Part shown: piece after piece, positions 1 to 23,794 of the stretch | Layout: the number at the start of each line of letters is the position of its first letter | Position numbering within the stretch: the first letter of the stretch is position 1 | Source of the DNA: Planctomycetia bacterium | GTDB taxonomy: Bacteria > Planctomycetota > Planctomycetia > JALXBF01 > JBGPMX01 | Length of the DNA stretch: 23,794 nucleotides | Reading direction: 5' to 3' | NCBI GenBank assembly: GCA_036758585.1 | Contig: DAIOWH010000095.1 | Span: forward strand, 1 to 23,794 | Program-made: the position numbers and the translations under genes | Notes under the pieces: model-generated | The model's input: the letters and a program-made list of their open reading frames with translations, nothing else | Database searches by the model: none | Told to the model about the DNA's origin: nothing

Positions 1-98
1 CACTACGACTTCCTTGGGACCGTAGTGCAGGCGGCCCGCCTGCAATGTCGTCAAAGGAAACCGCAGGCGAGCCGCCTGCACTACGACTTCCTTGGGAG
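1..98. repeat. Nested direct/inverted repeat cluster at window edge, upstream of the first CDS
   Basis: Read directly: 19-nt direct repeat 'cactacgacttccttggga' at 1-19 and 79-97. It flanks two GC hairpins (stem tgcaggc/gcctgca at 26-32/38-44; stem gcaggcg/cgcctgc at 63-69/73-79). 'cactacg' at 1-7 is complementary to 'cgtagtg' at 21-27. The element is cut by the window start, so its full extent is unknown. Confidence 0.35.
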
Positions 99-226
99 GA
101 CATTCTGACGGCCGGCCGGCCGCTCGACAACGCCCGCGCGGCCGGTTAATCTGTAGCCCGTCTGCTGGGTCCTTCCACGGTCAGTACCGATCCATCGAGT
201 GGCACACCAGAAAGGAGCTGCTTCCA

Positions 227-1579
227 ATGAAACTTGGTTCGAATCGACGTGATTTCCTCAGAAGCTCGACCATGGCCGGCGTCGGCTTTTGGGTCACCGG
301 AAGTTGTCTCGCACAAGAGAGCAAGTCGGCCAACGAGAAACTGCAAATCGCCTCGATCGGCGTGGGCGGCAAGGGATCGAGCGATTGCGACCAGGCCAAC
401 AACCACGGCAAGGTCGTGGCCATCTGCGACTGCGACGACAACCACCTCAAGCAAAAGGCTGAGCGGATGTCCGACGCCGCCAAGTTCAATGACTATCGCG
501 AAATGCTCGACAAGATGGCGACCAAGATCGACGCGGTCACGGTGAGCACCGCCGACCACACGCACGCGCACGCGAGCATCCTGGCGATGCGTCTCGGCAA
601 GCACGTGTACTGCCAGAAGCCGCTGACTCACACCGTCTGGGAAGCCCGCATGATGCGCGAGACGGCCCGGAAATATCGCGTCGCTACGCAGATGGGCAAC
701 CAGGGCACGGCCGAGAACGGGCTGCGCGAGGCCGTCGAGGTCATCCGCGCCGGGTCGATCGGACCGGTGAAGGAAATCCACGTCTGGACCAATCGCCCCG
801 TCTGGCCGCAAGCGCCGCAGATCATGGCGCGGCCGACCGAGAAGGTGGAGATCCCGAAGCACGTTCACTGGGACCTGTTTCTCGGCCCCGCGCCCGAGCG
901 GCCGTATCATCCGGCCTATCATCCGTTCAAGTGGCGCGGCTGGTGGGACTACGGCACCGGGGCCTTGGGCGACATGGCCTGCCACACGGCGAACATGGCG
1001 TTCATGGCGTGCAACCTGGGCTACCCGAAGTCGGTCTACGCCGAGTGCGGCGACCTGAACCCAGAGACGTATCCGACCTGGGCGCAGGTCACGCTCGAGT
1101 TCCCCGGCAGCCAGTCGATGCCGCCGGTGAAGTTTGTGTGGTACGAGGGCAAGAAGGACGGCAAGAAGGTTTTGCCGCCGGCCGAACTGCTTCACGGCGA
1201 AGAGCCGCCGGGCAGTGGCTCGCTGATCGTGGGCGAGAAGGGAATCCTGTATTCGCCGAACGACTACGGAGCCAGCTACAAGTTGCTGCCGGGCGAAAAC
1301 TTCAAGGACTTCAAGAAGCCCGACCCATATTTGCCGCGCAACGGACGCGGTGACGACGGCATGAAGGCCGAGTGGATCGCGGCGGCCAAGGGCGGCCCGC
1401 CAGCCATGTCGAACTTCGACTACGCCGGCTCGCTGACCGAGACCATTCTGCTCGGCAACATCGCGATCCGACTCGCCGGCCAGAAGCTTGAATGGGACGG
1501 TCCGAACCTCAAGTTCACCAACGTCGCCGAGGCGAACAACTACGTGAGCAAGCAGTACCGCAAGGGCTGGGAGATCTGA
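227..1579 (+). CDS. Gfo/Idh/MocA-family oxidoreductase with twin-arginine (TAT) signal peptide
   Basis: ATG at 227 preceded by AAAGGAG at 211-217. N-terminus [25 protein letters not shown] is a TAT signal. [10 protein letters not shown] is a Rossmann NAD(P)-binding motif. Overall Gfo/Idh/MocA-like architecture. The 5' ORF extension (92-226) was rejected. Confidence 0.85.
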
Positions 1580-1596
1580 GCGTCGGTCGGTGCTTC

Positions 1597-3690
1597 ATGA
1601 ATCGTCTCGGTCCGTGCACGGTCGTGGTAATGCTCTTGGCGGGACCTGCTCTGTGGTCCGCTGCGCGGTCGCCGGCAGGCCAGGTCGATCCGTACGACGT
1701 CGTCGTCTACGGCGGCACGTCGGGCGGCGTGGCCGCGGCGGTGCAGGCTCGTCGCATGGGCAAGTCGGTCGTGCTCATCGAGCCGAGTCGCCACATCGGC
1801 GGGTTGTCGTCCGGCGGCCTCGGCGCGACCGACATCGGAAACAAGGCGGCGATCGGCGGCATCGCGCGCGAGTTCTATCGCCGGGTCGCCCGGTACTACG
1901 ACCGGCCCGATGCGTGGAAGTTCGAGTCGCGCGACCAATATCGCAGCGGCCGCCAATCGGCCGGCGAAGACACCATGTGGACTTTCGAGCCGCACGCAGC
2001 GGAACAGATCTTCCGCGAGATGCTGGCCGAGGCCAAGGCGCCGGTGATCGAAGGCGAACGACTCGACCTGAAGAACGGCGTGAGCAAGACCGGAACAAGG
2101 ATCCTCTCGATCACCATGGAGAGCGGCCGAACGTTTCGCGGCGAGATGTTCATCGACGCCACCTACGAAGGCGACCTGATGGCTGGGGCGGGCGCGAAGT
2201 ACACGGTCGGCCGCGAGGCGAACGCCCAGTACGCCGAGACGCTCAGCGGCGTGCAGACACGGAACGCCAAGTCGCACCAGTTTATCAAGCCAGTCGATCC
2301 CTACATTCGACCGGGCGATCGGTCGAGCGGCCTGCTGCCGGGCATCGACCCCAACGGACCGGGCGAAGAAGGATCGCAAGATCATCGCGTCCAAACTTAC
2401 AACCTGCGCATCGCCGCGACCGACGCCGCCGCCAACCGACTGCCGTGGCCCAAGCCGGCCGGCTACGACCCGATGCTCTATGAACTGCTGCTGCGCAACT
2501 TCGAGGCGGGCGACGAGCGAGTGCCGTGGTCGGTCCACATGATGCCGAACCGAAAGACCGACGCGAACAATAACTTCGCCGTCTCCACCGACTTCATCGG
2601 ACAAAACTACGCATACCCCGACGGCGACTACGCGACTCGCCAGCGAATCTATCGCGAACACCTGAGCTACACGCAGGGCCTGTTCTGGACGCTGGCCAAC
2701 AGCCCGCGCGTGCCGGAGAAGATCCGGAGCTACTTCCAGAACTGGGGTCCGTCGCGCGACGAGTTCACCGACAACGACCACTGGCCGCACCAGCTCTACG
2801 TGCGCGAGGCTCGCCGCATGGTCGGCGACTACGTGATGACCGAACACAACTGTCGCGGCACTCGCGTCGCCGAAGATTCGGTCGGCATGGGCGCCTACAA
2901 CATGGACTCGCACAACACGCAGCGCTACGTCGACGCCGACGGCCACGTCCGCAACGAGGGCGATATCCAGGTCGGCGTGCGACCGTACCCGATCTCGTAT
3001 CGTTCGATCGTGCCGCGCCAGTCCGAGTGCTCCAACCTGCTCGTGCCGGTTTGCCTTTCCGCCTCGCACATTTCGTATGGCTCAATCCGCATGGAACCGG
3101 TCTTCATGGTGCTCGGCCAGTCGGCCGCGACCGCCGCCGCGCACGCGATCGACGGGCGAACGAGCGTGCAGCAGATCGACTACGCCGGACTGAAAGTGCG
3201 ACTGCTCGCCGACCAGCAGGTCCTCGTCTGGACCGGCCCGGCGGCAGCGACCGGCGTTGATCCGAAGCAGTTGCCTGGCCTGGTGCTCGACGACTCGCAA
3301 GCCAAGCTCACCGGGCAGTGGACCGCGAGCAGTTCGATCGGCGGCTTCGTGGGCAACGCCTATCTGCACGACGGCAACGAAGCCAAGGGCGAAAAAGCGG
3401 CTCGTTTTGAGTTCACGGTCAAGACCTCCGGCCGCTACGAAGTCCGCATCTCATACACCCCGAACCCGAACCGTGCCACGAACGTCCCCGTCACCGTGAC
3501 GAGTGCCGACGGCGATCGCACGATCGCCGTGAACCAACGCCAGGCCCCCTCAGGCGCCGGCGCCAAGACCTTCCACACGCTCGGCACGTTCCGATTCGAC
3601 GCCGCGCGACCGGGCGCGGTGGTAATCTCAAACCTCGGAACCGACGGCCACGTGATTGTGGATGCGGTTCAAGTCGTGCCCGTCAATTGA
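1597..3690 (+). CDS. FAD-dependent oxidoreductase (PF12831-like, secreted) with C-terminal beta-rich domain
   Basis: The in-frame Met at 1597 gives a signal peptide (MNRLGPCTVVVMLLAGPALWSAA). A DVVVYGGTSGGVAAA GxGxxG FAD-binding motif follows. It sits 17 nt after the upstream stop, so it is probably co-transcribed. ~700 aa is typical of the planctomycete/verrucomicrobial FAD_oxidored family. Confidence 0.8.
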   Translation: MNRLGPCTVVVMLLAGPALWSAARSPAGQVDPYDVVVYGGTSGGVAAAVQARRMGKSVVLIEPSRHIGGLSSGGLGATDIGNKAAIGGIAREFYRRVARYYDRPDAWKFESRDQYRSGRQSAGEDTMWTFEPHAAEQIFREMLAEAKAPVIEGERLDLKNGVSKTGTRILSITMESGRTFRGEMFIDATYEGDLMAGAGAKYTVGREANAQYAETLSGVQTRNAKSHQFIKPVDPYIRPGDRSSGLLPGIDPNGPGEEGSQDHRVQTYNLRIAATDAAANRLPWPKPAGYDPMLYELLLRNFEAGDERVPWSVHMMPNRKTDANNNFAVSTDFIGQNYAYPDGDYATRQRIYREHLSYTQGLFWTLANSPRVPEKIRSYFQNWGPSRDEFTDNDHWPHQLYVREARRMVGDYVMTEHNCRGTRVAEDSVGMGAYNMDSHNTQRYVDADGHVRNEGDIQVGVRPYPISYRSIVPRQSECSNLLVPVCLSASHISYGSIRMEPVFMVLGQSAATAAAHAIDGRTSVQQIDYAGLKVRLLADQQVLVWTGPAAATGVDPKQLPGLVLDDSQAKLTGQWTASSSIGGFVGNAYLHDGNEAKGEKAARFEFTVKTSGRYEVRISYTPNPNRATNVPVTVTSADGDRTIAVNQRQAPSGAGAKTFHTLGTFRFDAARPGAVVISNLGTDGHVIVDAVQVVPVN

Positions 3691-3705
3691 ACGTGGGATG
3701 GAATC

Positions 3706-4437
3706 CTACTCGCGGATTCGTAGGGCTGCGCAGGCCGCCGAATAGCTCTCGTGCAGCGCGAGCGGCACGCACAAGTCGAGCGAAAGCCAGAGGGGGAGCG
3801 TCGGCAGCAACTCGCCGAGCGCAAGCGGCTCCGGCCACGCCTCGACGCGCGGGCTGTCGACCACGGTTACGGGCCTGTAAGCAATTGCGTACAGGCCGGT
3901 GGATGACTGCCAGGCAGGCCCGCCCGAAATCTGCAGCGATTGCCAAAGGTCGGCGTGCAGATTCGCGATCCGCTCGGTCACCACGTCAATGATGACGAGC
4001 GCCACGCCGTGTTTGAGATACCCGGCGCACTTCGCGGCGAACACCTGGCGACTGGCAGGCCGGTCCTTGTTCGATGGGCTGATCAACTCAATCGCCGCTC
4101 GAAGCTGCGCGCCGCCCAGATCCTCGAACACGCGCACCTCGCACGTGTCTAGGTGGGCGAAGTCCACCGTCGCCGTGATGGTCGGCTGCGGCGGCGCCCA
4201 CACCGCCATCGCCACTCCGCCCTCGGACGCCACCGCCCCTTTCGACTCGACATTCTCCAGCGTGGCCACGTCGATCTCCATCGCCGGACCGAGGCTGATT
4301 TCGGGTTCGGCGAAGTAATTCTCGGGCAGGACGTCCTGGTTCAGGTGCTGGGCGATCGACGTGGCCCATGCATGATGGAATCCCTCCCATCGGCGTGGAC
4401 CTCGCAGCGGCGGATGAAAATGATCGAGAAGCGGCAT
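3706..4437 (-). CDS. DUF4058-family protein (Uma2-related restriction-endonuclease-like fold), function unknown
   Basis: 243-aa ORF. ATG at 4437 with GAGG 5 nt upstream. The sequence MPLLDHFHPPL...IELISPSNK...LVIIDVV resembles DUF4058 proteins common in cyanobacteria and planctomycetes (recognition from memory, not searched). Confidence 0.6.
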   Translation of the reverse strand: MPLLDHFHPPLRGPRRWEGFHHAWATSIAQHLNQDVLPENYFAEPEISLGPAMEIDVATLENVESKGAVASEGGVAMAVWAPPQPTITATVDFAHLDTCEVRVFEDLGGAQLRAAIELISPSNKDRPASRQVFAAKCAGYLKHGVALVIIDVVTERIANLHADLWQSLQISGGPAWQSSTGLYAIAYRPVTVVDSPRVEAWPEPLALGELLPTLPLWLSLDLCVPLALHESYSAACAALRIRE

Positions 4438-4570
4438 ACGAGCCTCGCTAACGTATTGAAGGCATTCTAGCCGTCGACGTTGCCGGAATCAGCCCTTCTC
4501 TCCCAGTCCCAGTTCACCTTGACCATCGCAACCGCGACAAGAGAACTGTGGCTCTCCGCCAATCTTGGAG

Positions 4571-4605
4571 TGCAGGCATCCCGCCTGCCGGATCCTGCAC
4601 CAGTT
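4571..4605. repeat. GC hairpin 'gtgcaggcatcccgcctgccggatcctgcac', same TGCAGGC...GCCTGC family as the repeat at 1-98
   Basis: Read directly: inverted repeat gtgcagg/cctgcac enclosing caggc/gcctg. It lies in the intergenic region between the isomerase 3' end and the DUF4058 5' end. Both strands give short ORFs sharing 'VQASRLP' because of the palindrome. Confidence 0.25.
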
Positions 4606-4683
4606 GTTGGCAAGCGGGACGCCTGCACCCCAATAATCCCCAAAGCTTGCGGAGAGCCAGAACTATGCAACCTCGAAGGAGTG

Positions 4684-5544
4684 TCATCGGCCTCTCTGGT
4701 CCAGCGCAGATTTGAGGTACTTGACGCTCTTCAATACCGCCTTGTGTTCGTCGCCCGACCGCGGGTGCAGGTAGTCAACCTCGACGGCAAGCAGGCCGCC
4801 GTACTTCACTTTCCGCAGGATGCCGAGCACCACGAGAATGTCCACGACGCCCTCGCCGAGCGGCACGCTGGGCCAGAAACTGAATTCCTTGGGGTCGCCC
4901 CGGAAGCTGATCACGTCCTTAACGTGCGTCGCTCGCGTCCAGGGGGCGAGCGTGCGGGCGACCGCCACGGGATCCTCGAACAGGCGGACGTTGTTCGCCG
5001 TGTCCAGACAGACGCCGAGCCACGGCGAGTCGATGTCGCTCATCAGCTCGGCCATCTCGGCGGCGGTGAGGTCGATGTGGTTTTCCATGGCCATGACGAC
5101 GCCGTGGTCGCGGGCCGGAGTGACCAGACTGCGGAGCATGTTGAGCAACCGGCGACGATGCACCGCCCACGAGTTCGGCCGAGTGCGGCGACTGCCACCG
5201 ACGATTCGCATCACCTTCGCGCCCAGCCGCTGAGCCACACCGAGGTGGACCACCAAGTCCTTGGCGGCGGCCCGGTCGGTTCCTGATCGCAACCCGTTCG
5301 GGTGCCCCCACGCCCAGACTCGCTCGAACCCATGTTGATCGAGCGAGTCGCGCAGGCGGCCGACGAGCGCGTCGTCCGGCGGCGGCAGGAAGCAAGACTC
5401 GATCGACACGCCCGCCACGCCGAGCCGTCGCGCGAGCCGCAGGAAATCCCAAACCGTCATGCGACGCCCAGGGTCCGCTTGCAGGCCCGGATACCATTCG
5501 CCGAAGTAGCGATGAAAACAGTACGAGTCGATGGCGAGTTTCAT
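4684..5544 (-). CDS. Sugar phosphate isomerase/epimerase (xylose isomerase-like TIM barrel, AP endonuclease family 2)
   Basis: ATG at 5544 (MKLAIDSYCFHRYFGEW...). Conserved features of xylose-isomerase-like TIM barrels (MENHIDLT, CLDTANN, HVKD). The upstream 100-aa extension of the tracked ORF has no homology and overlaps the intergenic region. Confidence 0.8.
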   Translation of the reverse strand: MKLAIDSYCFHRYFGEWYPGLQADPGRRMTVWDFLRLARRLGVAGVSIESCFLPPPDDALVGRLRDSLDQHGFERVWAWGHPNGLRSGTDRAAAKDLVVHLGVAQRLGAKVMRIVGGSRRTRPNSWAVHRRRLLNMLRSLVTPARDHGVVMAMENHIDLTAAEMAELMSDIDSPWLGVCLDTANNVRLFEDPVAVARTLAPWTRATHVKDVISFRGDPKEFSFWPSVPLGEGVVDILVVLGILRKVKYGGLLAVEVDYLHPRSGDEHKAVLKSVKYLKSALDQRGR

Positions 5545-5663
5545 AGCGGGGAATCTATCACGCGGCCGGCAGTGAGTCACGTCGCAGAGCGCGTAGTCCA
5601 CTGTCCAGGGCCAGAGGCGGAACGTGCTACTGGCCCTCGACCCTGGACTCTCGACCTTGGACC

Positions 5664-6338
5664 TCACCGGAATCGCCAGCCGGTGAGTGCCGCCCAGGGG
5701 ATGAATGTGATCATGACTCCCGCGCCGGTAACGACCATGCTCGGCGGATGATCGAGCGCGGCCGCGACGGTCAGGCCGATGCCGATCGTCCACATGAGGA
5801 AACCGAGCAGCCCCAGCCAATCGCGCTGAAACCTGCAGCGCCACGAGATCGCGCTCATGACCAGCCCGCCGAGGCAGTACAGGCCGTTGGCCGCACCGGC
5901 ACCCAGCAGCGCGTACAGGCGAGCCTCACTCGCGAATTGGGCGACTGAGATGCCGGATCGCGTCAGCCGGATGTTCACAAGTTCGCCCGTCAGATCGCAC
6001 GCCAAGCCGATCGCACAGAGTACACAGCCCGCGACGATGCCGGCGCGGTTGCCGCCGAGTCTGGCCAGGTGCTTGCCCCAAACGATGAACAGAGCGAGCA
6101 AGCTTGTCGAGGCGACCATCCAGCCGACCCAGAGCACGGTCCAAGACGCCGCGTGGTCGCCGACCCATTCAGCTCGCTGCGCGATCAGCGGCTGAGCCTC
6201 GGTTCCTCCGCTTGCCAACAACAGCCCGACGCACGCGGCGATGTGAACTGCCACGCCAAACCAAGCGATCCACGTACTCACGCGAACGCGCGCGGCACCG
6301 ACGCGGCCGGATTCAGATTGGATCGGTGGTTCATTCAC
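5664..6338 (-). CDS. Hypothetical polytopic membrane protein (about 6 predicted TM helices)
   Basis: The C-terminal ~220 aa of the tracked 387-aa ORF is strongly hydrophobic (WIAWFGVAVHIAACVGLLLA..., LLALFIVWG..., LGFLMWTIGIGLTVAAAL...). The N-terminal 160 aa overlaps the LOG gene on the other strand and was rejected. Start tentatively at GTG 6338, with an alternative GTG ~60 nt downstream. No clear RBS. Confidence 0.45.
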   Translation of the reverse strand: MNEPPIQSESGRVGAARVRVSTWIAWFGVAVHIAACVGLLLASGGTEAQPLIAQRAEWVGDHAASWTVLWVGWMVASTSLLALFIVWGKHLARLGGNRAGIVAGCVLCAIGLACDLTGELVNIRLTRSGISVAQFASEARLYALLGAGAANGLYCLGGLVMSAISWRCRFQRDWLGLLGFLMWTIGIGLTVAAALDHPPSMVVTGAGVMITFIPWAALTGWRFR

Positions 6339-6449
6339 GGCGTGTGCCGGTTGTCGTTCAGTGTAAGATCGCTCACGTCGTAGTACTGTGCGGTGGTATC
6401 TTACCCGCCACGTCGGGTTGGTCGAGCCGGCAGGCCGGAGAACTTTACG

Positions 6450-7031
6450 ATGCGGCGAATCTGTGTCTTCTGTGGTTCCAAGGTGGGTGCGGGCGGCGCG
6501 TATCGCGCGGCGGCTGAGGATCTGGGCCGGTTGATGGCCGAGCGCGGCCACGGACTCGTGTACGGCGGCGGCAGCGTCGGGCTGATGGGGGTGATCGCCG
6601 ACACGGTGCTGGCCGCCGGCGGCGAAGTGATCGGCGTCATTCCCGAGCGGCTCGCGACCGCGGAGCTGCTGCACACCGGCGTGCAAGACATGCACGTCAT
6701 GGCCAGCATGCACGCGCGCAAGGCACGCATGGCCGAACTGTCCGACGCATTCATCGCCATGCCCGGCGGCTTCGGCACCTTCGAAGAACTGTTTGAGATG
6801 ATCACCTGGTCGCAGCTCGGCATCCATCGCAAGCCGGTCGGACTACTCAACGTGGCCGGCTACTTCGAGCCGCTCGTGCAACTGATTGATCACGCGGTCG
6901 CCGAGGGGTTCATCAAGCCGAAGTACCGCGGACTTGTTGTCCTGGCCGAGCGCCCGGCCGCCCTGCTCGACGAACTGGCTCGCCATCATGCCCCGGGCGC
7001 TCCGCAATTGGTTCGCCCGGAAGAGAGCTAA
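6450..7031 (+). CDS. LOG-family cytokinin riboside 5'-monophosphate phosphoribohydrolase (TIGR00730)
   Basis: MRRICVFCGS...GLVYGGGSVGLMG...PGGFGTFEEL are the hallmark LOG motifs. Met at 6450. Divergent from the membrane protein gene. Confidence 0.85.
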   Translation: MRRICVFCGSKVGAGGAYRAAAEDLGRLMAERGHGLVYGGGSVGLMGVIADTVLAAGGEVIGVIPERLATAELLHTGVQDMHVMASMHARKARMAELSDAFIAMPGGFGTFEELFEMITWSQLGIHRKPVGLLNVAGYFEPLVQLIDHAVAEGFIKPKYRGLVVLAERPAALLDELARHHAPGAPQLVRPEES

Positions 7032-7230
7032 TGCGGTTGGTTACGCGACTCTTGGGTTTACGGCGGCGCGCCTTGGATCCGACGCGGGCCTGGGCGGAAC
7101 ACTACCGAACCAACACGACTTGAGCCCGGAAATCACACCGTCGCCCACTCGCCGGTGGCCTTCCGTCGCACCAGCCCGAAACGCTGACTAATCGCGCAGC
7201 ACCATGTCCCCGGGCACCATCCTCGACACT

Positions 7231-7545
7231 TCTCCCTCCCCGTTGCGGCATTGGTATCTACACAAGTCCGAGACAGGGCCAGCCGCGAAGCGGCGCGAGT
7301 CGATAGCCAGGGGCGCAAGCCGGCTAACGCCCCTGGCTATCGACTCACGTCCCTTCGGGACTAAGTACTGTGCCACATTGAATAGGGTGTGAAATCGGCT
7401 TCGGTCGTTTAACCCGCAGCCGCAGGCGAGGCATGGCTGGCGCTTGTTGTGCCTCGCCTGCGGCTGCGGGTTAAACGAATTCGGACCCCTTTCAATGCGG
7501 AGCGGTACTAAGTTGTGTAGATACCAATGCCGTTGCGGGGAGAGT
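7231..7545. repeat. Inverted-repeat-bounded structured element (candidate MITE or structured ncRNA) in a convergent intergenic region
   Basis: Read directly: imperfect ~30-bp terminal inverted repeats. The left arm (7231-7265) is 'tctccctccccgttgcggcattggtatctacacaa'. The right arm (7513-7544) is 'ttgtgtagataccaatgccgttgcggggagag', with 20 bp perfect. Inside are a 15-bp perfect hairpin (7301-7342), two C(UUCG)G tetraloop hairpins (7349-7361, 7395-7406) and a 27-bp perfect hairpin (7407-7476). A degenerate third copy of the terminal repeat is at 7568-7587. Confidence 0.45.
7407..7476. other. Perfect 27-bp GC-rich hairpin (gtttaacccgcagccgcaggcgaggca / 16-nt loop / reverse complement)
   Basis: Read directly. 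No downstream T-tract, so it is not a canonical intrinsic terminator. It generates mirror ORFs on both strands encoding 'CLACGCGLN'. Confidence 0.7.
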
Positions 7546-7641
7546 CGGGGTGAGGGGTTGGCGGCATGTTGTAGGTACCAATACCCGGCGCTCAGCCCGC
7601 AGTTGGTTCTGCCCGACGAGTGTTGACAGATTCCTCGCGAC

Positions 7642-9006
7642 TCACGCCGCAATTCGTGGGCCTTCCGACTTGTCGACGCACGCGGCGACGGCCAGATCGC
7701 CGGTCACGTTCAGGACTGTGCGAGACATATCGAGGATGCGATCGACGCCCAGGATGATCGCGATGCCCTCGCCCGGCACGCCGACCGAACGCAGCAACAC
7801 GACAATGAGCGGAATCGAACCGCCCGGCACGCCGGCCGTGCCCACCCCCGCCAGCACCGACATGAGCACCACCTTGATTTGGTCGGCAAGCGACAGCTCC
7901 ACCCCGAACACCTGGGCCAGGAACAGCACGACGATGCCTTCGTACAGCGCGGTGCCGTTCTGGTTGCCGGTGGCGCCGACGGTCAGTACGAAGTTGCTGA
8001 TCTCGGGTCGCAGCCGCAGTCGTTCGCGGGCCACCTCGATGGCCGTGGGCAGCGTCGCGTTCGACGACGATGTGGCGAACGCGGTGAGCATGGCCTCGGA
8101 GACGTCGCGAAAGAACGCGGCTGGACTGCGGCCGCCGAACACCCGCACCGCGCACGAATACACCACGCACAAGTGCAGGGCCAGCCCGATCATCACCGTG
8201 AGCACGAACCAGAAGAGCGTCCGCAGGATATCGACGCCCAGCCGCGCGGTCATGGCGAACACCAATCCGGCCACGGCGATCGGGGCGAGTCGCATGGCGA
8301 AGTGGATGATCGCCATGCAGGCGTCGAATACGCCTTCGAGCACGCTGACCACGCCGGCCCGCCGGCCTTCCGGCACGACCGCCAGAGCGACGCCGAACAC
8401 GAGCGCGAAGAACATCACCGACAACATGCCGTTGCCCTTCGAGCTGCCGTCGAGCGCCCCGACCATCTCCTGCAGCGGGTTCTCGGGAATGATGTGCAGC
8501 AGCGTATCGCGCAGCGACTTGGCACTCTTGGCCTTGGTCACCATCTCGCCCGCGCCGGCGGCGTATTGGGCCTTGAGCTGTTCGCGCTGCGCCTCGGGCA
8601 AGCTGGCGCCAGGCTCGATCAGGTTCACCAGAGCGATCCCAATCGCCACGGCCGTAAGCGAGAAGCCGAGCGTGAACACGAGCGTGCGCACGCCGACGCG
8701 GCCGAGTCGCCTCACGTCGCCGATGCCGACCACGCCCAGCGCCAACGCCGAGAACACCATCGGCACGACGATCATGAAGATCAGTCGCAAGAAGACCTGC
8801 CCCACCGGTTCGGCCACGTTGCGCGCGACGGCGTCGAGCGTCTCGTTCATCTTGCCGTCAGGCCCGCGCGGAAACGACAGGTTGGCGATCACGCCGGCCA
8901 TGGCGCCGAGCACCAGTCCAATCCCGATCTGCCAGTGCAGTGCAAGTCGCCCGCTCGATTCTTGAGGTGCTTTCTCAGCCAAGCCTGCCCGTCCTTTGGC
9001 CAGCAT
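7642..9006 (-). CDS. Dicarboxylate/amino acid:cation symporter (DAACS family, GltP/DctA-like)
   Basis: 454 aa, multi-TM. The N-terminus LALHWQIGIGLVLGAMAGV and the motifs SSSNATLPT and GVPGGS are typical of sodium:dicarboxylate symporter family proteins. Confidence 0.85.
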   Translation of the reverse strand: MLAKGRAGLAEKAPQESSGRLALHWQIGIGLVLGAMAGVIANLSFPRGPDGKMNETLDAVARNVAEPVGQVFLRLIFMIVVPMVFSALALGVVGIGDVRRLGRVGVRTLVFTLGFSLTAVAIGIALVNLIEPGASLPEAQREQLKAQYAAGAGEMVTKAKSAKSLRDTLLHIIPENPLQEMVGALDGSSKGNGMLSVMFFALVFGVALAVVPEGRRAGVVSVLEGVFDACMAIIHFAMRLAPIAVAGLVFAMTARLGVDILRTLFWFVLTVMIGLALHLCVVYSCAVRVFGGRSPAAFFRDVSEAMLTAFATSSSNATLPTAIEVARERLRLRPEISNFVLTVGATGNQNGTALYEGIVVLFLAQVFGVELSLADQIKVVLMSVLAGVGTAGVPGGSIPLIVVLLRSVGVPGEGIAIILGVDRILDMSRTVLNVTGDLAVAACVDKSEGPRIAA

Positions 9007-9021
9007 CCATGTTGTCGCGCG

Positions 9022-9774
9022 TCAAGCGCGGTCGGCCTCGCCGGTCCGCAACTCGCCGCGGCGGCGCGCCAGAAACTGTACGAATTCGGCGTGCTCGGGC
9101 GATTGTAGGCCCAGATTCAACGCGGTGAGCATTTGTGCGACATCGCCACGCAGCAACGCGATCGTGTCGAGCCAAAGGCCGGGGAATGAGACAGACCGAA
9201 CAATGCCCCGGTCATCGGCGGGCAGCGGCTGATACGTCCCGGCGACGCGCCGCAGCCAGCGGACCTCGCGCTCGGCGAGCAGCACAATGATGTATTCCAA
9301 AACTCCAGCCGAACGATATAGGTCTAGTTTCTGGTTCAGATCGTACGAACTGCTGGACAGCGCGATCTCCGCCAACAACTCCGGTGCGCCGTGGCCATAC
9401 TTGCCCTCCACGCGCGATTGACCGCCGCATTCCGGCAAGATTCGCAAGTGATCGTCCGGCTGCGGCGCATCCTGCAGCATGAGCCATGTGGTGTTGGTTC
9501 CGCCCTTGCACCCTGGTGTTTGTGCGACATAGACGGTTAGCCAGCCAGCGATGGGAAGGTCGGTCTCGCCGTGCTCGATACTCACCGGTGACGGCATGTA
9601 AACGATTCCTCCAATCAACTCGGCCTTGCGCACGTGCGGCATCGACTCGTAGCGGCGCAGAAACTCCCGCTGCGTCAGGCAGTCGCCGGCCACGAGCGGA
9701 GGAACGTCGGGCGATGACGATGCGGGAACGTGCGGCGAGCGCGAGGGCAACAGGATTTCGGCGCCGACGCTCAT
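9022..9774 (-). CDS. Uma2-family (DUF820, PF05685) putative restriction-endonuclease-like protein
   Basis: LTQREFLRRYESMPHVRKAELIGGIVYMPSPVSIEHGE is characteristic of Uma2. It lies 15 nt upstream of the DAACS gene on the same strand. The N-terminal ~30 aa may be an over-extension. Confidence 0.7.
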   Translation of the reverse strand: MSVGAEILLPSRSPHVPASSSPDVPPLVAGDCLTQREFLRRYESMPHVRKAELIGGIVYMPSPVSIEHGETDLPIAGWLTVYVAQTPGCKGGTNTTWLMLQDAPQPDDHLRILPECGGQSRVEGKYGHGAPELLAEIALSSSSYDLNQKLDLYRSAGVLEYIIVLLAEREVRWLRRVAGTYQPLPADDRGIVRSVSFPGLWLDTIALLRGDVAQMLTALNLGLQSPEHAEFVQFLARRRGELRTGEADRA

Positions 9775-9854
9775 CGGTCAATCTCCGGATAGTACTCGGA
9801 CCAGCCCCATCATAACCGACAACGGCAATTCGTGCCGGCGGGCCACAGGTCGGT

Positions 9855-10424
9855 TCACTTCTTATCCGACGCCTTGCCCATATACTCGTGCGTCTCGGTG
9901 TCGATCTTCACGACCTCGCCGGTCTTCACGAACATCGGCACCTTGATCATCAGGCCGCACGCCAGCTTCGCGTCCTTGCCGACGCTCGCCCCTTTGCCCG
10001 CGGCCGACGGGTCGGCGGTTTCAACGACCTCGTCGGTGAAGTTTGGGGGAAACGTGATGTTCGCGACCTGGCCGTCGACAAACCGAATGCCGAACTCGGC
10101 GTTCTCCTTGCACAGCCACTTGCCGCCGCCCACGACTTCCTCGCTGATTGTCACCTGATCGAACGTCTCCATGTCCATGAAGACGAAGCCCGATTTGTCT
10201 TGATACAGAAACTGGTGCGGTTTCGTCTTGACTTCCGGTTGGTCGAACTGGTCGGCCTCATCAAACCCCTTCTCGACGACGCGGCCGGTGTTCATGTTTC
10301 TCAGCTTCGTCACGAGCACGGGCTTGCGCTGGGCCGTCTTGTGAATGTGGTAATCCTCGACGGTCCAGTTGGCACCCTCGAACCGAATGACGACGCCCTT
10401 CTTGAATTGCCCCGCGTTGATCAT
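9855..10424 (-). CDS. efp: Translation elongation factor P
   Basis: 189 aa from the Met at 10424, with AAGGAAG 8 nt upstream. KOW/OB domain architecture. The KLRNMNTG, VVEKGF and FPPNFTDEVVETADP blocks align to EF-P. The longer tracked ORF N-terminus was rejected. Confidence 0.9.
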   Translation of the reverse strand: MINAGQFKKGVVIRFEGANWTVEDYHIHKTAQRKPVLVTKLRNMNTGRVVEKGFDEADQFDQPEVKTKPHQFLYQDKSGFVFMDMETFDQVTISEEVVGGGKWLCKENAEFGIRFVDGQVANITFPPNFTDEVVETADPSAAGKGASVGKDAKLACGLMIKVPMFVKTGEVVKIDTETHEYMGKASDKK

Positions 10425-10560
10425 GGCGTTCGCTTCCTTGTGCATTGGCGCTGTCGTTGTACACTGCGGATTGTACCAGTCGCTGCTGGGACGGGGGAGC
10501 AAGGATTTGTCGGCGAGTAGGCTGGGGGGTGTGCGACGCACTTTGCGCAGACGTGCGCCC

Positions 10561-10587
10561 GTAGGCTGGGTGCGGCACCCAGCCTAC
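10561..10587. repeat. 27-nt palindromic element 'gtaggctgggtgcggcacccagcctac' (12-bp perfect stem, 3-nt loop), single copy with a degenerate partial copy at 10511-10535
   Basis: Read directly. Identical to the unit repeated 3x at 13829-13943. It lies in the divergent efp/MFS promoter region. Confidence 0.6.
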
Positions 10588-10709
10588 CCGCTACCTGCGT
10601 TGTCCAGCGGGCGACGGCGGGCCTGTTCTGTTACACTGTCGCGGCCCCGTTGGCCCCACGAACTCCACGCCGCGTGTCAACCTGCCTGAACTGAAACACG
10701 AGACGAAAC

Positions 10710-12359
10710 ATGAATCACGAACTTGAACTTGCGTCGGCCCTCCCTGCCGAGGCCGCAGCCCGGCGCGAAGCCACCGGTCGCTGGCTGGCGCTCGCCGCCG
10801 CCCTGTTGGGCTGGATGTTCGATGGGGCCGAGATGGGCGTCTTCTCGCTGGTCGGCCGGCCGGCGGTGAAGGACCTGCTGCGCGGCGCCGACGAGGGCCA
10901 GGTCGGCCTGTGGTTCAACGTGATCATGGCCGGGTTCCTGGTCGGTGCGGCGACCGGCGGAGTCGTGTTCGGTTGGCTGGGCGACCGGATCGGCCGCGTG
11001 CGGGCGATGACGCTGAGCGTGCTGGTCTACGCCGTGTTCACCGGGCTGTGCGGCGTCGCGGCCACCGCGTGGCAGGTCGGCGTGCTGCGGTTCATTGCCG
11101 CGCTCGGCATGGGCGGCGAGTGGTCGCTGGGCGTGGCTCTGGTGATGGAGGTGTGGCCGAACCGGTCGCGTGCGTTCATGGCGGGCCTGATCGGCGCAGC
11201 GGCCAACGTAGGTTATTTGGGCGTCGGCGTGGTCGGACTTGGGCTGATTGAAGTCCTGTCGAGCTTCGAGGTCTGGCTGCGCGGCACGGGGCTGCGCGAT
11301 GAGTGGGTCGCGTCGCTCGTCGCCAACAGCGGCTGGCGACTAATGATGCTGCTCGGCACGCTCCCGGCACTGCTGACATTTTTCATTCGCATCTTCGTGC
11401 CGGAGTCCGAAAAGTGGCAACACGAACAACGGCGCGGCGTCACGTCGAGTTGGGCGACTCGCGACCTGACCGCCGTGCTCGTGGGCGTGGCCGGCCCCGC
11501 GCTGATCGTCTATGCCTGGGCCTGGGACGGCCCGGCGTGGCTGCCGCATTCGCTCGGTGTGCGACTCGCGGCGACGCTTGTCGGCCTCGTCATCGCCACG
11601 GCGGGCTACACCTACCCGGTGATCCGGTTCTTCCAGCGCCAGGCCCAAACTGAGCCGGGCATCGAGGCGGGCCCGACGCTGCGCCGCATGCTGCTGGGCG
11701 CGTGCCTGAGCGGCGTCGCGCTGTTGGGCACGTGGGGTTCGACGCAGCAGGCCCCGTCGTGGGCCGACAAGATGACCGAGGCGGAATTCAACGCACACCA
11801 GAGCCGCGTCGCCAAGACACAGGGTCCCGACGCCGCGGCCAAGCTGGTCCGGCCAAAGCTCAAGGCCAAAGAGTACACACTGATCTGGCTTTCGATCGGC
11901 GCGATCATCGGTACGATCGGGGCCGCTCTGGCCGGCGATTGGTTGGGCCGTCGACCGGCGTATTTCGTGTTATGTCTCGCGTCCCTCGGAACGACGTGGC
12001 TGCTGTTCCTGACCAATGATAGTTACGGACCGAAGTTCCTGATCATGGCGTTCATTGCGGGCGTGTTCACGGCGTCGTTTTACGGCTGGCTGCCACTGTA
12101 CCTGCCCGAGCTGTTTCGCACGAGCGTTCGCGCGACCGGCCAGGGTTTCGGGTTCAACTTCGGCCGCATCCTGGCGGCGATCGGCGTGCTGCAGGTCGGC
12201 AACCTGCTGAAGGTGCTCGACACCGACGTCAAACTCGGTCCGCTCACCATCGCGCATGGACACCCGCTCGCCTGCTCGGCGATCTGCCTCGTCTACCTGC
12301 TCGGCATGGTGCTGATCTGGTTCTGCCCAGAAACGAAAGGTAAGCCGCTGCCGGAGTAG
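10710..12359 (+). CDS. MFS transporter
   Basis: 549 aa, about 12-14 TM segments. It has the MFS signature GWLGDRIGR after TM2 and a long central loop. The tracked ORF was used as given. Confidence 0.8.
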   Translation: MNHELELASALPAEAAARREATGRWLALAAALLGWMFDGAEMGVFSLVGRPAVKDLLRGADEGQVGLWFNVIMAGFLVGAATGGVVFGWLGDRIGRVRAMTLSVLVYAVFTGLCGVAATAWQVGVLRFIAALGMGGEWSLGVALVMEVWPNRSRAFMAGLIGAAANVGYLGVGVVGLGLIEVLSSFEVWLRGTGLRDEWVASLVANSGWRLMMLLGTLPALLTFFIRIFVPESEKWQHEQRRGVTSSWATRDLTAVLVGVAGPALIVYAWAWDGPAWLPHSLGVRLAATLVGLVIATAGYTYPVIRFFQRQAQTEPGIEAGPTLRRMLLGACLSGVALLGTWGSTQQAPSWADKMTEAEFNAHQSRVAKTQGPDAAAKLVRPKLKAKEYTLIWLSIGAIIGTIGAALAGDWLGRRPAYFVLCLASLGTTWLLFLTNDSYGPKFLIMAFIAGVFTASFYGWLPLYLPELFRTSVRATGQGFGFNFGRILAAIGVLQVGNLLKVLDTDVKLGPLTIAHGHPLACSAICLVYLLGMVLIWFCPETKGKPLPE

Positions 12360-12375
12360 AGTCTTACTCGGCAAC

Positions 12376-12396
12376 ATGCGCGCGCCGTGCGCGCAT
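12376..12396 (+). terminator. Hairpin 'atgcgcgc-gccgt-gcgcgcat' just after the MFS stop, followed by further GC hairpins (12404-12460). Weak or putative terminator.
   Basis: Read directly: 8-bp stem followed by 'attcg'. Two related 'gacgctgg/ccagcgtc' hairpins follow. The T-tract is poor. Confidence 0.25.
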
Positions 12397-12495
12397 ATTC
12401 GTGGCCGACGCTGCCAGCGTCGGCACCGGACGCTGGCAGTGTCCGCCACGTTGGGTTGCGGGCGCAGCCAGCGTTAGGGTACGAAAGTTGAGAGT

Positions 12496-12876
12496 TTGAG
12501 CATGGACGAGTCTTTTCCAAGCAGTGTTATGTACGTCATGACGCCGTCCTTGACTGCCTTCCAGTTATGGGCGTTTCCACATGTCATTCTGATCCTGTTC
12601 CCCGTGCTGATCCTTCTGTGTCGCCTACGTCGTTGGCGATTCACGACTCGCGACCTACTCTTGTTCGTTCTCGTGTGCGCTCTGGTGTTCGGTATCACCG
12701 GCAGAGGAGTGGCCCAGGGCTGGCGTGCCCTGGGCGGCAGTAAGCTCGTGCTCTGGTGGTTCGATCACTCCGCACTGACGGGGTTTGGTGCATTGATCGT
12801 GTCCGCACTGGCTACAGCGTTGTGCTGGCGTTGCTCCGCCTGGTCGGCCGGTCAGTCCATCAAGGAGAGGAAGTAA
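12496..12876 (+). CDS. Hypothetical small membrane protein, lower-GC island
   Basis: 126-aa ORF with two or three hydrophobic segments (ILILFPVLILLC, LLLFVLVCALVFGI, FGALIVSALATAL). The local GC is visibly lower than the surroundings. No recognisable family. Confidence 0.4.
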   Translation: MSMDESFPSSVMYVMTPSLTAFQLWAFPHVILILFPVLILLCRLRRWRFTTRDLLLFVLVCALVFGITGRGVAQGWRALGGSKLVLWWFDHSALTGFGALIVSALATALCWRCSAWSAGQSIKERK

Positions 12877-12877
12877 C

Positions 12878-13081
12878 GTGACCTCAGAAACGCGGCGTGA
12901 GTTCATGGACGGCGTCGGCCGAAACGTGCTGGCCGCGAGTGTCGCGATCGAGTGCCTCGGCGCGCGGACTCGGGCGGCCGCGGCGCCGCCAGAGATGCTC
13001 GCCATCGACACGCACACGGAGAGTTTCTTCTGGCGCAACGCACAGGCCGCCTACAAGTGGCGGCCTCGAACGACCACGTGA
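12878..13081 (+). pseudogene. 67-aa TAT-signal fragment (RREFMDGVGRNVLAASVAIECLGA...IDTHTE), probably the N-terminal remnant of a periplasmic hydrolase
   Basis: GTG at 12878 with AGGAGAGG upstream. Twin-arginine motif and an 'IDTHT' metal-binding start typical of amidohydrolase/TatD-like folds. An early stop leaves too little sequence for a functional enzyme. Confidence 0.3.
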
Positions 13082-13102
13082 CATCACTGTTGTGAGGCCG
13101 CC

Positions 13103-13795
13103 ATGAATCGAATCGCATCCTGGCTTGTACTGCTTTCCTTCCTGACGGTAGAGACCGTGCCCGCTCAGGAGCCGGCCGCGTGGCATGCGACCGGCACGCG
13201 CGGAGCGGTGGCGGCCGGCGGCCAAGGCGCCGTCGATGCCGGCATCCGCGTGCTCAGGGAGGGCGGCAACGCGGCCGATGCGGCGGCTGCGACAATCCTC
13301 GCACTGGCGGTCACTGACGCCACGGCGTTCTGTTTTGGCGGCGAGGCGCCGATCCTGGTGTACGACGCGAAACGCAACGCCGTCGAGGTCGTCGCGGGGC
13401 AAGGCGCCGCACTTCGCCTGGCGACGCGCGATCATTTTGCACAAATGGAAGGCGGCATCCCCGCTCGCGGCGTCGAGCCGGCTGCCGTGCCCGCGACGCT
13501 CGACGCTGTCGTCGTGCTGCTCGATCGGTTCGGAACGAAGACGTTCTCCGAGGTAGCGGGGCCGATGCTGGAGTTGCTCGATCGCGGCGACAAGGACTGG
13601 CACCCGGACCTGGCGCGAACGATTCGCCGGCTCATCGACGCCGAGAAGGCGGCGATAGGCGATCGGCGGCGCGGCCTGCGGCTCGTGGCCGACTATTTCT
13701 ACCGTGGGCCGATCGCCCAGGAAATCGACGCCTGGTGCCGCGAAAACGGCGGACTGATCCGCTACGTGCGAATACGACAAGAATTGGGGCGGTGA
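13103..13795 (+). pseudogene. ggt: Gamma-glutamyltranspeptidase N-terminal fragment (signal peptide plus ~200 aa of PF01019), truncated
   Basis: AGGGGNAADAAAATILALAVTDATAFCFGGEAPILVYD matches the GGT N-terminal core. It ends at ...ENGGLIRYV, about 230 aa, whereas intact GGT is ~550-580 aa. The tandem repeat array begins immediately downstream and no GGT continuation is seen in any frame. Confidence 0.6.
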
Positions 13796-13828
13796 GAACC
13801 CGGTCCCGGACAGCTCCGGGCTCGGCGA

Positions 13829-13960
13829 GTAGGCTGGGTGCGGCACCCAGCCTACGGAAGACCCATTCAGAAGTAGGCTGGGTGCGGCACCCAGCCTACG
13901 GAAGACCCATTCAGAAGTAGGCTGGGTGCGGCACCCAGCCTACGGAAGACCCATTCAGAA
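13829..13960. repeat. Three tandem 44-bp units, each a 27-nt perfect palindrome 'gtaggctgggtgcggcacccagcctac' plus 'ggaagacccattcagaa' (REP/BIME-like)
   Basis: Read directly: units start at 13829, 13873 and 13917 and are identical. They are preceded by 'cggcgagtaggctgg', which is also found at 10511. Confidence 0.8.
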
Positions 13961-14133
13961 GTGCAAGGACAAGATGAATGGCAAATCGTTGTGGAGTGAC
14001 TGCTAAGAAGTCATCGGCGACGAGCAAAGTAATGGCGCAGATTCCCCTGCGCACGGCTGTTTGTTAGGATTACGCCCGATCGGAAAGTCTCGCGGAAGAC
14101 CCACGAAGCCAATACGCAAGGAGTTACGATTCG

Positions 14134-14579
14134 ATGAAAGTGCAAGACTGCGTTAACCTGAACCCGACGCGGATTCGCGCGGGCGCCACGATTCTGCAAG
14201 CGGCCGAGGTGCTCAGCACGTCGCAGGCGAGCGACTTGATGGTGGTCGACGACGACAACAACTTCGTGGGCGTTCTGTCCGAAGGCGATCTGATCCGAGC
14301 GGCACTGCCTCGTTTCGAGGAGGTGTTGGCCCAGGGCGAGGGGCTGTCGGCTGCTCGGGCGATCTTCGAGGAAAAGGGGAGCAACCTGGCGTCGAAGCCG
14401 ATCGCGCCGCACGTGATCAAGAACCCGATCACCGTCGCACCGGGCGACGATGTGCTGGTCGCGGCGACCACGAGATGATCCACAAGCAGATTCGGCGGCT
14501 GCCGGTGGTCCAGGGCGGCAAGCTGGTCGGCACGATCGCTCGGGCCGACGTGTGTCTGGGAGTGCTGCGGACGAGTTGA
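14134..14579 (+). pseudogene. CBS-pair domain protein interrupted by an apparent +1 frameshift near 14475 (ATGA overlap)
   Basis: The 14134-14478 ORF encodes CBS motif 1 and half of motif 2 (...VAPGDDVLVAATTR*). The remainder of the second CBS motif (MIHKQIRRLPVVQGGKLVGTIARADV...) continues in the +1 frame from ATG 14475 to the TGA at 14577-14579. This is either a true frameshift or pseudogene, or a sequencing indel. Confidence 0.55.
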
Positions 14580-14604
14580 TCGCTCGGAGTGTCGGCGTTG
14601 ATTT

Positions 14605-14640
14605 CGAGGCGGCCTGCCGTCACAATGCCGCCTCGTTTGC
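14605..14640 (+). terminator. Putative intrinsic terminator (9-bp stem cgaggcggc/gccgcctcg, 13-nt loop, then TTTGC)
   Basis: Read directly, downstream of the CBS gene. The U-tract is short, so this is weak. Confidence 0.3.
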
Positions 14641-14678
14641 TCGGTGACTGTGCCTTGGTCGATACCGTCGGAGTACGA

Positions 14679-15497
14679 ATGAACGTCAAACGACTCACGC
14701 TCGAAGAGATCGACGACCTGAAGCGACGCTGGACTGAGAAGTATGTCGAGGTGGACGCGAGCCGGCCGGAGCTGAAACGGTTCGCCGGTCGGGCCGGCCG
14801 TGTGATCACGGTGAACATGAGCGGCAAGGCGTTGGTGCAGTTCGACGATGCGGAAGGTTGCGGCTGGGGGCGCTACGACATCGGCCTGCCGTTCCTGACG
14901 CAGGTTGCCGCGCCCGCGCCGGCGGCGAAGAAGCACGAGGCGGCCGAGAAGCCAAAGGCGGAGGCTGCGGCGTCGAGCGGCGCCCCGACCGCGAAGAAGT
15001 CGCCCATCGAACTCATGAAGGAGAAGGCCGCAGCCAAGAAGGCCGCCGAAGCGGGCGCGCCCGCCGAGACGCTGCCGGCCGGGCCGGTCAAGAAATCACC
15101 CATCGAGTTGATGCGCGAAAAGGCCGCGGCAAAGGCGGCGAGTGAAGGCGCGCCGGCCGCCGAACCGGCGACGACGCCGACGGCCAAGAAGTCGCCGATC
15201 GAGTTGATGCGAGAGAAAGCTGCGGCGAAGGTGGCAGGTAGCGGCACGCCCGCCGCCGCTGAACCGGCGACCGCGCCGACCGCCAAGAAATCTCCGATCG
15301 AACTGATGCGCGAGAAAGCTGCGGCTAAGAAGGCCGCCGAGGCCGGTTCCACCGAACCCGCAGGGACCTCAGCCAGCCCACCCGATGCCTCCTCGTCGCC
15401 ACCGGCTGCGACACAAAAGGAAGGTGGACTCTCCAAGATCGAGATGATCCGACAAGCGGCAGCCAAGAAAAAGGCCGAGGAGCAGGGCAAGGCCTGA
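14679..15497 (+). CDS. Hypothetical protein with ~100-aa N-terminal domain and 4-5 tandem ~32-aa Ala/Lys/Pro-rich repeats containing 'KKSPIELMREKAAAK'
   Basis: Met at 14679 (MNVKRLTLEEIDDLKRRW) with GGAG 8 nt upstream. The repeat is visible at both protein and DNA level (period ~96-99 nt from ~14990 to 15340). Confidence 0.65.
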   Translation: MNVKRLTLEEIDDLKRRWTEKYVEVDASRPELKRFAGRAGRVITVNMSGKALVQFDDAEGCGWGRYDIGLPFLTQVAAPAPAAKKHEAAEKPKAEAAASSGAPTAKKSPIELMKEKAAAKKAAEAGAPAETLPAGPVKKSPIELMREKAAAKAASEGAPAAEPATTPTAKKSPIELMREKAAAKVAGSGTPAAAEPATAPTAKKSPIELMREKAAAKKAAEAGSTEPAGTSASPPDASSSPPAATQKEGGLSKIEMIRQAAAKKKAEEQGKA

Positions 15498-15589
15498 AAA
15501 TCGGTTCATTGTCGTGGGCGGCCTGCCAACATCACTGGGAACGGGCTGCCTGTTTTCGGGCGAGCGCACGCGGGCCGCGTGCGGCACAC

Positions 15590-16651
15590 TCAGAGCCCCA
15601 TCGTGGGGGCCTGCGTCAGATACATCACGCGGGGCACGCCGGCCCGAAGCAGCGACTGGAGATCGATCTCGATCTTCGAACTGCGGCCGGTCGCGCTGCC
15701 CAGCAAGAGTTCCAGGAAGTCGAGCGGCCGTTTGTATTCGATCACCTGTGCATCGCTAATCTTGGCCAAGCTCTTGGCGGCGTCGATCGCGTCCTCGATA
15801 TAGCCGATCTCATCCACCAGCCCGCTCGCCTTGGCCTCGCGCGATGTGTAGACGTCGCCGGTGGCGAGTTTCTTCACTTCGTCCGCCGTCATGCCTCGCC
15901 CCTCGCTGACGACCTCGATGAACCGCTCGAAGGCGTCGTCGATCACCACCTGCCAACGTTCGCGCTCGGCCGGCGTCATCTCGCGAAACGGCGATCCGGC
16001 GTCTTTGAACGGGCCGGTCTTGATCACTTCCATACGGACCTTGAAGTCCTCCATCAGCCCGGCCACGTTCGGGAAGCTGGCGATGACGCCGATCGAGCCG
16101 GTCATCGTGGTTCGTTCGGCGAAGATGCGGTTCGCGGGGGCCGAGACGTAGTAACCGCCCGATGCGGCCAGCCCCTGCATCGACACGACGATCGGTTTCG
16201 TCTCGCCCGGCCCGCGGCAAACCTGTTGCACCTTGCGGTGAATGTGGTCGCTCGAGAAGATCGTGCCGCCCGGCGAATCGACCTTGAGCACAATCGCCTT
16301 CACCGCGTCGTCCTCTTCGGCGGCCTTGAGCTGCCGAATCACATGACGTTCGGTGACGTCCATGATCATGTCTTCGACCGAGACGATCGCGACCTTGTTC
16401 GGCGAGTTCTCATCGCCGCTGTGAAACTCCTCTTCGAGCCAAACGTCGGTCGTGGCGATGGACACGCTGCTGGCCAGCAGGTAGAGGCCGCCGACCAGCA
16501 GAACCGCGAACACGCCGAGCACGGCGAACAGGATCATCAGCCCGCGCAGCAGTCCGCTGCCTCGCCGTGGCGGGGGCGCGGCGGCGTAGGTCGGGTGAGC
16601 GGGCGATAGCACTTGAGGCTGAGCGTACACTGGGTTGTTGGGCTCGTTCAT
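15590..16651 (-). CDS. sppA: Signal peptide peptidase SppA (S49 family, 36K type)
   Basis: N-terminal TM helix, VDSPGGT and the Ser-containing MQGLAASGGYY motif of S49 peptidases. Start chosen at ATG 16651 (AAGGA 8 nt upstream). The alternatives are TTG 16666 or ATG 16657. Confidence 0.8.
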   Translation of the reverse strand: MNEPNNPVYAQPQVLSPAHPTYAAAPPPRRGSGLLRGLMILFAVLGVFAVLLVGGLYLLASSVSIATTDVWLEEEFHSGDENSPNKVAIVSVEDMIMDVTERHVIRQLKAAEEDDAVKAIVLKVDSPGGTIFSSDHIHRKVQQVCRGPGETKPIVVSMQGLAASGGYYVSAPANRIFAERTTMTGSIGVIASFPNVAGLMEDFKVRMEVIKTGPFKDAGSPFREMTPAERERWQVVIDDAFERFIEVVSEGRGMTADEVKKLATGDVYTSREAKASGLVDEIGYIEDAIDAAKSLAKISDAQVIEYKRPLDFLELLLGSATGRSSKIEIDLQSLLRAGVPRVMYLTQAPTMGL

Positions 16652-16756
16652 GGTCATTCCTTGCAAAGCATCACAGGAGCGAGAACCGATTCCGCTTCGA
16701 CGGGTTCATTCTACTCGCGACCCTCGATCGAGACGTAGAGCAAGCGGTTCGATGTA

Positions 16757-17254
16757 TTACTGGCCGCCGTCGCGCGGTTCGGGCGTTGCGGTCACGACGG
16801 GCGTCCCGTAGGGCACGGGCGGGTCGTGCGGTCGCGCTGGTTCGATCGCGAAGATCAGCCATCGCCCTCGCTCGCGGCGCAGCCGGTACGCCTGAAGTTC
16901 CCATGGTCGTTTTTCGTAGACGCGGTCTACCAGCACATAGACCTCGTCCGGGCCGCGCGACTCGGTCTTGAGCAGGGCCTGGCCCTTGATTTCGGCGGCG
17001 GCCCGCCGCAGTTCGGCGCCGAACTCGCCACCGCGCCGAGACTCGACGTCGCGTCGCGCGGCGTCGCGCGGCTCGCCCGTCAGGCACGCGAGGTATGCAG
17101 CCACGTCGCCCTGCTGCATCGCCTGCAGCAGTTGGTCAAGCACGGCCTCGGGAGCGTCGGTCGACCCCGGCGCACGCATGATCGCCAGCGGCGCGATCGC
17201 ACCGATCAGCACCGCCGTCGCCGCTCCCGCCACCAACTTGGTCCTGCCAACCAT
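16757..17254 (-). CDS. Hypothetical exported/membrane-anchored protein (166 aa)
   Basis: ATG at 17254 with GAGGGA upstream. The N-terminal hydrophobic segment MVGRTKLVAGAATAVLIGAIAPLAI suggests a signal or anchor. It lies 17 nt downstream of the methyltransferase gene on the same strand. No family recognised. Confidence 0.5.
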   Translation of the reverse strand: MVGRTKLVAGAATAVLIGAIAPLAIMRAPGSTDAPEAVLDQLLQAMQQGDVAAYLACLTGEPRDAARRDVESRRGGEFGAELRRAAAEIKGQALLKTESRGPDEVYVLVDRVYEKRPWELQAYRLRRERGRWLIFAIEPARPHDPPVPYGTPVVTATPEPRDGGQ

Positions 17255-17270
17255 TCGCAGTCCCTCAATC

Positions 17271-18086
17271 TCACTGCCGCCGCGACTTGGCGAGCCGCAG
17301 CGCCGCACGAGCCTCGCGCTCGGCCAACTCCGCTCGCACCCGCCACGCTTCGAGCTGCGCCACGTACTGTCGCATCCAGGGCGTCAGATTCACGGAATCG
17401 ACGTACAGAGCCAATTCGGCGTTCGACTCCTTGAGGCGTCGGGCGCACAAGATGCCGAGTCCGTGGAACCCCGGAAGTTGCACCAGGTCGATCGGTTCGC
17501 TCGCTTCGCGCACGAAATCCTCGACCGCCGTGAGCACGCCGTTGCGCGGCCCGTGTTCGATCGTCGCGTTGCACAGGCCCGGATTGAATCCGCCCCGTTC
17601 GACAAGCTGCGTGGAATCCGGCCGCATGCCCTTCTTCTGATACGGATTGCGGTGCTCGGCCGGTATCGACGTCGGGTCGTAGTACAGGTCGCGTCGACCG
17701 TAGGGCCAGCCGATGTCGTGACAGAAGACGAGCGGAAACGGCCGACCGGCCGCGGTGCTCGACCGCTCGATCAGCTTCAGTTCATGATAGACCGAGTACC
17801 AGTTGTGATCTCCGTCGACCAGCGCGGCGTCGACGCTTTCGATTTGCGGCAGCGCGTCGAGGCTCTTGGCCCGATGCACGATCAATCGCCCGCCGAACTC
17901 CGTCTGCCAGCCGGCGACGTCGAACTTGGGCGCGGGATCGATCGCGTGCAGAACTGCGCCCAAGCGGCGGCACAATTCCGCGAGCCGCCGCGTGCTCTTG
18001 CCCTCCTCCGAACCGATCTCGACCACGCACGTCGGCCGCAGTCGAACGAGCAGCGGTTCGATGATCGTTTCCCAATACGGGTACAT
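17271..18086 (-). CDS. Class I SAM-dependent methyltransferase (Methyltransf_24/CmcI-like)
   Basis: CVVEIGSEEGKST (glycine-rich SAM motif I) and LVDGDHNWYSV (acidic motif). It is 22 nt downstream of hflC on the same strand. Confidence 0.7.
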   Translation of the reverse strand: MYPYWETIIEPLLVRLRPTCVVEIGSEEGKSTRRLAELCRRLGAVLHAIDPAPKFDVAGWQTEFGGRLIVHRAKSLDALPQIESVDAALVDGDHNWYSVYHELKLIERSSTAAGRPFPLVFCHDIGWPYGRRDLYYDPTSIPAEHRNPYQKKGMRPDSTQLVERGGFNPGLCNATIEHGPRNGVLTAVEDFVREASEPIDLVQLPGFHGLGILCARRLKESNAELALYVDSVNLTPWMRQYVAQLEAWRVRAELAEREARAALRLAKSRRQ

Positions 18087-18108
18087 GAGCCTCCCAATCG
18101 CTCGCAGT

Positions 18109-19011
18109 TTACGGCTGATCGCGCATGATGGTCAGGTCGACGTCCTGGCCGCGGTCGATGATCAGCTTCGCGCGAAAGCGGGGCACGATCTCGGCGATGG
18201 TTTCGAGGTACATGCGCGCGGCGGCGACCGCCGGCGCCTTGCGATACTCGTAGAGCAAGGCGACGAACCGTTCGGCCTCGCTGCGCGCCAGGTCGACGGC
18301 CCGCGCGTGCTCGGCCCGCGCGCGGTCGGTCCGCTGTTGCGACTCGCTGCGGGCCTGGGCCAGCTTCTCGTTCGCGTAGGTCTTGGCCTCCAGCACCAGT
18401 CGCTCGCGATCGCTGCGGGCCGACGCGGCGCGAGTGAATGCGTCGACGACCTGCGGCGGCGGCGAGAGTTCCGTAAGGCTGACCGAGCGGACCTCGACGC
18501 CCATCTCATACCGCCTCAGATTCTGCTCCAGCGTGTCCTTGATCAAAATCGCCAGTGCATCCTTGCCGCTGGTCAGCACCGAGTCGATGGACTTGCCCGC
18601 CAGCGTCGTCGACGCCGCCGACTCGGCCGCGCGCGTAATGACCTCGGCCGGATCGGCCAGCGAGAAGAGGTATCGCGTCGGGTCGGTGATGGTGTACTGC
18701 ACCGTTGCTTCGACGATCACCAGGTTCTGGTCGCCCGTCAGGAACTGGGCCAGCGACGGCGCGAGCGACGGACCGATCGCGCGATCGGTCGCGCGGTCGC
18801 CGATCTTCACGGTCTTGGTCTCGCTCGGCTTCACCAGATCGACGCGATCGAGGCCCCAGGGCAGCCCGATGTGCAGGCCCGGTTCGGCATGCTCGTCGAT
18901 GACCGCGCCGAAGCGGCGCACGACCGCTCGCTCGTCCGTGCCGACTGTGTAGATGCCGGTCGCAAGGTAGGCGATCGCACCGGCGATCACTGCCGCGACG
19001 AACCATTTCAT
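18109..19011 (-). CDS. hflC: SPFH/band-7 protein, HflC-like (short N-terminus, one TM, periplasmic SPFH domain, C-terminal coiled coil)
   Basis: MKWFVAAVIAGAIAYLATGIY TM helix, then RAVVRRFGAV...GLHIGLPWGLDRV SPFH start. GGAGG RBS. The ATG overlaps the hflK stop (ATGA at 19008-19011). Confidence 0.85.
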   Translation of the reverse strand: MKWFVAAVIAGAIAYLATGIYTVGTDERAVVRRFGAVIDEHAEPGLHIGLPWGLDRVDLVKPSETKTVKIGDRATDRAIGPSLAPSLAQFLTGDQNLVIVEATVQYTITDPTRYLFSLADPAEVITRAAESAASTTLAGKSIDSVLTSGKDALAILIKDTLEQNLRRYEMGVEVRSVSLTELSPPPQVVDAFTRAASARSDRERLVLEAKTYANEKLAQARSESQQRTDRARAEHARAVDLARSEAERFVALLYEYRKAPAVAAARMYLETIAEIVPRFRAKLIIDRGQDVDLTIMRDQP

Positions 19012-20339
19012 GGCTTGCCCTCCGTGTTGCCGCCGCCGGGCGGGCCGCTGCTTGCCGGGCCGGCGCCGTTGGCGGCCGGCGCGGACTGTTTGGCCGGCGG
19101 CTTGGTCGAGGTCGCGGCGGGATGGCCGTCGGTCAGGAGTCGCAGCAGGTTCGATTCGGACGAGAGCACGATGGTGGTCTTTTCGTTCAGGATCGCGCGA
19201 TAGGTTTCGAGCGTCTTCAGGAACTGGTAGAACTCGGGGTCCTGACTGTGCGCGGCGTTGGCGATGCGCATGGCCTGGGCCTCGCCCTCGCCGCGGATGC
19301 GTTCGGCGTCGGCGGCCGCCTTGGCCAGTATCTCGGCGCGCTCGGTGTCGGCAAGGCTGCGTATCTTGTCGGCCTCACTCTTGCCCTCGTCGCGATACTT
19401 CTTGGCGACGCCCTGGCGCTCGGCCCGAATCATCTCGAAGATCGCCGGCTTCACCGCTTCGGGATGATTGAACCGCTTGATCCGCACGTCCACGATCTCG
19501 ATGCCGAACTGATCGAGTGCATCGCGGCGAATCTGCTCGGTCAGCTCGCGCATCAGCCGATCAAGCCCGATGTCCTTGGGGTCAAGGCTGACGAACTCAG
19601 CGAGACTCATTTCTCCGACCCGGGCCTTGAGCATCGAGTCGATGCGTTCGCGCAGCCGGTCTTGAGCGGCCGGGATGCTGCCGACCGAGAGCACGAAACG
19701 CAACACGCCCTTTTTGAAATCGGCGTTGGCCTTCGCGGTCGGGATGCGCCAGCAGACGTACCAATCGACCGAGAGCGGCGGGCCGCCGAGACTGGCTCGC
19801 GACCGTGCGTCGCCCGCCGCCTGGCCGATCTGCGGCCGATCGCGCGTGAGCATGGTGCTGCCGGGCGGGCTGTACATTTGCAGCCGCCGATCCAGCCGCC
19901 GCACGCTCTGATACGGCAGCTTGAAACCCAACCCCGGCTCGACGCACAACCGGACCGGCCTGCCGAATTCCAGGACGTAGACATACTCGGTCTGGTCCAC
20001 AAAGAAACACGCCGACCAAGCGACGAGGCCGACGAGACCCGCCGTCACGCATGTCACAACCGCCCGCTTGATCGAGCCGCCTCGGCCGGGGCCGTGCACG
20101 TGGGAGTGGTCGTGGTGATGGTGGTCGTGACCGCCGTCGTGCGAATGGCTATGTGCATGGTCGTGATCGTGATCGTGGTCATGATCGTGATGGCCGTGAC
20201 CATGGTCGTGTGCGTGGCTGTGCGGGTGGCTGTGTCCGTGCGAATGGCCATGATTGTGGTCATGGTTGTGGCTGTGCCCATGAGATTCGCTCGGGGCGTG
20301 CGAGTGATCGTGCTCGTGCTTGTCGGATTCGTTGTGCAT
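19008..20339 (-). CDS. hflK: SPFH/band-7 protein, HflK-like, with ~80-aa His/Asp/Ser-rich N-terminal cytoplasmic tail
   Basis: Residues 1-82 are HxHx repeats (HEHDHSHAPSESHGHSHNHDHNHGHSHGHSHPHSHAHDHGHGHHDHDHDHDHDHAHSHSHDGGHDHHHHDHSHVH). A TM helix follows (AVVTCVTAGLVGLVAWSACFF), then the SPFH domain (YVYVLEFGRPV...EPGLGFKLPY) and a Lys/Ala/Glu-rich coiled coil. Confidence 0.85.
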   Translation of the reverse strand: MHNESDKHEHDHSHAPSESHGHSHNHDHNHGHSHGHSHPHSHAHDHGHGHHDHDHDHDHDHAHSHSHDGGHDHHHHDHSHVHGPGRGGSIKRAVVTCVTAGLVGLVAWSACFFVDQTEYVYVLEFGRPVRLCVEPGLGFKLPYQSVRRLDRRLQMYSPPGSTMLTRDRPQIGQAAGDARSRASLGGPPLSVDWYVCWRIPTAKANADFKKGVLRFVLSVGSIPAAQDRLRERIDSMLKARVGEMSLAEFVSLDPKDIGLDRLMRELTEQIRRDALDQFGIEIVDVRIKRFNHPEAVKPAIFEMIRAERQGVAKKYRDEGKSEADKIRSLADTERAEILAKAAADAERIRGEGEAQAMRIANAAHSQDPEFYQFLKTLETYRAILNEKTTIVLSSESNLLRLLTDGHPAATSTKPPAKQSAPAANGAGPASSGPPGGGNTEGKP

Positions 20340-20363
20340 GCGATTCTCAGTAGGCGCGTTGAA

Positions 20364-23300
20364 CTACTGATCCAGTTCCATCGGCGGCGTCGCGACCGGT
20401 GCGGCGGCGGCGGGGAGCCGGATGTTGAACTTATCGGGGTCGGCCAGGAAGAGCTGCCGGCGACCGGCGGCGGCCGGATCGAGCACCAGCTTGTCCTTGT
20501 CGGCGAGTGTGGCCTCGATCGCGTTCAGGTAGAGCCGCAGGCTGGAGATCGCCGGCCAATCGGCGTAGGCGGCGCGTCGCATCGAAAACGCCGCCGCATC
20601 GCCCTCGGCCCGGTACGTCTGATCGGCCGCCCGCGCCTTGGCCGCGGCCAGTTCGCTCGACGCCTCGCCGCTCAGGTCCGGTTTCAGTTCGGCCCAGACC
20701 GCGTCCGTCACCTGGCCATCGTGCCGCGCGAGTCGTTCGGCGGCGGCGGCGCCGGCGACCGTGATGATTTGCTGCTGAAAGTAAGCGTCGGCCTCCTTCT
20801 GCATGCGCTCACGGTCCTTGAACGCGCTCGAAACGTCGTGGAAGGCGTCGACGACTTGCAGCGGCGGGTGCACATCCTGCAGCGCGACGGCACGGACGTC
20901 GACGCCGAGTCGGTAGTCATCGGTGCGTTGTTGCAGTAGCGACCGGGCCTCGCGCTCGATCTCGGCGCGCTCAGCGGTCAGGATATTCCAGAACGCTCGC
21001 CGCGCGGCCAGTTCGCGCAGCACGCCCTCGGCCAGCGACTTGACGACCGAGTCGGGATCGCGCACCTCGAAGAGATATCGCACGATGTCGGCGTCGCCGC
21101 GCCGCACGCTGAACTGCACCACTGCGTTCAGCTCGAGCAGGTTCTCGTCGCCCGTGAAGAGCAGCGACTCGTCCTCGACCCGTTCGATCAGTCCCTCGCG
21201 ATGCGTGCTGGTCCACTCGATCGGCCGCGCCCCTTGGAACGACTCGTCGGTCCGCGTGCGAAACCCCAGTTCGGCCACGCGCACGCGGTCGGGCGCGAAT
21301 CGCTCGACCGTCTCCCACGGCCGCGGCAGCCGGAAGTGCAGGCCCGGCTCGAGCGCGGCGATGAACCCGCCGCAACGTTTCACGACGCCGACCTCGTCGA
21401 GGTCCACTACCGTGACGCCCATCGCCCAGTAGCCGATCACGGCCGCAACCGCCGCCCACGTCGCGGCCGCTCGCGGTTTGCGCACGGCCCAACGGACGGG
21501 CTGTAGCAGCGGATCGAGCGCGGCGCCTGCGCGGCGGGCCAGTTCGCACGCCTGCGATTCGAACCGACCGGCCGCCGATCGTTCCCAGCGCTCGAACCAG
21601 AGCAGGCGCATCGCATTGACCAGCACGAGAAACGAACCGATCTGGTGGTAGATCGCCGCGCCGACCGGGCCCAGCCGTTCCGCCGCAGCGAGCACGATCG
21701 CGACGCCGTTGACGACGAACGCGAACAGCACGATGTTCTGCCGAATCACCCGCACGGTCGCGCGGCTGAGCCGCACCAGGCCGGGCAGCGGGGCGAGCGG
21801 GTCGCCCATCAGGACCAAATCGCCCGCCTCGGCCGCGATGTCGCTGCCCACGCCGCCGAGCGCCAGCCCGACGTCGGCCGATGCCAGCGCGGGAGCGTCG
21901 TTCACGCCGTCGCCGATCATGGCGATGGGAACGCGAGAGGATAGAGGATAGAGGATGGAGGATGGAGGATGGAGGATGGAGGATTGCGCAGAAGCGGTCG
22001 GAGTGTCGTTGCGCGATCCTCGATCCTCTATCCTCGATCCTCTACCATCAACCCTCCTCTTGATCCACTCGGCCTTCTCTTGCGGCAGCAACTCGGCGTG
22101 GAACTCGTCGATGCCGACGGCGCAAGCGACGGCCTCGGCGGCCGGCCGGCGGTCGCCCGTGAGTAGGACGATCTCATCGATGCCGAGGTGTCGCAGCTCG
22201 CCAAGCACGTCGACGGCACCGGCCCGGATCGTGTCGCGCGCGCCGACGAGGCCGATGACGCGGCCGTCGAGCGCGACGGCGAGCGGCGTCTGGCCGGCCG
22301 CGTCGAGTCGCGCGAAGGCCGCGGTAACCTCGTCATCCAGCGTGACGCCCTGCTGCTCAAGCAACCGTCGGTTGCCGACGCAAATCAGAGATTGCTGATT
22401 GCTGATCGCCGATTGCTGATCGCTGACGGTTGACGTCTGACCGCTCGTCCGCGCGACAACTCCTGCGCCGGGGTGGGCCGTGAACTCATCGACGGAGGGC
22501 AGCACGAGTGCGCGTTTGGCGGCCTCGGCGACGATCAAACGACCCAACAGATGTTCGCTACGCGACTCGGCAGCCGCGGCGATCGCGAGCACCTCGTCGG
22601 CCGAGCGCTCGGCGAGCGGGATGACGTCGCCGAGTTGCAGCTTGCCTTCGGTCAATGTGCCGGTCTTGTCAAAGGCGATCGCGCGGACGTGGGCAAGGCG
22701 CTCGAGTGCGGCACCGCCCTTGATCAGGACGCCGCGCCGGGCCAGCCACGCCAACGCGGCCATGATTGCGGCGGGGGTCGCCAGAATCAGCGCGCACGGG
22801 CACGCGACGACCAGCACCGCGAGCGTCGGCATCCAATCGGCGCTCGTCAGGTCCGACCAAGGAGTACCCCAGGTCGTGTAGACCATCGTGCCGGCGGCAC
22901 TCGCGAGCACGACCGGCAGGAACACGCGGGCGAGCCGGTCGGCGATGCGTTCGATCGGCGCCTTGTTCTCTTGCGCCTCGGCGACCAGCTCGATCACCTG
23001 AGCGAGCGTTGTGTCCTCGCCGACCTTGTCGGCCCGCACTTCGAGCGCGCCGAACTGGTTCAGCGTGCCGGCGAAGACCATATCGCCCGCGGCCTTGTCC
23101 ACCGGCACACTCTCGCCAGTAAGCGTGCTCTGGTCCACGGCCGACTGGCCGCCGAGCACCGAGCCGTCGATCGGGACTCGTTCGCCGGGCCGCACCACCA
23201 CGCGCTCGCCGACGTTCAGTTCCGTGATGGCCACGTCGACCTCGTGGCCGTCGCGCAGCACGTGGGCCACGCGCGGTTGCAGTTCCAGGATGCGGCTCAT

Positions 23301-23693
23301 CTCGCGATGCGTGCGGGCGAACGTGATCGCTTCGAGCGATTCGCCGACCATCGCGATGAAGACGACTTCGGCGCCGACCCAGTACTCGCCCAGGATCAGC
23401 GACGCGAGCAGCGCGATGGCCAGCGCGAGGTCCGCTCCCACGTTGCCATCGAACAGCGCAAGCAGCGCCCCGTAGACGATCCGCGCCCCGCCGATCACGG
23501 CCGCGGCGAACGCGAGGTCGAGCCAGCCGAACGGCCGATCTGGCCCGGTGTAACCGAACGCCGCGAGAACGAGGTGTGCGCCGATCAGCACGCCGAGCAG
23601 GATCGTCAGCGCGTACAGTCCCCGAAACGACGGCAGTCGCAGTGCGTCTTCCGGGTCTATCTTGTGCTGCATGTGCATCGGACGGGTACCCAC
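20364..23693 (-). CDS. Fusion protein: CPC-type P1B heavy-metal-translocating P-type ATPase (aa 1-~700, no N-terminal HMA domain) + linker with extra TM helix + C-terminal HflK/C-like SPFH domain (last ~347 aa)
   Basis: One uninterrupted 1109-codon frame. ATPase motifs: TGESVPV (actuator), VVACPCALILATP (TM6 CPC), FDKTGTLT (phosphorylation site), MIGDGVNDAPALA (hinge). The junction is near nt 21596 (…NAMRLLW|FERWERS…). A TM helix AAATWAAVAAVIGYWAMGV follows, then the SPFH domain (GVVKRCGGFIAALEPGLHFRLP…QVVDAFHDVSSAFKDRER…). The stop lies 24 nt upstream of hflK. Confidence 0.8.
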   Translation of the reverse strand: MGTRPMHMQHKIDPEDALRLPSFRGLYALTILLGVLIGAHLVLAAFGYTGPDRPFGWLDLAFAAAVIGGARIVYGALLALFDGNVGADLALAIALLASLILGEYWVGAEVVFIAMVGESLEAITFARTHREMSRILELQPRVAHVLRDGHEVDVAITELNVGERVVVRPGERVPIDGSVLGGQSAVDQSTLTGESVPVDKAAGDMVFAGTLNQFGALEVRADKVGEDTTLAQVIELVAEAQENKAPIERIADRLARVFLPVVLASAAGTMVYTTWGTPWSDLTSADWMPTLAVLVVACPCALILATPAAIMAALAWLARRGVLIKGGAALERLAHVRAIAFDKTGTLTEGKLQLGDVIPLAERSADEVLAIAAAAESRSEHLLGRLIVAEAAKRALVLPSVDEFTAHPGAGVVARTSGQTSTVSDQQSAISNQQSLICVGNRRLLEQQGVTLDDEVTAAFARLDAAGQTPLAVALDGRVIGLVGARDTIRAGAVDVLGELRHLGIDEIVLLTGDRRPAAEAVACAVGIDEFHAELLPQEKAEWIKRRVDGRGSRIEDRGSRNDTPTASAQSSILHPPSSILYPLSSRVPIAMIGDGVNDAPALASADVGLALGGVGSDIAAEAGDLVLMGDPLAPLPGLVRLSRATVRVIRQNIVLFAFVVNGVAIVLAAAERLGPVGAAIYHQIGSFLVLVNAMRLLWFERWERSAAGRFESQACELARRAGAALDPLLQPVRWAVRKPRAAATWAAVAAVIGYWAMGVTVVDLDEVGVVKRCGGFIAALEPGLHFRLPRPWETVERFAPDRVRVAELGFRTRTDESFQGARPIEWTSTHREGLIERVEDESLLFTGDENLLELNAVVQFSVRRGDADIVRYLFEVRDPDSVVKSLAEGVLRELAARRAFWNILTAERAEIEREARSLLQQRTDDYRLGVDVRAVALQDVHPPLQVVDAFHDVSSAFKDRERMQKEADAYFQQQIITVAGAAAAERLARHDGQVTDAVWAELKPDLSGEASSELAAAKARAADQTYRAEGDAAAFSMRRAAYADWPAISSLRLYLNAIEATLADKDKLVLDPAAAGRRQLFLADPDKFNIRLPAAAAPVATPPMELDQ
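21937..22056. repeat. 120-nt palindromic heptamer-repeat element inside the ATPase CDS (7 x 'gaggatN', 29-nt spacer, 6 x inverted 'NatcctC')
   Basis: Read directly. It is in-frame: it encodes GRGSRIEDRGSRNDTPTASAQSSILHPPSSILYPLSS between the LPQEKAEWIKRRVDG and VPIAMIGDGVNDAP blocks, which are contiguous in ordinary P1B ATPases. Confidence 0.75.
22390..22424. repeat. Heptanucleotide tandem repeat (gattgct gattgct gatcgcc gattgct gatcgct) inside the ATPase CDS
   Basis: Read directly. It encodes the low-complexity VSDQQSAISNQQS insert in the nucleotide-binding domain (…GAGVVARTSGQTST[VSDQQSAISNQQS]LICVGNRRLL…). Confidence 0.55.
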
Positions 23694-23794
23694 AGCGGCA
23701 GTTCCAAGCTAGGGGCGACCGTGGGTGAAGTCAAGCTGAAGAAAAGGTTCTTCCGGGTCTGGAGTGGCTGATTGATCGCGGTTGGTGTGTGCGG

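Follow-up and report, generated by a model that had tools for sequence, protein, structure and literature searches.

The non-coding segment at positions 7249–7529 (281 bp) of the window, the whole 23,794-nucleotide (23.8-kb) stretch of DNA analysed here, is very probably a miniature transposon (MITE) with Tn5/IS50-like insertion sequence (IS) ends, of an IS type that is common in Planctomycetota. Comparison of its ends with those of full-length IS copies indicates that it is in all likelihood a non-autonomous derivative, or end-mimic, of an IS of the IS50/Tn5 subgroup of the IS4 family. The element is of an ordinary type, and its cargo partly matches the catalogued Acido-Lenti-1 motif; only the recurrence of Acido-Lenti-1 doublets as cargo and the strong preference for a palindromic target are mildly unusual.

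The MITE lies in a 610-bp gap between two convergent genes, a LOG/lysine-decarboxylase-like gene (6393–7031, + strand) and a gene for an SDF sodium:dicarboxylate symporter (7642–9006, − strand). A Pfam search of the open reading frames (ORFs) in this gap gave no match, in agreement with the first-pass annotation, which had described a convergent gap with no plausible protein. That annotation had placed in the gap an element of ~310 bp, within 7231–7600 and bounded by ~30-bp terminal inverted repeats, as a candidate MITE or novel structured RNA. A repeat search of the window does detect a 30-nt inverted repeat with 90% complementarity (7236–7265/7513–7542), but its outer parts are not element ends: the true ends are at 7249 and 7529, and the outer 13 nt consist of a 9-bp target-site duplication and the target arms (Table 1). 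The ~30-bp repeat and the "closing long-range helix" that had been proposed are thus explained by the sum of a 17-bp end, a nearly palindromic 9-bp duplication and target arms, and the extent of the element is corrected to 281 bp.

Table 1. Features of the MITE and its surroundings (positions in the window; strand given where assigned)
Feature	Positions	Strand	Details
Intergenic block with MITE	7034–7647		Replaced by 31 bp in L120
Left target arm CTCC	7236–7239		Outside the left duplication; pairs with GGAG at 7539–7542
Left target-site duplication CCGTTGCGG	7240–7248		9/9 same as 7530–7538
MITE (very probable)	7249–7529		Ends same as those of L080:5802–7165 and L124:489–1851
Left terminal inverted repeat CATTGGTATCTACACAA	7249–7265	+	17 bp; IS-end identity runs to 7268
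Collapsed inverted doublet of the Acido-Lenti-1 (RF01687) two-hairpin motif	7281–7362		Units 7281–7336 (−) and 7307–7362 (+), with one common central hairpin
Second internal module	7360–7513		Bounded by 38-nt imperfect inverted repeat 7360–7397/7476–7513
29-bp perfect hairpin	7405–7478		Same in L119
Right terminal inverted repeat TTGTGTAGATACCAATG	7513–7529	+	17 bp
Right target-site duplication CCGTTGCGG	7530–7538		9/9 same as 7240–7248
Right arm, G-rich palindromic target repeat GGAGAGTCGGGGTGAGGGG	7539–7558		Similar flank (GGAGAGGGTTGGGGTGAGGGG) 3′ of the L119 sibling copy and of many other ends
Degenerate solo right end TGTTGTAGGTACCAATA	7567–7583	+	13/17; 88% over 16 nt
Degenerate duplicate of LOG gene 3′ end	7583–7629	+	Versus 6992–7034; repeat spacing 595; from alignment

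The two terminal inverted repeats are perfect (17/17), and the left end matches the end consensus of the IS50 subgroup, CW------Y---CA-A--W- (PMC2266710). Each strand of the window has exactly one copy of the 19-mer TTGTGTAGATACCAATGCC (two in all; 0.00 expected). The check for target-site duplications suggested by the first-pass annotation gives a positive answer, as a perfect 9-bp copy of CCGTTGCGG abuts each end. A first reading of the boundaries as a 5-bp duplication with 19-bp ends was dropped, because the outer 2 bases repeat in direct, not inverted, orientation in some pairs of ends; the misreading arises because most left ends have GG and most right ends CC at these two positions, which therefore mimic part of the inverted repeat. 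The assignment of the ends as CATTGGTATCTACACAA and TTGTGTAGATACCAATG, and of the element as 7249–7529, follows from perfect 9-bp duplications at three other loci, in which non-palindromic outer bases stand in direct repeat (L047, CCCCTGAGT; L083, CCGCGTGCG; L092, GGTACAAGG).

The MITE reading of the first-pass annotation is supported by inverted repeats, a duplication, the lack of an ORF, ends of the IS4/IS50 type, a near-identical copy at a second locus and absence from an orthologous locus (see below). The duplication (9/9) has the length that the parent transposase generates, as defined by the 9-bp rule from L047, L083, L092, L080 and L124; the element is small and its overlapping ORFs are without Pfam match; and its ends are common to autonomous IS copies, both full-length (L080, L124) and in the form of ends adjoined by transposase sequence.

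The same ends bound two full-length IS copies, of 1363 and 1368 bp, that encode a DDE transposase of the IS4 family, IS50 subgroup. The copy at L080:5802–7165 (~1.36 kb) has the end configuration of the window and a single ORF of 429 amino acids, the stop codon of which lies within the right end. Its product scores above the cutoff for Pfam DDE_Tnp_1 (25.7 bits; cutoff 23), below the cutoff for the NCBIfam IS4 model NF033590 (116 bits; cutoff 160), and matches weakly the Tn5-type N-terminal DNA-binding domain; it contains the signature Y(2)R(3)E(6)K within YYWRWRIETYFKLLK. More than 4300 homologues of this transposase were found, many of them alone on contigs of ~1.37 kb, and the name that NCBI gives, where it gives one, is 'IS4 family transposase' (Rhodopirellula, Stieleria, Roseiconus, Aporhodopirellula). 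The second copy, L124:489–1851 (1363 bp), comes from a complete 8.16-Mb genome record; its ends are identical, and it is flanked by a 9/9 duplication (CCCACTGGG). In addition, transposase sequence adjoins the end in about eight further loci (L089, L088, L071, L085, L060, L066, L012 and L093; 36–100% protein identity by tblastn). A tblastn search of the 23.8-kb window with the transposase gave no match.

Members of the IS50 subgroup of the IS4 family are 1350–1550 bp long, with ends of the above consensus, a YREK signature and direct repeats of 8–9 bp (PMC2266710). The parent IS agrees with this description throughout: it is 1363–1368 bp long, CATTGGTATCTACACAAGT fits every specified position of the consensus, the duplications are of 8–10 bp and mostly 9 bp, and YREK is present in the DDE transposase. 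Inner end positions 11–19 (TACACAAGT) are the same as those of the Tn5 outside end. The 9-bp duplication and the symmetric target preference are also common to IS50/Tn5 and the group described here. In contrast to IS50/Tn5, the window copy is only 281 bp long and has no transposase, the target is a GC-rich palindrome (CYCYCC-N5-GGRGRG) whereas the Tn5 consensus is weak, the hosts are mainly Planctomycetota, and the transposase falls under the trusted cutoff of the NCBIfam IS4 model.

Elements with these ends are numerous. When one genome per species was scanned with the 19-mer as query, at least 117 stretches matched; those listed are mostly from Planctomycetota (Pirellulaceae, Planctomycetaceae, Gemmataceae, Isosphaeraceae, Phycisphaera, Kuenenia), with a minority from Methylococcales, Acidobacteriota and Verrucomicrobiota. 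Where the contig is short, the match is close to one of its ends and the inner side of the match points toward that end, as expected of a multi-copy repeat that breaks assemblies; the Tn5-like IS/MITE group accounts in this way for contig breaks in metagenome assemblies of Planctomycetota. Left and right ends could be joined into 52 pairs of 63–1368 bp, nearly all too short to encode anything, of which 18 have perfect duplications (by fuzzy matching), and the duplication length among these pairs is 8–10 bp, mostly 9. About 50 other short, coding-free elements with the ends of the window MITE exist in Planctomycetota, Methylococcales and Acidobacteriota, with duplications mostly of 8–10 bp. In the literature, no paper with the end sequence and no description of Planctomycetes MITEs with such ends was found. 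The group is very widespread in Planctomycetota and apparently undescribed, and knowing its true ends, the length of its duplication and its preference for a palindromic target aids annotation.

MIC231 and other non-autonomous derivatives of IS4-family elements, like the bacterial MITEs Correia, RUP and ERIC, are short, coding-free, intergenic and highly self-complementary, and have at their borders the ends of an autonomous IS, with the duplication characteristic of that IS on either side. The window element resembles them in each of these respects. It differs in its cargo, which consists of other palindromic repeat modules and not of remnants of an IS interior; no similarity to the interior of the L080 IS was seen.

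The mechanism proposed, on the model of Tn5, is that a full-length IS copy would provide the transposase in trans; this enzyme would bind and synapse the two 17–19-bp ends, the element would be excised by hairpin-type cut-and-paste through DNA hairpin intermediates, and integration would occur across a 9-bp staggered cut in a palindromic target, the repair of which would yield the CCGTTGCGG duplication. A trans-acting source in the organism is assumed because the 23.8-kb window contains no transposase gene. The interior is passenger DNA built from nested palindromic modules, namely a collapsed Acido-Lenti-1 doublet and a repeat-bounded module with the 29-bp hairpin, and these modules account for the hairpins and tetraloops of the region.

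Evidence of movement comes from a second locus. A scan of metagenome contigs, in which the right end plus six subterminal bases served as query, gave one sibling copy, L119, which is located on a contig of 109 kb that derives from a different sample. There the same MITE stands between different genes, with shared blocks that are 94–100% identical, and has a different duplication beside a target arm of the same type. A further, different MITE with these ends directly adjoins it, and the two adjoining elements are without clean duplications. Relative to the window, the L119 copy has two extra pieces. One is 100 bp long and lies at the centre of the palindrome that corresponds to window positions 7281–7362. 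The other is a 268-bp element with imperfect terminal repeats of its own, flanked by the 8-bp direct repeat CTAAGTAC; window positions 7361–7369, at the left edge of the module 7360–7513, are the uninterrupted site of this element. The interior of the window MITE was present in none of the other end-bearing loci of the genome scan (L002–L118), which differ from it completely apart from the ends. A BLAST search of plasmid and phage collections with the element gave no match, and the exact empty site CCCTCCCCGTTGCGGGGAGAGTCGG was not found in metagenome contigs. A contig break inside the element in L001 was discarded as evidence of copy number, because its position is within the perfect 29-bp hairpin and the palindrome probably caused it during assembly.

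At the orthologous locus in L120, a close relative, the flanks of which are 93–97.5% identical to those of the window, the two genes are separated by 31 bp, versus 614 bp in the window: by BLAST, 4715–7033 aligns with L120 positions 5357–3047, and 7648–10706 with 3015–1. Since L120 is without the whole 614-bp block and not merely the 281-bp element, this contrast does not isolate the insertion of the MITE. In more distant relatives the LOG–SDF spacer is 361 or 965 bp and of unrelated sequence. The third copy of the terminal repeat noticed by the first-pass annotation downstream of the element is real, but degenerate: 7567–7583 matches the right end at 13 of 17 positions, and 7570–7585 is 88% identical to 7516–7531. 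It is probably a relic of an older insertion; no partner left end was present in the window, and a search of 7034–7239 for a relic gave nothing convincing. Immediately downstream, 7583–7629 duplicates the 3′ end of the LOG gene, so that the block absent from L120 is flanked by a direct repeat of ~40 bp. The solo right end and this duplicate together suggest an older event at the site.

These features also bear on an alternative history, rather unlikely on balance, by which the MITE came as a passenger in a ~0.6-kb block (7034–7647) whose integration site was the LOG gene 3′ end and which is now flanked by the ~40-bp degenerate direct repeat. The absence of the entire block from L120, the degenerate copy of 6992–7034 at 7583–7629 and a LOG–SDF spacer that differs in each relative examined (31, 361 and 965 bp) are consistent with such an event, whereas the block has no integrase gene and no recognisable att site, is far below the size of an island, and carries a perfect 9-bp duplication that shows a transposition into the palindrome, which may have come before or after the arrival of the block. 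This alternative concerns the history of the element and not its identity.

The interior of the MITE is built of palindromes, several of which the first-pass annotation had noticed with different dimensions. Its "15-bp perfect hairpin" exists but is longer, with a perfect stem of 19 bp (GAGTCGATAGCCAGGGGCG/CGCCCCTGGCTATCGACTC) inside a 41-nt palindrome (7281–7321/7322–7362). The "27-bp perfect hairpin" likewise exists but has 29 bp (7405–7433/7450–7478; 100% complementary in the repeat search) around a 16-nt loop. The two C(UUCG)G tetraloop hairpins are confirmed, with loops near 7349–7361 and 7396–7407. What had been taken for an internal degenerate copy of the terminal repeat (7358–7383) is better described as an arm of the separate, imperfect inverted repeat that bounds the second internal module, in which 38 nt pair with 74% complementarity.

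The first internal module corresponds to the Acido-Lenti-1 motif (Rfam RF01687; Weinberg et al., 2010; PMC2864571). Rfam searches in E-value mode score the two units of the window at 36.3 bits (7307–7362, + strand) and 32.7 bits (7281–7336, − strand), below the gathering score of 37, and the two units of L119, which form an inverted pair with 90 nt between them, at 48.5 and 44.3 bits, above it. A custom covariance model, R1, made from the published alignment (PMC2864571, supplement file 183) and the two L119 units, scores the window units at 39.0 (7281–7336) and 41.3 bits (7307–7362). By comparison with L119, the window doublet is a deletion derivative with its two inner hairpins fused. When 703 kb of retrieved loci were searched with this model, inverted doublets (reverse unit, spacer, forward unit) were found inside MITEs with the same ends in L119 (both MITEs), L048 (Kuenenia), L082 and L112; one doublet, in L005, is outside a recognisable MITE. 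The spacer is of ~90–100 nt, except for ~170 nt in L082 and the fusion in the window. Most significant hits fall within the ~2% of the sequence that is MITE, as judged from coordinates with no formal test. The units resemble published Acido-Lenti-1 in their two hairpins, the GGCUA-containing linker, the 3′ CU and the passing of the gathering score by the L119 copies. They differ in that those of the window are fused by deletion and remain just under the threshold (36.3 versus 37), and in that those found here are in Planctomycetota, in IS50-type MITEs and always as an inverted doublet. In the published alignment, Acido-Lenti-1 occurs as tandem arrays (period 69–115 nt) and inverted doublets in Lentisphaera and a whale-fall metagenome, and also in Rhodopirellula baltica (PMC2864571); no IS50-type end was found in the flanks of that alignment (Lentisphaerae, Acidobacteria).

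The other reading offered by the first-pass annotation, a novel structured RNA, is very improbable. It would make the region a gene for a non-coding RNA, either an RNA of ~300 nt closed by the long-range helix or a small RNA of the Acido-Lenti-1 type, with the repeats as selected helices. The folding energy is indeed very low and the structures are far beyond chance (z about −15 to −18): as RNA, 7225–7600 folds with z = −14.7 on the + strand and −15.0 on the − strand relative to shuffles, and 7249–7529 folds as single-stranded DNA with z = −17.6. The exceptional folding is limited to the MITE, the neighbouring 7034–7239 being unstructured (z = +0.5). The UUCG loops and an RNA fold of the + strand that is better by 18 kcal/mol than that of the − strand are in keeping with an RNA, whereas the fold z-scores of the two strands are equal. 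The closing helix is fully accounted for by transposase ends, duplication and palindromic target, positions 6900–7800 contain neither a sigma-70-like promoter nor an intrinsic terminator, and interiors differ completely between genomes apart from the ends. The proposed check against Rfam finds no match at the gathering score anywhere in the window, and the sole RNA-family signal is the near-threshold one to RF01687, for which the scores in the window and in L119 speak in favour of an RNA; as an inverted doublet, however, the motif places one sense and one antisense unit on each strand. Rfam hits to microRNA families in E-value mode were set aside as generic matches to long hairpins, far under threshold, and a tRNA/tmRNA search found none.

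Covariation, another check that had been proposed, is present: the two hairpins of the motif covary strongly (among 13 MITE-borne and neighbouring units, in an alignment fitted to the model, pairing holds in 99.3% of cells and both sides have changed in 10 of 13 pairs), as does the published Acido-Lenti-1 seed. The pairing is, however, almost purely Watson–Crick, with a single G–U pair in 150 cells, a pattern that palindromes at the DNA level fit at least as well as an RNA does. The doublet arrangement, the restriction to Watson–Crick pairs and the equal foldability of the strands lead us to read the units as DNA-level palindromic cargo of the MITE and not as an RNA gene, though they may still function as RNA. 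With the MITE reading, what looked like a new structured RNA is dropped as a false lead. Because inverted doublets of Acido-Lenti-1 occur inside mobile elements, the family should be treated as a small-RNA gene only with caution. A tentative extension, which may well prove wrong, is that Acido-Lenti-1 units are no RNA gene but part of a REPIN-like DNA repeat in its own right: each would form the end module, 46 nt long, of a palindromic doublet of ~190 bp (reverse unit, ~90–100 nt, forward unit) that recurs as cargo of IS50-type MITEs in Planctomycetota. If so, one selfish palindrome is spread by the transposase of another element. A further lead is that the units might be REPs with a GTAG/CGTC tag, or the ends of Y1-transposase elements (PMC3733652).

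The target of insertion is itself palindromic. The profile of 130 outward flanks of ends reads C-N-N-N-G followed by GG-R-G-R-G, with one side biased because the scan 19-mer includes 2 nt of the preferred target (CC). These flanks indicate that the group strongly prefers a symmetric target, CYCYCC-N5-GGRGRG, of which the duplication would span CC-N5-GG. Uninterrupted CYCYCC-N5-GGRGRG palindromes number 12 in 814 kb of retrieved loci, versus 2.75 in shuffles; the target arms in the window and L119 extend into a longer G-rich repeat (GGAGAG..GGGGTGAGGGG); and two insertions in one genome (L071 and L080) have 42 nt of flank in common. The target is therefore itself a dispersed palindrome, and in the window it is the loop of a G-rich REP-like palindrome.

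That the whole region is instead a REP-like palindrome cluster maintained by the host (such as a stabiliser or bidirectional RNA-end module), which no DDE enzyme inserted and which has only a secondary likeness to IS ends, is hardly credible: its position between convergent genes is typical of REP sequences (PMC3733652), the window has other dispersed palindromes such as a GTAG-tagged array (44 bp × 3.1, 13828–13962), and at other sites Acido-Lenti-1 units are arranged, as in REP/BIME clusters, in tandem arrays and inverted doublets, but the 17-bp ends are the same as those of transposase-encoding IS copies in many genomes, the 9-bp direct duplication is perfect, and the same element is at an unrelated locus (L119). 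A REP-like view may be correct for the cargo modules of the MITE, not for the whole element.

Certain IS elements, such as IS1397 and ISKpn1, insert into REP palindromes. The target described here differs from REP, REPIN and BIME sequences in that no GTAG or CGTC tag is established for it and no RAYT/Y1 transposase was seen, the inserting enzyme being an IS4-family DDE transposase. As with IS1397 and ISKpn1, the window insertion occupies the middle of a short, GC-rich palindromic sequence that recurs in such genomes, and the Acido-Lenti-1 doublets are arranged like REP doublets.

The spacer between the convergent symporter and LOG genes, which in the window (7032-7641) contains the MITE, is different in every relative compared, namely the close relative L120 and the more distant L121/L122 and L123 (see table). 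The Uma2 gene, which lies within this spacer in L123, is found in the window and L120 on the opposite side of the symporter. A degenerate duplicate of the 3′ end of the LOG gene (6992-7034) is present at 7583-7629, across a 0.6-kb block that is absent from L120. The pair looks like a long target duplication, or like the attL/attR sites that flank a site-specifically integrated element; an integrase is absent.

In L119, a metagenome contig carrying a sibling copy of the window MITE at an unrelated locus, the sibling contains a nested element of 268 bp whose terminal repeats (TTGGTCAGGAATTAGTTCC / GGAAGTTATTCTGAGCCAA) are imperfect. An 8-bp direct repeat (CTAAGTAC) flanks this element on both sides, and the element is likewise filled with long perfect hairpins. 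It represents a second type of MITE. The two different MITEs of L119 that have IS50-type ends in common adjoin head to tail within one palindromic target, and because their flanks are not clean duplications, the arrangement suggests either successive insertions or recombination between copies.

Acido-Lenti-1 units (RF01687) recur as inverted doublets, most of which lie within MITEs of the IS50 type from distant Planctomycetota. The two units of a doublet are mostly separated by about 90-100 nt; L082 and L005 have longer spacers, of about 130-170 nt. The published Acido-Lenti-1 seed alignment contains more A-C mismatches than G-U pairs (for example, 11 A-C at pair 4-17), and thus, if an Acido-Lenti-1 RNA exists, the opposite strand might be the better-folding one.

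Features of the window and of related loci
Feature	Locus and position	Strand	Size or content
Element nested in sibling MITE	L119:1948-2215	minus	268 bp
Two different MITEs, common IS50-type ends	L119:2443-2723 and 1777-2438
Symporter-LOG spacer	L120		31 bp
Symporter-LOG spacer	L121/L122		361 bp; encodes 111-aa ORF
Symporter-LOG spacer	L123		965 bp; contains Uma2 endonuclease gene
Perfect tandem array	Window 13828-13962		44 bp x 3.1 copies
Acido-Lenti-1 inverted doublet	L048:4916-5107
Acido-Lenti-1 inverted doublet	L082:7622-7863
Acido-Lenti-1 inverted doublet	L112:5926-6112
Acido-Lenti-1 inverted doublet	L119:2470-2689
Acido-Lenti-1 inverted doublet	L005:7304-7530

The left flanks of two IS insertions in one Rubripirellula genome (L071 and L080) have 42 nt in common beyond the duplication, and the duplications themselves differ (CAGAG core versus CGGAG core), which indicates that the preferred IS target is part of a longer dispersed repeat. 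In addition, a 2010 metagenome alignment for an unrelated candidate RNA motif (supplement file 99 of PMC2864571) includes a sequence, ABEF01021936.1, that has UUGUGUAGAUACCUAUGGCC in the region flanking the motif; this is probably another copy of the window-type IS/MITE end.

Each 44-bp unit of the tandem array contains a 27-nt palindrome, GTAGGCTGGGTGCGGCACCCAGCCTAC, with a GTAG...CTAC tag, as in classical REP. Because a 35-nt copy of the array repeat is located at a different locus in L120 (117-151), the repeat is a dispersed one. Other strong inverted repeats of the window, at 21-85, 12400-12450, and 21936-22043, comprise one of 23 nt (96%), one of 22 nt (91%), and a repeat pair of AGAGGAT type, the last lying inside the P-type ATPase ORF.

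Follow-up and report, generated by a model that had tools for sequence, protein, structure and literature searches.

The 27-nt palindrome that is repeated in tandem at positions 13829-13960 of the studied window (the whole 23,794-nt stretch of contig DAIOWH010000095.1 from a Planctomycetia bacterium) most probably represents a repetitive extragenic palindrome (REP) of the GTAG-tagged super-family, the array being a head-to-tail cluster of such REPs and the solitary copy at 10561-10587 a member of the same family; we estimate the probability of this sequence-based assignment as roughly 0.85. The assignment follows from the combined observations that the palindrome is dispersed, that it carries a GTAG head, that a homologue of REP-associated tyrosine transposases (RAYTs) adjoins one of its copies, and that relatives of this RAYT are accompanied by REPs with a like head. 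REPs are short hairpin-forming repeats spread and maintained through a RAYT; the substrates of this HUH/Y1 enzyme are hairpins of single-stranded DNA located beside a GTAG tetranucleotide. GTAG-tagged REPs were defined by Di Nocera, De Gregorio and Rocco (2013; PMC3733652), who found them in the PVC superphylum, including Planctomycetes; the RAYT, or "REPtron", genes are treated by Nunvar et al. (2010; PMC2817692).

The features of the window that are relevant to the palindrome are as follows.

9855-10424, minus strand: efp, start taken from the gene call
10517-10528, plus strand: degenerate REP left arm GTAGGCTGGGGG (11/12), without a matching right arm
10561-10587, no strand: solitary REP copy in the efp/MFS spacer, exact 27-mer
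10710-12359, plus strand: MFS transporter, divergent from efp
13103-13795, plus strand: remnant of a gamma-glutamyltransferase (GGT) gene, 230 codons, matching positions 2-126 only of the 512 in Pfam G_glu_transpept
13811-13828, plus strand: 18-nt lead-in CAGCTCCGGGCTCGGCGA, also present 5' of a REP at the unrelated locus L020
13828-13962, no strand: whole array (Tandem Repeats Finder: period 44, 3.1 copies, 100% matches, no indels)
13829-13855, no strand: first REP copy of the array, exact 27-mer, GTAG-GCTGGGTG-CGG-CACCCAGC-CTAC
13873-13899, no strand: second REP copy of the array, exact 27-mer
13917-13943, no strand: third REP copy of the array, exact 27-mer
14134-14478: CBS-domain gene, 3' of the array

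Each array unit is formed by a perfect palindrome (GTAGGCTGGGTG-CGG-CACCCAGCCTAC) and a 17-nt linker, GGAAGACCCATTCAGAA, which is identical in all three units (13856-13872, 13900-13916, and 13944-13960). Both Tandem Repeats Finder and direct reading thus bear out the earlier note, which had described three identical 44-bp units, each a palindrome plus a 17-nt linker. The 27-mer GTAGGCTGGGTGCGGCACCCAGCCTAC has a 12-bp stem and a 3-nt loop and occurs exactly at 13829, 13873, 13917, and 10561 of the window, with no copy expected by chance (100 shuffles). The further copy at 10561-10587, the degenerate half-copy on its 5' side, and the lead-in cggcgagtaggctgg common to both window sites (10511-10525 and 13823-13837), all claimed earlier, were found as well. 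The longer lead-in CAGCTCCGGGCTCGGCGA is non-coding at L020, and its last four bases are GCGA, by which the palindrome is extended in several other copies (gcga-REP-tcgc). The linker GGAAGACCCATTCAGAA is absent from all other fetched loci, the allelic contig L032 being the exception. The 11-mer CGGAAGACCCA spans the REP/linker junction of each unit (13855-13865, 13899-13909, and 13943-13953) and is found again at 14093-14103, 40 nt upstream of the CBS start codon; there are hints here that the array linker may be partly derived from the CBS leader, or the reverse.

As single-stranded DNA, the 27-mer is predicted to fold into a 12-bp hairpin (-13.2 kcal/mol). The array region, taken as RNA, has a folding z-score of -9.4 relative to shuffled sequence. 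In the predicted fold the second REP pairs with the third, because each REP is self-complementary, and the linkers stay unpaired. All three loops read CGG on the plus strand, i.e., the units are arranged head-to-tail. Such an array would result if one REP was reiterated along with 17 nt of flanking sequence, most likely because replication slipped or hairpin-forming copies recombined unequally.

The metagenome scan used the pattern GTAGGCTGGGTG-N(1-9)-CACCCAGCCTAC and accepted perfect stems only. The palindrome was identified at 31 sites in 29 metagenome stretches, nearly all of them from Ga0185317 and Ga0247727, so the 27-mer is not confined to the two window sites; such confinement would have spoken against a repeat family. 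The flanks of these copies are mostly unrelated, and the few groups of loci with common flanks are allelic or paralogous. The spread over many contigs with mostly unrelated flanks and the presence of an adjoining RAYT homologue support the proposal of the earlier note that these are dispersed palindromes of the REP/BIME type. Almost one-half of the sites (15/31) are located on 11 contigs of Ga0185317, and the window adds four more copies. The exact count of about 15 in Ga0185317 refers to an incomplete genome and to perfect stems only; classical REP families have more than 100 copies. Stems are perfect in every copy found, and the loops vary, CGG and CCG being the commonest and AGG, TCG, TGG, CTG, and CCA occurring as well. 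Clustering was also seen in L004 (three tandem units), L022, L026, and L027 (pairs), and L025 (degenerate units). No direct target-site duplication was apparent in the flanks of the found copies, as would be expected with a Y1 transposase but not with a DDE-type MITE. Among 185,579 species-representative genomes, the scan yielded only two matches, both single copies in MAGs of Steroidobacteraceae; their flanks are unrelated and AT-richer, and we read them as a likely chance convergence of another GTAG REP.

Ga0185317 is treated here as the population of the window, since loci of both co-occur in the same samples. At 99.99% identity, one Ga0185317 contig has a counterpart in the ENA sample ERZ27245623, which also carries a 99.9% identical copy of the window (L032), and JGI 3300009594 and Logan SRR5747427 each contain both the window locus and the locus of this Ga0185317 contig. 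Two further repeat families are common to the window and the Ga0185317 contigs.

Candidate RAYT genes were sought by phmmer in all open frames of the fetched loci, with an approximate E. coli RAYT sequence as the query, taken as a lead only. One match was obtained, in L025 (= Ga0185317_100138; 2586-2206, minus strand). This ORF matches positions 1-89 of the NCBIfam model NF047646 "REP-associated tyrosine transposase" with 94.7 bits (cut-off 80, E = 4.6e-27) and Pfam Y1_Tnp with 1.4e-5, and it contains an HLH (HUH-type) motif. Positions 97-130 of NF047646 (RFWEH...VDYVHWN, with the tyrosine region) are encoded in another frame of the gene, and about 50 C-terminal residues of intact relatives (PVKHGLV...) are missing. 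Because of this frameshift and C-terminal truncation, mobilisation today by the L025 gene is unlikely. The defective gene is identical in four assemblies, possibly partly from the same samples. A perfect palindrome is located 12 nt upstream of the RAYT start codon and is itself preceded by two degenerate units; no REP was found on the 3' side of the gene at this locus. The upstream TPR gene contains an additional in-frame copy of the 27-mer close to its end. The search for a RAYT gene, advised in the earlier note, thus led to a homologue that scores above the NF047646 cut-off and directly adjoins a copy in the same population. An ORF6N-domain gene was also observed near the RAYT pseudogene.

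Intact RAYT homologues of 181-203 aa are abundant in Planctomycetota, and several of them are named "REP-associated tyrosine transposase" in their sources. The closest one, P0125, is 86% identical to the L025 query. The named best matches of both the GGT and the RAYT proteins come from Planctomycetota or Pirellulales MAGs; to judge from these names, the planctomycete probably belongs to the Pirellulales. The L025 pseudogene and the intact relatives with adjoining REPs are arranged as follows.

L025 2096-2710: RAYT pseudogene with frameshift and C-terminal truncation, three REP units upstream, none downstream
P0126 (L038), 72% identity: GTAGGCTGGGCC..GGCCCAGC and GTAGGCTGGGGC..GCCCCAGC REPs on both sides, inverted, heads outward
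P0134 (L042), 68% identity: GTAGGCTGGGGC... downstream
P0137 (Pirellulales MAG, L041), 66% identity: flanked by GTAG-GGTGCGTC REP arrays in both orientations

The REPs beside these intact relatives carry the canonical GTAGGCTGGG head, on one side only. To judge from these loci, the intact relatives show the classical REP-RAYT arrangement, in which the stems are lineage-specific and the GTAG(G) head is common. A literature search for GTAGGCTGGG returned only unrelated papers on animal or cell biology and analytical chemistry. The copies of the studied palindrome would have been spread by the L025 RAYT or by a paralogue acting in trans.

The palindrome shares with the GTAG-tagged REP super-family a short GC-rich stem-loop with a GTAG tag, a length (27 bp) within the 20-40 bp range, dispersed lineage-specific copies with a cognate RAYT adjoining some of them, tandem clusters that include flanking DNA, and occasional in-frame intragenic copies. 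Clusters of units reiterated in tandem with flanking DNA, as well as in-frame intragenic REPs, were described for the super-family (PMC3733652). By the definition given there, the GTAG is at one end of the REP and unpaired, whereas here GTAG and CTAC occupy both ends and are paired, resulting in a fully symmetric 27-nt palindrome, and both strands therefore present an identical tagged hairpin. The low copy number, the state of the linked RAYT, which is a pseudogene, and the location of REPs on one side of it only are further differences. The array resembles E. coli BIMEs in that REPs are clustered between genes at regular spacing with a constant linker. BIMEs, however, alternate in orientation (Y and Z types) and have defined linker motifs, whereas the three array loops all read CGG on the plus strand, the units are head-to-tail, and the identical 17-mer linkers are local flank. 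REPINs, defined as two inverted REPs forming one long hairpin (Bertels and Rainey, 2011; PMC3116915), are likewise a RAYT-associated and vertically inherited family with sequence kept between related organisms, but the array units studied here are direct repeats with non-pairing linkers and most genomic copies are singlets. Rickettsia palindromic elements (RPEs) provide a parallel for palindromic repeats lying in frame inside functional-looking genes, here those for kinase, TPR, and PMT_2 proteins. As first described, RPEs are much longer, roughly 100-150 bp, compared with the 27 bp (9 codons) of the unit considered here, and we know of no report linking them to a RAYT. Short intragenic GTAG repeats of R. 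conorii were equated with RPE-4 and RPE-6 (PMC3733652).

The 27-mer lacks a stop codon in four of its six frames, and at least four independent copies are located within coding sequences, as listed below.

L021: in-frame RLGAAPSL in a kinase-TPR protein
L030: in-frame RLGAAPSL in a kinase-WD40 protein
L009 and L025: in-frame RLGAAPSL in the tails of TPR proteins
L004: three tandem units read through in a PMT_2 glycosyltransferase, as RLGATPSL followed by two QPLGATPSL

In the Pfam-confirmed genes, every embedded copy is read in the RLGAAPSL frame and none in the alternative open frame (VGWVRHPAY). The simplest reading of this single in-gene frame is filtering by tolerance of a small-residue peptide. 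Paralogues lack the peptide at the same positions, and its presence or absence falls in variable linkers. Clean 27-nt indels were not found in the paralogue alignments; in the TPR tail, the REP occupies the place of a stretch of comparable length. A gene of another kind is present on three contigs and contains the 27-mer at an identical position in each (L011 516, L019 8057, and L024 619). Its upstream part resembles, by eye only, an Mrr-type restriction endonuclease (GIDG...IQVKQ motifs), and the reading frame does not cross the 27-mer, so this gene is probably disrupted.

Strain variation was observed at both window sites. In L032 (99.9% identical), the array contains two REPs versus three in the window, and its second linker is 12 nt long (tctcattcagaa). 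The efp/MFS spacer of L032 contains a 182-bp tandem duplication of the REP and the MFS 5' leader:

L032 9672-9880: 182-bp duplication, allelic to window 10555-10708

Several substitutions separate the duplicate copies, of which the second has an extra partial REP, TGGGTGCGGCACTCAGCCTAC; relative to them, the efp/MFS spacer of the window looks like a recombinant collapse of the two. Both sites are thus structurally unstable. Breaks at the palindrome were also seen at other loci. L018 and L005 resemble L009 and L025 on the right flank alone, and the similarity stops exactly at the palindrome. At the array itself, one Logan contig terminates inside the first palindrome. Taken together with the nearby GGT truncation, the polymorphism and the flank breaks support the role of REPs as rearrangement hotspots, which had been put forward as an idea in the earlier note. 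The rearrangements may have proceeded by slippage, unequal crossing-over, or RAYT action.

The solitary REP is located inside the 285-nt spacer of the divergent efp and MFS transporter genes; gene calls and annotation confirm its assignment to a divergent promoter region. The array lies between the GGT fragment and the CBS-domain gene, the region 3' of it being the CBS leader and not the remainder of GGT. In the alignment with the closest homologues, the GGT similarity ends at about 13765, after ...GGLIRY, and the homologues go on with ...DLATHVTRIEEPV.... The first palindrome is 63 nt from this break and 34 nt from the stop codon of the remnant. The array had been placed exactly where the GGT gene is truncated; it is indeed nearby, but it begins 63 nt beyond the end of similarity and thus adjoins the truncation point. 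The final 18 of these 63 nt are the lead-in CAGCTCCGGGCTCGGCGA. A possible tail of another gene in the 63 nt was considered and rejected, since the frame ending in ...SSGLGE-TAG does not belong to a long ORF in either the window or L020. The GGT junction is identical in the independent assemblies L032 and L040, so that the truncation is found in three assemblies; given this agreement and the continuation of the homologues past the break, the truncation is genuine, and the fragment is a pseudogene remnant. REP-associated rearrangement may have contributed to the loss of the remaining GGT gene. The GGT homologues among the 120 listed closest are all shorter than 400 aa, some of them being from megabase contigs. 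A full-length GGT has about 550-600 aa, and the Pfam model has 512 positions. These short relatives possibly reflect fragmentary gene calls or recurrent gene splitting in planctomycetes.

Several other repeats were observed in the window and the fetched loci. A second class of GTAG-tagged REPs occupies window positions 1-100, with GTAG-TGCAGGCG-GCC-CGCCTGCA at 22-44, an inverted partner ending in CACTAC at 85, and a REP tail CACTAC at 1-6. Its linker gacttccttggga is present twice (7-19 and 86-98), and the cluster, which is situated at the contig start, is alternating and BIME-like; no copy of this class was found in the fetched loci. A MITE-like element of about 155 bp (7356-7513) is bounded by the inverted pair actaagtac/gtactaagt and contains a stem of about 27 bp (GTTTAACCCGCAGCCGCAGGCGAGGCA...); copies of about 90% identity are present in L010, three times, and in L031. 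Just upstream of this element, a palindrome with a 19-bp stem (GAGTCGATAGCCAGGGGCG ... CGCCCCTGGCTATCGACTC) is located at 7296-7350. A palindromic element directly 3' of the MFS stop codon (12353-12478) has a 93% identical copy at L008 4869-4994, and its core GCCGACGCTGCCAGCGTCGGC is also found beside the 27-mer in L031. Between two copies of the 27-mer, L009 contains about 500 bp of non-coding sequence (4190-4700) with dense GTCACCGAC and GTCGGTG-type motifs in both orientations, which looks like an iteron or binding-site array. Tandem Repeats Finder also detected a 99-bp unit repeated 2.5 times (80% matches) at 15089-15329, inside ORF 14589-15497, and 7-nt repeats (GAGGATG, 6.9 copies; CGATCCT, 4.1 copies) at 21937-22056, within the minus-strand ORF 20364-23693.

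The strongest rival explanation, which we consider improbable, though it is compatible with a REP origin, is that the host retains the hairpins for a function that does not depend on any transposase, e.g., to protect RNA 3' ends, to attenuate read-through between the GGT remnant and the CBS gene, or as a DNA site that is structural or bound by a protein. Stems are perfect in all found copies though the linked RAYT is a pseudogene, but the search itself demanded perfect stems, so this perfection is partly an effect of ascertainment. The homologous copies in L009 and L025 have stems identical at 24/24 positions, versus flanks of only about 86% identity (left 132/149, right 124/148), and the array region folds far better than its shuffles. 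Against a host function, the copies occur in a divergent spacer, 5' leaders, coding sequences, and beside a pseudogene, and such different contexts argue against one common function. Scanning for intrinsic terminators gave no terminator-like site at 13829-13960 or 10561-10587, where the hairpins are followed by GGAAGACC or CCGCTACC, so the array does not have the form of an intrinsic terminator; the terminating or mRNA-stabilising role suggested in the earlier note is a candidate function. The Rfam search of 10300-14300 at a permissive threshold yielded only sub-threshold hits to unrelated families (precursors of two eukaryotic miRNAs, one IRES, and one cis-regulatory element), all of which were rejected. 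A related and similarly doubtful possibility is that a symmetric REP outlived its transposase and that its hairpins are actively maintained, either by the host or by a trans-acting RAYT of the second REP class; provided that the perfection of the stems is not a search artefact, the hairpins would then be sites at which genes of this planctomycete are recurrently truncated and promoters duplicated. This possibility is suggested by the perfect stems, kept also in the one homologous copy pair with a flank divergence of about 14%, by the pseudogene state of the only linked RAYT, and by the single in-gene frame.

It is very unlikely that the palindrome is an operator of a dimeric transcription factor and the array a site cluster regulating efp/MFS and the CBS gene: the perfect inverted repeat and the copy in a divergent promoter region would agree with this, but other copies lie in frame within unrelated genes and beside a RAYT, the neighbouring genes have no common theme, and a 12-bp arm with a freely varying 3-nt centre is more typical of a hairpin repeat. 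Least credible of all is the explanation by purely local duplication, an assembly artefact, or a degenerate CRISPR-like array, since, although perfect tandem repeats are hard for short-read assembly and a Logan contig breaks off in the first palindrome, the family is spread over many contigs whose flanks are unrelated, the name of the allelic ENA contig (k141_7397) implies k = 141, which exceeds the 135 bp of the array, and two assemblies resolve the array with unique flanks on both sides, the exact copy number per cell being uncertain. A CRISPR array was ruled out by the identical spacers of only 17 nt and by the absence of any Cas family from the Pfam annotations of the genes on the allelic contig.

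With the palindrome taken as a GTAG-tagged REP, the default reading is that the repeat is selfish or neutral and that its hairpins could have incidental effects on the transcripts carrying them. It is mildly unusual in its symmetric double tag, in its stems, which are perfect although the RAYT is dead (in part an artefact of the search), and in its single in-gene frame. The assignment would place a so far unannotated repeat of an uncultured planctomycete in the REP/RAYT system and explain the contig breaks at these sites. In annotation and assembly work, it would be wrong to label the hairpins as genes, CRISPRs, or terminators, and the GGT fragment should be treated as a pseudogene remnant. 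With its symmetric tag, in-frame copies, and decayed RAYT, the family would be a modest addition to the biology of REPs outside Proteobacteria.

Follow-up and report, generated by a model that had tools for sequence, protein, structure and literature searches.

SPFH proteins such as HflK/C, stomatin, prohibitin and flotillin form rings or cages whose effects on the proteins that they enclose are still debated, and SPFH clients other than proteases have mostly been inferred indirectly. In E. coli, HflK/C encloses its clients under a closed dome in the periplasm, the side of the membrane on which the HflK and HflC domains sit. The structures 7VHP and 7WI3 are FtsH-HflKC complexes, and modulation of FtsH is, to our knowledge, the only established biochemical role of HflK/C. 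Stomatins are paired with NfeD proteases, for example in PH1511-PH1510/STOPP. Single-pass scaffolds of another kind are found in the mycobacterial PacL-Ctp effluxosomes, where P1B pumps rely on scaffolds bearing a His-rich metal-binding motif; examples are PacL1/CtpC and PacL2/CtpG, and the pumps cluster in membrane patches (PMC13460109).

Here we analysed a 23,794-nucleotide stretch of DNA from a Planctomycetia bacterium (hereafter the window; a metagenomic contig) in which a heavy-metal pump is fused to an HflK-type SPFH domain and followed by two further SPFH genes. Six co-directional ORFs were confirmed on the minus strand, and the successive gaps between them, when recomputed, are 24 nt, a 4-nt ATGA overlap, 22 nt, 16 nt and 105 nt, in line with the original prediction. 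The overlap joins the start of gene 3 to the stop codon of the hflC-type gene. Homolog N-termini and public gene calls on the same contig point to ATG 23678 (fusion, MHMQHK) and ATG 16651 (SppA) as the likely true starts. The genes and their parts, with the evidence for each, are as follows.

20364..23678, minus strand: fusion gene (gene 1), P1B-type heavy-metal ATPase joined to an HflK-type SPFH domain; 1104 aa from ATG 23678, in an ORF (20364-23693) that opens at GTG 23693
21594..23678, minus strand: ATPase portion of the fusion, aa 1 to ~695, with 8 TM helices (motif positions, family conservation)
21405..21593, minus strand: putative cytoplasmic linker helix and extra TM helix 9 of the fusion, aa ~696-758 (hydropathy, AF2, charge)
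20367..21410, minus strand: HflK-type SPFH domain of the fusion, long coiled-coil helices and C-terminal tail (Band_7, TIGR01933, PDB match, AF2)
19008..20339, minus strand: gene 2, HflC-type SPFH protein, 443 aa (TIGR01932, PDB HflC match)
20091..20324, minus strand: His-rich tract of the HflC-type protein (composition)
18109..19011, minus strand: gene 3, stand-alone HflK-type SPFH protein, 300 aa (TIGR01933, PDB HflK match)
17271..18086, minus strand: gene 4, class I SAM-dependent methyltransferase (Methyltransf_24, Pfam E = 1.3e-14)
16757..17254, minus strand: gene 5, small membrane-anchored or exported protein, 165 aa; the ORF reaches 17308 (AF2, Foldseek)
15590..16651, minus strand: gene 6, SppA of the 36K type (S49); ORF 15590-16666 (TIGR00706)

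Pfam and NCBIfam assign E1-E2_ATPase, HAD and Band_7 domains to gene 1 and Band_7 to genes 2 and 3, and contain no family match for gene 5. None of the six proteins matched a PADLOC anti-phage defence model, and promoter and terminator scans of the window were uninformative.

All six genes had been proposed to form one module, so gene order was compared across 59 related, GTDB-derived loci with sufficient downstream DNA. The proposal stood for the first three genes, with an HflC-type gene after the fusion gene in 51/59 loci and an HflK-type gene in 49/59, and fell for the six-gene set, which recurs no more than expected by chance. The fusion ORF is present in at least 257 GTDB species representatives of the Planctomycetota, Armatimonadota (Ca. 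Fervidibacter) and Acidobacteriota, and the best 120 homologs are all the same fusion, 1000-1140 aa in length. Across 43 loci, the ATPase, the fused SPFH domain, HflC and HflK co-vary in pairwise identity (Pearson 0.89-0.96), and cross-phylum identity is no lower than that between planctomycete families, showing that the unit travels together. The conserved core is the P1B-ATPase::HflK fusion followed by HflC-type and HflK-type genes, not the whole six-gene set, and three SPFH paralogs in a row with one fused to a metal-transporting ATPase are, as predicted, a recurring module rather than an accident of one genome. The fusion occurs without adjacent partners in 8/59 loci, including the complete genome of Ca. 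Fervidibacter sacchari (L063). We found no paper on an architecture that combines a pump::HflK fusion with HflC and HflK.

In the fusion protein, a helical linker of ~45 aa joins the ATPase to a ninth TM helix (TM9), seen as a hydropathy peak at 745-765 (1109-aa numbering), and both elements are conserved among homologs. The AF2 model of the full-length protein (mean pLDDT 79.2) predicts the order ATPase, linker helix, TM helix, SPFH domain and long coiled-coil helices, with helices at 702-733 and 735-752 in the linker/TM9 region, a beta/alpha domain at 755-937 and further helices at 940-1057. Net charge across 119 homologs is +2.3 before TM9 and +0.8 after it, a modest bias seen in 71% of homologs. 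The fused SPFH domain matches Band_7 (E = 7e-17), scores 153.9 bits against the hflK model TIGR01933, just under the cutoff of 159.4, and aligns with E. coli HflK (7VHP/7WI3, E = 3e-17) through the TM, SPFH and C-terminal segments. Because a P1B ATPase ends in the cytoplasm and one extra TM helix then crosses the membrane, the fused SPFH domain is probably periplasmic, and the linker helix and TM9 would lead the polypeptide across the membrane, from where M6 ends in the cytoplasm to the periplasm.

The ATPase portion scores 533 bits against the heavy-metal P-type ATPase model TIGR01525 (cutoff 346) and has the features of a P1B-type enzyme, with TGES at 192, CPC at 298, DKTGT at 342 and GDGVNDAP at 594. 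The catalytic motifs TGES, DKTGT, TGD and GDGxNDAP are all intact. Its metal-site motifs are CPC in M4, FAFxxN (FAFVVN) in M5 and HQxGS (HQIGS) in M6; across the family, CPC is kept in 116/119 homologs, M5 has N and M6 reads H[QE]x[GA]S. The window ATPase has no HMA/CxxC domain, and CxxC was found in 0/119 homolog N-termini. The nearest PDB chains are CopA (336 bits), sCoaT (310) and ZntA (291). JGI records carry 'Cu+-exporting' as an automatic label.

The substrate assignment rests on these metal-site motifs, which fit no defined P1B subclass; they suggest that a divalent ion (Zn, Co, Ni or Cd) is most likely, over Cu(I). Three subclasses were considered and rejected. The P1B-1 Cu(I) ATPases (CopA) are set apart by YN in M5, MxxSS in M6 and, usually, an N-terminal CxxC HMA domain, all absent here, and the TIGR01511 score of 379.5 is below the cutoff of 397. 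The P1B-2 Zn/Cd/Pb ATPases (ZntA) share CPC, but M5 has no Lys, a His replaces the expected Asp in M6, the Zn motifs K/DxG are absent and scores for the ZntA equivalogs are far under their cutoffs. P1B-4 enzymes (CoaT/CzcP) combine SPC with an M6 His within HEGxT (PMC8880997), whereas M4 of the fusion family is CPC in 116/119 and M6 shares only the His, with Glu in a minority. In P1B-6-like CtpC, M6 also has a His, in the pattern N-x18-H-N-x-(S/T) across M5-M6, and M4 is SCA or CPC (PMC13460109).

By motif comparison, the fusion family resembles P1B-4 (sCoaT, 7QBZ) and P1B-6-like (CtpC) pumps in having no HMA domain, an M6 His near the M4 Cys-Pro and, in some members, a His-rich N-terminus. 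It differs from them in M4 (CPC, not SPC or SCA), in M6 (H-Q/E-x-G/A-S, not HEGxT or HNx(S/T)) and in the spacing from N to H, which is N-x20 or N-x29 rather than 18 residues, and the SPFH extension is unique to it. The result is a delimited P1B subgroup (CPC / HQxGS, without an HMA domain). Some relatives' loci are neighboured by an RcnA-like His-rich membrane protein, an ArsR regulator or CbiMNQO.

Genes 2 and 3 had been labelled HflK and HflC, in that order, and gene 2 had been called His-tailed. Gene 2 scores 151.7 against TIGR01932 (HflC; cutoff 134.4) and matches HflC in the PDB at E = 1.6e-30 and HflK at 2.4e-9, and gene 3 scores 191.7 against TIGR01933 (HflK; cutoff 159.4) and matches PDB HflK at E = 2.5e-39, so the two labels were swapped: the His-rich gene 2 is HflC-type and gene 3 is HflK-type. 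Nor is the tract a tail, as the gene 2 protein begins with its His-rich N-terminus and continues with one TM helix (aa 94-112) and a periplasmic SPFH domain. Since the tract precedes this single TM helix, it is a cytoplasmic head. The TM helix of gene 3 spans aa 5-23.

The tract has 38 His in the first 88 aa, with HxH, HD and GHSH repeats, and weakly matches the His-rich loop of ZnT7 (E = 7.5e-4). Like tracts are found on HflC in loci L004, L006, L013, L008 and L022, and on the ATPase N-terminus in Isosphaeraceae loci, in L021 and in 34/119 fusion homologs. Most lineages have the tract on neither pump nor HflC, and thus it is not essential to core function. Judged by its composition and placement, the tract is a candidate metal-binding domain given in trans to a pump that lacks its own.

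We infer assembly, stoichiometry, transport and metal binding from domain homology and gene order, and on balance lean towards reading the locus as an SPFH-scaffolded heavy-metal export pump with the His tract acting in trans. The periplasmic placement of the fused SPFH domain suggests that the three SPFH proteins co-assemble at the inner membrane, on whose periplasmic face they would alternate in a ring or dome like that of HflK/HflC. The tethered pump would occupy some HflK positions and the free HflK paralog the rest, and the ring would pin the pumps in a defined membrane patch. In the lineage of the window, the cytoplasmic 38-His tract of HflC may collect metal beside the pump entrance. 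As a counterpoint, genes 2 and 3 exceed the HflC/HflK equivalog cutoffs and could be ordinary FtsH modulators rather than dedicated partners.

If genes 2 and 3 were canonical HflC/HflK, the fused HflK could put the pump in the FtsH-HflKC holoenzyme. There the pump would either be held close to the protease or be protected against it, and regulated proteolysis would set how much pump is present. Besides passing the equivalog cutoffs, both proteins give matches to HflC/HflK from the E. coli FtsH complex, whose modulation is the sole role established for them. However, an ORF scan for Walker GPPGxGKT plus HExGH confirmed the predicted absence of FtsH from the window, and an FtsH-like ORF was found in 0/85 related loci searched within 10 kb. 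The trio also moves as a unit over three phyla, and HflK identity across phyla equals or exceeds that between planctomycete families, a pattern that fits dedicated partners better than housekeeping genes. Control by FtsH leaves the shift of the His tract between pump and HflC unexplained as well, and we regard it as an unlikely account of the locus.

A second protease-based account came from the original prediction, which described a variant SPFH-protease system with the downstream S49 peptidase in the place of NfeD or FtsH; within the scaffold, SppA would then have the SPFH proteins, the pump or the small protein as its substrate. The peptidase is indeed SppA, of the normal 36K type: it scores 223.4 against TIGR00706 (cutoff 155.45), matches Pfam Peptidase_S49, has a single, N-terminal TM helix (aa 43-61) and aligns with B. 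subtilis SppA (E = 1.2e-51) at both residues of the catalytic dyad, Ser (AASGGYY) and Lys (IK(T/S)G; IKTG in the window). SppA and the NfeD protease domain have the ClpP/S49 fold in common, and gene 6 gives a weak NfeD1b_N match (E = 8e-8). Its score of 32.5 is under the cutoff of 40, the NfeD C-terminal domain, an OB-fold, is absent and the SPFH genes are not adjacent, and gene 6 was rejected as an NfeD.

Linkage speaks on both sides. SppA lies downstream in the window, L004, L086, L087 and L013/L090, the association is old within this clade (down to 52% fusion identity), and a 4-nt overlap joins the small gene to sppA in L090. A different clade has a rhomboid protease gene after hflK. However, SppA is next to the module in 2/59 GTDB-derived loci plus three close metagenomic relatives and in none outside the clade, and an NJ tree of the fusion protein places the SppA-linked loci that include the fusion gene (window, L004 and L013) in one monophyletic Pirellulales clade. 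A convergent unrelated gene beyond sppA is conserved in the clade too, so the linkage is partly plain synteny. In the window, the 105-nt gap and the methyltransferase inserted upstream of the small gene part SppA from the SPFH genes, and the rhomboid linkage is limited to one genus-level clade of 82-95% identity. SppA is an accessory confined to one Pirellulales clade, and an SPFH-protease system built on it did not hold up and is, in our estimate, quite improbable.

The remaining two genes differ in their conservation. The methyltransferase is in 0/59 related loci and was seen only in L086, the closest relative (87% identical); L004, L087 and L090 have none, and there the small gene comes directly after hflK. 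Being found only in the nearest relative, the methyltransferase is a recent lineage-specific insertion and, contrary to the original prediction, lies outside the conserved module. The small ORF is the part of the predicted downstream gene order that does recur in relatives, in 18/59 loci from three phyla, with carriers in Pirellulales, Armatimonadota and Acidobacteriota, and it is a frequent fourth part of the module. The protein has a TM or signal segment at aa 7-25 and conserved motifs GDxxxYLxCFxG and C-terminal PYGTP. AF2 models its core (pLDDT > 90) as four helices followed by five strands, in keeping with the alpha+beta cone of the NTF2-like superfamily, in which three or four helices pack against a curved antiparallel sheet, and Foldseek against the PDB gives KSI/SnoaL/NTF2-like folds as top matches (E about 4e-4, probability 1.0) with TM-scores of only 0.3-0.45; the L004 ortholog weakly matches DUF4440. 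The predicted fold is NTF2-like (SnoaL/ketosteroid-isomerase-like) in what would be a membrane-anchored protein.

This fourth component also bears on a periplasmic delivery chamber, in which pumps inside the dome would empty metal into a closed lumen for sequestration or for specific clients. All three SPFH parts match the E. coli HflK/C dome (7VHP/7WI3), the NTF2-like protein is conserved and would face the periplasm, and a ~950-aa DUF3604-like (PHP-type metal-dependent) protein is encoded beside the module in 10 loci from two phyla, in three arrangements. But the pump may lie outside the ring, conserved clusters of His or Cys are absent from the NTF2-like protein, and the DUF3604-like matches are sub-threshold (E about 4e-4) for a gene that the window does not contain, leaving the chamber very unlikely. 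Nearly as doubtful, as a claim about SPFH domes themselves, is that an HflK/C-type dome is a protein-walled periplasmic compartment whose inside pumps load the lumen with divalent metal that is sequestered or passed to clients. The NTF2-like protein and the DUF3604-like metalloprotein would be candidate clients and, if true, this would be a transport-coupled function of an SPFH cage independent of any protease. That there is no functional unit, only a neutral fusion, or an artefact of assembly or annotation, in coincidental gene order, is hardly credible: the contig is metagenomic and its promoter and terminator scans uninformative, but hundreds of independent assemblies, complete genomes included, have this ORF without interruption. 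Conservation extends to the linker, to TM9 and to the partner genes, which also co-vary with the fusion.

The SPFH-scaffolded export pump that we favour can be set against the systems described at the outset. As in E. coli HflK/HflC (7VHP, 7WI3), the locus has one HflC-type and one HflK-type gene, adjacent and translationally coupled, whose products have a single N-terminal TM helix, a periplasm-facing SPFH domain and a coiled-coil tail, with significant sequence matches. Unlike in E. coli, a P1B ATPase contributes a third HflK-type subunit at its C-terminal end, hflC precedes hflK, the long cytoplasmic N-terminal extension (the His tract) is on HflC instead of HflK, and neither ftsH nor hflX is nearby. 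The likeness to stomatin-NfeD operons (PH1511-PH1510/STOPP) is an SPFH cluster near a membrane serine protease of the ClpP/S49 fold in one clade; in contrast to those operons, the locus has an ordinary 36K SppA that lacks the NfeD C-terminal domain, this protease gene is separated from the SPFH genes by two others, and the linkage is seen in that one clade only.

What sets this module apart is that the client is fixed by a covalent bond, the transporter forming one chain with a scaffold subunit and being encoded together with the remaining two, and that the arrangement is conserved in three phyla and occurs in cultured, genome-sequenced strains; Symmachiella dynata and Tundrisphaera lichenicola are cultured carriers. 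The module is thus a natural test case for the effect of a scaffold on a client protein, making testable the stoichiometry of assembly, the position of the client inside or outside the ring and the effect of the scaffold on client stability and activity. The PacL-Ctp effluxosomes are similar in that single-pass membrane scaffolds are encoded together with a P1B ATPase that has no canonical CxxC domain, and one of the scaffolds carries a His-rich metal-binding motif that helps but is not required (PMC13460109). PacL differs in being small and cytosol-facing, with Glu/Ala repeats, and is neither an SPFH protein nor fused to its pump (PMC13460109). None of the six proteins matched PacL (DUF1490) in Pfam or NCBIfam, and with no homology detected, the likeness is functional only. 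By this analogy, the module would extend the emerging effluxosome idea that P1B pumps work on scaffolded platforms in the membrane, where partner proteins provide the metal-binding tails in trans.

Six minus-strand open reading frames had been predicted across 15590-23693, and ORF calls confirmed both these genes and their tight spacing, which we measured as 24 nt, a 4-nt ATGA overlap, 22 nt, 16 nt and 105 nt. Domain searches gave the assignments listed below, and the start codons of the fusion gene and sppA were set from the N-termini of homologs and the public annotation of this contig.

Genes of the six-gene run and their domain matches
Gene 1 (start ATG 23678; MHMQHK, 1104 aa), minus strand: P1B-ATPase::HflK fusion; E1-E2_ATPase + HAD + Band_7, TIGR01525 heavy-metal ATPase at 533 bits
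Gene 2, minus strand: HflC-type protein; Band_7
Gene 3, minus strand: HflK-type protein; Band_7
Gene 4, minus strand: methyltransferase; Methyltransf_24
Gene 5, minus strand: small protein; no family matched
Gene 6 (start ATG 16651), minus strand: sppA; S49 SppA

GC content is ~65% across the window, and its genes are typical of Planctomycetota (DUF4058, Uma2, GFO/IDH/MocA and xylose-isomerase-like TIM barrels). Between 15000 and 23794, a scan gave 0 promoter-like sites and 7 terminator-like sites (4.8±2.9 expected), with the minus-strand ones all lying within genes, and folding showed no unusual structure in the 105-nt gap between the small gene and sppA (z = 0.97). No Rfam family was found in the window at gathering thresholds, and there was no PADLOC match to a defence system. 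An intergenic array at 13828-13962, likewise lacking an Rfam match, consists of a 44-nt unit repeated three times in tandem without mismatch, each copy with a perfect 13-bp hairpin (GTAGGCTGGGTGC/GCACCCAGCCTAC).

The fusion architecture was the same in all 120 best database homologs. A one-genome-per-species scan, queried with motifs from both sides of the ATPase/SPFH junction, gave at least 257 confirmed fusion loci, of which 80 were retained, from Pirellulales, Planctomycetaceae, Isosphaeraceae, Gemmataceae, Armatimonadota (Ca. Fervidibacter) and Acidobacteriota. An exhaustive profile-free search with the fused C-terminal part yielded 247 cluster representatives (threshold E ≤ 1e-30), many of them fragments. 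One 1331-aa ATPase-SPFH fusion, P0081, came from a eukaryote-labelled protein set (eukprot g8285.t1) and may be bacterial contamination or transfer. Where the DNA downstream of the fusion gene reached 3.5 kb or more (59 loci), an HflC-type gene followed in 51, an HflK-type gene in 49, the small protein in 18 and SppA in 2. Across 43 loci, sequence identity rises and falls together in the four conserved parts (Pearson 0.89-0.96), and it is no lower between phyla than between planctomycete families, indicating that these genes travel as a unit.

When neighbour ORFs from the 85 related loci fetched for comparison (L numbers) were clustered, only the trio and the small protein stood out, with no regulator or further partner common to all loci, and most of the recurrent neighbours reflect close kinship of the loci. 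A 915-987 aa protein with weak DUF3604 (PHP-type) and beta-propeller signals adjoins the module at 10 loci in two phyla (L005:16064-18811(-), L038:4977-7937(+), L007, L010, L014, L016, L023, L040, L052, L053), its gene lying upstream on the same strand, upstream and divergent, or downstream and convergent. At three Planctomycetaceae loci (L001:15966-17895, L025:13798-14598, L060) genes of menaquinone biosynthesis by the futalosine pathway, VitK2_biosynth and radical SAM, come after the trio.

We count the small protein as a frequent fourth component of the module. It has a hydrophobic N-terminal anchor and an NTF2-like fold (AF2 core pLDDT >90; Foldseek top matches KSI/SnoaL/NTF2-like), and its motifs GDxxxYLxCFxG and C-terminal PYGTP are kept in all three phyla. 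A word-indexed search gave only 4 relatives; the cross-phylum family came from the fetched loci. At L005, L014 and L016 the small NTF2-like gene directly follows the DUF3604-like gene rather than hflK. The methyltransferase was rejected as a module member, being found at 0/59 loci and, besides the window, only in the nearest relative, L086. This distribution, with the small gene directly after hflK in L004, L087 and L090, argues that the methyltransferase is a recent insertion.

The ATPase part of the fusion has eight transmembrane helices and intact TGES, DKTGT, TGD and GDGxNDAP motifs, and an HMA/CxxC domain is missing from it and from 119/119 homologs. After helix M6 come a conserved ~45-residue linker, predicted to be helical, a ninth hydrophobic helix (TM9) and a region matching E. 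coli HflK (E = 3e-17) over its transmembrane helix, SPFH domain and C-terminal coiled-coil. The chain of P1B pumps ends in the cytoplasm, and HflK and HflC domains sit on the periplasmic side. With one extra transmembrane helix, the fused SPFH domain would therefore lie in the periplasm, on the same side as the HflK and HflC domains, a placement to which the charge bias around TM9 lends modest support (+2.3 ahead of the helix, +0.8 behind it; 119 homologs).

The ATPase gene also carries two in-frame inserts of tandem heptamers (21936-22049 and 22390-22426). One sets (GAGGATN)x7 opposite four copies of its own reverse complement, forming a 28-nt inverted repeat with 93% complementarity, and the other is a separate (GATTGCT)x5 array further on. 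They encode loops of ~39 and ~20 aa in the P and N domains (AF2 pLDDT <50) that are missing in most homologs, and they resemble a palindromic repeat element that the coding region tolerates.

Judged by P1B subclass motifs from PMC8880997 and PMC13460109, the transmembrane site of CPC (M4), N (M5) and H-Q/E-x-G/A-S (M6) carries neither the Cu(I) nor the ZntA signature, and shares only the M6 His with P1B-4 pumps (HEGxT) and with the P1B-6-like CtpC. Assignment as a Cu(I) pump was rejected for the missing signature. In overall similarity, the structures of CopA, sCoaT and ZntA are almost equally close. The neighbourhood of the module in some relatives includes an RcnA-like His-rich membrane protein, an ArsR regulator or CbiMNQO, which hints at a Ni/Co context. 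The His-rich polytopic protein (matches to DsbD_2 and, weakly, RcnA) lies divergently upstream of the fusion at five Pirellulales loci (L023:6849-7835(-), L007:1124-2110(-), L010, L018, L019), and L005 has the ArsR-type regulator upstream (9516-9833(-)) and CbiMNQO downstream (19102-21455). We tentatively infer a divalent substrate (Zn, Co, Ni or Cd).

The original prediction had exchanged the two free SPFH genes: by NCBIfam cutoffs and PDB matches to E. coli HflC and HflK, the His-rich gene 2 is HflC-type and gene 3 HflK-type. The His tract, described there as a tail, is N-terminal (38 His in 88 residues) and precedes a single transmembrane helix, which makes it cytoplasmic. HflC bears such a tract in the window's clade and a few other loci, the pump's own N-terminus bears it in 34/119 homologs (Isosphaeraceae and elsewhere), and in many lineages neither protein has one. 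That lineages differ in carrying this putative metal-binding tract in cis or in trans argues for joint action of HflC and the pump at the cytoplasmic face. In Symmachiella, the fusion and hflC are separated by a 103-aa gene that shows neither His enrichment nor conservation.

The reading with the best support is a pump held by an SPFH ring. The HflK domain of the fusion would assemble with the HflC-type protein and the stand-alone HflK-type protein into an HflK/C-like ring at the periplasmic face that keeps the pump in a defined membrane patch, and the cytoplasmic His tracts, where present, would act as a local metal collector. One rival is FtsH-coupled control of pump turnover; an FtsH-like ORF occurs neither in the window, as originally noted, nor in any of the 85 loci. 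Another, the most novel of the readings, is a periplasmic delivery chamber.

The gene arrangement originally described is largely right, and the protease-centred reading that came with it, a third rival in which SppA serves a variant SPFH-protease system, is only partly supported. SppA is an ordinary 36K-type enzyme that has the Ser/Lys dyad; identity as NfeD was rejected, since NfeD features are missing. Its linkage to the module is confined to the window, L004, L086, L087 and L013/L090, and in a neighbour-joining tree of the fusion protein those with a fusion gene (window, L004 and L013) group as a single clade. Within this clade the linkage is old, reaching down to 52% fusion identity, and in L090 the small gene and sppA overlap by 4 nt. 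An unrelated convergent gene past sppA is kept in the same relatives, so part of the SppA signal is plain synteny, and the SppA-based system is at most a clade-specific add-on. That convergent ORF (14589-15497, plus strand; conserved in L004, L086 and L087) has no family match and combines a conserved ~80-aa N-terminal domain with 99-nt tandem repeats encoding 'KKSPIELMREKAAAK'. Elsewhere, the HflK-type gene is followed by a co-directional gene for a rhomboid intramembrane protease (L029:13698-14912(+), L034, L035, L042, L047, L048, L049, L058), an arrangement limited to one genus-level Planctomycetaceae clade with fusions 82-95% identical. Coincidence is excluded by the data.

Full-text searching found no paper describing an SPFH/HflK-P1B ATPase fusion, and public records name these proteins just cation-translocating or Cu-exporting ATPases. 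The constituent parts are known families, and their combination is new. Functionally, the nearest precedent for the ring holding the pump comes from mycobacteria, the PacL-Ctp effluxosome (PMC13460109), which is analogous, not homologous; what is new here is a client covalently fused to one scaffold subunit, two HflK types with one HflC type, and a putative metal-binding tract supplied in trans.

Follow-up and report, generated by a model that had tools for sequence, protein, structure and literature searches.

An HflC-type protein with a histidine-rich tail beside a P1B-type metal pump that carries an HflK-type SPFH domain: a conserved bacterial module

Why should a membrane scaffold protein encoded beside a metal pump begin with a long run of histidines and aspartates? 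The question is raised by a stretch of 23,794 nucleotides from a Planctomycetia bacterium (GenBank assembly GCA_036758585.1, contig DAIOWH010000095.1, positions 1 to 23,794), referred to here as the window. It has been difficult to say what SPFH cages such as those of HflK/C, stomatin, prohibitin and flotillin do for the membrane proteins enclosed in them, in part because their clients are hard to define. A sequence-only reading of the window had proposed that the histidine tail could act in trans as the cytosolic metal-capture or buffering domain of the neighbouring pump, within a shared SPFH assembly. We followed up this proposal by examining the tail, the proteins of the operon and the related loci of other bacteria.

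The tail forms residues 1-88 (20076..20339, minus strand) of a 443-aa SPFH protein encoded at 19008..20339 on the minus strand, whose N-terminal start reads MHNESDKHEHDHSHAPSESHGHSHNHDHNHGHSHGHSHPHSHAHDHGHGHHDHDHDHDHDHAHSHSHDGGHDHHHHDHSHVHGPGRGG; its first 82 residues correspond to 20094-20339. It contains 38 His, 12 Asp, 3 Glu, 11 Ser and 11 Gly and is devoid of Cys, while the other 355 residues of the protein hold 3 His, an enrichment with a binomial probability of 1e-54 at the protein's own His frequency. The density peaks at 13 His per 25 aa, and no other reading frame of the window is comparable, the antisense frames reaching 6-7 per 25 aa. AlphaFold2 models residues 1-85 with pLDDT below 50 and no secondary structure, and the remainder of the protein confidently. 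The membrane helix that follows has Arg and Lys residues at its N side, and the tail is predicted to be both disordered and cytoplasmic.

The tail is also real. Its DNA uses an imperfect mix of codons and is no clean microsatellite (TRF scores 36-51), with short repeat arrays of 6 and 12 nt detectable in it, and three contigs record the identical protein; imperfect repeats and threefold recovery make a collapse of reads unlikely. Orthologs of 40-70% identity bear different His/Asp tracts of 20-70 residues, and homologs thus keep the feature though its sequence differs. On these three grounds together, an artefact of assembly or of low complexity was ruled out.

The scaffold protein had been read from the sequence as a paralog of HflK, an assignment that we correct here to the HflC type. 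The HflC model TIGR01932 is passed at 151.7 bits (cutoff 134.4, aligned residues 265-402), the hflK model TIGR01933 reaching only 46.6, PDB sequence matches give E. coli HflC at 5e-31 as against HflK at 1e-9, and the best Foldseek match of the AlphaFold2 model is E. coli HflC 7vhq_G (1.2e-20), with 7wi3_C also among the top ones. Behind the tail come a membrane helix at residues 87-110 (about 20010-20081), the SPFH domain (Pfam Band_7, 3e-18), a long coiled-coil helix at residues 294-366 and a disordered C-terminus rich in Pro, Ala and Gly; both helices and the SPFH strands are present in the AlphaFold2 model, in agreement with the HflC architecture. A candidate partner of HflK type is encoded next door, a 300-aa SPFH protein (18109..19011, minus strand; TIGR01933 191.7 against a cutoff of 159.4; PDB HflK 2.5e-39). 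The two genes overlap start to stop (ATGA), and the HflK-type one directly follows the HflC-type one in nearly all related loci.

On the other side, 24 nt separate the HflC-type gene from a 1104-aa protein (20364..23678, minus strand) in which a P1B-type ATPase and a third SPFH domain, of HflK type, are covalently fused. Pfam recognises E1-E2_ATPase (4.9e-56), Hydrolase (7.8e-23) and Band_7 (7e-17; residues 762-969 in the numbering of the 1109-aa ORF), the models TIGR01525 and TIGR01933 (hflK) give 533 and 153.9 bits, and the C-terminal part matches HflK in the PDB at 1e-16. The pump core covers about 21579-23678, an extra membrane helix about 21414-21470 and the SPFH domain with its coiled coil about 20364-21410; in the hydropathy profile the extra helix is the ninth, at residues 737-755, after M6. 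Only some 14 residues, MHMQHKIDPEDALR, precede the first membrane helix and Pfam detects no HMA domain in the ATPase, as the sequence-only reading had noted; it had overlooked the fusion to the SPFH domain through the one extra helix. The ATG at 23678 yields the 1104 aa, with a start, MHMQHK, conserved in P0121-P0126, and the mechanical ORF from GTG at 23693 yields 1109 aa.

The searches recovered more than 230 distinct fused proteins, 950-1170 aa long, and no natural split between pump and SPFH domain came to light among the related loci. A seemingly unfused pump, P0242 (684 aa), comes from a locus in a frameshift-ridden long-read assembly where the SPFH part lies in fragments, and in L020, L022, L037, L038, L040, L047 and others the ORFs are split within the pump and not where the two domains meet.

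The pump itself has intact catalytic motifs. In an alignment of 117 sequences of the fused family, DKTGT and the TGE of TGES are present in 100% and GDGxNDAP in at least 96%; the SxHP motif keeps its His in 99% and its Pro in 50%, the window's pump having Leu instead. TM4 reads VACPCALxLATP, with CPC in 100%, and the hydropathy profile shows MA, MB and M1-M5, followed by a polar HQxGS helix as M6, which aligns to TM6 of sCoaT. Catalytic motifs, a Cys-Pro-x in TM4 and a layout of 8 TM helices, two of them extra and N-terminal, make it a member of the P1B group.

The choice of a subclass is less straightforward, and our subclassification found no standard P1B subclass that fits the combination of CPC in TM4, Asn in TM5 and HQxxS in TM6. 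Pumps of P1B-2 (Zn/Cd/Pb, ZntA-type) are marked by a Lys in TM5 and Asp-x-Gly in TM6; here an invariant Asn stands in TM5, which has no Lys, and H-Q-x-x-S in TM6, and this subclass was rejected. TIGR01512, a broad subfamily model, is passed at 436.6 (cutoff 313.5). The Tyr-Asn of TM5 and Met-x-x-Ser-Ser of TM6 that distinguish P1B-1 (Cu+, CopA-type) are both missing, the Asn lacking a preceding Tyr (FAFxxN), and TIGR01511 stays below its cutoff (379.5 against 397). P1B-4 (Co/Zn/Ni/Fe, CoaT/CzcP-type) combines Ser-Pro-Cys in TM4 with His-Glu-Gly-x-Thr in TM6, and was rejected on the CPC of TM4; the resemblance is partial, HQIGS aligning column for column with the HEGST of sCoaT (7qbz), the best-scoring PDB structure for TM5-6 (8.7e-21). 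The P1B-6-like CtpC of Mycobacterium tuberculosis also has CPC in TM4 and, by its published motif, N-X18-H-N-X-(S/T) between TM5 and TM6 (reviewed in PMC13460109), similar but not identical to the N-X20-H-Q-X-(S/G)-S of the fused family. As these TM5 and TM6 residues fit no characterised subclass, any substrate named for the pump is a guess.

The fusion, the HflC-type and HflK-type proteins and a small NTF2-like protein constitute a conserved module, represented by several hundred distinct proteins in Planctomycetota, Acidobacteriota, Armatimonadota, Verrucomicrobiota and Gammaproteobacteria, and its gene order is kept in almost every related locus with enough flanking DNA. The fourth component is in the window a protein of 165 aa (16757..17254, minus strand), composed of a membrane helix at the N-terminus, a domain resembling NTF2/SnoaL and, at the C-terminus, a conserved (V/I)PYGTPV motif; the fold matches are weak, to SnoaL_2 (2.4e-3), DUF4878 and, with a profile of 12 sequences, PDB 3i0y (4e-4). 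Its gene comes after the HflK-type gene in most loci, across several phyla. In the window the two are separated by a Methyltransf_24 gene (17271..18086, minus strand; Pfam 1.3e-14). No other locus has it at this position, L002, L003 and L088 included; it lies outside the conserved module and appears to have been inserted locally.

Within this stable framework the histidine tract changes place. In 54 evaluable modules, a tract defined as at least 6 His in 25 aa sits at the N-terminus of the HflC-type protein in 14, of the pump in 16 and of the HflK-type protein in 1, and is absent from 23; shorter motifs of the DHDHDHD type also occur (L011, L019). No module carries it on two subunits at once (0/54), an exclusivity with a one-sided Fisher p of 0.003 that is uncorrected for phylogeny and inflated by shared ancestry, the independent clades being only about 3 + 3 + 1. 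At least 8 gains or losses of the tract are needed on a neighbour-joining tree. A pump fusion adjoins every His-tailed homolog with enough upstream DNA, so that a tract devoid of a metal-transporter neighbour was not encountered. That the same tract sits elsewhere on the pump itself, and never on both, lends comparative support to a role for the tail in trans, in the service of the pump. The idea of a metal-capture domain has to be weakened in one respect, since 23 modules do without a tract: the tail is an optional accessory and not an essential part.

Could the tract be a neutral expansion of low complexity, produced by replication slippage in CAY and GAY codons, or even an artefact of assembly? 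Its length and sequence differ strongly between close relatives, its DNA contains the 6- and 12-nt arrays and many lineages dispense with it, all of which such an origin would account for. It was, however, gained repeatedly and always on an N-terminus, predicted to be cytoplasmic, in one of the proteins of a metal-pump module, its His always alternate with Asp, Glu, Ser or Gly, two subunits never carry it together, and the body of the protein is nearly free of His. We consider such an origin very improbable.

The covalent link between pump and HflK-type domain, with HflC-type and HflK-type genes next to it, strengthens the earlier suggestion of a shared assembly, and makes it very likely that the pump and the tail-bearing protein belong to one SPFH structure. 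The interpretation that we favour, and hold to be on balance probable, is that of an HflK/C-like assembly that includes the pump and whose cytoplasmic His arm is an optional metal-binding accessory acting in trans. In E. coli, the pairing of HflC with HflK forms alternating rings. Here the HflC-type protein, the free HflK-type protein and the pump-fused HflK-type domain most likely co-assemble into one ring or cage, with the SPFH domains directed towards the periplasm and the pump tethered to it. Each fusion would then be flanked by HflC-type neighbours, which would bring their His arms to the cytoplasmic face, within nanometres of the cytoplasmic domains of the pump. There an arm could concentrate, buffer or hand over a borderline divalent metal, most likely Zn, Co or Ni, or could regulate the pump, and would do in trans the work that in other lineages falls to a His-rich N-terminal extension in cis.

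The orientation of these parts is deduced from the proteins themselves. The N-terminus of P-type ATPases is cytoplasmic, and this rule, together with the Arg/Lys-flanked helix of the HflC-type protein and the extra helix after M6 of the pump, would place every tail on the cytoplasmic side of the membrane and every SPFH domain on the periplasmic side, the arrangement of E. coli HflK/C. Matches to the E. coli HflK/C structures 7vhp and 7wi3 accompany this topology. We infer further that the tail binds metal and that the pump exports rather than imports it. A more elaborate picture, possible but offered tentatively, is that of a client held in a cage: a ring of one HflC-type and two HflK-type paralogs, one of the latter being the C-terminal half of the pump. 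The pump would reside permanently within or upon a microdomain of SPFH proteins; a periplasmic chamber would cover its exit side, as many as a dozen His-rich arms would crown its entry side, and the arm would be a portable module moved by evolution among the pump, the HflC-type and the HflK-type subunits.

The best matches to the scaffold are found in the E. coli HflK/HflC-FtsH complex (PDB 7vhp, 7wi3, 9cz1), which has the same adjacent genes of HflK and HflC type and the same N-terminal membrane helix, periplasmic SPFH domain, long coiled coil and conserved C-terminal segment. E. coli has two paralogs where the module has three, and its HflK/HflC serves FtsH, whereas one HflK-type copy is here the C-terminal half of a pump; the pump is therefore the likely client, instead of FtsH or in addition to it. 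Where E. coli HflC has no more than a few residues, the HflC-type copy has its 88-residue His tail, and the free HflK-type copy is without the long N-terminal extension of E. coli HflK.

Membership of the FtsH-caging family, by both sequence and fold, invites an explanation by quality control, in which the SPFH proteins would recruit or restrain FtsH (or an SppA/NfeD-like peptidase) and so set the stability of the pump, the His arm being a metal sensor that gates proteolysis and not a metal donor. A peptidase is indeed at hand: in the window's clade the operon ends with an SppA/S49 serine peptidase of 353-358 aa (15590..16666, minus strand; Peptidase_S49 1.7e-48; TIGR00706 223 bits) that includes an NfeD1b_N-like region (32.5 bits, below the cutoff of 40), lacks the C-terminal OB-fold domain of NfeD, and has the same position in L003, L006 and L088. 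In mycobacteria, moreover, the pumps depend for their stability on their PacL proteins, and for other metal transporters a shielding against degradation has been discussed (PMC13460109). Yet neither the window nor the inspected loci contain an ftsH gene, the peptidase is found in the module only within the window's planctomycete clade and is absent from most modules outside it, and proteolytic control leaves the placement of the tract on the pump itself unexplained; we regard it as quite unlikely. The same peptidase recalls the SPFH-NfeD pairs (archaeal stomatin PH1511/PH1510; E. coli QmcA-YbbJ, PDB 8z5g), where an SPFH scaffold has a peptidase-like partner of the ClpP/S49 class, and differs from them in being SppA-like, with a sub-threshold NfeD1b_N and no NfeD OB-fold, and in its confinement to one clade. 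Stomatin-transporter complexes (AQP1-stomatin, 9zd2) likewise illustrate the association of SPFH rings with channels and transporters; unlike in either case, the transporter client is here covalently attached to the scaffold.

For the favoured assembly of scaffold, pump and accessory arm, the closest precedents are the mycobacterial PacL-Ctp effluxosomes and the uncharacterised hmtA-hflK/C cluster of Pseudomonas aeruginosa. In M. tuberculosis the P1B pump CtpC has a membrane-anchored partner, PacL1, whose optional cytosolic motif, DLHDHDH, binds Zn and makes a difference only when Zn is high; PacL acts as scaffold and chaperone, and forms high-molecular-weight membrane clusters with the pump (PMC9374683, PMC13460109). 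The pairs PacL1-CtpC, PacL2-CtpG and PacL3-CtpV resemble the module in that a P1B pump operon includes a single-pass partner with an optional His/Asp motif in its flexible cytosolic part, and at the level of sequence the same pattern is found here, with a tail before a single helix and a tract present in 31 of the 54 modules and absent from 23. PacL, on the other hand, is a small protein of the DUF1490 type that lacks an SPFH domain, and DUF1490 has no match among the proteins of the module; its motif is C-terminal and of 7 residues, the tract N-terminal and of about 80. PacL-Ctp foci are independent of the mycobacterial flotillin, whereas the scaffold here consists of HflK/C-type SPFH proteins, one of them fused to the pump.

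The Pseudomonas cluster PA2434-PA2439 comes close in gene content, with the P1B ATPase HmtA and three co-regulated SPFH proteins (annotated HflC-family, HflC and HflK), and the gene content found here matches that of the HmtA / PA2437-PA2439 module (Table 2 of PMC4542158) if the fused domain is taken for a third SPFH protein. In Pseudomonas the genes are separate, with no fusion reported, stand in another order and are linked to Zn limitation and import. Pseudomonas sequences were absent from the protein-search, plasmid tblastn and genome-scan matches.

This precedent would reverse the direction assumed above, since its cluster is induced by Zn limitation and its pump is a reported importer: the same assembly, homologous to the PA2439-PA2435 locus (hflK, hflC, SPFH, hmtA), would take up metal under Zn (or Cu) scarcity, and the His arm would be a cytoplasmic acceptor or sink for the imported metal. 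The hmtA cluster, one P1B ATPase and three genes of the HflK/C family, rises 5- to 14-fold in a znuA mutant (PMC4542158), its proteins increase under Zn depletion (PMC11761036), the PA2439 promoter is bound by Zur (PMC8531726) and overexpression of HmtA raises cellular Zn and Cu (reviewed in PMC10393844). In L084 and L085 an outer-membrane protein resembling TonB-dependent receptors is encoded in the same gene string, upstream of the pump, but only a few loci have such a neighbour. Biochemically characterised P1B pumps are exporters, import by HmtA relies on overexpression phenotypes for which PMC10393844 itself asks for confirmation, and the relation of the window's pump to HmtA is one of gene content and literature only.

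The upstream DNA speaks rather against uptake, no palindromic or Zur-like operator being conserved across the three aligned upstream regions, which belong to orthologs of 69-87% protein identity. Overall, we judge uptake unlikely and retain export as the more probable direction. What the three regions do share is a block TTGACT-17 nt-TAGCTT (23706..23734, minus strand), possibly the promoter of the operon; a scan for consensus promoters found none, this block being passed over because its second hexamer matches at only 3/6 positions. No gene for a metal-responsive regulator adjoins the operon in L002, L003, L087 and L088. An inverted repeat, GAAGAA-N4-TTCTTC, lies upstream of the window's gene and is not conserved.

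Disordered, Cys-free tracts of His alternating with Asp or Glu are familiar from the His-rich N-termini of CopB-type P1B pumps, from Hpn, HypB and UreE and from the loops of CDF transporters, and the homology search with the tail also picked up HypB proteins (P0119, P0120). Those tracts are parts of transporters or of soluble proteins; here the tract is carried by a separate membrane scaffold subunit and swaps position with the pump N-terminus between lineages. Such swapping between subunits amounts to a rare natural domain-swap experiment, which argues that the arm may work equally well in cis and in trans.

In the literature library that we searched, we found no paper on a fusion of an SPFH/HflK domain with a P1B ATPase, nor on an HflC protein with a His-rich tail. 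In this module the client of the scaffold is written into the gene, as a metal pump joined to an HflK-type domain and accompanied by matching partners of HflC and HflK type, and the relationship between scaffold and client thereby becomes directly testable. Should the proposed assembly prove true, it would be the first SPFH assembly whose client is fixed by a covalent link, and a counterpart, built on SPFH proteins, to the effluxosome of mycobacteria, widespread in Planctomycetota and Acidobacteriota of soil and peat. The idea of a scaffolded platform, known from PacL-Ctp as a pump with an accessory His-rich arm, would be extended to another family of scaffolds and to phyla that are abundant in the environment, and the three unexplained hflK/C-like genes at the hmtA locus of P. 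aeruginosa may find an explanation.

Fused homologs were absent from the plasmid collection searched by tblastn, where the best matches were ordinary P1B pumps of 35-40% identity. The match of best identity was a CsoR-DUF1490-CtpV-type locus on a Mycobacterium plasmid, a genuine DUF1490-Ctp pair.

The His-rich tail belongs to a protein of 443 aa (ORF 19008..20339, minus strand), whose residues 1-88 contain 38 His, 12 Asp, 3 Glu, 11 Ser, 11 Gly and no Cys, with only 3 His in the remaining 355. Given the His frequency of the whole protein, clustering of this kind has a chance probability of ~1e-54, and no other reading frame of the window comes near this His density. The tail had been correctly recognised in the sequence-only reading, at coordinates 20094-20339 that correspond to residues 1-82. 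Its typing as HflK has to be corrected, the protein being of HflC type (NCBIfam 151.7 bits for a cutoff of 134.4; 46.6 bits for HflK). The DNA of the tail mixes CAC, CAT, GAC, GAT, AGC and GGC codons, its only arrays are short, imperfect and of 6 and 12 nt (TRF scores 36-51), and the protein is recorded identically on three contigs; it is very improbable that the tract is an artefact or expanded neutrally as low-complexity sequence. An ORF on the opposite strand (19122..20939) is merely the antisense reading of this gene region.

The protein has a single Band_7/SPFH domain (Pfam). Its closest solved relative by sequence is E. coli HflC (5e-31; HflK 1e-9), also the best fold match (7vhq_G, 1.2e-20) of an AlphaFold2 model computed from a 42-sequence alignment. 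Residues 1-85 are modelled below pLDDT 50 and without secondary structure, followed by a helix at 87-110 (pLDDT >95), the SPFH strands and a 70-residue helix. From this model and the HflC matches, the tail is predicted to be a disordered extension ahead of the sole membrane helix. A second disordered tract, rich in Pro, Ala, Gly and Ser (…PAATSTKPPAKQSAPAANGAGPASSGPPGGGNTEGKP), occupies residues 405-443 (19008-19125, minus strand) and is periplasmic by predicted topology; similar C-terminal tails are present in planctomycete homologs and missing from Bryobacterales homologs.

A P1B ATPase fused to an SPFH domain is the product of the gene lying 24 nt upstream (20364..23678, minus strand; 23693 in the mechanical ORF call). 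The pump part matches E1-E2_ATPase, HAD and TIGR01525 (533 bits), and its catalytic motifs are intact here and across the fused family. It has no HMA match in Pfam or NCBIfam, in agreement with the sequence-only reading, which had seen the P1B ATPase and missed what is fused to it: the C-terminal 400 residues are an HflK-type SPFH domain (Band_7 7e-17, TIGR01933 153.9 bits, E. coli HflK 1e-16). Hydropathy reveals the pump helices and one additional helix between pump and SPFH (residues 737-755, counted from MHMQHK). Both termini of P-type ATPases are cytoplasmic, so this extra helix would place the fused SPFH domain in the periplasm, like E. coli HflK/C.

The mechanical ORF of the pump begins at a GTG (23693; 23676-23693, minus strand), but the start conserved among six close homologs, and used by the public gene call, is the ATG at 23678 (MHMQHKIDPED...). 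A short His motif stands at the head of this N-terminus; it reads MHMQH or MHMQY in Pirellulales-type sequences and MHREY in Isosphaerales. The gene also carries two lineage-variable, in-frame insertions (21936-22043 and 22390-22424, minus strand) made up of 7-nt DNA repeats, which fall in surface loops of the N and P domains and differ in length among close homologs. One forms a hairpin whose 28-nt arms consist of GAGGATA/GAGGATG units, are 93% complementary and enclose a 52-nt loop; it translates as RGSRIEDRGSR...SSILHPPSSILYPLSS; the other consists of GATTGCT/GATCGCC units translating as DQQSAISNQQS. The QQSAISNQ-type repeat is found at the other of the two sites in the homologs P0122, P0125 and P0126.

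The fusion is widespread. Protein searches returned >230 distinct fused proteins of 950-1170 aa, publicly named 'cation-translocating P-type ATPase family protein', 'cadmium-translocating P-type ATPase' or 'FtsH protease activity modulator HflK'; seemingly unfused pumps turned out to be frameshifted assemblies. A 1331-aa protein of the same architecture in a eukaryotic set (P0201, eukprot g8285.t1; 44% identity) could be contamination or a transfer. Since a low-complexity tract could bias the search, one genome per species was scanned with an alignment without the tail, yielding 535 relatives. The best 80 of these come from Planctomycetota (Pirellulales, Isosphaeraceae including Singulisphaera acidiphila and Tundrisphaera lichenicola, Schlesneria), Acidobacteriota (Bryobacterales, Terriglobia, Blastocatellia), Armatimonadota, Abditibacteriales, Verrucomicrobiales and Gammaproteobacteria (Nevskia soli). 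By BLASTP of the window proteins against all ORFs of these loci, the HflC-type gene has the fusion immediately upstream in nearly all loci with sufficient upstream DNA, and immediately downstream in three Schlesneria loci. The order fusion, HflC-type, HflK-type and small protein, with or without a peptidase, holds in every inspected context (L001-L004, L088). A pump is missing within 10 kb in five loci (L014, L024, L046, L068, L074), and none of the five has a His-rich tail.

The HflC-type protein does not carry the His tract in all species. Defining the tract as at least 6 His in 25 residues, we located it near the N-termini of the three membrane proteins for 54 species-level modules with readable pump and HflC-type N-termini. 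It sits on the HflC-type tail in 14 modules (the window's clade, L010, Bryobacterales), on the pump's own N-terminus in 16 (Isosphaerales and an Armatimonadota MAG), on the HflK-type tail in one (L072, Verrucomicrobiales), nowhere in 23, and on two subunits in 0/54 (Fisher one-sided p = 0.003, overstated as relatives are not independent). The Isosphaerales pumps begin MHREYxPxxM, followed by e.g. HGHDHHHHHDHHHHHHHHHDHDHDH, and the Armatimonadota pump has a long His/Pro tract; shorter motifs such as DHDHDHDELGEHVHASPGCPTCG in L011 and L019 remain under the threshold. On a neighbour-joining tree of HflC-type cores, tail-bearing clades are scattered among tail-less ones and the pattern needs at least 8 changes. 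All three positions are predicted cytoplasmic N-termini. Such one-at-a-time placement would be expected if all three polypeptides assemble and the tract serves that complex, and gives the earlier proposal, that the tail serves the pump in trans, its strongest backing in this analysis. The varying placement, together with the 23 modules without a tract, also shows that it is accessory and not required.

We lean towards a mechanism in which the three SPFH proteins would form one HflK/C-like ring, HflC-type subunits alternating with HflK-type subunits, part of which would carry the pump. The number of pumps per ring would be set by the free HflK-type paralog. The HflC-type N-tails would run along the cytoplasmic rim beside the pumps and, in an optional role, bind metal as an antenna, as a buffer or for regulation.

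This free HflK-type protein (18109..19011, minus strand; HflK 191.7 bits, PDB 2.5e-39) has a start overlapping the stop of the His-tailed gene. Further along the minus strand, a membrane-anchored protein of 165 aa (16757-17254) carries a weak NTF2/SnoaL-like signature, with no above-threshold Pfam family, and a (V/I)PYGTPV C-terminus strikingly kept from Planctomycetota to Gammaproteobacteria. Between both genes lies a Methyltransf_24 gene (17271-18086, minus strand) that occupies this operon position on the window's contig only; its absence from L088, with relatives at 69% identity, and from all other loci makes it look like a recent insertion. The small-protein gene is followed by an SppA/S49 peptidase with an NfeD1b_N match below threshold. 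That the scaffold is mainly a proteolytic quality-control device, the tail being its sensor, appears quite improbable; the peptidase is part of the module only in the window's clade. The other genes of the window are housekeeping and unrelated to the module, and no regulator, operator or metal-related neighbour discriminating between the readings was found in it. An Ala/Lys/Pro-rich protein (14589-15497, plus strand) with four KKSPIELM(R/K)EKAAAK motifs has neither Pfam nor NCBIfam matches, and the public record calls a gene here (272 aa).

The family signature derived from 117 pump sequences comprises VACPCALxLATP in TM4 (CPC 100%), QNIxLFAFxxN in TM5 (Asn 100%) and GPxxAAxxHQxxS...N in TM6 (His 100%, Gln 93%, Ser 99%). 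With this CPC/Asn/HQxxS signature, the pump shows neither Lys/Asp-x-Gly, as in Zn pumps, nor Tyr-Asn/Met-x-x-Ser-Ser, as in Cu(I) pumps, nor the P1B-4 motif Ser-Pro-Cys, and was assigned to none of these classes. Its TM5-6 best match the P1B-4 pump sCoaT, HQIGS aligning with HEGST, and whole-pump scores against solved structures are alike (CopA 336, sCoaT 310, ZntA 291 bits). A 2026 review describes the poorly known P1B-6 group by the hallmark N-X18-H-N-X-(S/T), which the Zn exporter CtpC combines with CPC (PMC13460109). Compared by that signature, the N-X20-H-Q-X-(S/G)-S and CPC of the pump family are close, not identical. The Cys-free His/Asp tract, CPC and His/Gln/Ser ligands may point to a divalent metal of borderline character (Zn, Co, Ni, possibly Cu).

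In the literature searched, we found neither a fusion of P-type ATPase and SPFH nor an HflC with a His tail. In M. tuberculosis, the P1B pump CtpC is encoded together with PacL1, which spans the membrane once; pump stability requires the cytosolic Glu/Ala repeats of PacL1, and the C-terminal DLHDHDH of PacL1 binds Zn and is required only at high Zn (PMC9374683, PMC13460109). PacL and Ctp proteins gather in mobile clusters of high molecular weight, termed 'effluxosomes', and the authors liken PacL1 to flotillin-like scaffolds, mycobacterial flotillin itself not being needed (PMC9374683, PMC13460109). In the module, the role proposed for PacL would fall to true SPFH proteins, of which one is fused to the pump. 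As Pfam detects no DUF1490 (the PacL domain) in it, we class the module as an analogue of PacL-Ctp, not a member.

To our knowledge, the SPFH genes of P. aeruginosa PA2434-PA2439 have never been explained. This locus encodes the P1B ATPase HmtA and three proteins annotated HflC-family, HflC and HflK (PMC4542158, PMC11761036, PMC8531726), a gene content equal to the module's, the likeness being one of gene content alone. It is 5- to 14-fold induced in a znuA mutant, its proteins are enriched at Zn depletion (PMC4542158, PMC11761036), and Zur binds its first promoter (PMC8531726). Zn and Cu import by HmtA was reported from overexpression phenotypes, for which a review asks confirmation (PMC10393844). 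The main alternative to our preferred mechanism, the same assembly working in the reversed direction for metal uptake under scarcity as claimed for HmtA, is unlikely. It would fit the TonB-dependent-receptor-like outer-membrane protein (CarboxypepD_reg and OMP_b-brl_4) that leads a same-strand gene string into the pump in the gammaproteobacterial L084 (672-3917, the gap ahead of the pump gene being only 22 nt) and the related long-read locus L085 (134-3397); however, this neighbour was seen in few loci only.

The His-tail finding is real and more interesting than first stated, because the pump itself is an SPFH fusion and the tract migrates between subunits. The module is not categorically new: each of its parts (P1B pump, HflK/C scaffold, His-rich arm, partner-assisted pumps) is of a known kind, and public databases already list the fused proteins under generic names.

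A protein of ~1000 aa adjoins the module in 26/84 loci of three phyla (L034:12524-15598, L048:3951-6965, L008:12585-15512 and 23 further loci, outside the window). In Acidobacteriota and Gammaproteobacteria it is found immediately upstream, in Isosphaerales immediately downstream, whereas in Pirellulales it is encoded on the opposite strand. The window reaches just 100 nt upstream of the pump, and such a gene could lie beyond. Its N-terminal half resembles a beta-propeller and its C-terminal half matches DUF3604 weakly; this neighbour may be a further functional partner.

Follow-up and report, generated by a model that had tools for sequence, protein, structure and literature searches.

A P1B-type metal ATPase fused to an HflK-like SPFH subunit, and a proposed SPFH-based metal efflux platform in bacteria

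Three genes, here termed A, B and C, lie in tandem on the minus strand of the window (the whole stretch of DNA analyzed, 23,794 nt), the first encoding a metal pump continued in the same frame by an HflK-like domain, and the other two encoding separate SPFH proteins. Their features are as follows, with residue numbers (aa) referring to the gene named.

20364..23693 (-), gene A, P1B-ATPase::HflK-like fusion (ORF, Pfam and NCBIfam domains, conserved N-terminal motif, family architecture)
21579..23636 (-), pump core of A, aa ~20-705, comprising MA, MB, M1-M6 and the A, P and N domains (AF2, Foldseek, phmmer against PDB)
22794..22802 (-), CPC motif in TM4 of A, aa 298-300, transmembrane metal site (family conservation)
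22656..22670 (-), DKTGT phosphorylation motif of A, aa 342-346 (invariant in family alignments)
21924..22052 (-), window-specific in-frame insert in a P-domain loop of A, aa ~548-590 (repeats, hairpin, homolog comparison)
21633..21647 (-), TM6 'HQIGS' of A, aa 683-687 (phmmer alignment to 7QBZ, family conservation)
21477..21578 (-), cytoplasmic linker helix of A following TM6, aa ~706-739, with a basic end, RKPR (AF2 helix 707-738)
21423..21476 (-), ninth TM helix of A, aa ~740-757, HflK-type membrane anchor (hydropathy, AF2 helix 740-757)
20868..21416 (-), SPFH/Band_7 domain of A, aa ~760-942, predicted periplasmic (PF01145, TIGR01933, PDB phmmer, fold match)
21168..21254 (-), insertion in A specific to transporter-fused SPFH domains, aa ~814-842 (alignments)
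20508..20861 (-), coiled-coil helices of A, aa ~945-1062, HflK-type cage wall and roof (AF2, alignment to 7VHQ_E)
19008..20339 (-), gene B, HflC-like SPFH protein, 443 aa (TIGR01932, Band_7)
20076..20339 (-), His/Asp-rich N-terminal tail of B, aa 1-88 (sequence)
18109..19011 (-), gene C, second HflK-like SPFH protein, unfused, 300 aa (TIGR01933)

Read from a GTG start, gene A is an uninterrupted frame of 1109 codons (ORF scan), as the initial annotation had proposed in describing a P1B ATPase and an HflK/C-like SPFH domain within one ORF, and the same frame recurs in many genomes. An ATG at codon 6 (nt 23678) is predicted to be the more likely start, since it aligns with MHREYHP, an N-terminus conserved in relatives. 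Three Pfam matches, all exceeding curated cut-offs, span the protein: E1-E2_ATPase (aa 137-320, E 5e-56), Hydrolase (aa 336-546, E 8e-23) and Band_7 (PF01145, aa 762-969, E 7e-17, 62.5 bits against a gathering score of 23.6), and AF2 models the protein as a whole at pLDDT 80.4. Around the junction of the two parts third-position GC is high (0.7-0.97) in a single frame throughout, and in P0001 (518 aa, 100% identical), which comes from another contig recorded by JGI, one frame runs across the junction. No family is matched by the long ORFs of the opposite strand (19122..20939 and 22473..23771), which are shadows cast by DNA of 65% GC. Gene A is confirmed as a genuine fusion, in one frame and not an assembly artefact. 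A search of A, B and C against the PADLOC anti-phage defence models returned no match.

The pump part was initially read as a complete eight-helix CPC-type P1B ATPase, a description that is upheld by its catalytic motifs, its modeled helices and its fold. AF2 places the eight helices at residues 24-45, 60-81, 87-100, 104-136, 246-275, 288-319, 635-670 and 676-705 of a pump core modeled at pLDDT ~90, Foldseek matches this core to AfCopA (7R0G, TM 0.76-0.78) as well as to ZntA and sCoaT, and the TIGR01525 (ATPase-IB_hvy) score of 533.4 bits clears the curated threshold, 346.25. The full set of motifs (TGES192, CPC298, DKTGT342, GDGVNDAP594) is invariant, or conserved at 90% or more at single positions, in alignments of 22 and 35 family members; within the CPC, C298 and C300 are invariant across the fused family and P299 is retained in at least 90%. 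Neither gene A nor any of the 35 full-length members matched the HMA metal-binding domain (PF00403), a ferredoxin-like N-terminal module that is frequent in P1B pumps without being universal.

Identity of the transported metal can be approached only through the membrane motifs. In TM6, the sequence HQIGS lines up with HEGST, the motif that forms part of the metal site in sCoaT (7QBZ), a P1B-4 pump, H683 being invariant and S687 nearly invariant in the family, while TM5 carries V661-N662, i.e., VN rather than YN, and no Lys. The signature of P1B-1 Cu+ pumps combines YN in TM5 with MxxSS in TM6. Gene A scores 436.6 bits with the Cd/Zn family model TIGR01512, above its cut-off of 313.5, and 379.5 bits with the Cu model TIGR01511, below its cut-off of 397; it falls far below the cut-offs of the ZntA equivalog models. 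The TM5 VN, the TM6 HQxxS and these two family scores argue that the metal site is not of the Cu+ type, and a P1B-1 (CopA-type) identity was rejected on these grounds. Membership in P1B-4 (sCoaT/CzcP type) was likewise rejected, as the motif is CPC and not SPC and the pump has eight helices where P1B-4 has six, leaving only the TM6 His in common. Compared with the P1B-2 site, represented by ZntA (4UMV), the TM4 CPC is shared, the TM6 Asp is replaced by the aligned His, and the TM5 Lys is missing; in contrast to both P1B-2 and P1B-4 pumps, gene A lacks an HMA domain and bears a C-terminal SPFH extension. The combination of CPC, N662 and HQxxS is not known to fit any classical subgroup signature of the Smith-Rosenzweig classification. 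A divalent substrate (Zn2+, Co2+, Ni2+ or Cd2+), not Cu+, is a best guess that rests on motifs only.

One peculiarity of this pump is the P-domain insert, composed of an inverted pair of 7-nt tandem repeats with a predicted hairpin of -69.4 kcal/mol (z -5.85) and modeled by AF2 at pLDDT <50. It is missing in most homologs, and Gemmatales relatives carry other inserts at the same site.

The pump is joined to the SPFH domain by a linker and an additional membrane helix. The ninth helix proposed earlier holds, while the accompanying estimate of a ~60-aa linker is corrected to ~35-45 cytoplasmic residues plus the helix; across the family 23-59 residues (mean 44) separate TM6 from TM9. In alignments to E. 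coli HflK chains this helix falls on their TM region, and the net charge flanking it averages +2.3 before and +0.1 after, a bias that obeys the positive-inside rule and so fits an in-to-out helix with a periplasmic SPFH part. A periplasmic location as in HflK, also put forward in the initial annotation, is consistent with both the AF2 helix and this bias, although the topology remains a prediction.

The expectation of a full SPFH domain followed by a coiled-coil tail was met by an HflK-type fold. TIGR01933 (HflK) scores 153.9 bits on aa 761-984, narrowly under its cut-off of 159.4, and HflK is the only match when the SPFH part is searched against PDB by phmmer. An AF2 model of the C-terminal 409 aa (pLDDT 86.5) finds E. 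coli HflK (7VHQ_E) as its best solved match (E 3e-18, TM 0.72, 330 columns), followed by HflC, stomatin, prohibitin and erlin. On the strength of this model, the C-terminal part of gene A is a complete HflK-type subunit consisting of an anchor helix, an SPFH domain and a long coiled coil, and its last 370 aa match the HflK layout seen in PDB entries 7VHP, 7VHQ, 7WI3 and 9CZ2. It differs from E. coli HflK in forming the C-terminal extension of a transporter and in carrying a ~15-30-residue insertion that E. coli HflK lacks.

This insertion (W-x-S-x-H...E) is present in all ATPase- and CDF-fused SPFH domains, with W827 and H831 invariant and E842 near-invariant in 66 sequences, and the alignment finds it absent from C paralogs, from ordinary HflK and from B. 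As judged from these alignments, it is a shared derived feature of transporter-fused SPFH domains. Confidence in its modeled structure is low, pLDDT being <50 when the full-length protein is modeled and ~58-79 when only the C-terminal part is.

Genes B and C follow A closely, B starting 24 nt downstream of A and the start of C overlapping the stop of B by 4 nt. Their initial assignment as HflC and HflK neighbors is sustained by scores above the respective cut-offs, B reaching 151.7 bits with TIGR01932 (hflC, cut-off 134.4) and C 191.7 bits with TIGR01933 (hflK, cut-off 159.4); Band_7 is the only Pfam match of B. The SPFH part of A had been said to resemble both neighbors, of which the likeness to HflK stands (gene C, 30% identity, E 3e-30), whereas that to HflC does not, B being barely similar (E 2e-4). 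A homolog of B lies behind A in ~28 of 35 fused loci, one of C in ~24, and the order A-B-C is found in ~24 of the 35, across phyla. C is missing at several loci (L012, L016, L019, L022), and neither gene is nearby at others (L006 from Fervidibacter, L014, L015, L036), so that these dedicated partners are not obligatory. The window contains no ftsH gene, nor does one recur next to the 32 fused loci analyzed.

The first 90 residues of B include 38 His and 12 Asp, and since this tail precedes the membrane helix of B (aa ~92-115) it is predicted to be cytoplasmic. Among close relatives, B bears a His-rich tail in L082 and L084 but not in L083, and in Isosphaeraceae a His-rich stretch resides at the pump N-terminus rather than on B. 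The feature is sporadic, being pump-borne in three of 35 representatives, and its shifting between A and B would be expected if both N-termini share the cytoplasmic face of one complex. This migrating tail, the insertion in the fused SPFH domain and the CDF-fused architecture described below all lie outside what was initially noted.

Single ORFs of 1007-1183 aa combining pump and SPFH domain occur in ~25 species genomes from Planctomycetota (including cultured Singulisphaera and Tundrisphaera), Armatimonadota (including Fervidibacter) and Verrucomicrobiia. Among the best 149 cluster representatives at 50% identity, 80 are pump-fused, 34 of these at full length, and E1-E2_ATPase, Hydrolase and Band_7 are found together in 35 of 35 full-length members. 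A further 24 of the best 149 representatives (~11 genomes) carry a CDF metal exporter on the same type of SPFH domain, with the same B and C genes downstream; fusion of this unrelated exporter in like manner suggests that the SPFH link is to metal export and not to P-type chemistry. The initial annotation would have been undercut by a common and already annotated architecture, and the family is indeed large, but its annotation is trivial: public database names such as 'cation-translocating P-type ATPase family protein', 'FtsH protease activity modulator HflK' and 'Cu+-exporting ATPase' reflect one half of the protein only. Literature searches found no paper describing a P-type ATPase–SPFH fusion, in keeping with the initial remark that none was known, and the fusion represents a widespread bacterial family that is apparently undescribed.

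Several known systems resemble parts of this arrangement. In E. coli, 24 subunits, HflK alternating with HflC, make up a cage, and the two proteins modulate, both positively and negatively, the proteolysis of membrane proteins by FtsH (PMC12048511). As in hflK-hflC operons an HflC-like gene stands next, B behind A, although three paralogs (HflK'-HflC-HflK'') are present here in place of two, and no FtsH link has been shown for gene A. In M. tuberculosis the single-pass scaffold PacL1, with a zinc-binding DLHDHDH motif, stabilizes the P1B pump CtpC, whose normal abundance requires it, in high-molecular-weight 'metal efflux platforms' that have been likened to functional membrane microdomains (PMC9374683). 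Both systems encode in one operon a P1B pump and a single-pass protein with a His/Asp metal-binding motif, which on B is an HDHDHDH-rich 88-aa tail. The resemblance is functional only, as PacL1 is a small DUF1490 protein and a non-covalent partner whose foci are flotillin-independent (PMC9374683), whereas the scaffold of gene A is an SPFH protein attached covalently to the pump and predicted to lie on the periplasmic side. A Pfam scan of A, B and C gave only ATPase and Band_7 families, and no PacL-type DUF1490 partner. Stomatin cages enclosing AQP1 and UT-B (PMC12407830) likewise tie an SPFH oligomer physically to a specific membrane transport protein, but do so non-covalently, in a eukaryotic membrane and on its cytoplasmic side, in contrast to a cis fusion with a predicted periplasmic SPFH domain.

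On this basis we lean, with moderate confidence, towards a divalent-metal efflux pump that is covalently part of a three-paralog HflK/HflC-type assembly, in effect an SPFH-based 'metal efflux platform'. Gene A would be an active P1B exporter of a divalent transition metal, both activity and metal being inferred, and its cytoplasmic C-terminus would lead through a ~44-residue linker and the ninth helix to the HflK-type subunit in the periplasm, a topology that is also inferred. This subunit would join co-transcribed B and C in building a ring or cage at the inner membrane, on its periplasmic side, and would hold the pump permanently at or inside a scaffold-delimited membrane patch, which presupposes that many ~75-kDa pumps can fit around or inside a ~20-nm ring. 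The His/Asp-rich cytoplasmic tail may collect metal and feed or regulate the pump, substituting for the missing HMA domain, and the Trp/His insertion, which would lie on the periplasmic side though its placement with respect to the pump exit is unresolved, may accept or sense the ion that the pump releases. A capacity of gene A to form cages is suggested by its solved fold relatives (HflK, HflC, stomatin, prohibitin, erlin), all of which do so, but the tethering of the pump into a cage that includes B and C is an inference drawn from fold and conserved synteny, with neither an experiment nor a multimer model behind it. If correct, the fusion would provide a rare example of an SPFH scaffold with a hard-wired 'client'.

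An unlikely alternative is that the HflK-like part, B and C serve to dock FtsH and thereby set pump abundance by regulated proteolysis or protection, the scaffold having no role in handling metal. The only solved relatives in sequence and fold are HflK and HflC, which are FtsH modulators (PMC12048511), both B and C exceed the NCBI equivalog cut-offs for hflC and hflK, and the dependence of CtpC levels on PacL1 illustrates that scaffolds can set pump levels (PMC9374683). Such control leaves unexplained why only metal exporters, from two unrelated families, are fused, as well as the Trp/His insertion and the His-rich tails. The lack of a neighboring ftsH, in the window or recurrently at the 32 loci, also speaks against it, albeit weakly, since in E. 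coli ftsH is unlinked to hflKC as well.

It is also conceivable, if rather improbable, that the SPFH domain is self-contained, acting in cis on its own pump, by way of the Trp/His insertion, as a periplasmic acceptor or sensor of metal or an autoinhibitory lid, or clustering pumps by homo-oligomerization without a mixed cage. Fused loci with neither B nor C adjoining, and the restriction of invariant W827 and H831 to fused domains, would be accommodated by such a role. It is harder to reconcile with retention of the full HflK-type coiled coil, which serves oligomerization in solved SPFH proteins, with the tight operon order of B and C at most loci, in distant phyla and with both pump types, and with a His tail that shifts between A and B. 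Finally, the notion that separate pump and hflK genes were joined by a sequencing or assembly indel or by a recent functionless mutation, to which high-GC DNA (where open frames are common) and two related contigs whose pump and SPFH parts differ in frame or belong to genes that overlap (L085, L087) lend some color, is effectively refuted by the same single frame in complete genomes of cultured strains and >100 cluster representatives, by the identical separate contig and continuous codon-position GC, and by a linker conserved in length and charge pattern across the family.

The CDF fusions, exemplified by P0008 (locus L001; MDP8248239.1, named 'FtsH protease activity modulator HflK'), share with gene A the Trp/His insertion, and P0008 also has a similar arrangement of a ~45-residue linker and an anchor helix. 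Their transporter is a six-helix cation-diffusion-facilitator in which, as inferred from length, the usual cytoplasmic C-terminal domain is missing. Separately, one CDF::SPFH sub-clade adjoins feoA/feoB.

An intact metal exporter and a complete HflK-type subunit make up one conserved polypeptide, encoded by the first of three same-strand genes:

20364..23693, minus strand: gene A, fusion of a P1B-ATPase with an HflK-like SPFH domain, 1109 codons
19008-20339, minus strand: gene B, HflC-like SPFH protein, starting 24 nt downstream of gene A
18109-19011, minus strand: gene C, unfused HflK-like SPFH protein, overlapping the gene B stop by 4 nt

The initial annotation had described gene A as a single unbroken frame of this length, and an ORF scan of the window, together with an even codon-position GC content (0.7-0.97 at third positions throughout the frame, junction included), agrees with it, as does a separate JGI contig record whose 518-aa fragment, 100% identical, spans the product from GDGVNDAP across the junction to the stop. 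Codon 6, an ATG at nt 23678, is the likely true start; MHMQHKIDPED, read from there, aligns with the planctomycete MHREYHPADM, and only 100 nt of the window lie upstream of the gene. A frameshift or artefact at the junction is rejected, since the single frame is conserved in relatives and the identical separate contig crosses the junction. Both the junction and the repeat-built insert of the P domain are read from assembled sequence alone. That the pump::SPFH architecture of gene A is real and functional we regard as close to certain.

Domains and helices of the gene A product (Pfam matches above gathering score; AF2, AlphaFold2 model)
aa 137-320: E1-E2_ATPase, Pfam
from aa 336: HAD-type Hydrolase, Pfam
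aa 676-705: TM6, AF2
aa 707-738: long helix after TM6, AF2
aa 740-757: ninth hydrophobic helix, AF2
aa 760-942: SPFH alpha/beta domain, AF2
aa 762-969: Band_7/SPFH, Pfam
aa 945-1062: long helices, AF2

Against the heavy-metal P1B model TIGR01525 (NCBIfam) gene A scores 533 bits (cut-off 346), and the four pump motifs named from the sequence are all in place (TGES192, CPC298, DKTGT342, GDGVNDAP594). A full-length AlphaFold2 model based on an alignment of 35 family members (mean pLDDT 80.4) contains the eight P1B helices, with the A, P and N domains at pLDDT ~90, and matches the solved P1B pumps AfCopA (7R0G, TM 0.76-0.78), ZntA and sCoaT; helices, motifs and structural matches together uphold the claim of a complete eight-TM P1B ATPase. 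The HflK equivalog model TIGR01933 (NCBIfam) aligns with aa 761-984 at 153.9 bits, below its cut-off of 159.4. When modelled separately (pLDDT 86.5), the last 409 residues find their best solved match in E. coli HflK (7VHQ_E, E 3e-18, TM 0.72, 330 columns), followed by HflC, stomatin, prohibitin, erlin and QmcA, all SPFH proteins forming cages, and by sequence HflK is the sole solved relative of this part. The HflK-type fold match over 330 columns confirms that a full SPFH domain and helical tail follow the pump, as had been proposed. The TM6 motif MRLL and the ninth helix are separated by 23-59 residues (mean 44) in the 35 full-length members of the family, and net charge drops from +2.3 over the 15 residues ahead of the helix to +0.1 behind it. 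P1B pumps have a cytoplasmic C-terminus in the solved structures of AfCopA, ZntA and sCoaT, and this, combined with the charge bias at the ninth helix, would place the SPFH part of gene A in the periplasm, like HflK; the self-consistent topology suggested earlier is thereby supported, as a prediction.

Homologs were examined for whether the two halves are fused or split, as the initial annotation had advised. A word-indexed search with the C-terminal 409 aa returned few matches, including partial pump+Band_7 proteins and a CDF+Band_7 protein, on contigs with two further Band_7 genes immediately downstream. A scan of species-representative genomes yielded 80 loci. At ~25 of them the SPFH match makes up the C-terminal end of an ORF of 1007-1183 aa, which over its first ~700 aa is 38-54% identical to the gene A pump. 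The hosts are Planctomycetota (Isosphaeraceae, including the complete genomes of Tundrisphaera lichenicola P12 and Singulisphaera sp. PoT, Gemmataceae/Gemmatales, and Planctomycetaceae), Armatimonadota (including Ca. Fervidibacter sacchari PD1) and one Verrucomicrobiia MAG. At ~11 of the 80 the match is the C-terminus of a 560-680-aa ORF with a CDF transporter N-terminus (Zixibacteria, Myxococcales, Gemmatimonadota, Nitrospirales and others), and the other loci hold ordinary unfused hflK-hflC pairs. An exhaustive search of 1.84 billion cluster representatives gave 249 matches (E <= 1e-30); among the best 149, which were classified, 80 are pump-fused (34 full length) and 24 CDF-fused, the remainder are mostly contig-edge fragments of fused proteins or ordinary HflK, and no third type of fusion partner occurs in these 149 of 249. 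All 35 full-length pump::SPFH members combine E1-E2_ATPase, Hydrolase and Band_7, and none has an HMA domain; the nearest relatives of the gene A product are planctomycete MAG proteins at 52-55% identity. The fusion is common in nature and not peculiar to the window genome: metal exporter::HflK-type fusions occur in more than 100 sequence clusters from at least four to six phyla, the same SPFH arrangement being built also on CDF, an unrelated exporter family. In CDF::SPFH protein P0008 (one sequence only) the linker gap is 46 residues.

The gene order is likewise conserved, two more SPFH paralogs, one HflC-like and one HflK-like, usually being kept behind the fused gene. By tblastn, A-B-C on a single strand is found at ~24 of 35 fused loci, with both pump types; four of the 35 have A-B without C, and a few have A alone. 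At loci L006 (Ca. Fervidibacter sacchari), L014, L015 and L036 the pump::SPFH fusion has no B or C nearby, and there it must work by itself, self-assemble or recruit SPFH partners from elsewhere in the genome. Stand-alone A-type SPFH genes were rejected among the candidates examined, which were contig-edge fragments or split/frameshifted copies beside a pump or CDF gene. In L085 (1-1433) the pump TM6 region lies upstream of an A-type SPFH in a different frame, and in L087 (2824-4591) a CDF gene and the SPFH gene share 53 nt, with B and C behind them. Both cases reflect either natural splitting or indel errors; true splits would mean that the exporter and SPFH halves can work as separate chains.

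Inserted between two strands of every transporter-fused SPFH domain is a stretch with the signature W-x-S-x-H and, after it, an acidic residue (W827, H831 and E842 in gene A). C paralogs, ordinary HflK and gene B lack this insertion, and an alignment of 66 sequences, CDF-fused ones included, shows no variation at the Trp and the His. Judged from the alignment, this shared derived insertion would tie the pump-fused and CDF-fused types together, and because of it a common origin of the fused domains is favoured over a neighbour-joining tree in which planctomycete, Armatimonadota and CDF-fused domains fall apart (no support values, long branches; not relied on).

Within the window, gene B meets the HflC model (TIGR01932, 151.7 bits, cut-off 134.4) and gene C the HflK model (TIGR01933, 191.7 bits, cut-off 159.4). 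The SPFH part of gene A had been likened to both neighbours; the likeness holds for gene C (30% identity, E 3e-30) but not for gene B, to which it is barely similar (E 2e-4), so that the locus reads HflK'(fused)-HflC-HflK''. Two further genes lie close by:

17271-18086, minus strand: Methyltransf_24 gene, 22 nt past gene C
15590-16666, minus strand: ClpP/S49-type serine peptidase, 1.4 kb downstream of the SPFH genes

The methyltransferase gene may be co-transcribed with the triad, and was rejected as part of the system since tblastn finds none in 81 related loci (L001-L081). NfeD-type proteases are classic operon partners of SPFH genes; the peptidase matches NfeD1b_N below threshold (32.5, cut-off 40), and having no tblastn homolog near the same 81 loci it was rejected as an NfeD-style partner, its nearness to the SPFH genes being probably coincidental. 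The rest of the window looks planctomycete-like (DUF4058, Uma2, GFO/IDH/MocA, xylose-isomerase-like barrels) and contains neither ftsH nor a metal regulator, promoter and terminator scans gave uninformative matches at chance level, and a defence-system reading was rejected, PADLOC giving no match. Elsewhere, extra neighbours such as LptD, pullulanases and secreted proteases are unrelated, ATPase-type loci have no recurring one, and the sole one that recurs is feoA/feoB, which in one CDF sub-clade immediately precedes the CDF::SPFH-B-C triad:

L001, 2054-3993: FeoA/FeoB beside CDF::SPFH
L013, 609-2630: FeoA/FeoB beside CDF::SPFH
L023 and L031, 3552-5261: FeoA/FeoB beside CDF::SPFH

FeoA/FeoB is a ferrous iron importer, a hint that this CDF branch deals with Fe2+ or keeps iron uptake and efflux in balance.

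The fused pumps share the TM4 metal-site element ACPC, an invariant Asn in TM5 (N662) with no Tyr ahead, and an invariant TM6 His (H683) in HQxxS; HMMER aligns this motif to HEGST in sCoaT, a P1B-4 pump and the top PDB hit for the TM6 region. For gene A the Cu-type model TIGR01511 falls below cut-off and the Cd/Zn-type TIGR01512 above it. The Cu+ specificity implied by JGI names finds no support in the TM5/TM6 residues or in TIGR01511, and on these residues and the two model outcomes we read the pump as a putative divalent-metal exporter forming its own subgroup; this reading relies on motif comparison only, with P1B subgroup signatures taken from the literature, and leaves the metal undetermined. 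Gene B has an N-terminal tail of 88 residues, with 38 His and 12 Asp, which is predicted to be cytoplasmic because it precedes the membrane helix. The subunit that bears the His-rich tail, pump A or B, differs among lineages: it is B in the window and, of the three closest relatives, in L082 and L084 but not L083; in Isosphaeraceae it is the pump, with 10-14 His among its first ~110 residues, and the B proteins there have none. A conserved extreme N-terminus, MHREYHP(A/E)DM, of unknown function and often followed by a His-rich run, lies within the first ~20 codons of the fusion in the planctomycete members L003, L005, L007-L011, L015 and L040, the window version being MHMQHKIDPED.

Around FtsH, HflK and HflC in alternation build a periplasmic cage of 24 subunits, or an open 'nautilus' (PMC12048511). 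AQP1 and UT-B sit inside stomatin cages (PMC12407830), and the mycobacterial P1B pump CtpC depends on PacL1, a single-pass scaffold with the zinc-binding motif DLHDHDH, for high-molecular-weight 'metal efflux platforms' (PMC9374683), of which the fused arrangement would be an SPFH-based counterpart. We consider it probable, by inference and without a multimer model, that A co-assembles with B and C. In such a mixed ring the SPFH part of A would fill HflK positions and B the HflC positions, with C filling HflK positions without a pump; the ~44-residue linker would hold the pump at the ring, the poly-His tail of B or A may gather metal at the cytoplasmic face and substitute for the absent HMA domain, and the Trp/His insertion would lie toward the periplasmic side, the site of ion exit. 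Simple geometry, inferred with no coordinates measured, suggests that twelve ~75-kDa pumps could not fit in a ~20-nm ring, so that C would dilute the pump-bearing subunits or the pumps would sit outside it. Any specific downstream role of the assembly is at present a tentative proposal.

Regulated pump turnover via FtsH would follow the HflK/C precedent; we think this role unlikely. A cis-acting periplasmic accessory domain, with no mixed cage, would be compatible with the loci lacking B and C and leaves aside the prevalent A-B-C order; it seems to us a rather poor candidate. Co-assembly could also be taken further, to a closed periplasmic SPFH chamber receiving metal from the tethered pump (CDF in the sister family), a nano-compartment with the Trp/His insertion lining it near the exit, cytoplasmic poly-His tails as a collecting antenna, and C diluting the pump-bearing subunits enough for the pumps to fit. 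This is speculation to which we give little credence, and if true it would mean protein-bounded sequestering, storage or mineralising of a transition metal, or metallation of clients inside. An artefactual joining of pump and hflK retains practically no weight beside the conserved frame and the second contig.

P1B ATPases, HflK/HflC-type SPFH proteins and poly-His metal-binding tails are already known as components. A full-text literature search, thin for subscription journals so that absence is unproven, found no description of a covalent pump-SPFH or CDF-SPFH architecture, nor of the three-paralog operon, the Trp/His insertion or the migrating His tail. The initial annotation would have yielded to a common, already annotated architecture; common it is, and annotated only by names covering one half. 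Public records of family members (WP_422929947.1, WP_259095273.1, MDP8248239.1, MBC8871999.1) bear contradictory names, those in use being, by source, 'cation-translocating P-type ATPase family protein', 'FtsH protease activity modulator HflK', 'Cu+-exporting ATPase' and 'hypothetical protein', which exposes a systematic annotation problem. To our knowledge, the function and client choice of bacterial SPFH cages are largely open beyond HflK/C-FtsH. An SPFH client hard-wired by evolution offers a defined, genetically tractable system for asking what an SPFH assembly does to a transporter, be it to enclose, stabilise, regulate or compartmentalise it, and it is of interest to the SPFH-scaffold and metal-homeostasis fields because the fusion fixes the client and some hosts are in culture (Singulisphaera sp. 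PoT, Tundrisphaera lichenicola, Ca. Fervidibacter sacchari). On the metal side, the system suggests a new P1B subgroup (CPC / N / HQxxS, no HMA) whose metal-binding tail can sit on a partner scaffold.

Two opposite-strand ORFs run antisense to genes A and B:

19122-20939, plus strand: ORF of 605 codons
22473-23771, plus strand: ORF of 432 codons

Family searches gave no match for either; they are shadow frames of 65% GC DNA, typical for high GC, and could mislead gene callers. Gene A itself contains an in-frame insert in the P-domain loop (21936-22056, aa ~548-590) made of about six tandem 7-nt units GAGGATA/GAGGATG, with the reverse complement ATCCTCG/ATCCTCT 38-59 nt off, and encoding RIEDRGSRIEDRGS...SSILHPPSSILYPLSS. 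Its GC content is 55% vs 69% for gene A, its mRNA is predicted to form a hairpin (-69.4 kcal/mol, z -5.85), and it is single-copy in the window and missing from most homologs; Gemmatales relatives have different inserts in the same loop. A second short tandem, of 7-nt units GATTGCT/GATCGCC, lies in the N domain (22390-22424, aa ~423-436), where it encodes SDQQSAISNQQS at AF2 pLDDT <50, and may likewise have arisen by in-frame expansion of a repeat.

Follow-up and report, generated by a model that had tools for sequence, protein, structure and literature searches.

A 120-base heptamer-repeat hairpin, real and non-random, lies in frame inside a P-type ATPase gene in the 23.8-kb stretch of Planctomycetota DNA analysed here (the window). 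On our best reading, it is one example of the widespread and poorly understood heptamer-repeat hairpins of bacteria, and its architecture has a precedent in the Xanthomonas GGGAATC repeats. The element is probably a convergent inverted pair of heptanucleotide microsatellites, shaped by slippage and homogenisation and carried as a passenger in a permissive loop of the encoded protein.

Structure and statistics of the hairpin

The hairpin (positions 21937-22056, within a minus-strand gene) is made up of 49 + 29 + 42 = 120 nt. Its left arm (21937-21985), which is the C-rich arm and lies 3′ on the mRNA, reads (GAGGATN)x7 on the plus strand, with two GAGGATA, four GAGGATG and one GAGGATT units in that order. 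On the coding strand this arm reads (NATCCTC)x7 and encodes SSILHPPSSILYPLSS; TRF assigned to it a period of 7, 6.9 copies and 97% matches. The unique centre (21986-22014; 29 nt, GCGCAGAAGCGGTCGGAGTGTCGTTGCGC) encodes RNDTPTASAQ and contains a GCGC...GCGC mini-stem. The right arm (22015-22056, minus strand), G-rich and 5′ on the mRNA, encodes VDGRGSRIEDRGS and on the plus strand consists of four NATCCTC units followed by two decayed ones (GATCCTC, GATCCTC, TATCCTC, GATCCTC, TACCATC, AACCCTC), corresponding to GAGGGTT, GATGGTA, GAGGATC, GAGGATA, GAGGATC and GAGGATC on the coding strand; the values given by TRF were a period of 7, 4.1 copies and 90% matches. The seven tandem GAGGATN heptamers, the 29-nt spacer and the frame-preserving total of 120 nt described in the first-pass annotation agree with both the sequence and the open reading frame. 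The six inverted heptamers that it also described are present as units, but only four of them are good, the outer two being decayed.

A repeat finder aligned the arms over 47 nt with 81% complementarity, rising to 93% in a 28-nt core. Six positions of the GAGGATN unit are fixed and the seventh is variable, with no covariation of the variable bases between the two arms, and the longest perfect run in the hairpin is four units (the four GAGGATG). The G+C content of the hairpin is 57-59%, in comparison with ~70% for the host gene. The pattern GAGGATNGAGGAT matched nine times in the window, always inside the hairpin, against 0.11 matches expected from shuffles. The mRNA-sense sequence folds with −73.4 kcal/mol, in comparison with −48.8 ± 4.3 kcal/mol for shuffled versions (z = −5.75), and none of the 200 shuffles folded as stably.

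The same gene contains a second heptamer array (22390-22426, minus strand), identified by TRF as (AGCAATC)x5.3 on the coding strand. This array encodes SDQQSAISNQQS in an N-domain loop located before the conserved ICVGNRRLL motif and is devoid of an inverted partner. The two array loops are ~370 nt apart in the gene, and within the window, as in the orthologous locus L002, heptamer arrays were seen in the host gene only.

The host protein and its array-encoded loops

The host gene (20364-23693, minus strand) encodes a 1109-aa P1B-type (CPC-motif) P-type ATPase with a C-terminal SPFH/Band-7 domain, and its product matches the Pfam families PF00122, PF00702 and PF01145. More than 100 full-length homologues of the protein were found, the named ones among the matches listed belonging to Planctomycetota, and a whole-protein search of metagenome contigs yielded mostly generic P-type ATPases, with no close relatives among the matches listed. 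The hairpin is located at 50% of the gene length, in frame within the 1109-aa reading frame, where it contributes to the peptide ...RRVDGRGSRIEDRGSRNDTPTASAQSSILHPPSSILYPLSSRVPIAMIGDGVNDA.

Alignment with the solved CopA structure (3J08) left 37 residues unaligned between CopA positions 514 and 515, a value in line with the added loop of ~40 aa proposed from the sequence in the initial annotation. The LPxxK and GDGxNDxP motifs, taken there to be normally adjacent, are in fact ~19 residues apart in CopA, separated by a helix, a turn and a strand, and the site of the hairpin is the P-domain surface loop between the helix following LPxxK and the strand preceding GDGxNDxP. The second array coincides exactly with a 20-aa gap in the CopA alignment. 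In the AF2 model of the host protein (mean pLDDT of 75), the cytoplasmic ATPase core is modelled with confidence except in the two array-encoded loops, which form low-confidence coils, with pLDDT values below 50 for residues 419-432 in the second array, and the hairpin-encoded loop is predicted to be disordered. Its lack of alignment to solved CopA, this predicted disorder, and its variable length and content among orthologues show that the loop is permissive. The host ATPase is almost certainly functional, with the insert present as a tolerated disordered loop.

In the G-rich arm, the seventh base of the unit is C wherever T or A would give TGA or TAG, and A is found only in the harmless ATN phase, whereas the ATCCTC strand is stop-free in every frame (ATC CTC NAT CCT CNA TCC TCN). 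SSIL peptides are encoded on both strands, as had been pointed out; the plus-strand reading frames 21881-22063 (SSILY), 21955-22398 (SSILD) and 21969-22166 (SSILY) contain them, a trivial property.

Heptamer arrays at the same loops in orthologues

In orthologues 68-95% identical to the host protein, these two loops are likewise occupied by heptamer arrays, of differing units, whereas more distant orthologues are free of the insert. The GAGGATN hairpin is found in the window, L001 and L003; arrays of AGCAATC in L002, L005 and L006; arrays of GGTCAGA and CCACTCA in L004; and an array of CACTCAC in L008. The AGCAATC heptamer lies at the hinge in L002, L005 and L006, and at the N-domain loop it is also found in L001 and L002. 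One and the same heptamer occupies both loops of the gene in L002 (AGCAATC) and in L004 and L008 (CACTCAC). Single arrays are present in L002, the closest non-identical lineage, and in L005, L006 and L008, and the hairpin is impossible at the hinge in these four loci. The loop varies in length among the closest-clade orthologues, where its coding DNA consists of other heptamer arrays; the orthologue comparison proposed in the first-pass annotation thus met no similar loop encoded by non-repetitive DNA. The resulting peptides are wholly unlike each other in close orthologues (SSILHPPSS, SISNQQSAIS, and TTHHSPLTTH), and the closer Pirellulales-type homologues share an enlarged loop at the hairpin position.

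Comparison of the window with L003, whose protein is 71% identical, revealed that 21 of the 29 bases of the centre are identical and eight differ, whereas the hairpin arms of L003 depart from the unit at only 2 of 56 bases. The arms are far better kept than the centre. The homologous centre has a patchy distribution in non-sister lineages (window/P0001 versus P0003), and in L002, a closer relative, another array occupies the hairpin site. In L001, which is 95% identical, the array length is unlike that of the window, the difference consisting of deletions of 12 and 6 nt according to MAFFT, both in frame, of which the 12-nt deletion shortens the L001 centre. Loss of one 7-nt unit compensated by an extra nucleotide was considered for this pair and rejected in favour of these simpler deletions. 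In L006, the 'empty' N-domain loop retains CGCCCTC, a remnant of its sister's arm.

In the heptamer-bearing clade, each of the eight complete alleles examined is intact and keeps the reading frame. A search for frameshifted alleles with the hinge region of the protein returned only the contig-end fragments L209, L210 and P0204, together with the distant homologue L269, which is split into four ORFs by frameshift breaks located outside the arrays. The short-read contigs L209 (Ga0114941_101770 of JGI sample 3300009594; 100% identical and of the same strain), L210 and P0204 come from other samples and begin inside the hairpin array or just after it.

Heptamer arrays across loci and phyla

Quantification of tandem repeats in the window and orthologue loci (131 kb) yielded 47 rows with a period of 7, in comparison with at most 19 for any other period. 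No excess of period 7 was observed in a control set of 80 P-type ATPase loci from metagenome contigs, recovered as generic matches to MIGDGVND at 33-45% identity (17 rows vs 40 for period 9). Seven was also the commonest tandem-repeat period in most relatives sampled, and additional arrays were located in relatives 4-29 nt past the ATPase stop codon.

A search for three consecutive GAGGATN units in 185,579 species genomes identified at least 120 loci, and the matches listed belong to Planctomycetota, Acidobacteriota, Verrucomicrobiota, Gallionella, Bacteroidota and others. The suggestion that further copies be sought was thereby borne out, with arrays and hairpins in many phyla and often in frame in housekeeping genes. 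The heptamer unit occurs at many unrelated sites (hundreds) across phyla, as well as in viral contigs. In other phyla, arrays were found in frame inside EPSP synthase, UbiD, MurF, MutL, DnaE and the KR domain of a PKS, with Pfam matches on both sides; an array in UvrA is in frame as judged by motif inspection only.

An inverted partner was present in 28 among the loci listed for this search (at least 120), and all 28 pairs showed the GAGGAT...ATCCTC polarity. The centres of 25 other GAGGATN hairpins are unrelated, including those of L042 and L078, which come from one genome, and the sole homologous centre lies at the orthologous site. A conserved mobile core was rejected on inspection of these 25 centres. 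When inverted pairs of all heptamers in the fetched loci were considered (n = 76), 71 ran from G-rich to C-rich and one in the opposite direction, with medians of 4.4 units per arm and 24.5 nt for the centre. Non-complementary arm pairs keep the same polarity (26 G-to-C vs 3 C-to-G).

Among adjacent array pairs, G-G pairs apparently exceeded C-C pairs (15 vs 2); strand symmetry would be expected for such pairs, and this difference is unexplained or an artefact.

Comparison with known repeat systems

A literature search on heptamer repeats in Planctomycetes and on literal GAGGAT arrays found nothing relevant. The intrastrand triplex motifs of PMC4666352 were judged irrelevant to the hairpin. 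The closest parallel is provided by G-rich heptamer SSRs of the GGGNATC type, GGGAATC in Xanthomonas and GGGGA[C/T]T in Nostoc (Rehm et al. 2015, PMC4692102), where 70-75 'convergent' pairs per genome were reported, with a preference for four units, 7-11% of intragenic location, and, in Xanthomonas, arrays sitting just past stop codons (PMC4692102). These repeats belong to the heptanucleotide class of long SSRs attributed to Mrazek et al. 2007, as summarised in PMC4692102 and PMC4679880.

The arrays described here resemble the Xanthomonas and Nostoc SSRs in their tandem 7-nt units with a variable position, the preference for about four units, the copies dispersed in most relatives' loci, the frequent convergent inverted pairs in which a G-rich array is followed by its complement, the sites past stop codons with a minority of intragenic ones, and the sharing of an occupied site by related genomes with variation in length and sequence. 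The GAGGATY unit differs at two of seven positions from GGGAATC and at one from GGGGATT. On the other hand, GAGGATN is devoid of a run of three G and therefore of quadruplex potential, which places the hairpin in the heptamer-pair class but outside its G4-forming subtype, and the host phylum is Planctomycetota. In addition, the hairpin is intragenic, exactly in frame and translated in an essential-type enzyme, and the arrays of the window are confined to the host gene.

Heptamer repeats known as STRRs, to which PMC4692102 also refers, were reportedly described in cyanobacteria by Mazel in 1990. TAACTGA heptamer repeats occur in Beggiatoaceae, cyanobacteria and Bacteroidetes (MacGregor 2015, PMC4679880), mostly as direct repeats upstream of start codons, with one indirect repeat reported (PMC4679880). 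As in the STRR and TAACTGA systems, the arrays studied here are lineage-characteristic, are patchily distributed across phyla without a known mechanism, and are tolerated within ORFs only in the stop-free orientation. Unlike in TAACTGA, the defining feature is an inverted pair inside a conserved domain.

The first-pass annotation had likened the element to Rickettsia palindromic elements (RPE) and to Correia-like repeats. RPEs, reportedly described by Ogata et al. in 2000, form families with a conserved full-length consensus of ~100-150 nt that are specific to Rickettsia. The likeness holds for behaviour, the hairpin being an in-frame palindrome tolerated as a loop in a conserved gene, where it supplies a surface peptide without disrupting the protein. 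It does not extend to membership, since a shared consensus and a target duplication are lacking; the only sequence common to dispersed copies is the 7-nt unit, and the centres are unrelated. Likewise, the hairpin shares with Correia/MITE and REP/REPIN elements the condition of a short, non-autonomous, hairpin-forming repeat, but its arms are microsatellite arrays in place of fixed terminal inverted repeats, it is not flanked by a TA or other target duplication, and its dispersed copies are not near-identical. It also lacks the GTAG head of REP/REPIN sequences. A separate REP-like GTAG hairpin was noticed elsewhere in the window.

Finally, heptanucleotide contingency loci are known, such as the 7-bp repeats upstream of the Haemophilus influenzae hmw genes, in which the tracts are long and perfect and lie in promoters or 5′ regions of genes for surface structures. 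The hairpin resembles them in having a 7-nt unit that is able to slip, here one that lies within an ORF and is not a multiple of three, and differs from them in its runs of at most four perfect units, its position in the middle of a transporter gene and the intactness of all complete alleles of the clade.

Origin of the hairpin

The data are best accommodated by two convergent heptanucleotide microsatellites, the G-rich one on the 5′ side and the C-rich one on the 3′ side of a short unique centre; replication slippage in the two arrays would gain, lose and homogenise 7-nt units, so that the arms would stay near-perfect while the centre would drift at the rate of the gene. Selection would then remove out-of-frame or stop-containing versions, an outcome visible in the survivors and a cause that we infer, leaving lengths divisible by three, a stop-free ATCCTC reading and C or G as the seventh base in the GAGGAT-sense arm. 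The 37-45 translated residues would constitute a passenger loop, tolerated at a permissive site from which versions that break the frame or contain stops have been lost. The element would be no programmed switch, nor a transposon carrying a conserved core. It has to be noted that slippage alone leaves unexplained the strict G-to-C polarity, the recurrence of one heptamer across unrelated sites and phyla, the presence of the same heptamer at both loops, and the patchy distribution of the homologous centre. Altogether, these four features hint at copying or insertion.

The same features lend some weight to a mobile, copy-paste palindromic element of the RPE/MITE type, in which whole hairpins or arrays would be inserted at permissive sites by an unspecified enzyme. 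We consider this explanation unlikely, although it would account for a G-rich-5′ polarity that is strict even in non-complementary pairs (26 vs 3, and 71 vs 1 in inverted pairs), for one heptamer at hundreds of unrelated sites in multiple phyla and viral contigs, for the same heptamer at two loops ~370 nt apart in one gene, and for a 29-nt centre that is homologous in non-sister lineages when the closer relative L002 has another array there. If G-rich heptamers were added to the two 3′ ends of a break before these were rejoined, for instance, the observed polarity would result. Against insertion stand the absence of a conserved core, even among hairpins of one genome (L042 and L078), and the flanks of the element (...GGGAACGCGA / element / CTCTTGATCC...), which show neither a target-site duplication nor a terminal signature, and which are the same in orthologues with other arrays. 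Furthermore, the CGCCCTC remnant in the 'empty' loop of L006 points to deletion rather than insertion, and the 72% identity of the centre is in keeping with the divergence of the gene, making vertical descent with repeated loss equally possible.

A related proposal, likewise unlikely, is that heptamer hairpins arise from, or are left behind by, a dedicated process common to several phyla and distinct from plain slippage. As an example, G-rich 7-nt units might be added reiteratively at a DNA break or gap, on each of the two 3′ ends, before rejoining; a short filler centre would then be flanked by convergent G-rich arrays, and the insertion could fall in frame inside essential genes. If true, this would represent an undescribed class of 'written' palindromic insertions present in Planctomycetota, Acidobacteriota, Verrucomicrobiota, Gallionella, Bacteroidota and some viral contigs.

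A function at the nucleic-acid level, in which an mRNA stem-loop or DNA cruciform would serve in ribosome pausing, RNase III processing, transcript stabilisation or attenuation, appears improbable. The fold is very stable (−73 kcal/mol), the arms are more conserved than the centre, and related arrays cluster past stop codons in relatives and in Xanthomonas, where terminator-like or stabiliser-like hairpins act. However, no hairpin can form at this site in L002, L005, L006 and L008, where the array is single, and the seventh bases do not covary between arms. Moreover, no Rfam model matched at the gathering threshold, the sub-threshold matches being generic miRNA precursor models that reflect the long hairpin only.

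The first-pass annotation had also put forward a slipped-strand switch, whereby gain or loss of one 7-nt unit would turn the ATPase-SPFH fusion off and on. Such a role is very unlikely. In its favour, the unit is not a multiple of three, the array lies inside an ORF and contains four perfect GAGGATG units, and the arrays of the window and L001, which are 95% identical, are of unequal length. Yet that length difference (12 + 6 nt) is in frame, and in the heptamer-bearing clade all eight complete alleles are intact. The imperfect tracts are short and lie in the middle (50%) of a housekeeping-type transporter gene and not at the 5′ end of a gene for a surface structure or restriction-modification; like arrays are found in MurF, DnaE, MutL and EPSP synthase, where on/off switching is implausible. 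The contigs L209, L210 and P0204, which start in or just after the array, could reflect heterogeneity in the population, but a 120-nt repeat hairpin would itself cause contig breaks, and the frameshifts of L269 lie off the arrays.

That the loop is an adaptive feature of the protein (for instance a linker, or a segment of the ATPase-SPFH fusion with an interaction or regulatory role) is highly improbable, for although the enlargement at this position is common to closer Pirellulales-type homologues, the peptide is dictated by the resident heptamer, is wholly different between close orthologues, is predicted to be disordered, and recurs in unrelated enzymes.

Significance

The hairpin has little consequence for the host gene itself. 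In practical terms, short-read contigs repeatedly start at or just after heptamer arrays, pseudo-motifs such as SSILxPxSS, EDRGSRI, SDQQSAI and TTHHSPL inflate protein alignments, and the arrays could be wrongly taken for mobile elements or switches. So far, heptanucleotide repeat pairs have been known chiefly as an intergenic curiosity of Xanthomonas and cyanobacteria; the pairs analysed here occur in Planctomycetota and several other phyla, where they are regularly translated in frame in conserved enzymes. The rule that the G-rich arm lies 5′ is almost absolute and is not predicted by slippage, and it constrains any model for the origin of these repeats.

A heptamer hairpin within an ATPase-SPFH gene

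The 120-nt element (21937-22056) lies within an ORF of 1109 aa on the minus strand (20364-23693), which by Pfam encodes a P-type ATPase (PF00122, PF00702; motifs CPC, DKTGT and GDGVNDAP) carrying an SPFH/Band-7 domain fused at its C-terminus. Full-length homologues of the fusion number more than 100; those with a name are from Planctomycetota, and the closest of these from Pirellulales. Two SPFH/Band-7 genes follow directly downstream on the minus strand (19008-20339 and 18109-19011), and the gene order in relatives is ATPase-SPFH, Band_7, Band_7, small ORF and NfeD, with the same Band-7 order as in the window. The Band-7 protein encoded at 19008-20339 begins with about 85 aa in which His and Asp are extremely abundant (HDHDHD..., HSHGHSH...), suggestive of metal binding. 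In locus L002, from a relative 87% identical, Eco57I-type methyltransferase/endonuclease and XamI-type restriction genes (7067-9499) lie immediately upstream of the ATPase.

On the plus strand, the left arm of the element consists of seven GAGGATN units with A, A, G, G, G, G and T as the seventh base; after a centre of 29 nt (GCGCAGAAGCGGTCGGAGTGTCGTTGCGC), the right arm reads GATCCTC, GATCCTC, TATCCTC and GATCCTC, followed by the decayed units TACCATC and AACCCTC. Tandem Repeats Finder (TRF) detected period 7 in both arms (6.9 copies with 97% matches and 4.1 copies with 90%), and a repeat finder delimited arms of 47 nt (81% complementary) with a core of 28 nt (93% complementary). The two-unit pattern occurs nine times in the window, against 0.11 expected, with all nine inside the element. 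In addition, the mRNA-sense strand has a predicted fold of -73.4 kcal/mol (z = -5.75), and the G+C content of the element is 57-59%, vs about 70% for the remaining gene. The description of tandem and inverted heptamers in the first-pass annotation is therefore correct, with the qualification that good preservation is limited to four of the six inverted units.

Lag-7 periodicity within the 23.8-kb window is restricted to this gene. TRF also revealed a perfect 44-nt tandem repeat (13828-13962; 3.1 copies, 100% matches), each unit of which contains a perfect hairpin of 12 bp with GTAG at its head (GTAGGCTGGGTG-CGG-CACCCAGCCTAC). This REP-like repeat is of another kind than the heptamer hairpin, which has no GTAG head and was rejected as a REP family member. 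A 99-nt repeat (15089-15329; 2.5 copies, 80% matches) overlaps an ORF without Pfam match (14589-15497, plus strand).

Position of the arrays in the protein

Residues 514/515 of A. fulgidus CopA (solved structure 3J08) are contiguous, and at that point 37 residues of the window protein are left unaligned. A second gap in this alignment, of 20 residues, coincides exactly with the peptide TSGQTSTVSDQQSAISNQQS, encoded by a second heptamer array detected by TRF at 22390-22426 ((AGCAATC)x5.3 on the coding strand). In the AlphaFold2 model of the fusion protein (mean pLDDT 75), the cytoplasmic ATPase core is confident except for two coils with pLDDT below 50, at residues 419-432 and 552-585, the latter between helix 537-548 and strand 590-594. 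From these gaps and low-confidence coils, both arrays are insertions within surface loops, here called the N-domain loop and the hinge loop; the hinge loop is permissive and predicted to be disordered.

Turnover of loop content among orthologues

Comparison of orthologous ATPases, proposed in the first-pass annotation, was carried out by aligning 27 homologues and inspecting the DNA of eight loci. The hinge loop is short in the distant homologues P0061, P0084, P0116 and P0117. In the closest clade, inserts differing in length and sequence are found at the same two loops, and at the DNA level they are heptamer arrays from different families. The hinge loop holds the GAGGATN hairpin in the window, L001 (95% aa identity) and L003 (71%), AGCAATC arrays in L002 (87%), L005 and L006, GGTCAGA plus CCACTCA in L004, and CACTCAC in L008. 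The N-domain loop holds AGCAATC in the window, L001 and L002, a GAGAGCG/CGCTCTC hairpin in L003, and several mixed arrays in L004, L005 and L008; that of L006, otherwise empty, retains CGCCCTC, a vestige of the arm present in its sister. Loop content thus turns over between orthologues. A neighbour-joining tree groups P0002 with the window protein and P0001, and P0003 with P0006, so that the distribution of both array types is patchy, which implies repeated replacement, loss or transfer.

The hairpin centres of the window and L003 share 21 of 29 bases. Relative to the window, L001 lacks 12 nt within the centre and another 6 nt at the outer end of one arm, and both deletions keep the frame. Preservation is much higher in the arms than in the centre, as continual homogenisation of units would predict. 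All eight complete alleles in the heptamer-bearing clade are intact.

In the N-domain loop of L008 (about 1490-1551), a perfect GC-rich palindrome (CCCGGCGCGCCGGG) lies between two direct CACTCAC arrays and looks like a small palindrome inserted into a heptamer array. Short-read contigs of other samples start within the hinge array or directly after it (L209 1-57; L210 1-20; the contig of P0204, whose gene starts at 91); L209 encodes a protein 100% identical to that of the window. Therefore, either contig ends fall at these hairpins or the population contains hairpins of heterogeneous length.

Heptamer arrays beyond this gene and their polarity

In the window and orthologue loci (131 kb), TRF gave 47 rows of period 7 and at most 19 for any other period; 80 unrelated ATPase loci used as control showed no period-7 excess (17 rows vs 40 for period 9). 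In relatives, arrays also occupy short intergenic spacers, starting 4-29 nt past the ATPase stop codon. When one genome of each species was scanned with GAGGATNGAGGATNGAGGAT, at least 120 loci matched, those listed being from Planctomycetota, Acidobacteriota, Verrucomicrobiota, Gallionella, Bacteroidota and others. Among the matches listed, 28 of 120 have an inverted partner within 150 nt, all 28 with the polarity GAGGAT...ATCCTC, and the centres of these hairpins are unrelated to each other.

Arrays in the fetched loci are frequently deep within long ORFs, and Pfam domains flank them on both sides in EPSP synthase, UbiD, MurF, MutL, DnaE and a PKS KR domain. They are also present in ORFs of L011 and L037 that are UvrA-like by motif inspection only. 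In the L011 ORF (minus strand), heptamers encode several separate inserts (EDCRLKS x5, APSTKHQ-type, SSILNPQ); in the L037 ORF a different insert is present twice (...AADVS...SQSRLTSAAT...), suggestive of a further in-frame dispersed palindromic element. Arrays of at least three GAGGATN units were also observed in 58 IMG/VR viral contigs (L211-L268), among them L246 and L257, which hold close convergent pairs with the G-rich arm 5'.

Polarity was counted for all heptamers across the 1.41 Mb of DNA fetched (L001-L208). Among 76 inverted pairs of any unit (for example L003 2372-2472, L012 2341-2414 and L053 4583-4675), the G-rich arm is 5' in 71 and the order is reversed in one; the medians are 4.4 units per arm and a centre of 24.5 nt. 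The rule holds for heptamers unrelated to GAGGAT (27 vs 1, p = 2e-7) and for adjacent arrays failing a shared-6-mer complementarity test (26 vs 3).

Origin of the element

The ATCCTC strand cannot contain a stop in any frame, and on the GAGGAT strand one arises only where T or A at the seventh base completes TGA or TAG, respectively, in the relevant phase. These limits explain the recurrent peptides SSILxPxSS, EDRGSRI and EDGGWRM, as well as the seventh bases C, A, C, C in the sense arm of the 120-nt element, where the lone A sits in the harmless ATN phase. The stop-free readings are those that occur in genes. Slippage would add, remove and homogenise units, and selection would filter for frame and absence of stops. 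Altogether, given the permissive loop, the turnover of its content, the intact alleles and the stop-free readings, the element is best interpreted as a microsatellite hairpin carried as a passenger.

A mechanism that inserts or "writes" heptamer hairpins is unlikely, and it is kept alive by four observations that slippage alone does not explain: the G-to-C polarity, the presence of identical units in different phyla, the sharing of one unit between both loops of a gene, and the patchy occurrence of hairpins whose centres are homologous. The observation in the first-pass annotation was confirmed and its interpretation partly supported. Membership of the Rickettsia palindromic elements fails on a conserved consensus, and of the Correia/MITE family on a target duplication. 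Phase variation by the heptamer array, also put forward there, is very improbable, as the eight alleles are all intact and such arrays also sit in genes implausible to switch.

The element belongs to a known class, convergent heptanucleotide repeat pairs. Heptanucleotide repeats are the most abundant class of long SSRs in many bacteria, according to the summaries of Mrazek (2007) in PMC4692102 and PMC4679880. Xanthomonas has about 185 GGGAATC arrays per genome, with four units preferred and two arrays lying "with convergent orientation" in 70-75 instances (Rehm et al. 2015, PMC4692102). These are 89-93% intergenic, strongly biased to adjoin an upstream stop codon, and 7-11% intragenic, at sites conserved between species with varying length and sequence; 32% of Nostoc GGGGA(C/T)T arrays are intragenic (PMC4692102). 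Their architecture is the same as that seen here, and the units are related, GAGGATY differing from Xanthomonas GGGAATC at two positions and from the Nostoc-type GGGGATT at one. Literature searches found no published report of heptamer repeats in Planctomycetes or of GAGGAT arrays. What is new relative to the class is the unit GAGGATN, the phylum Planctomycetota and the in-frame translation.
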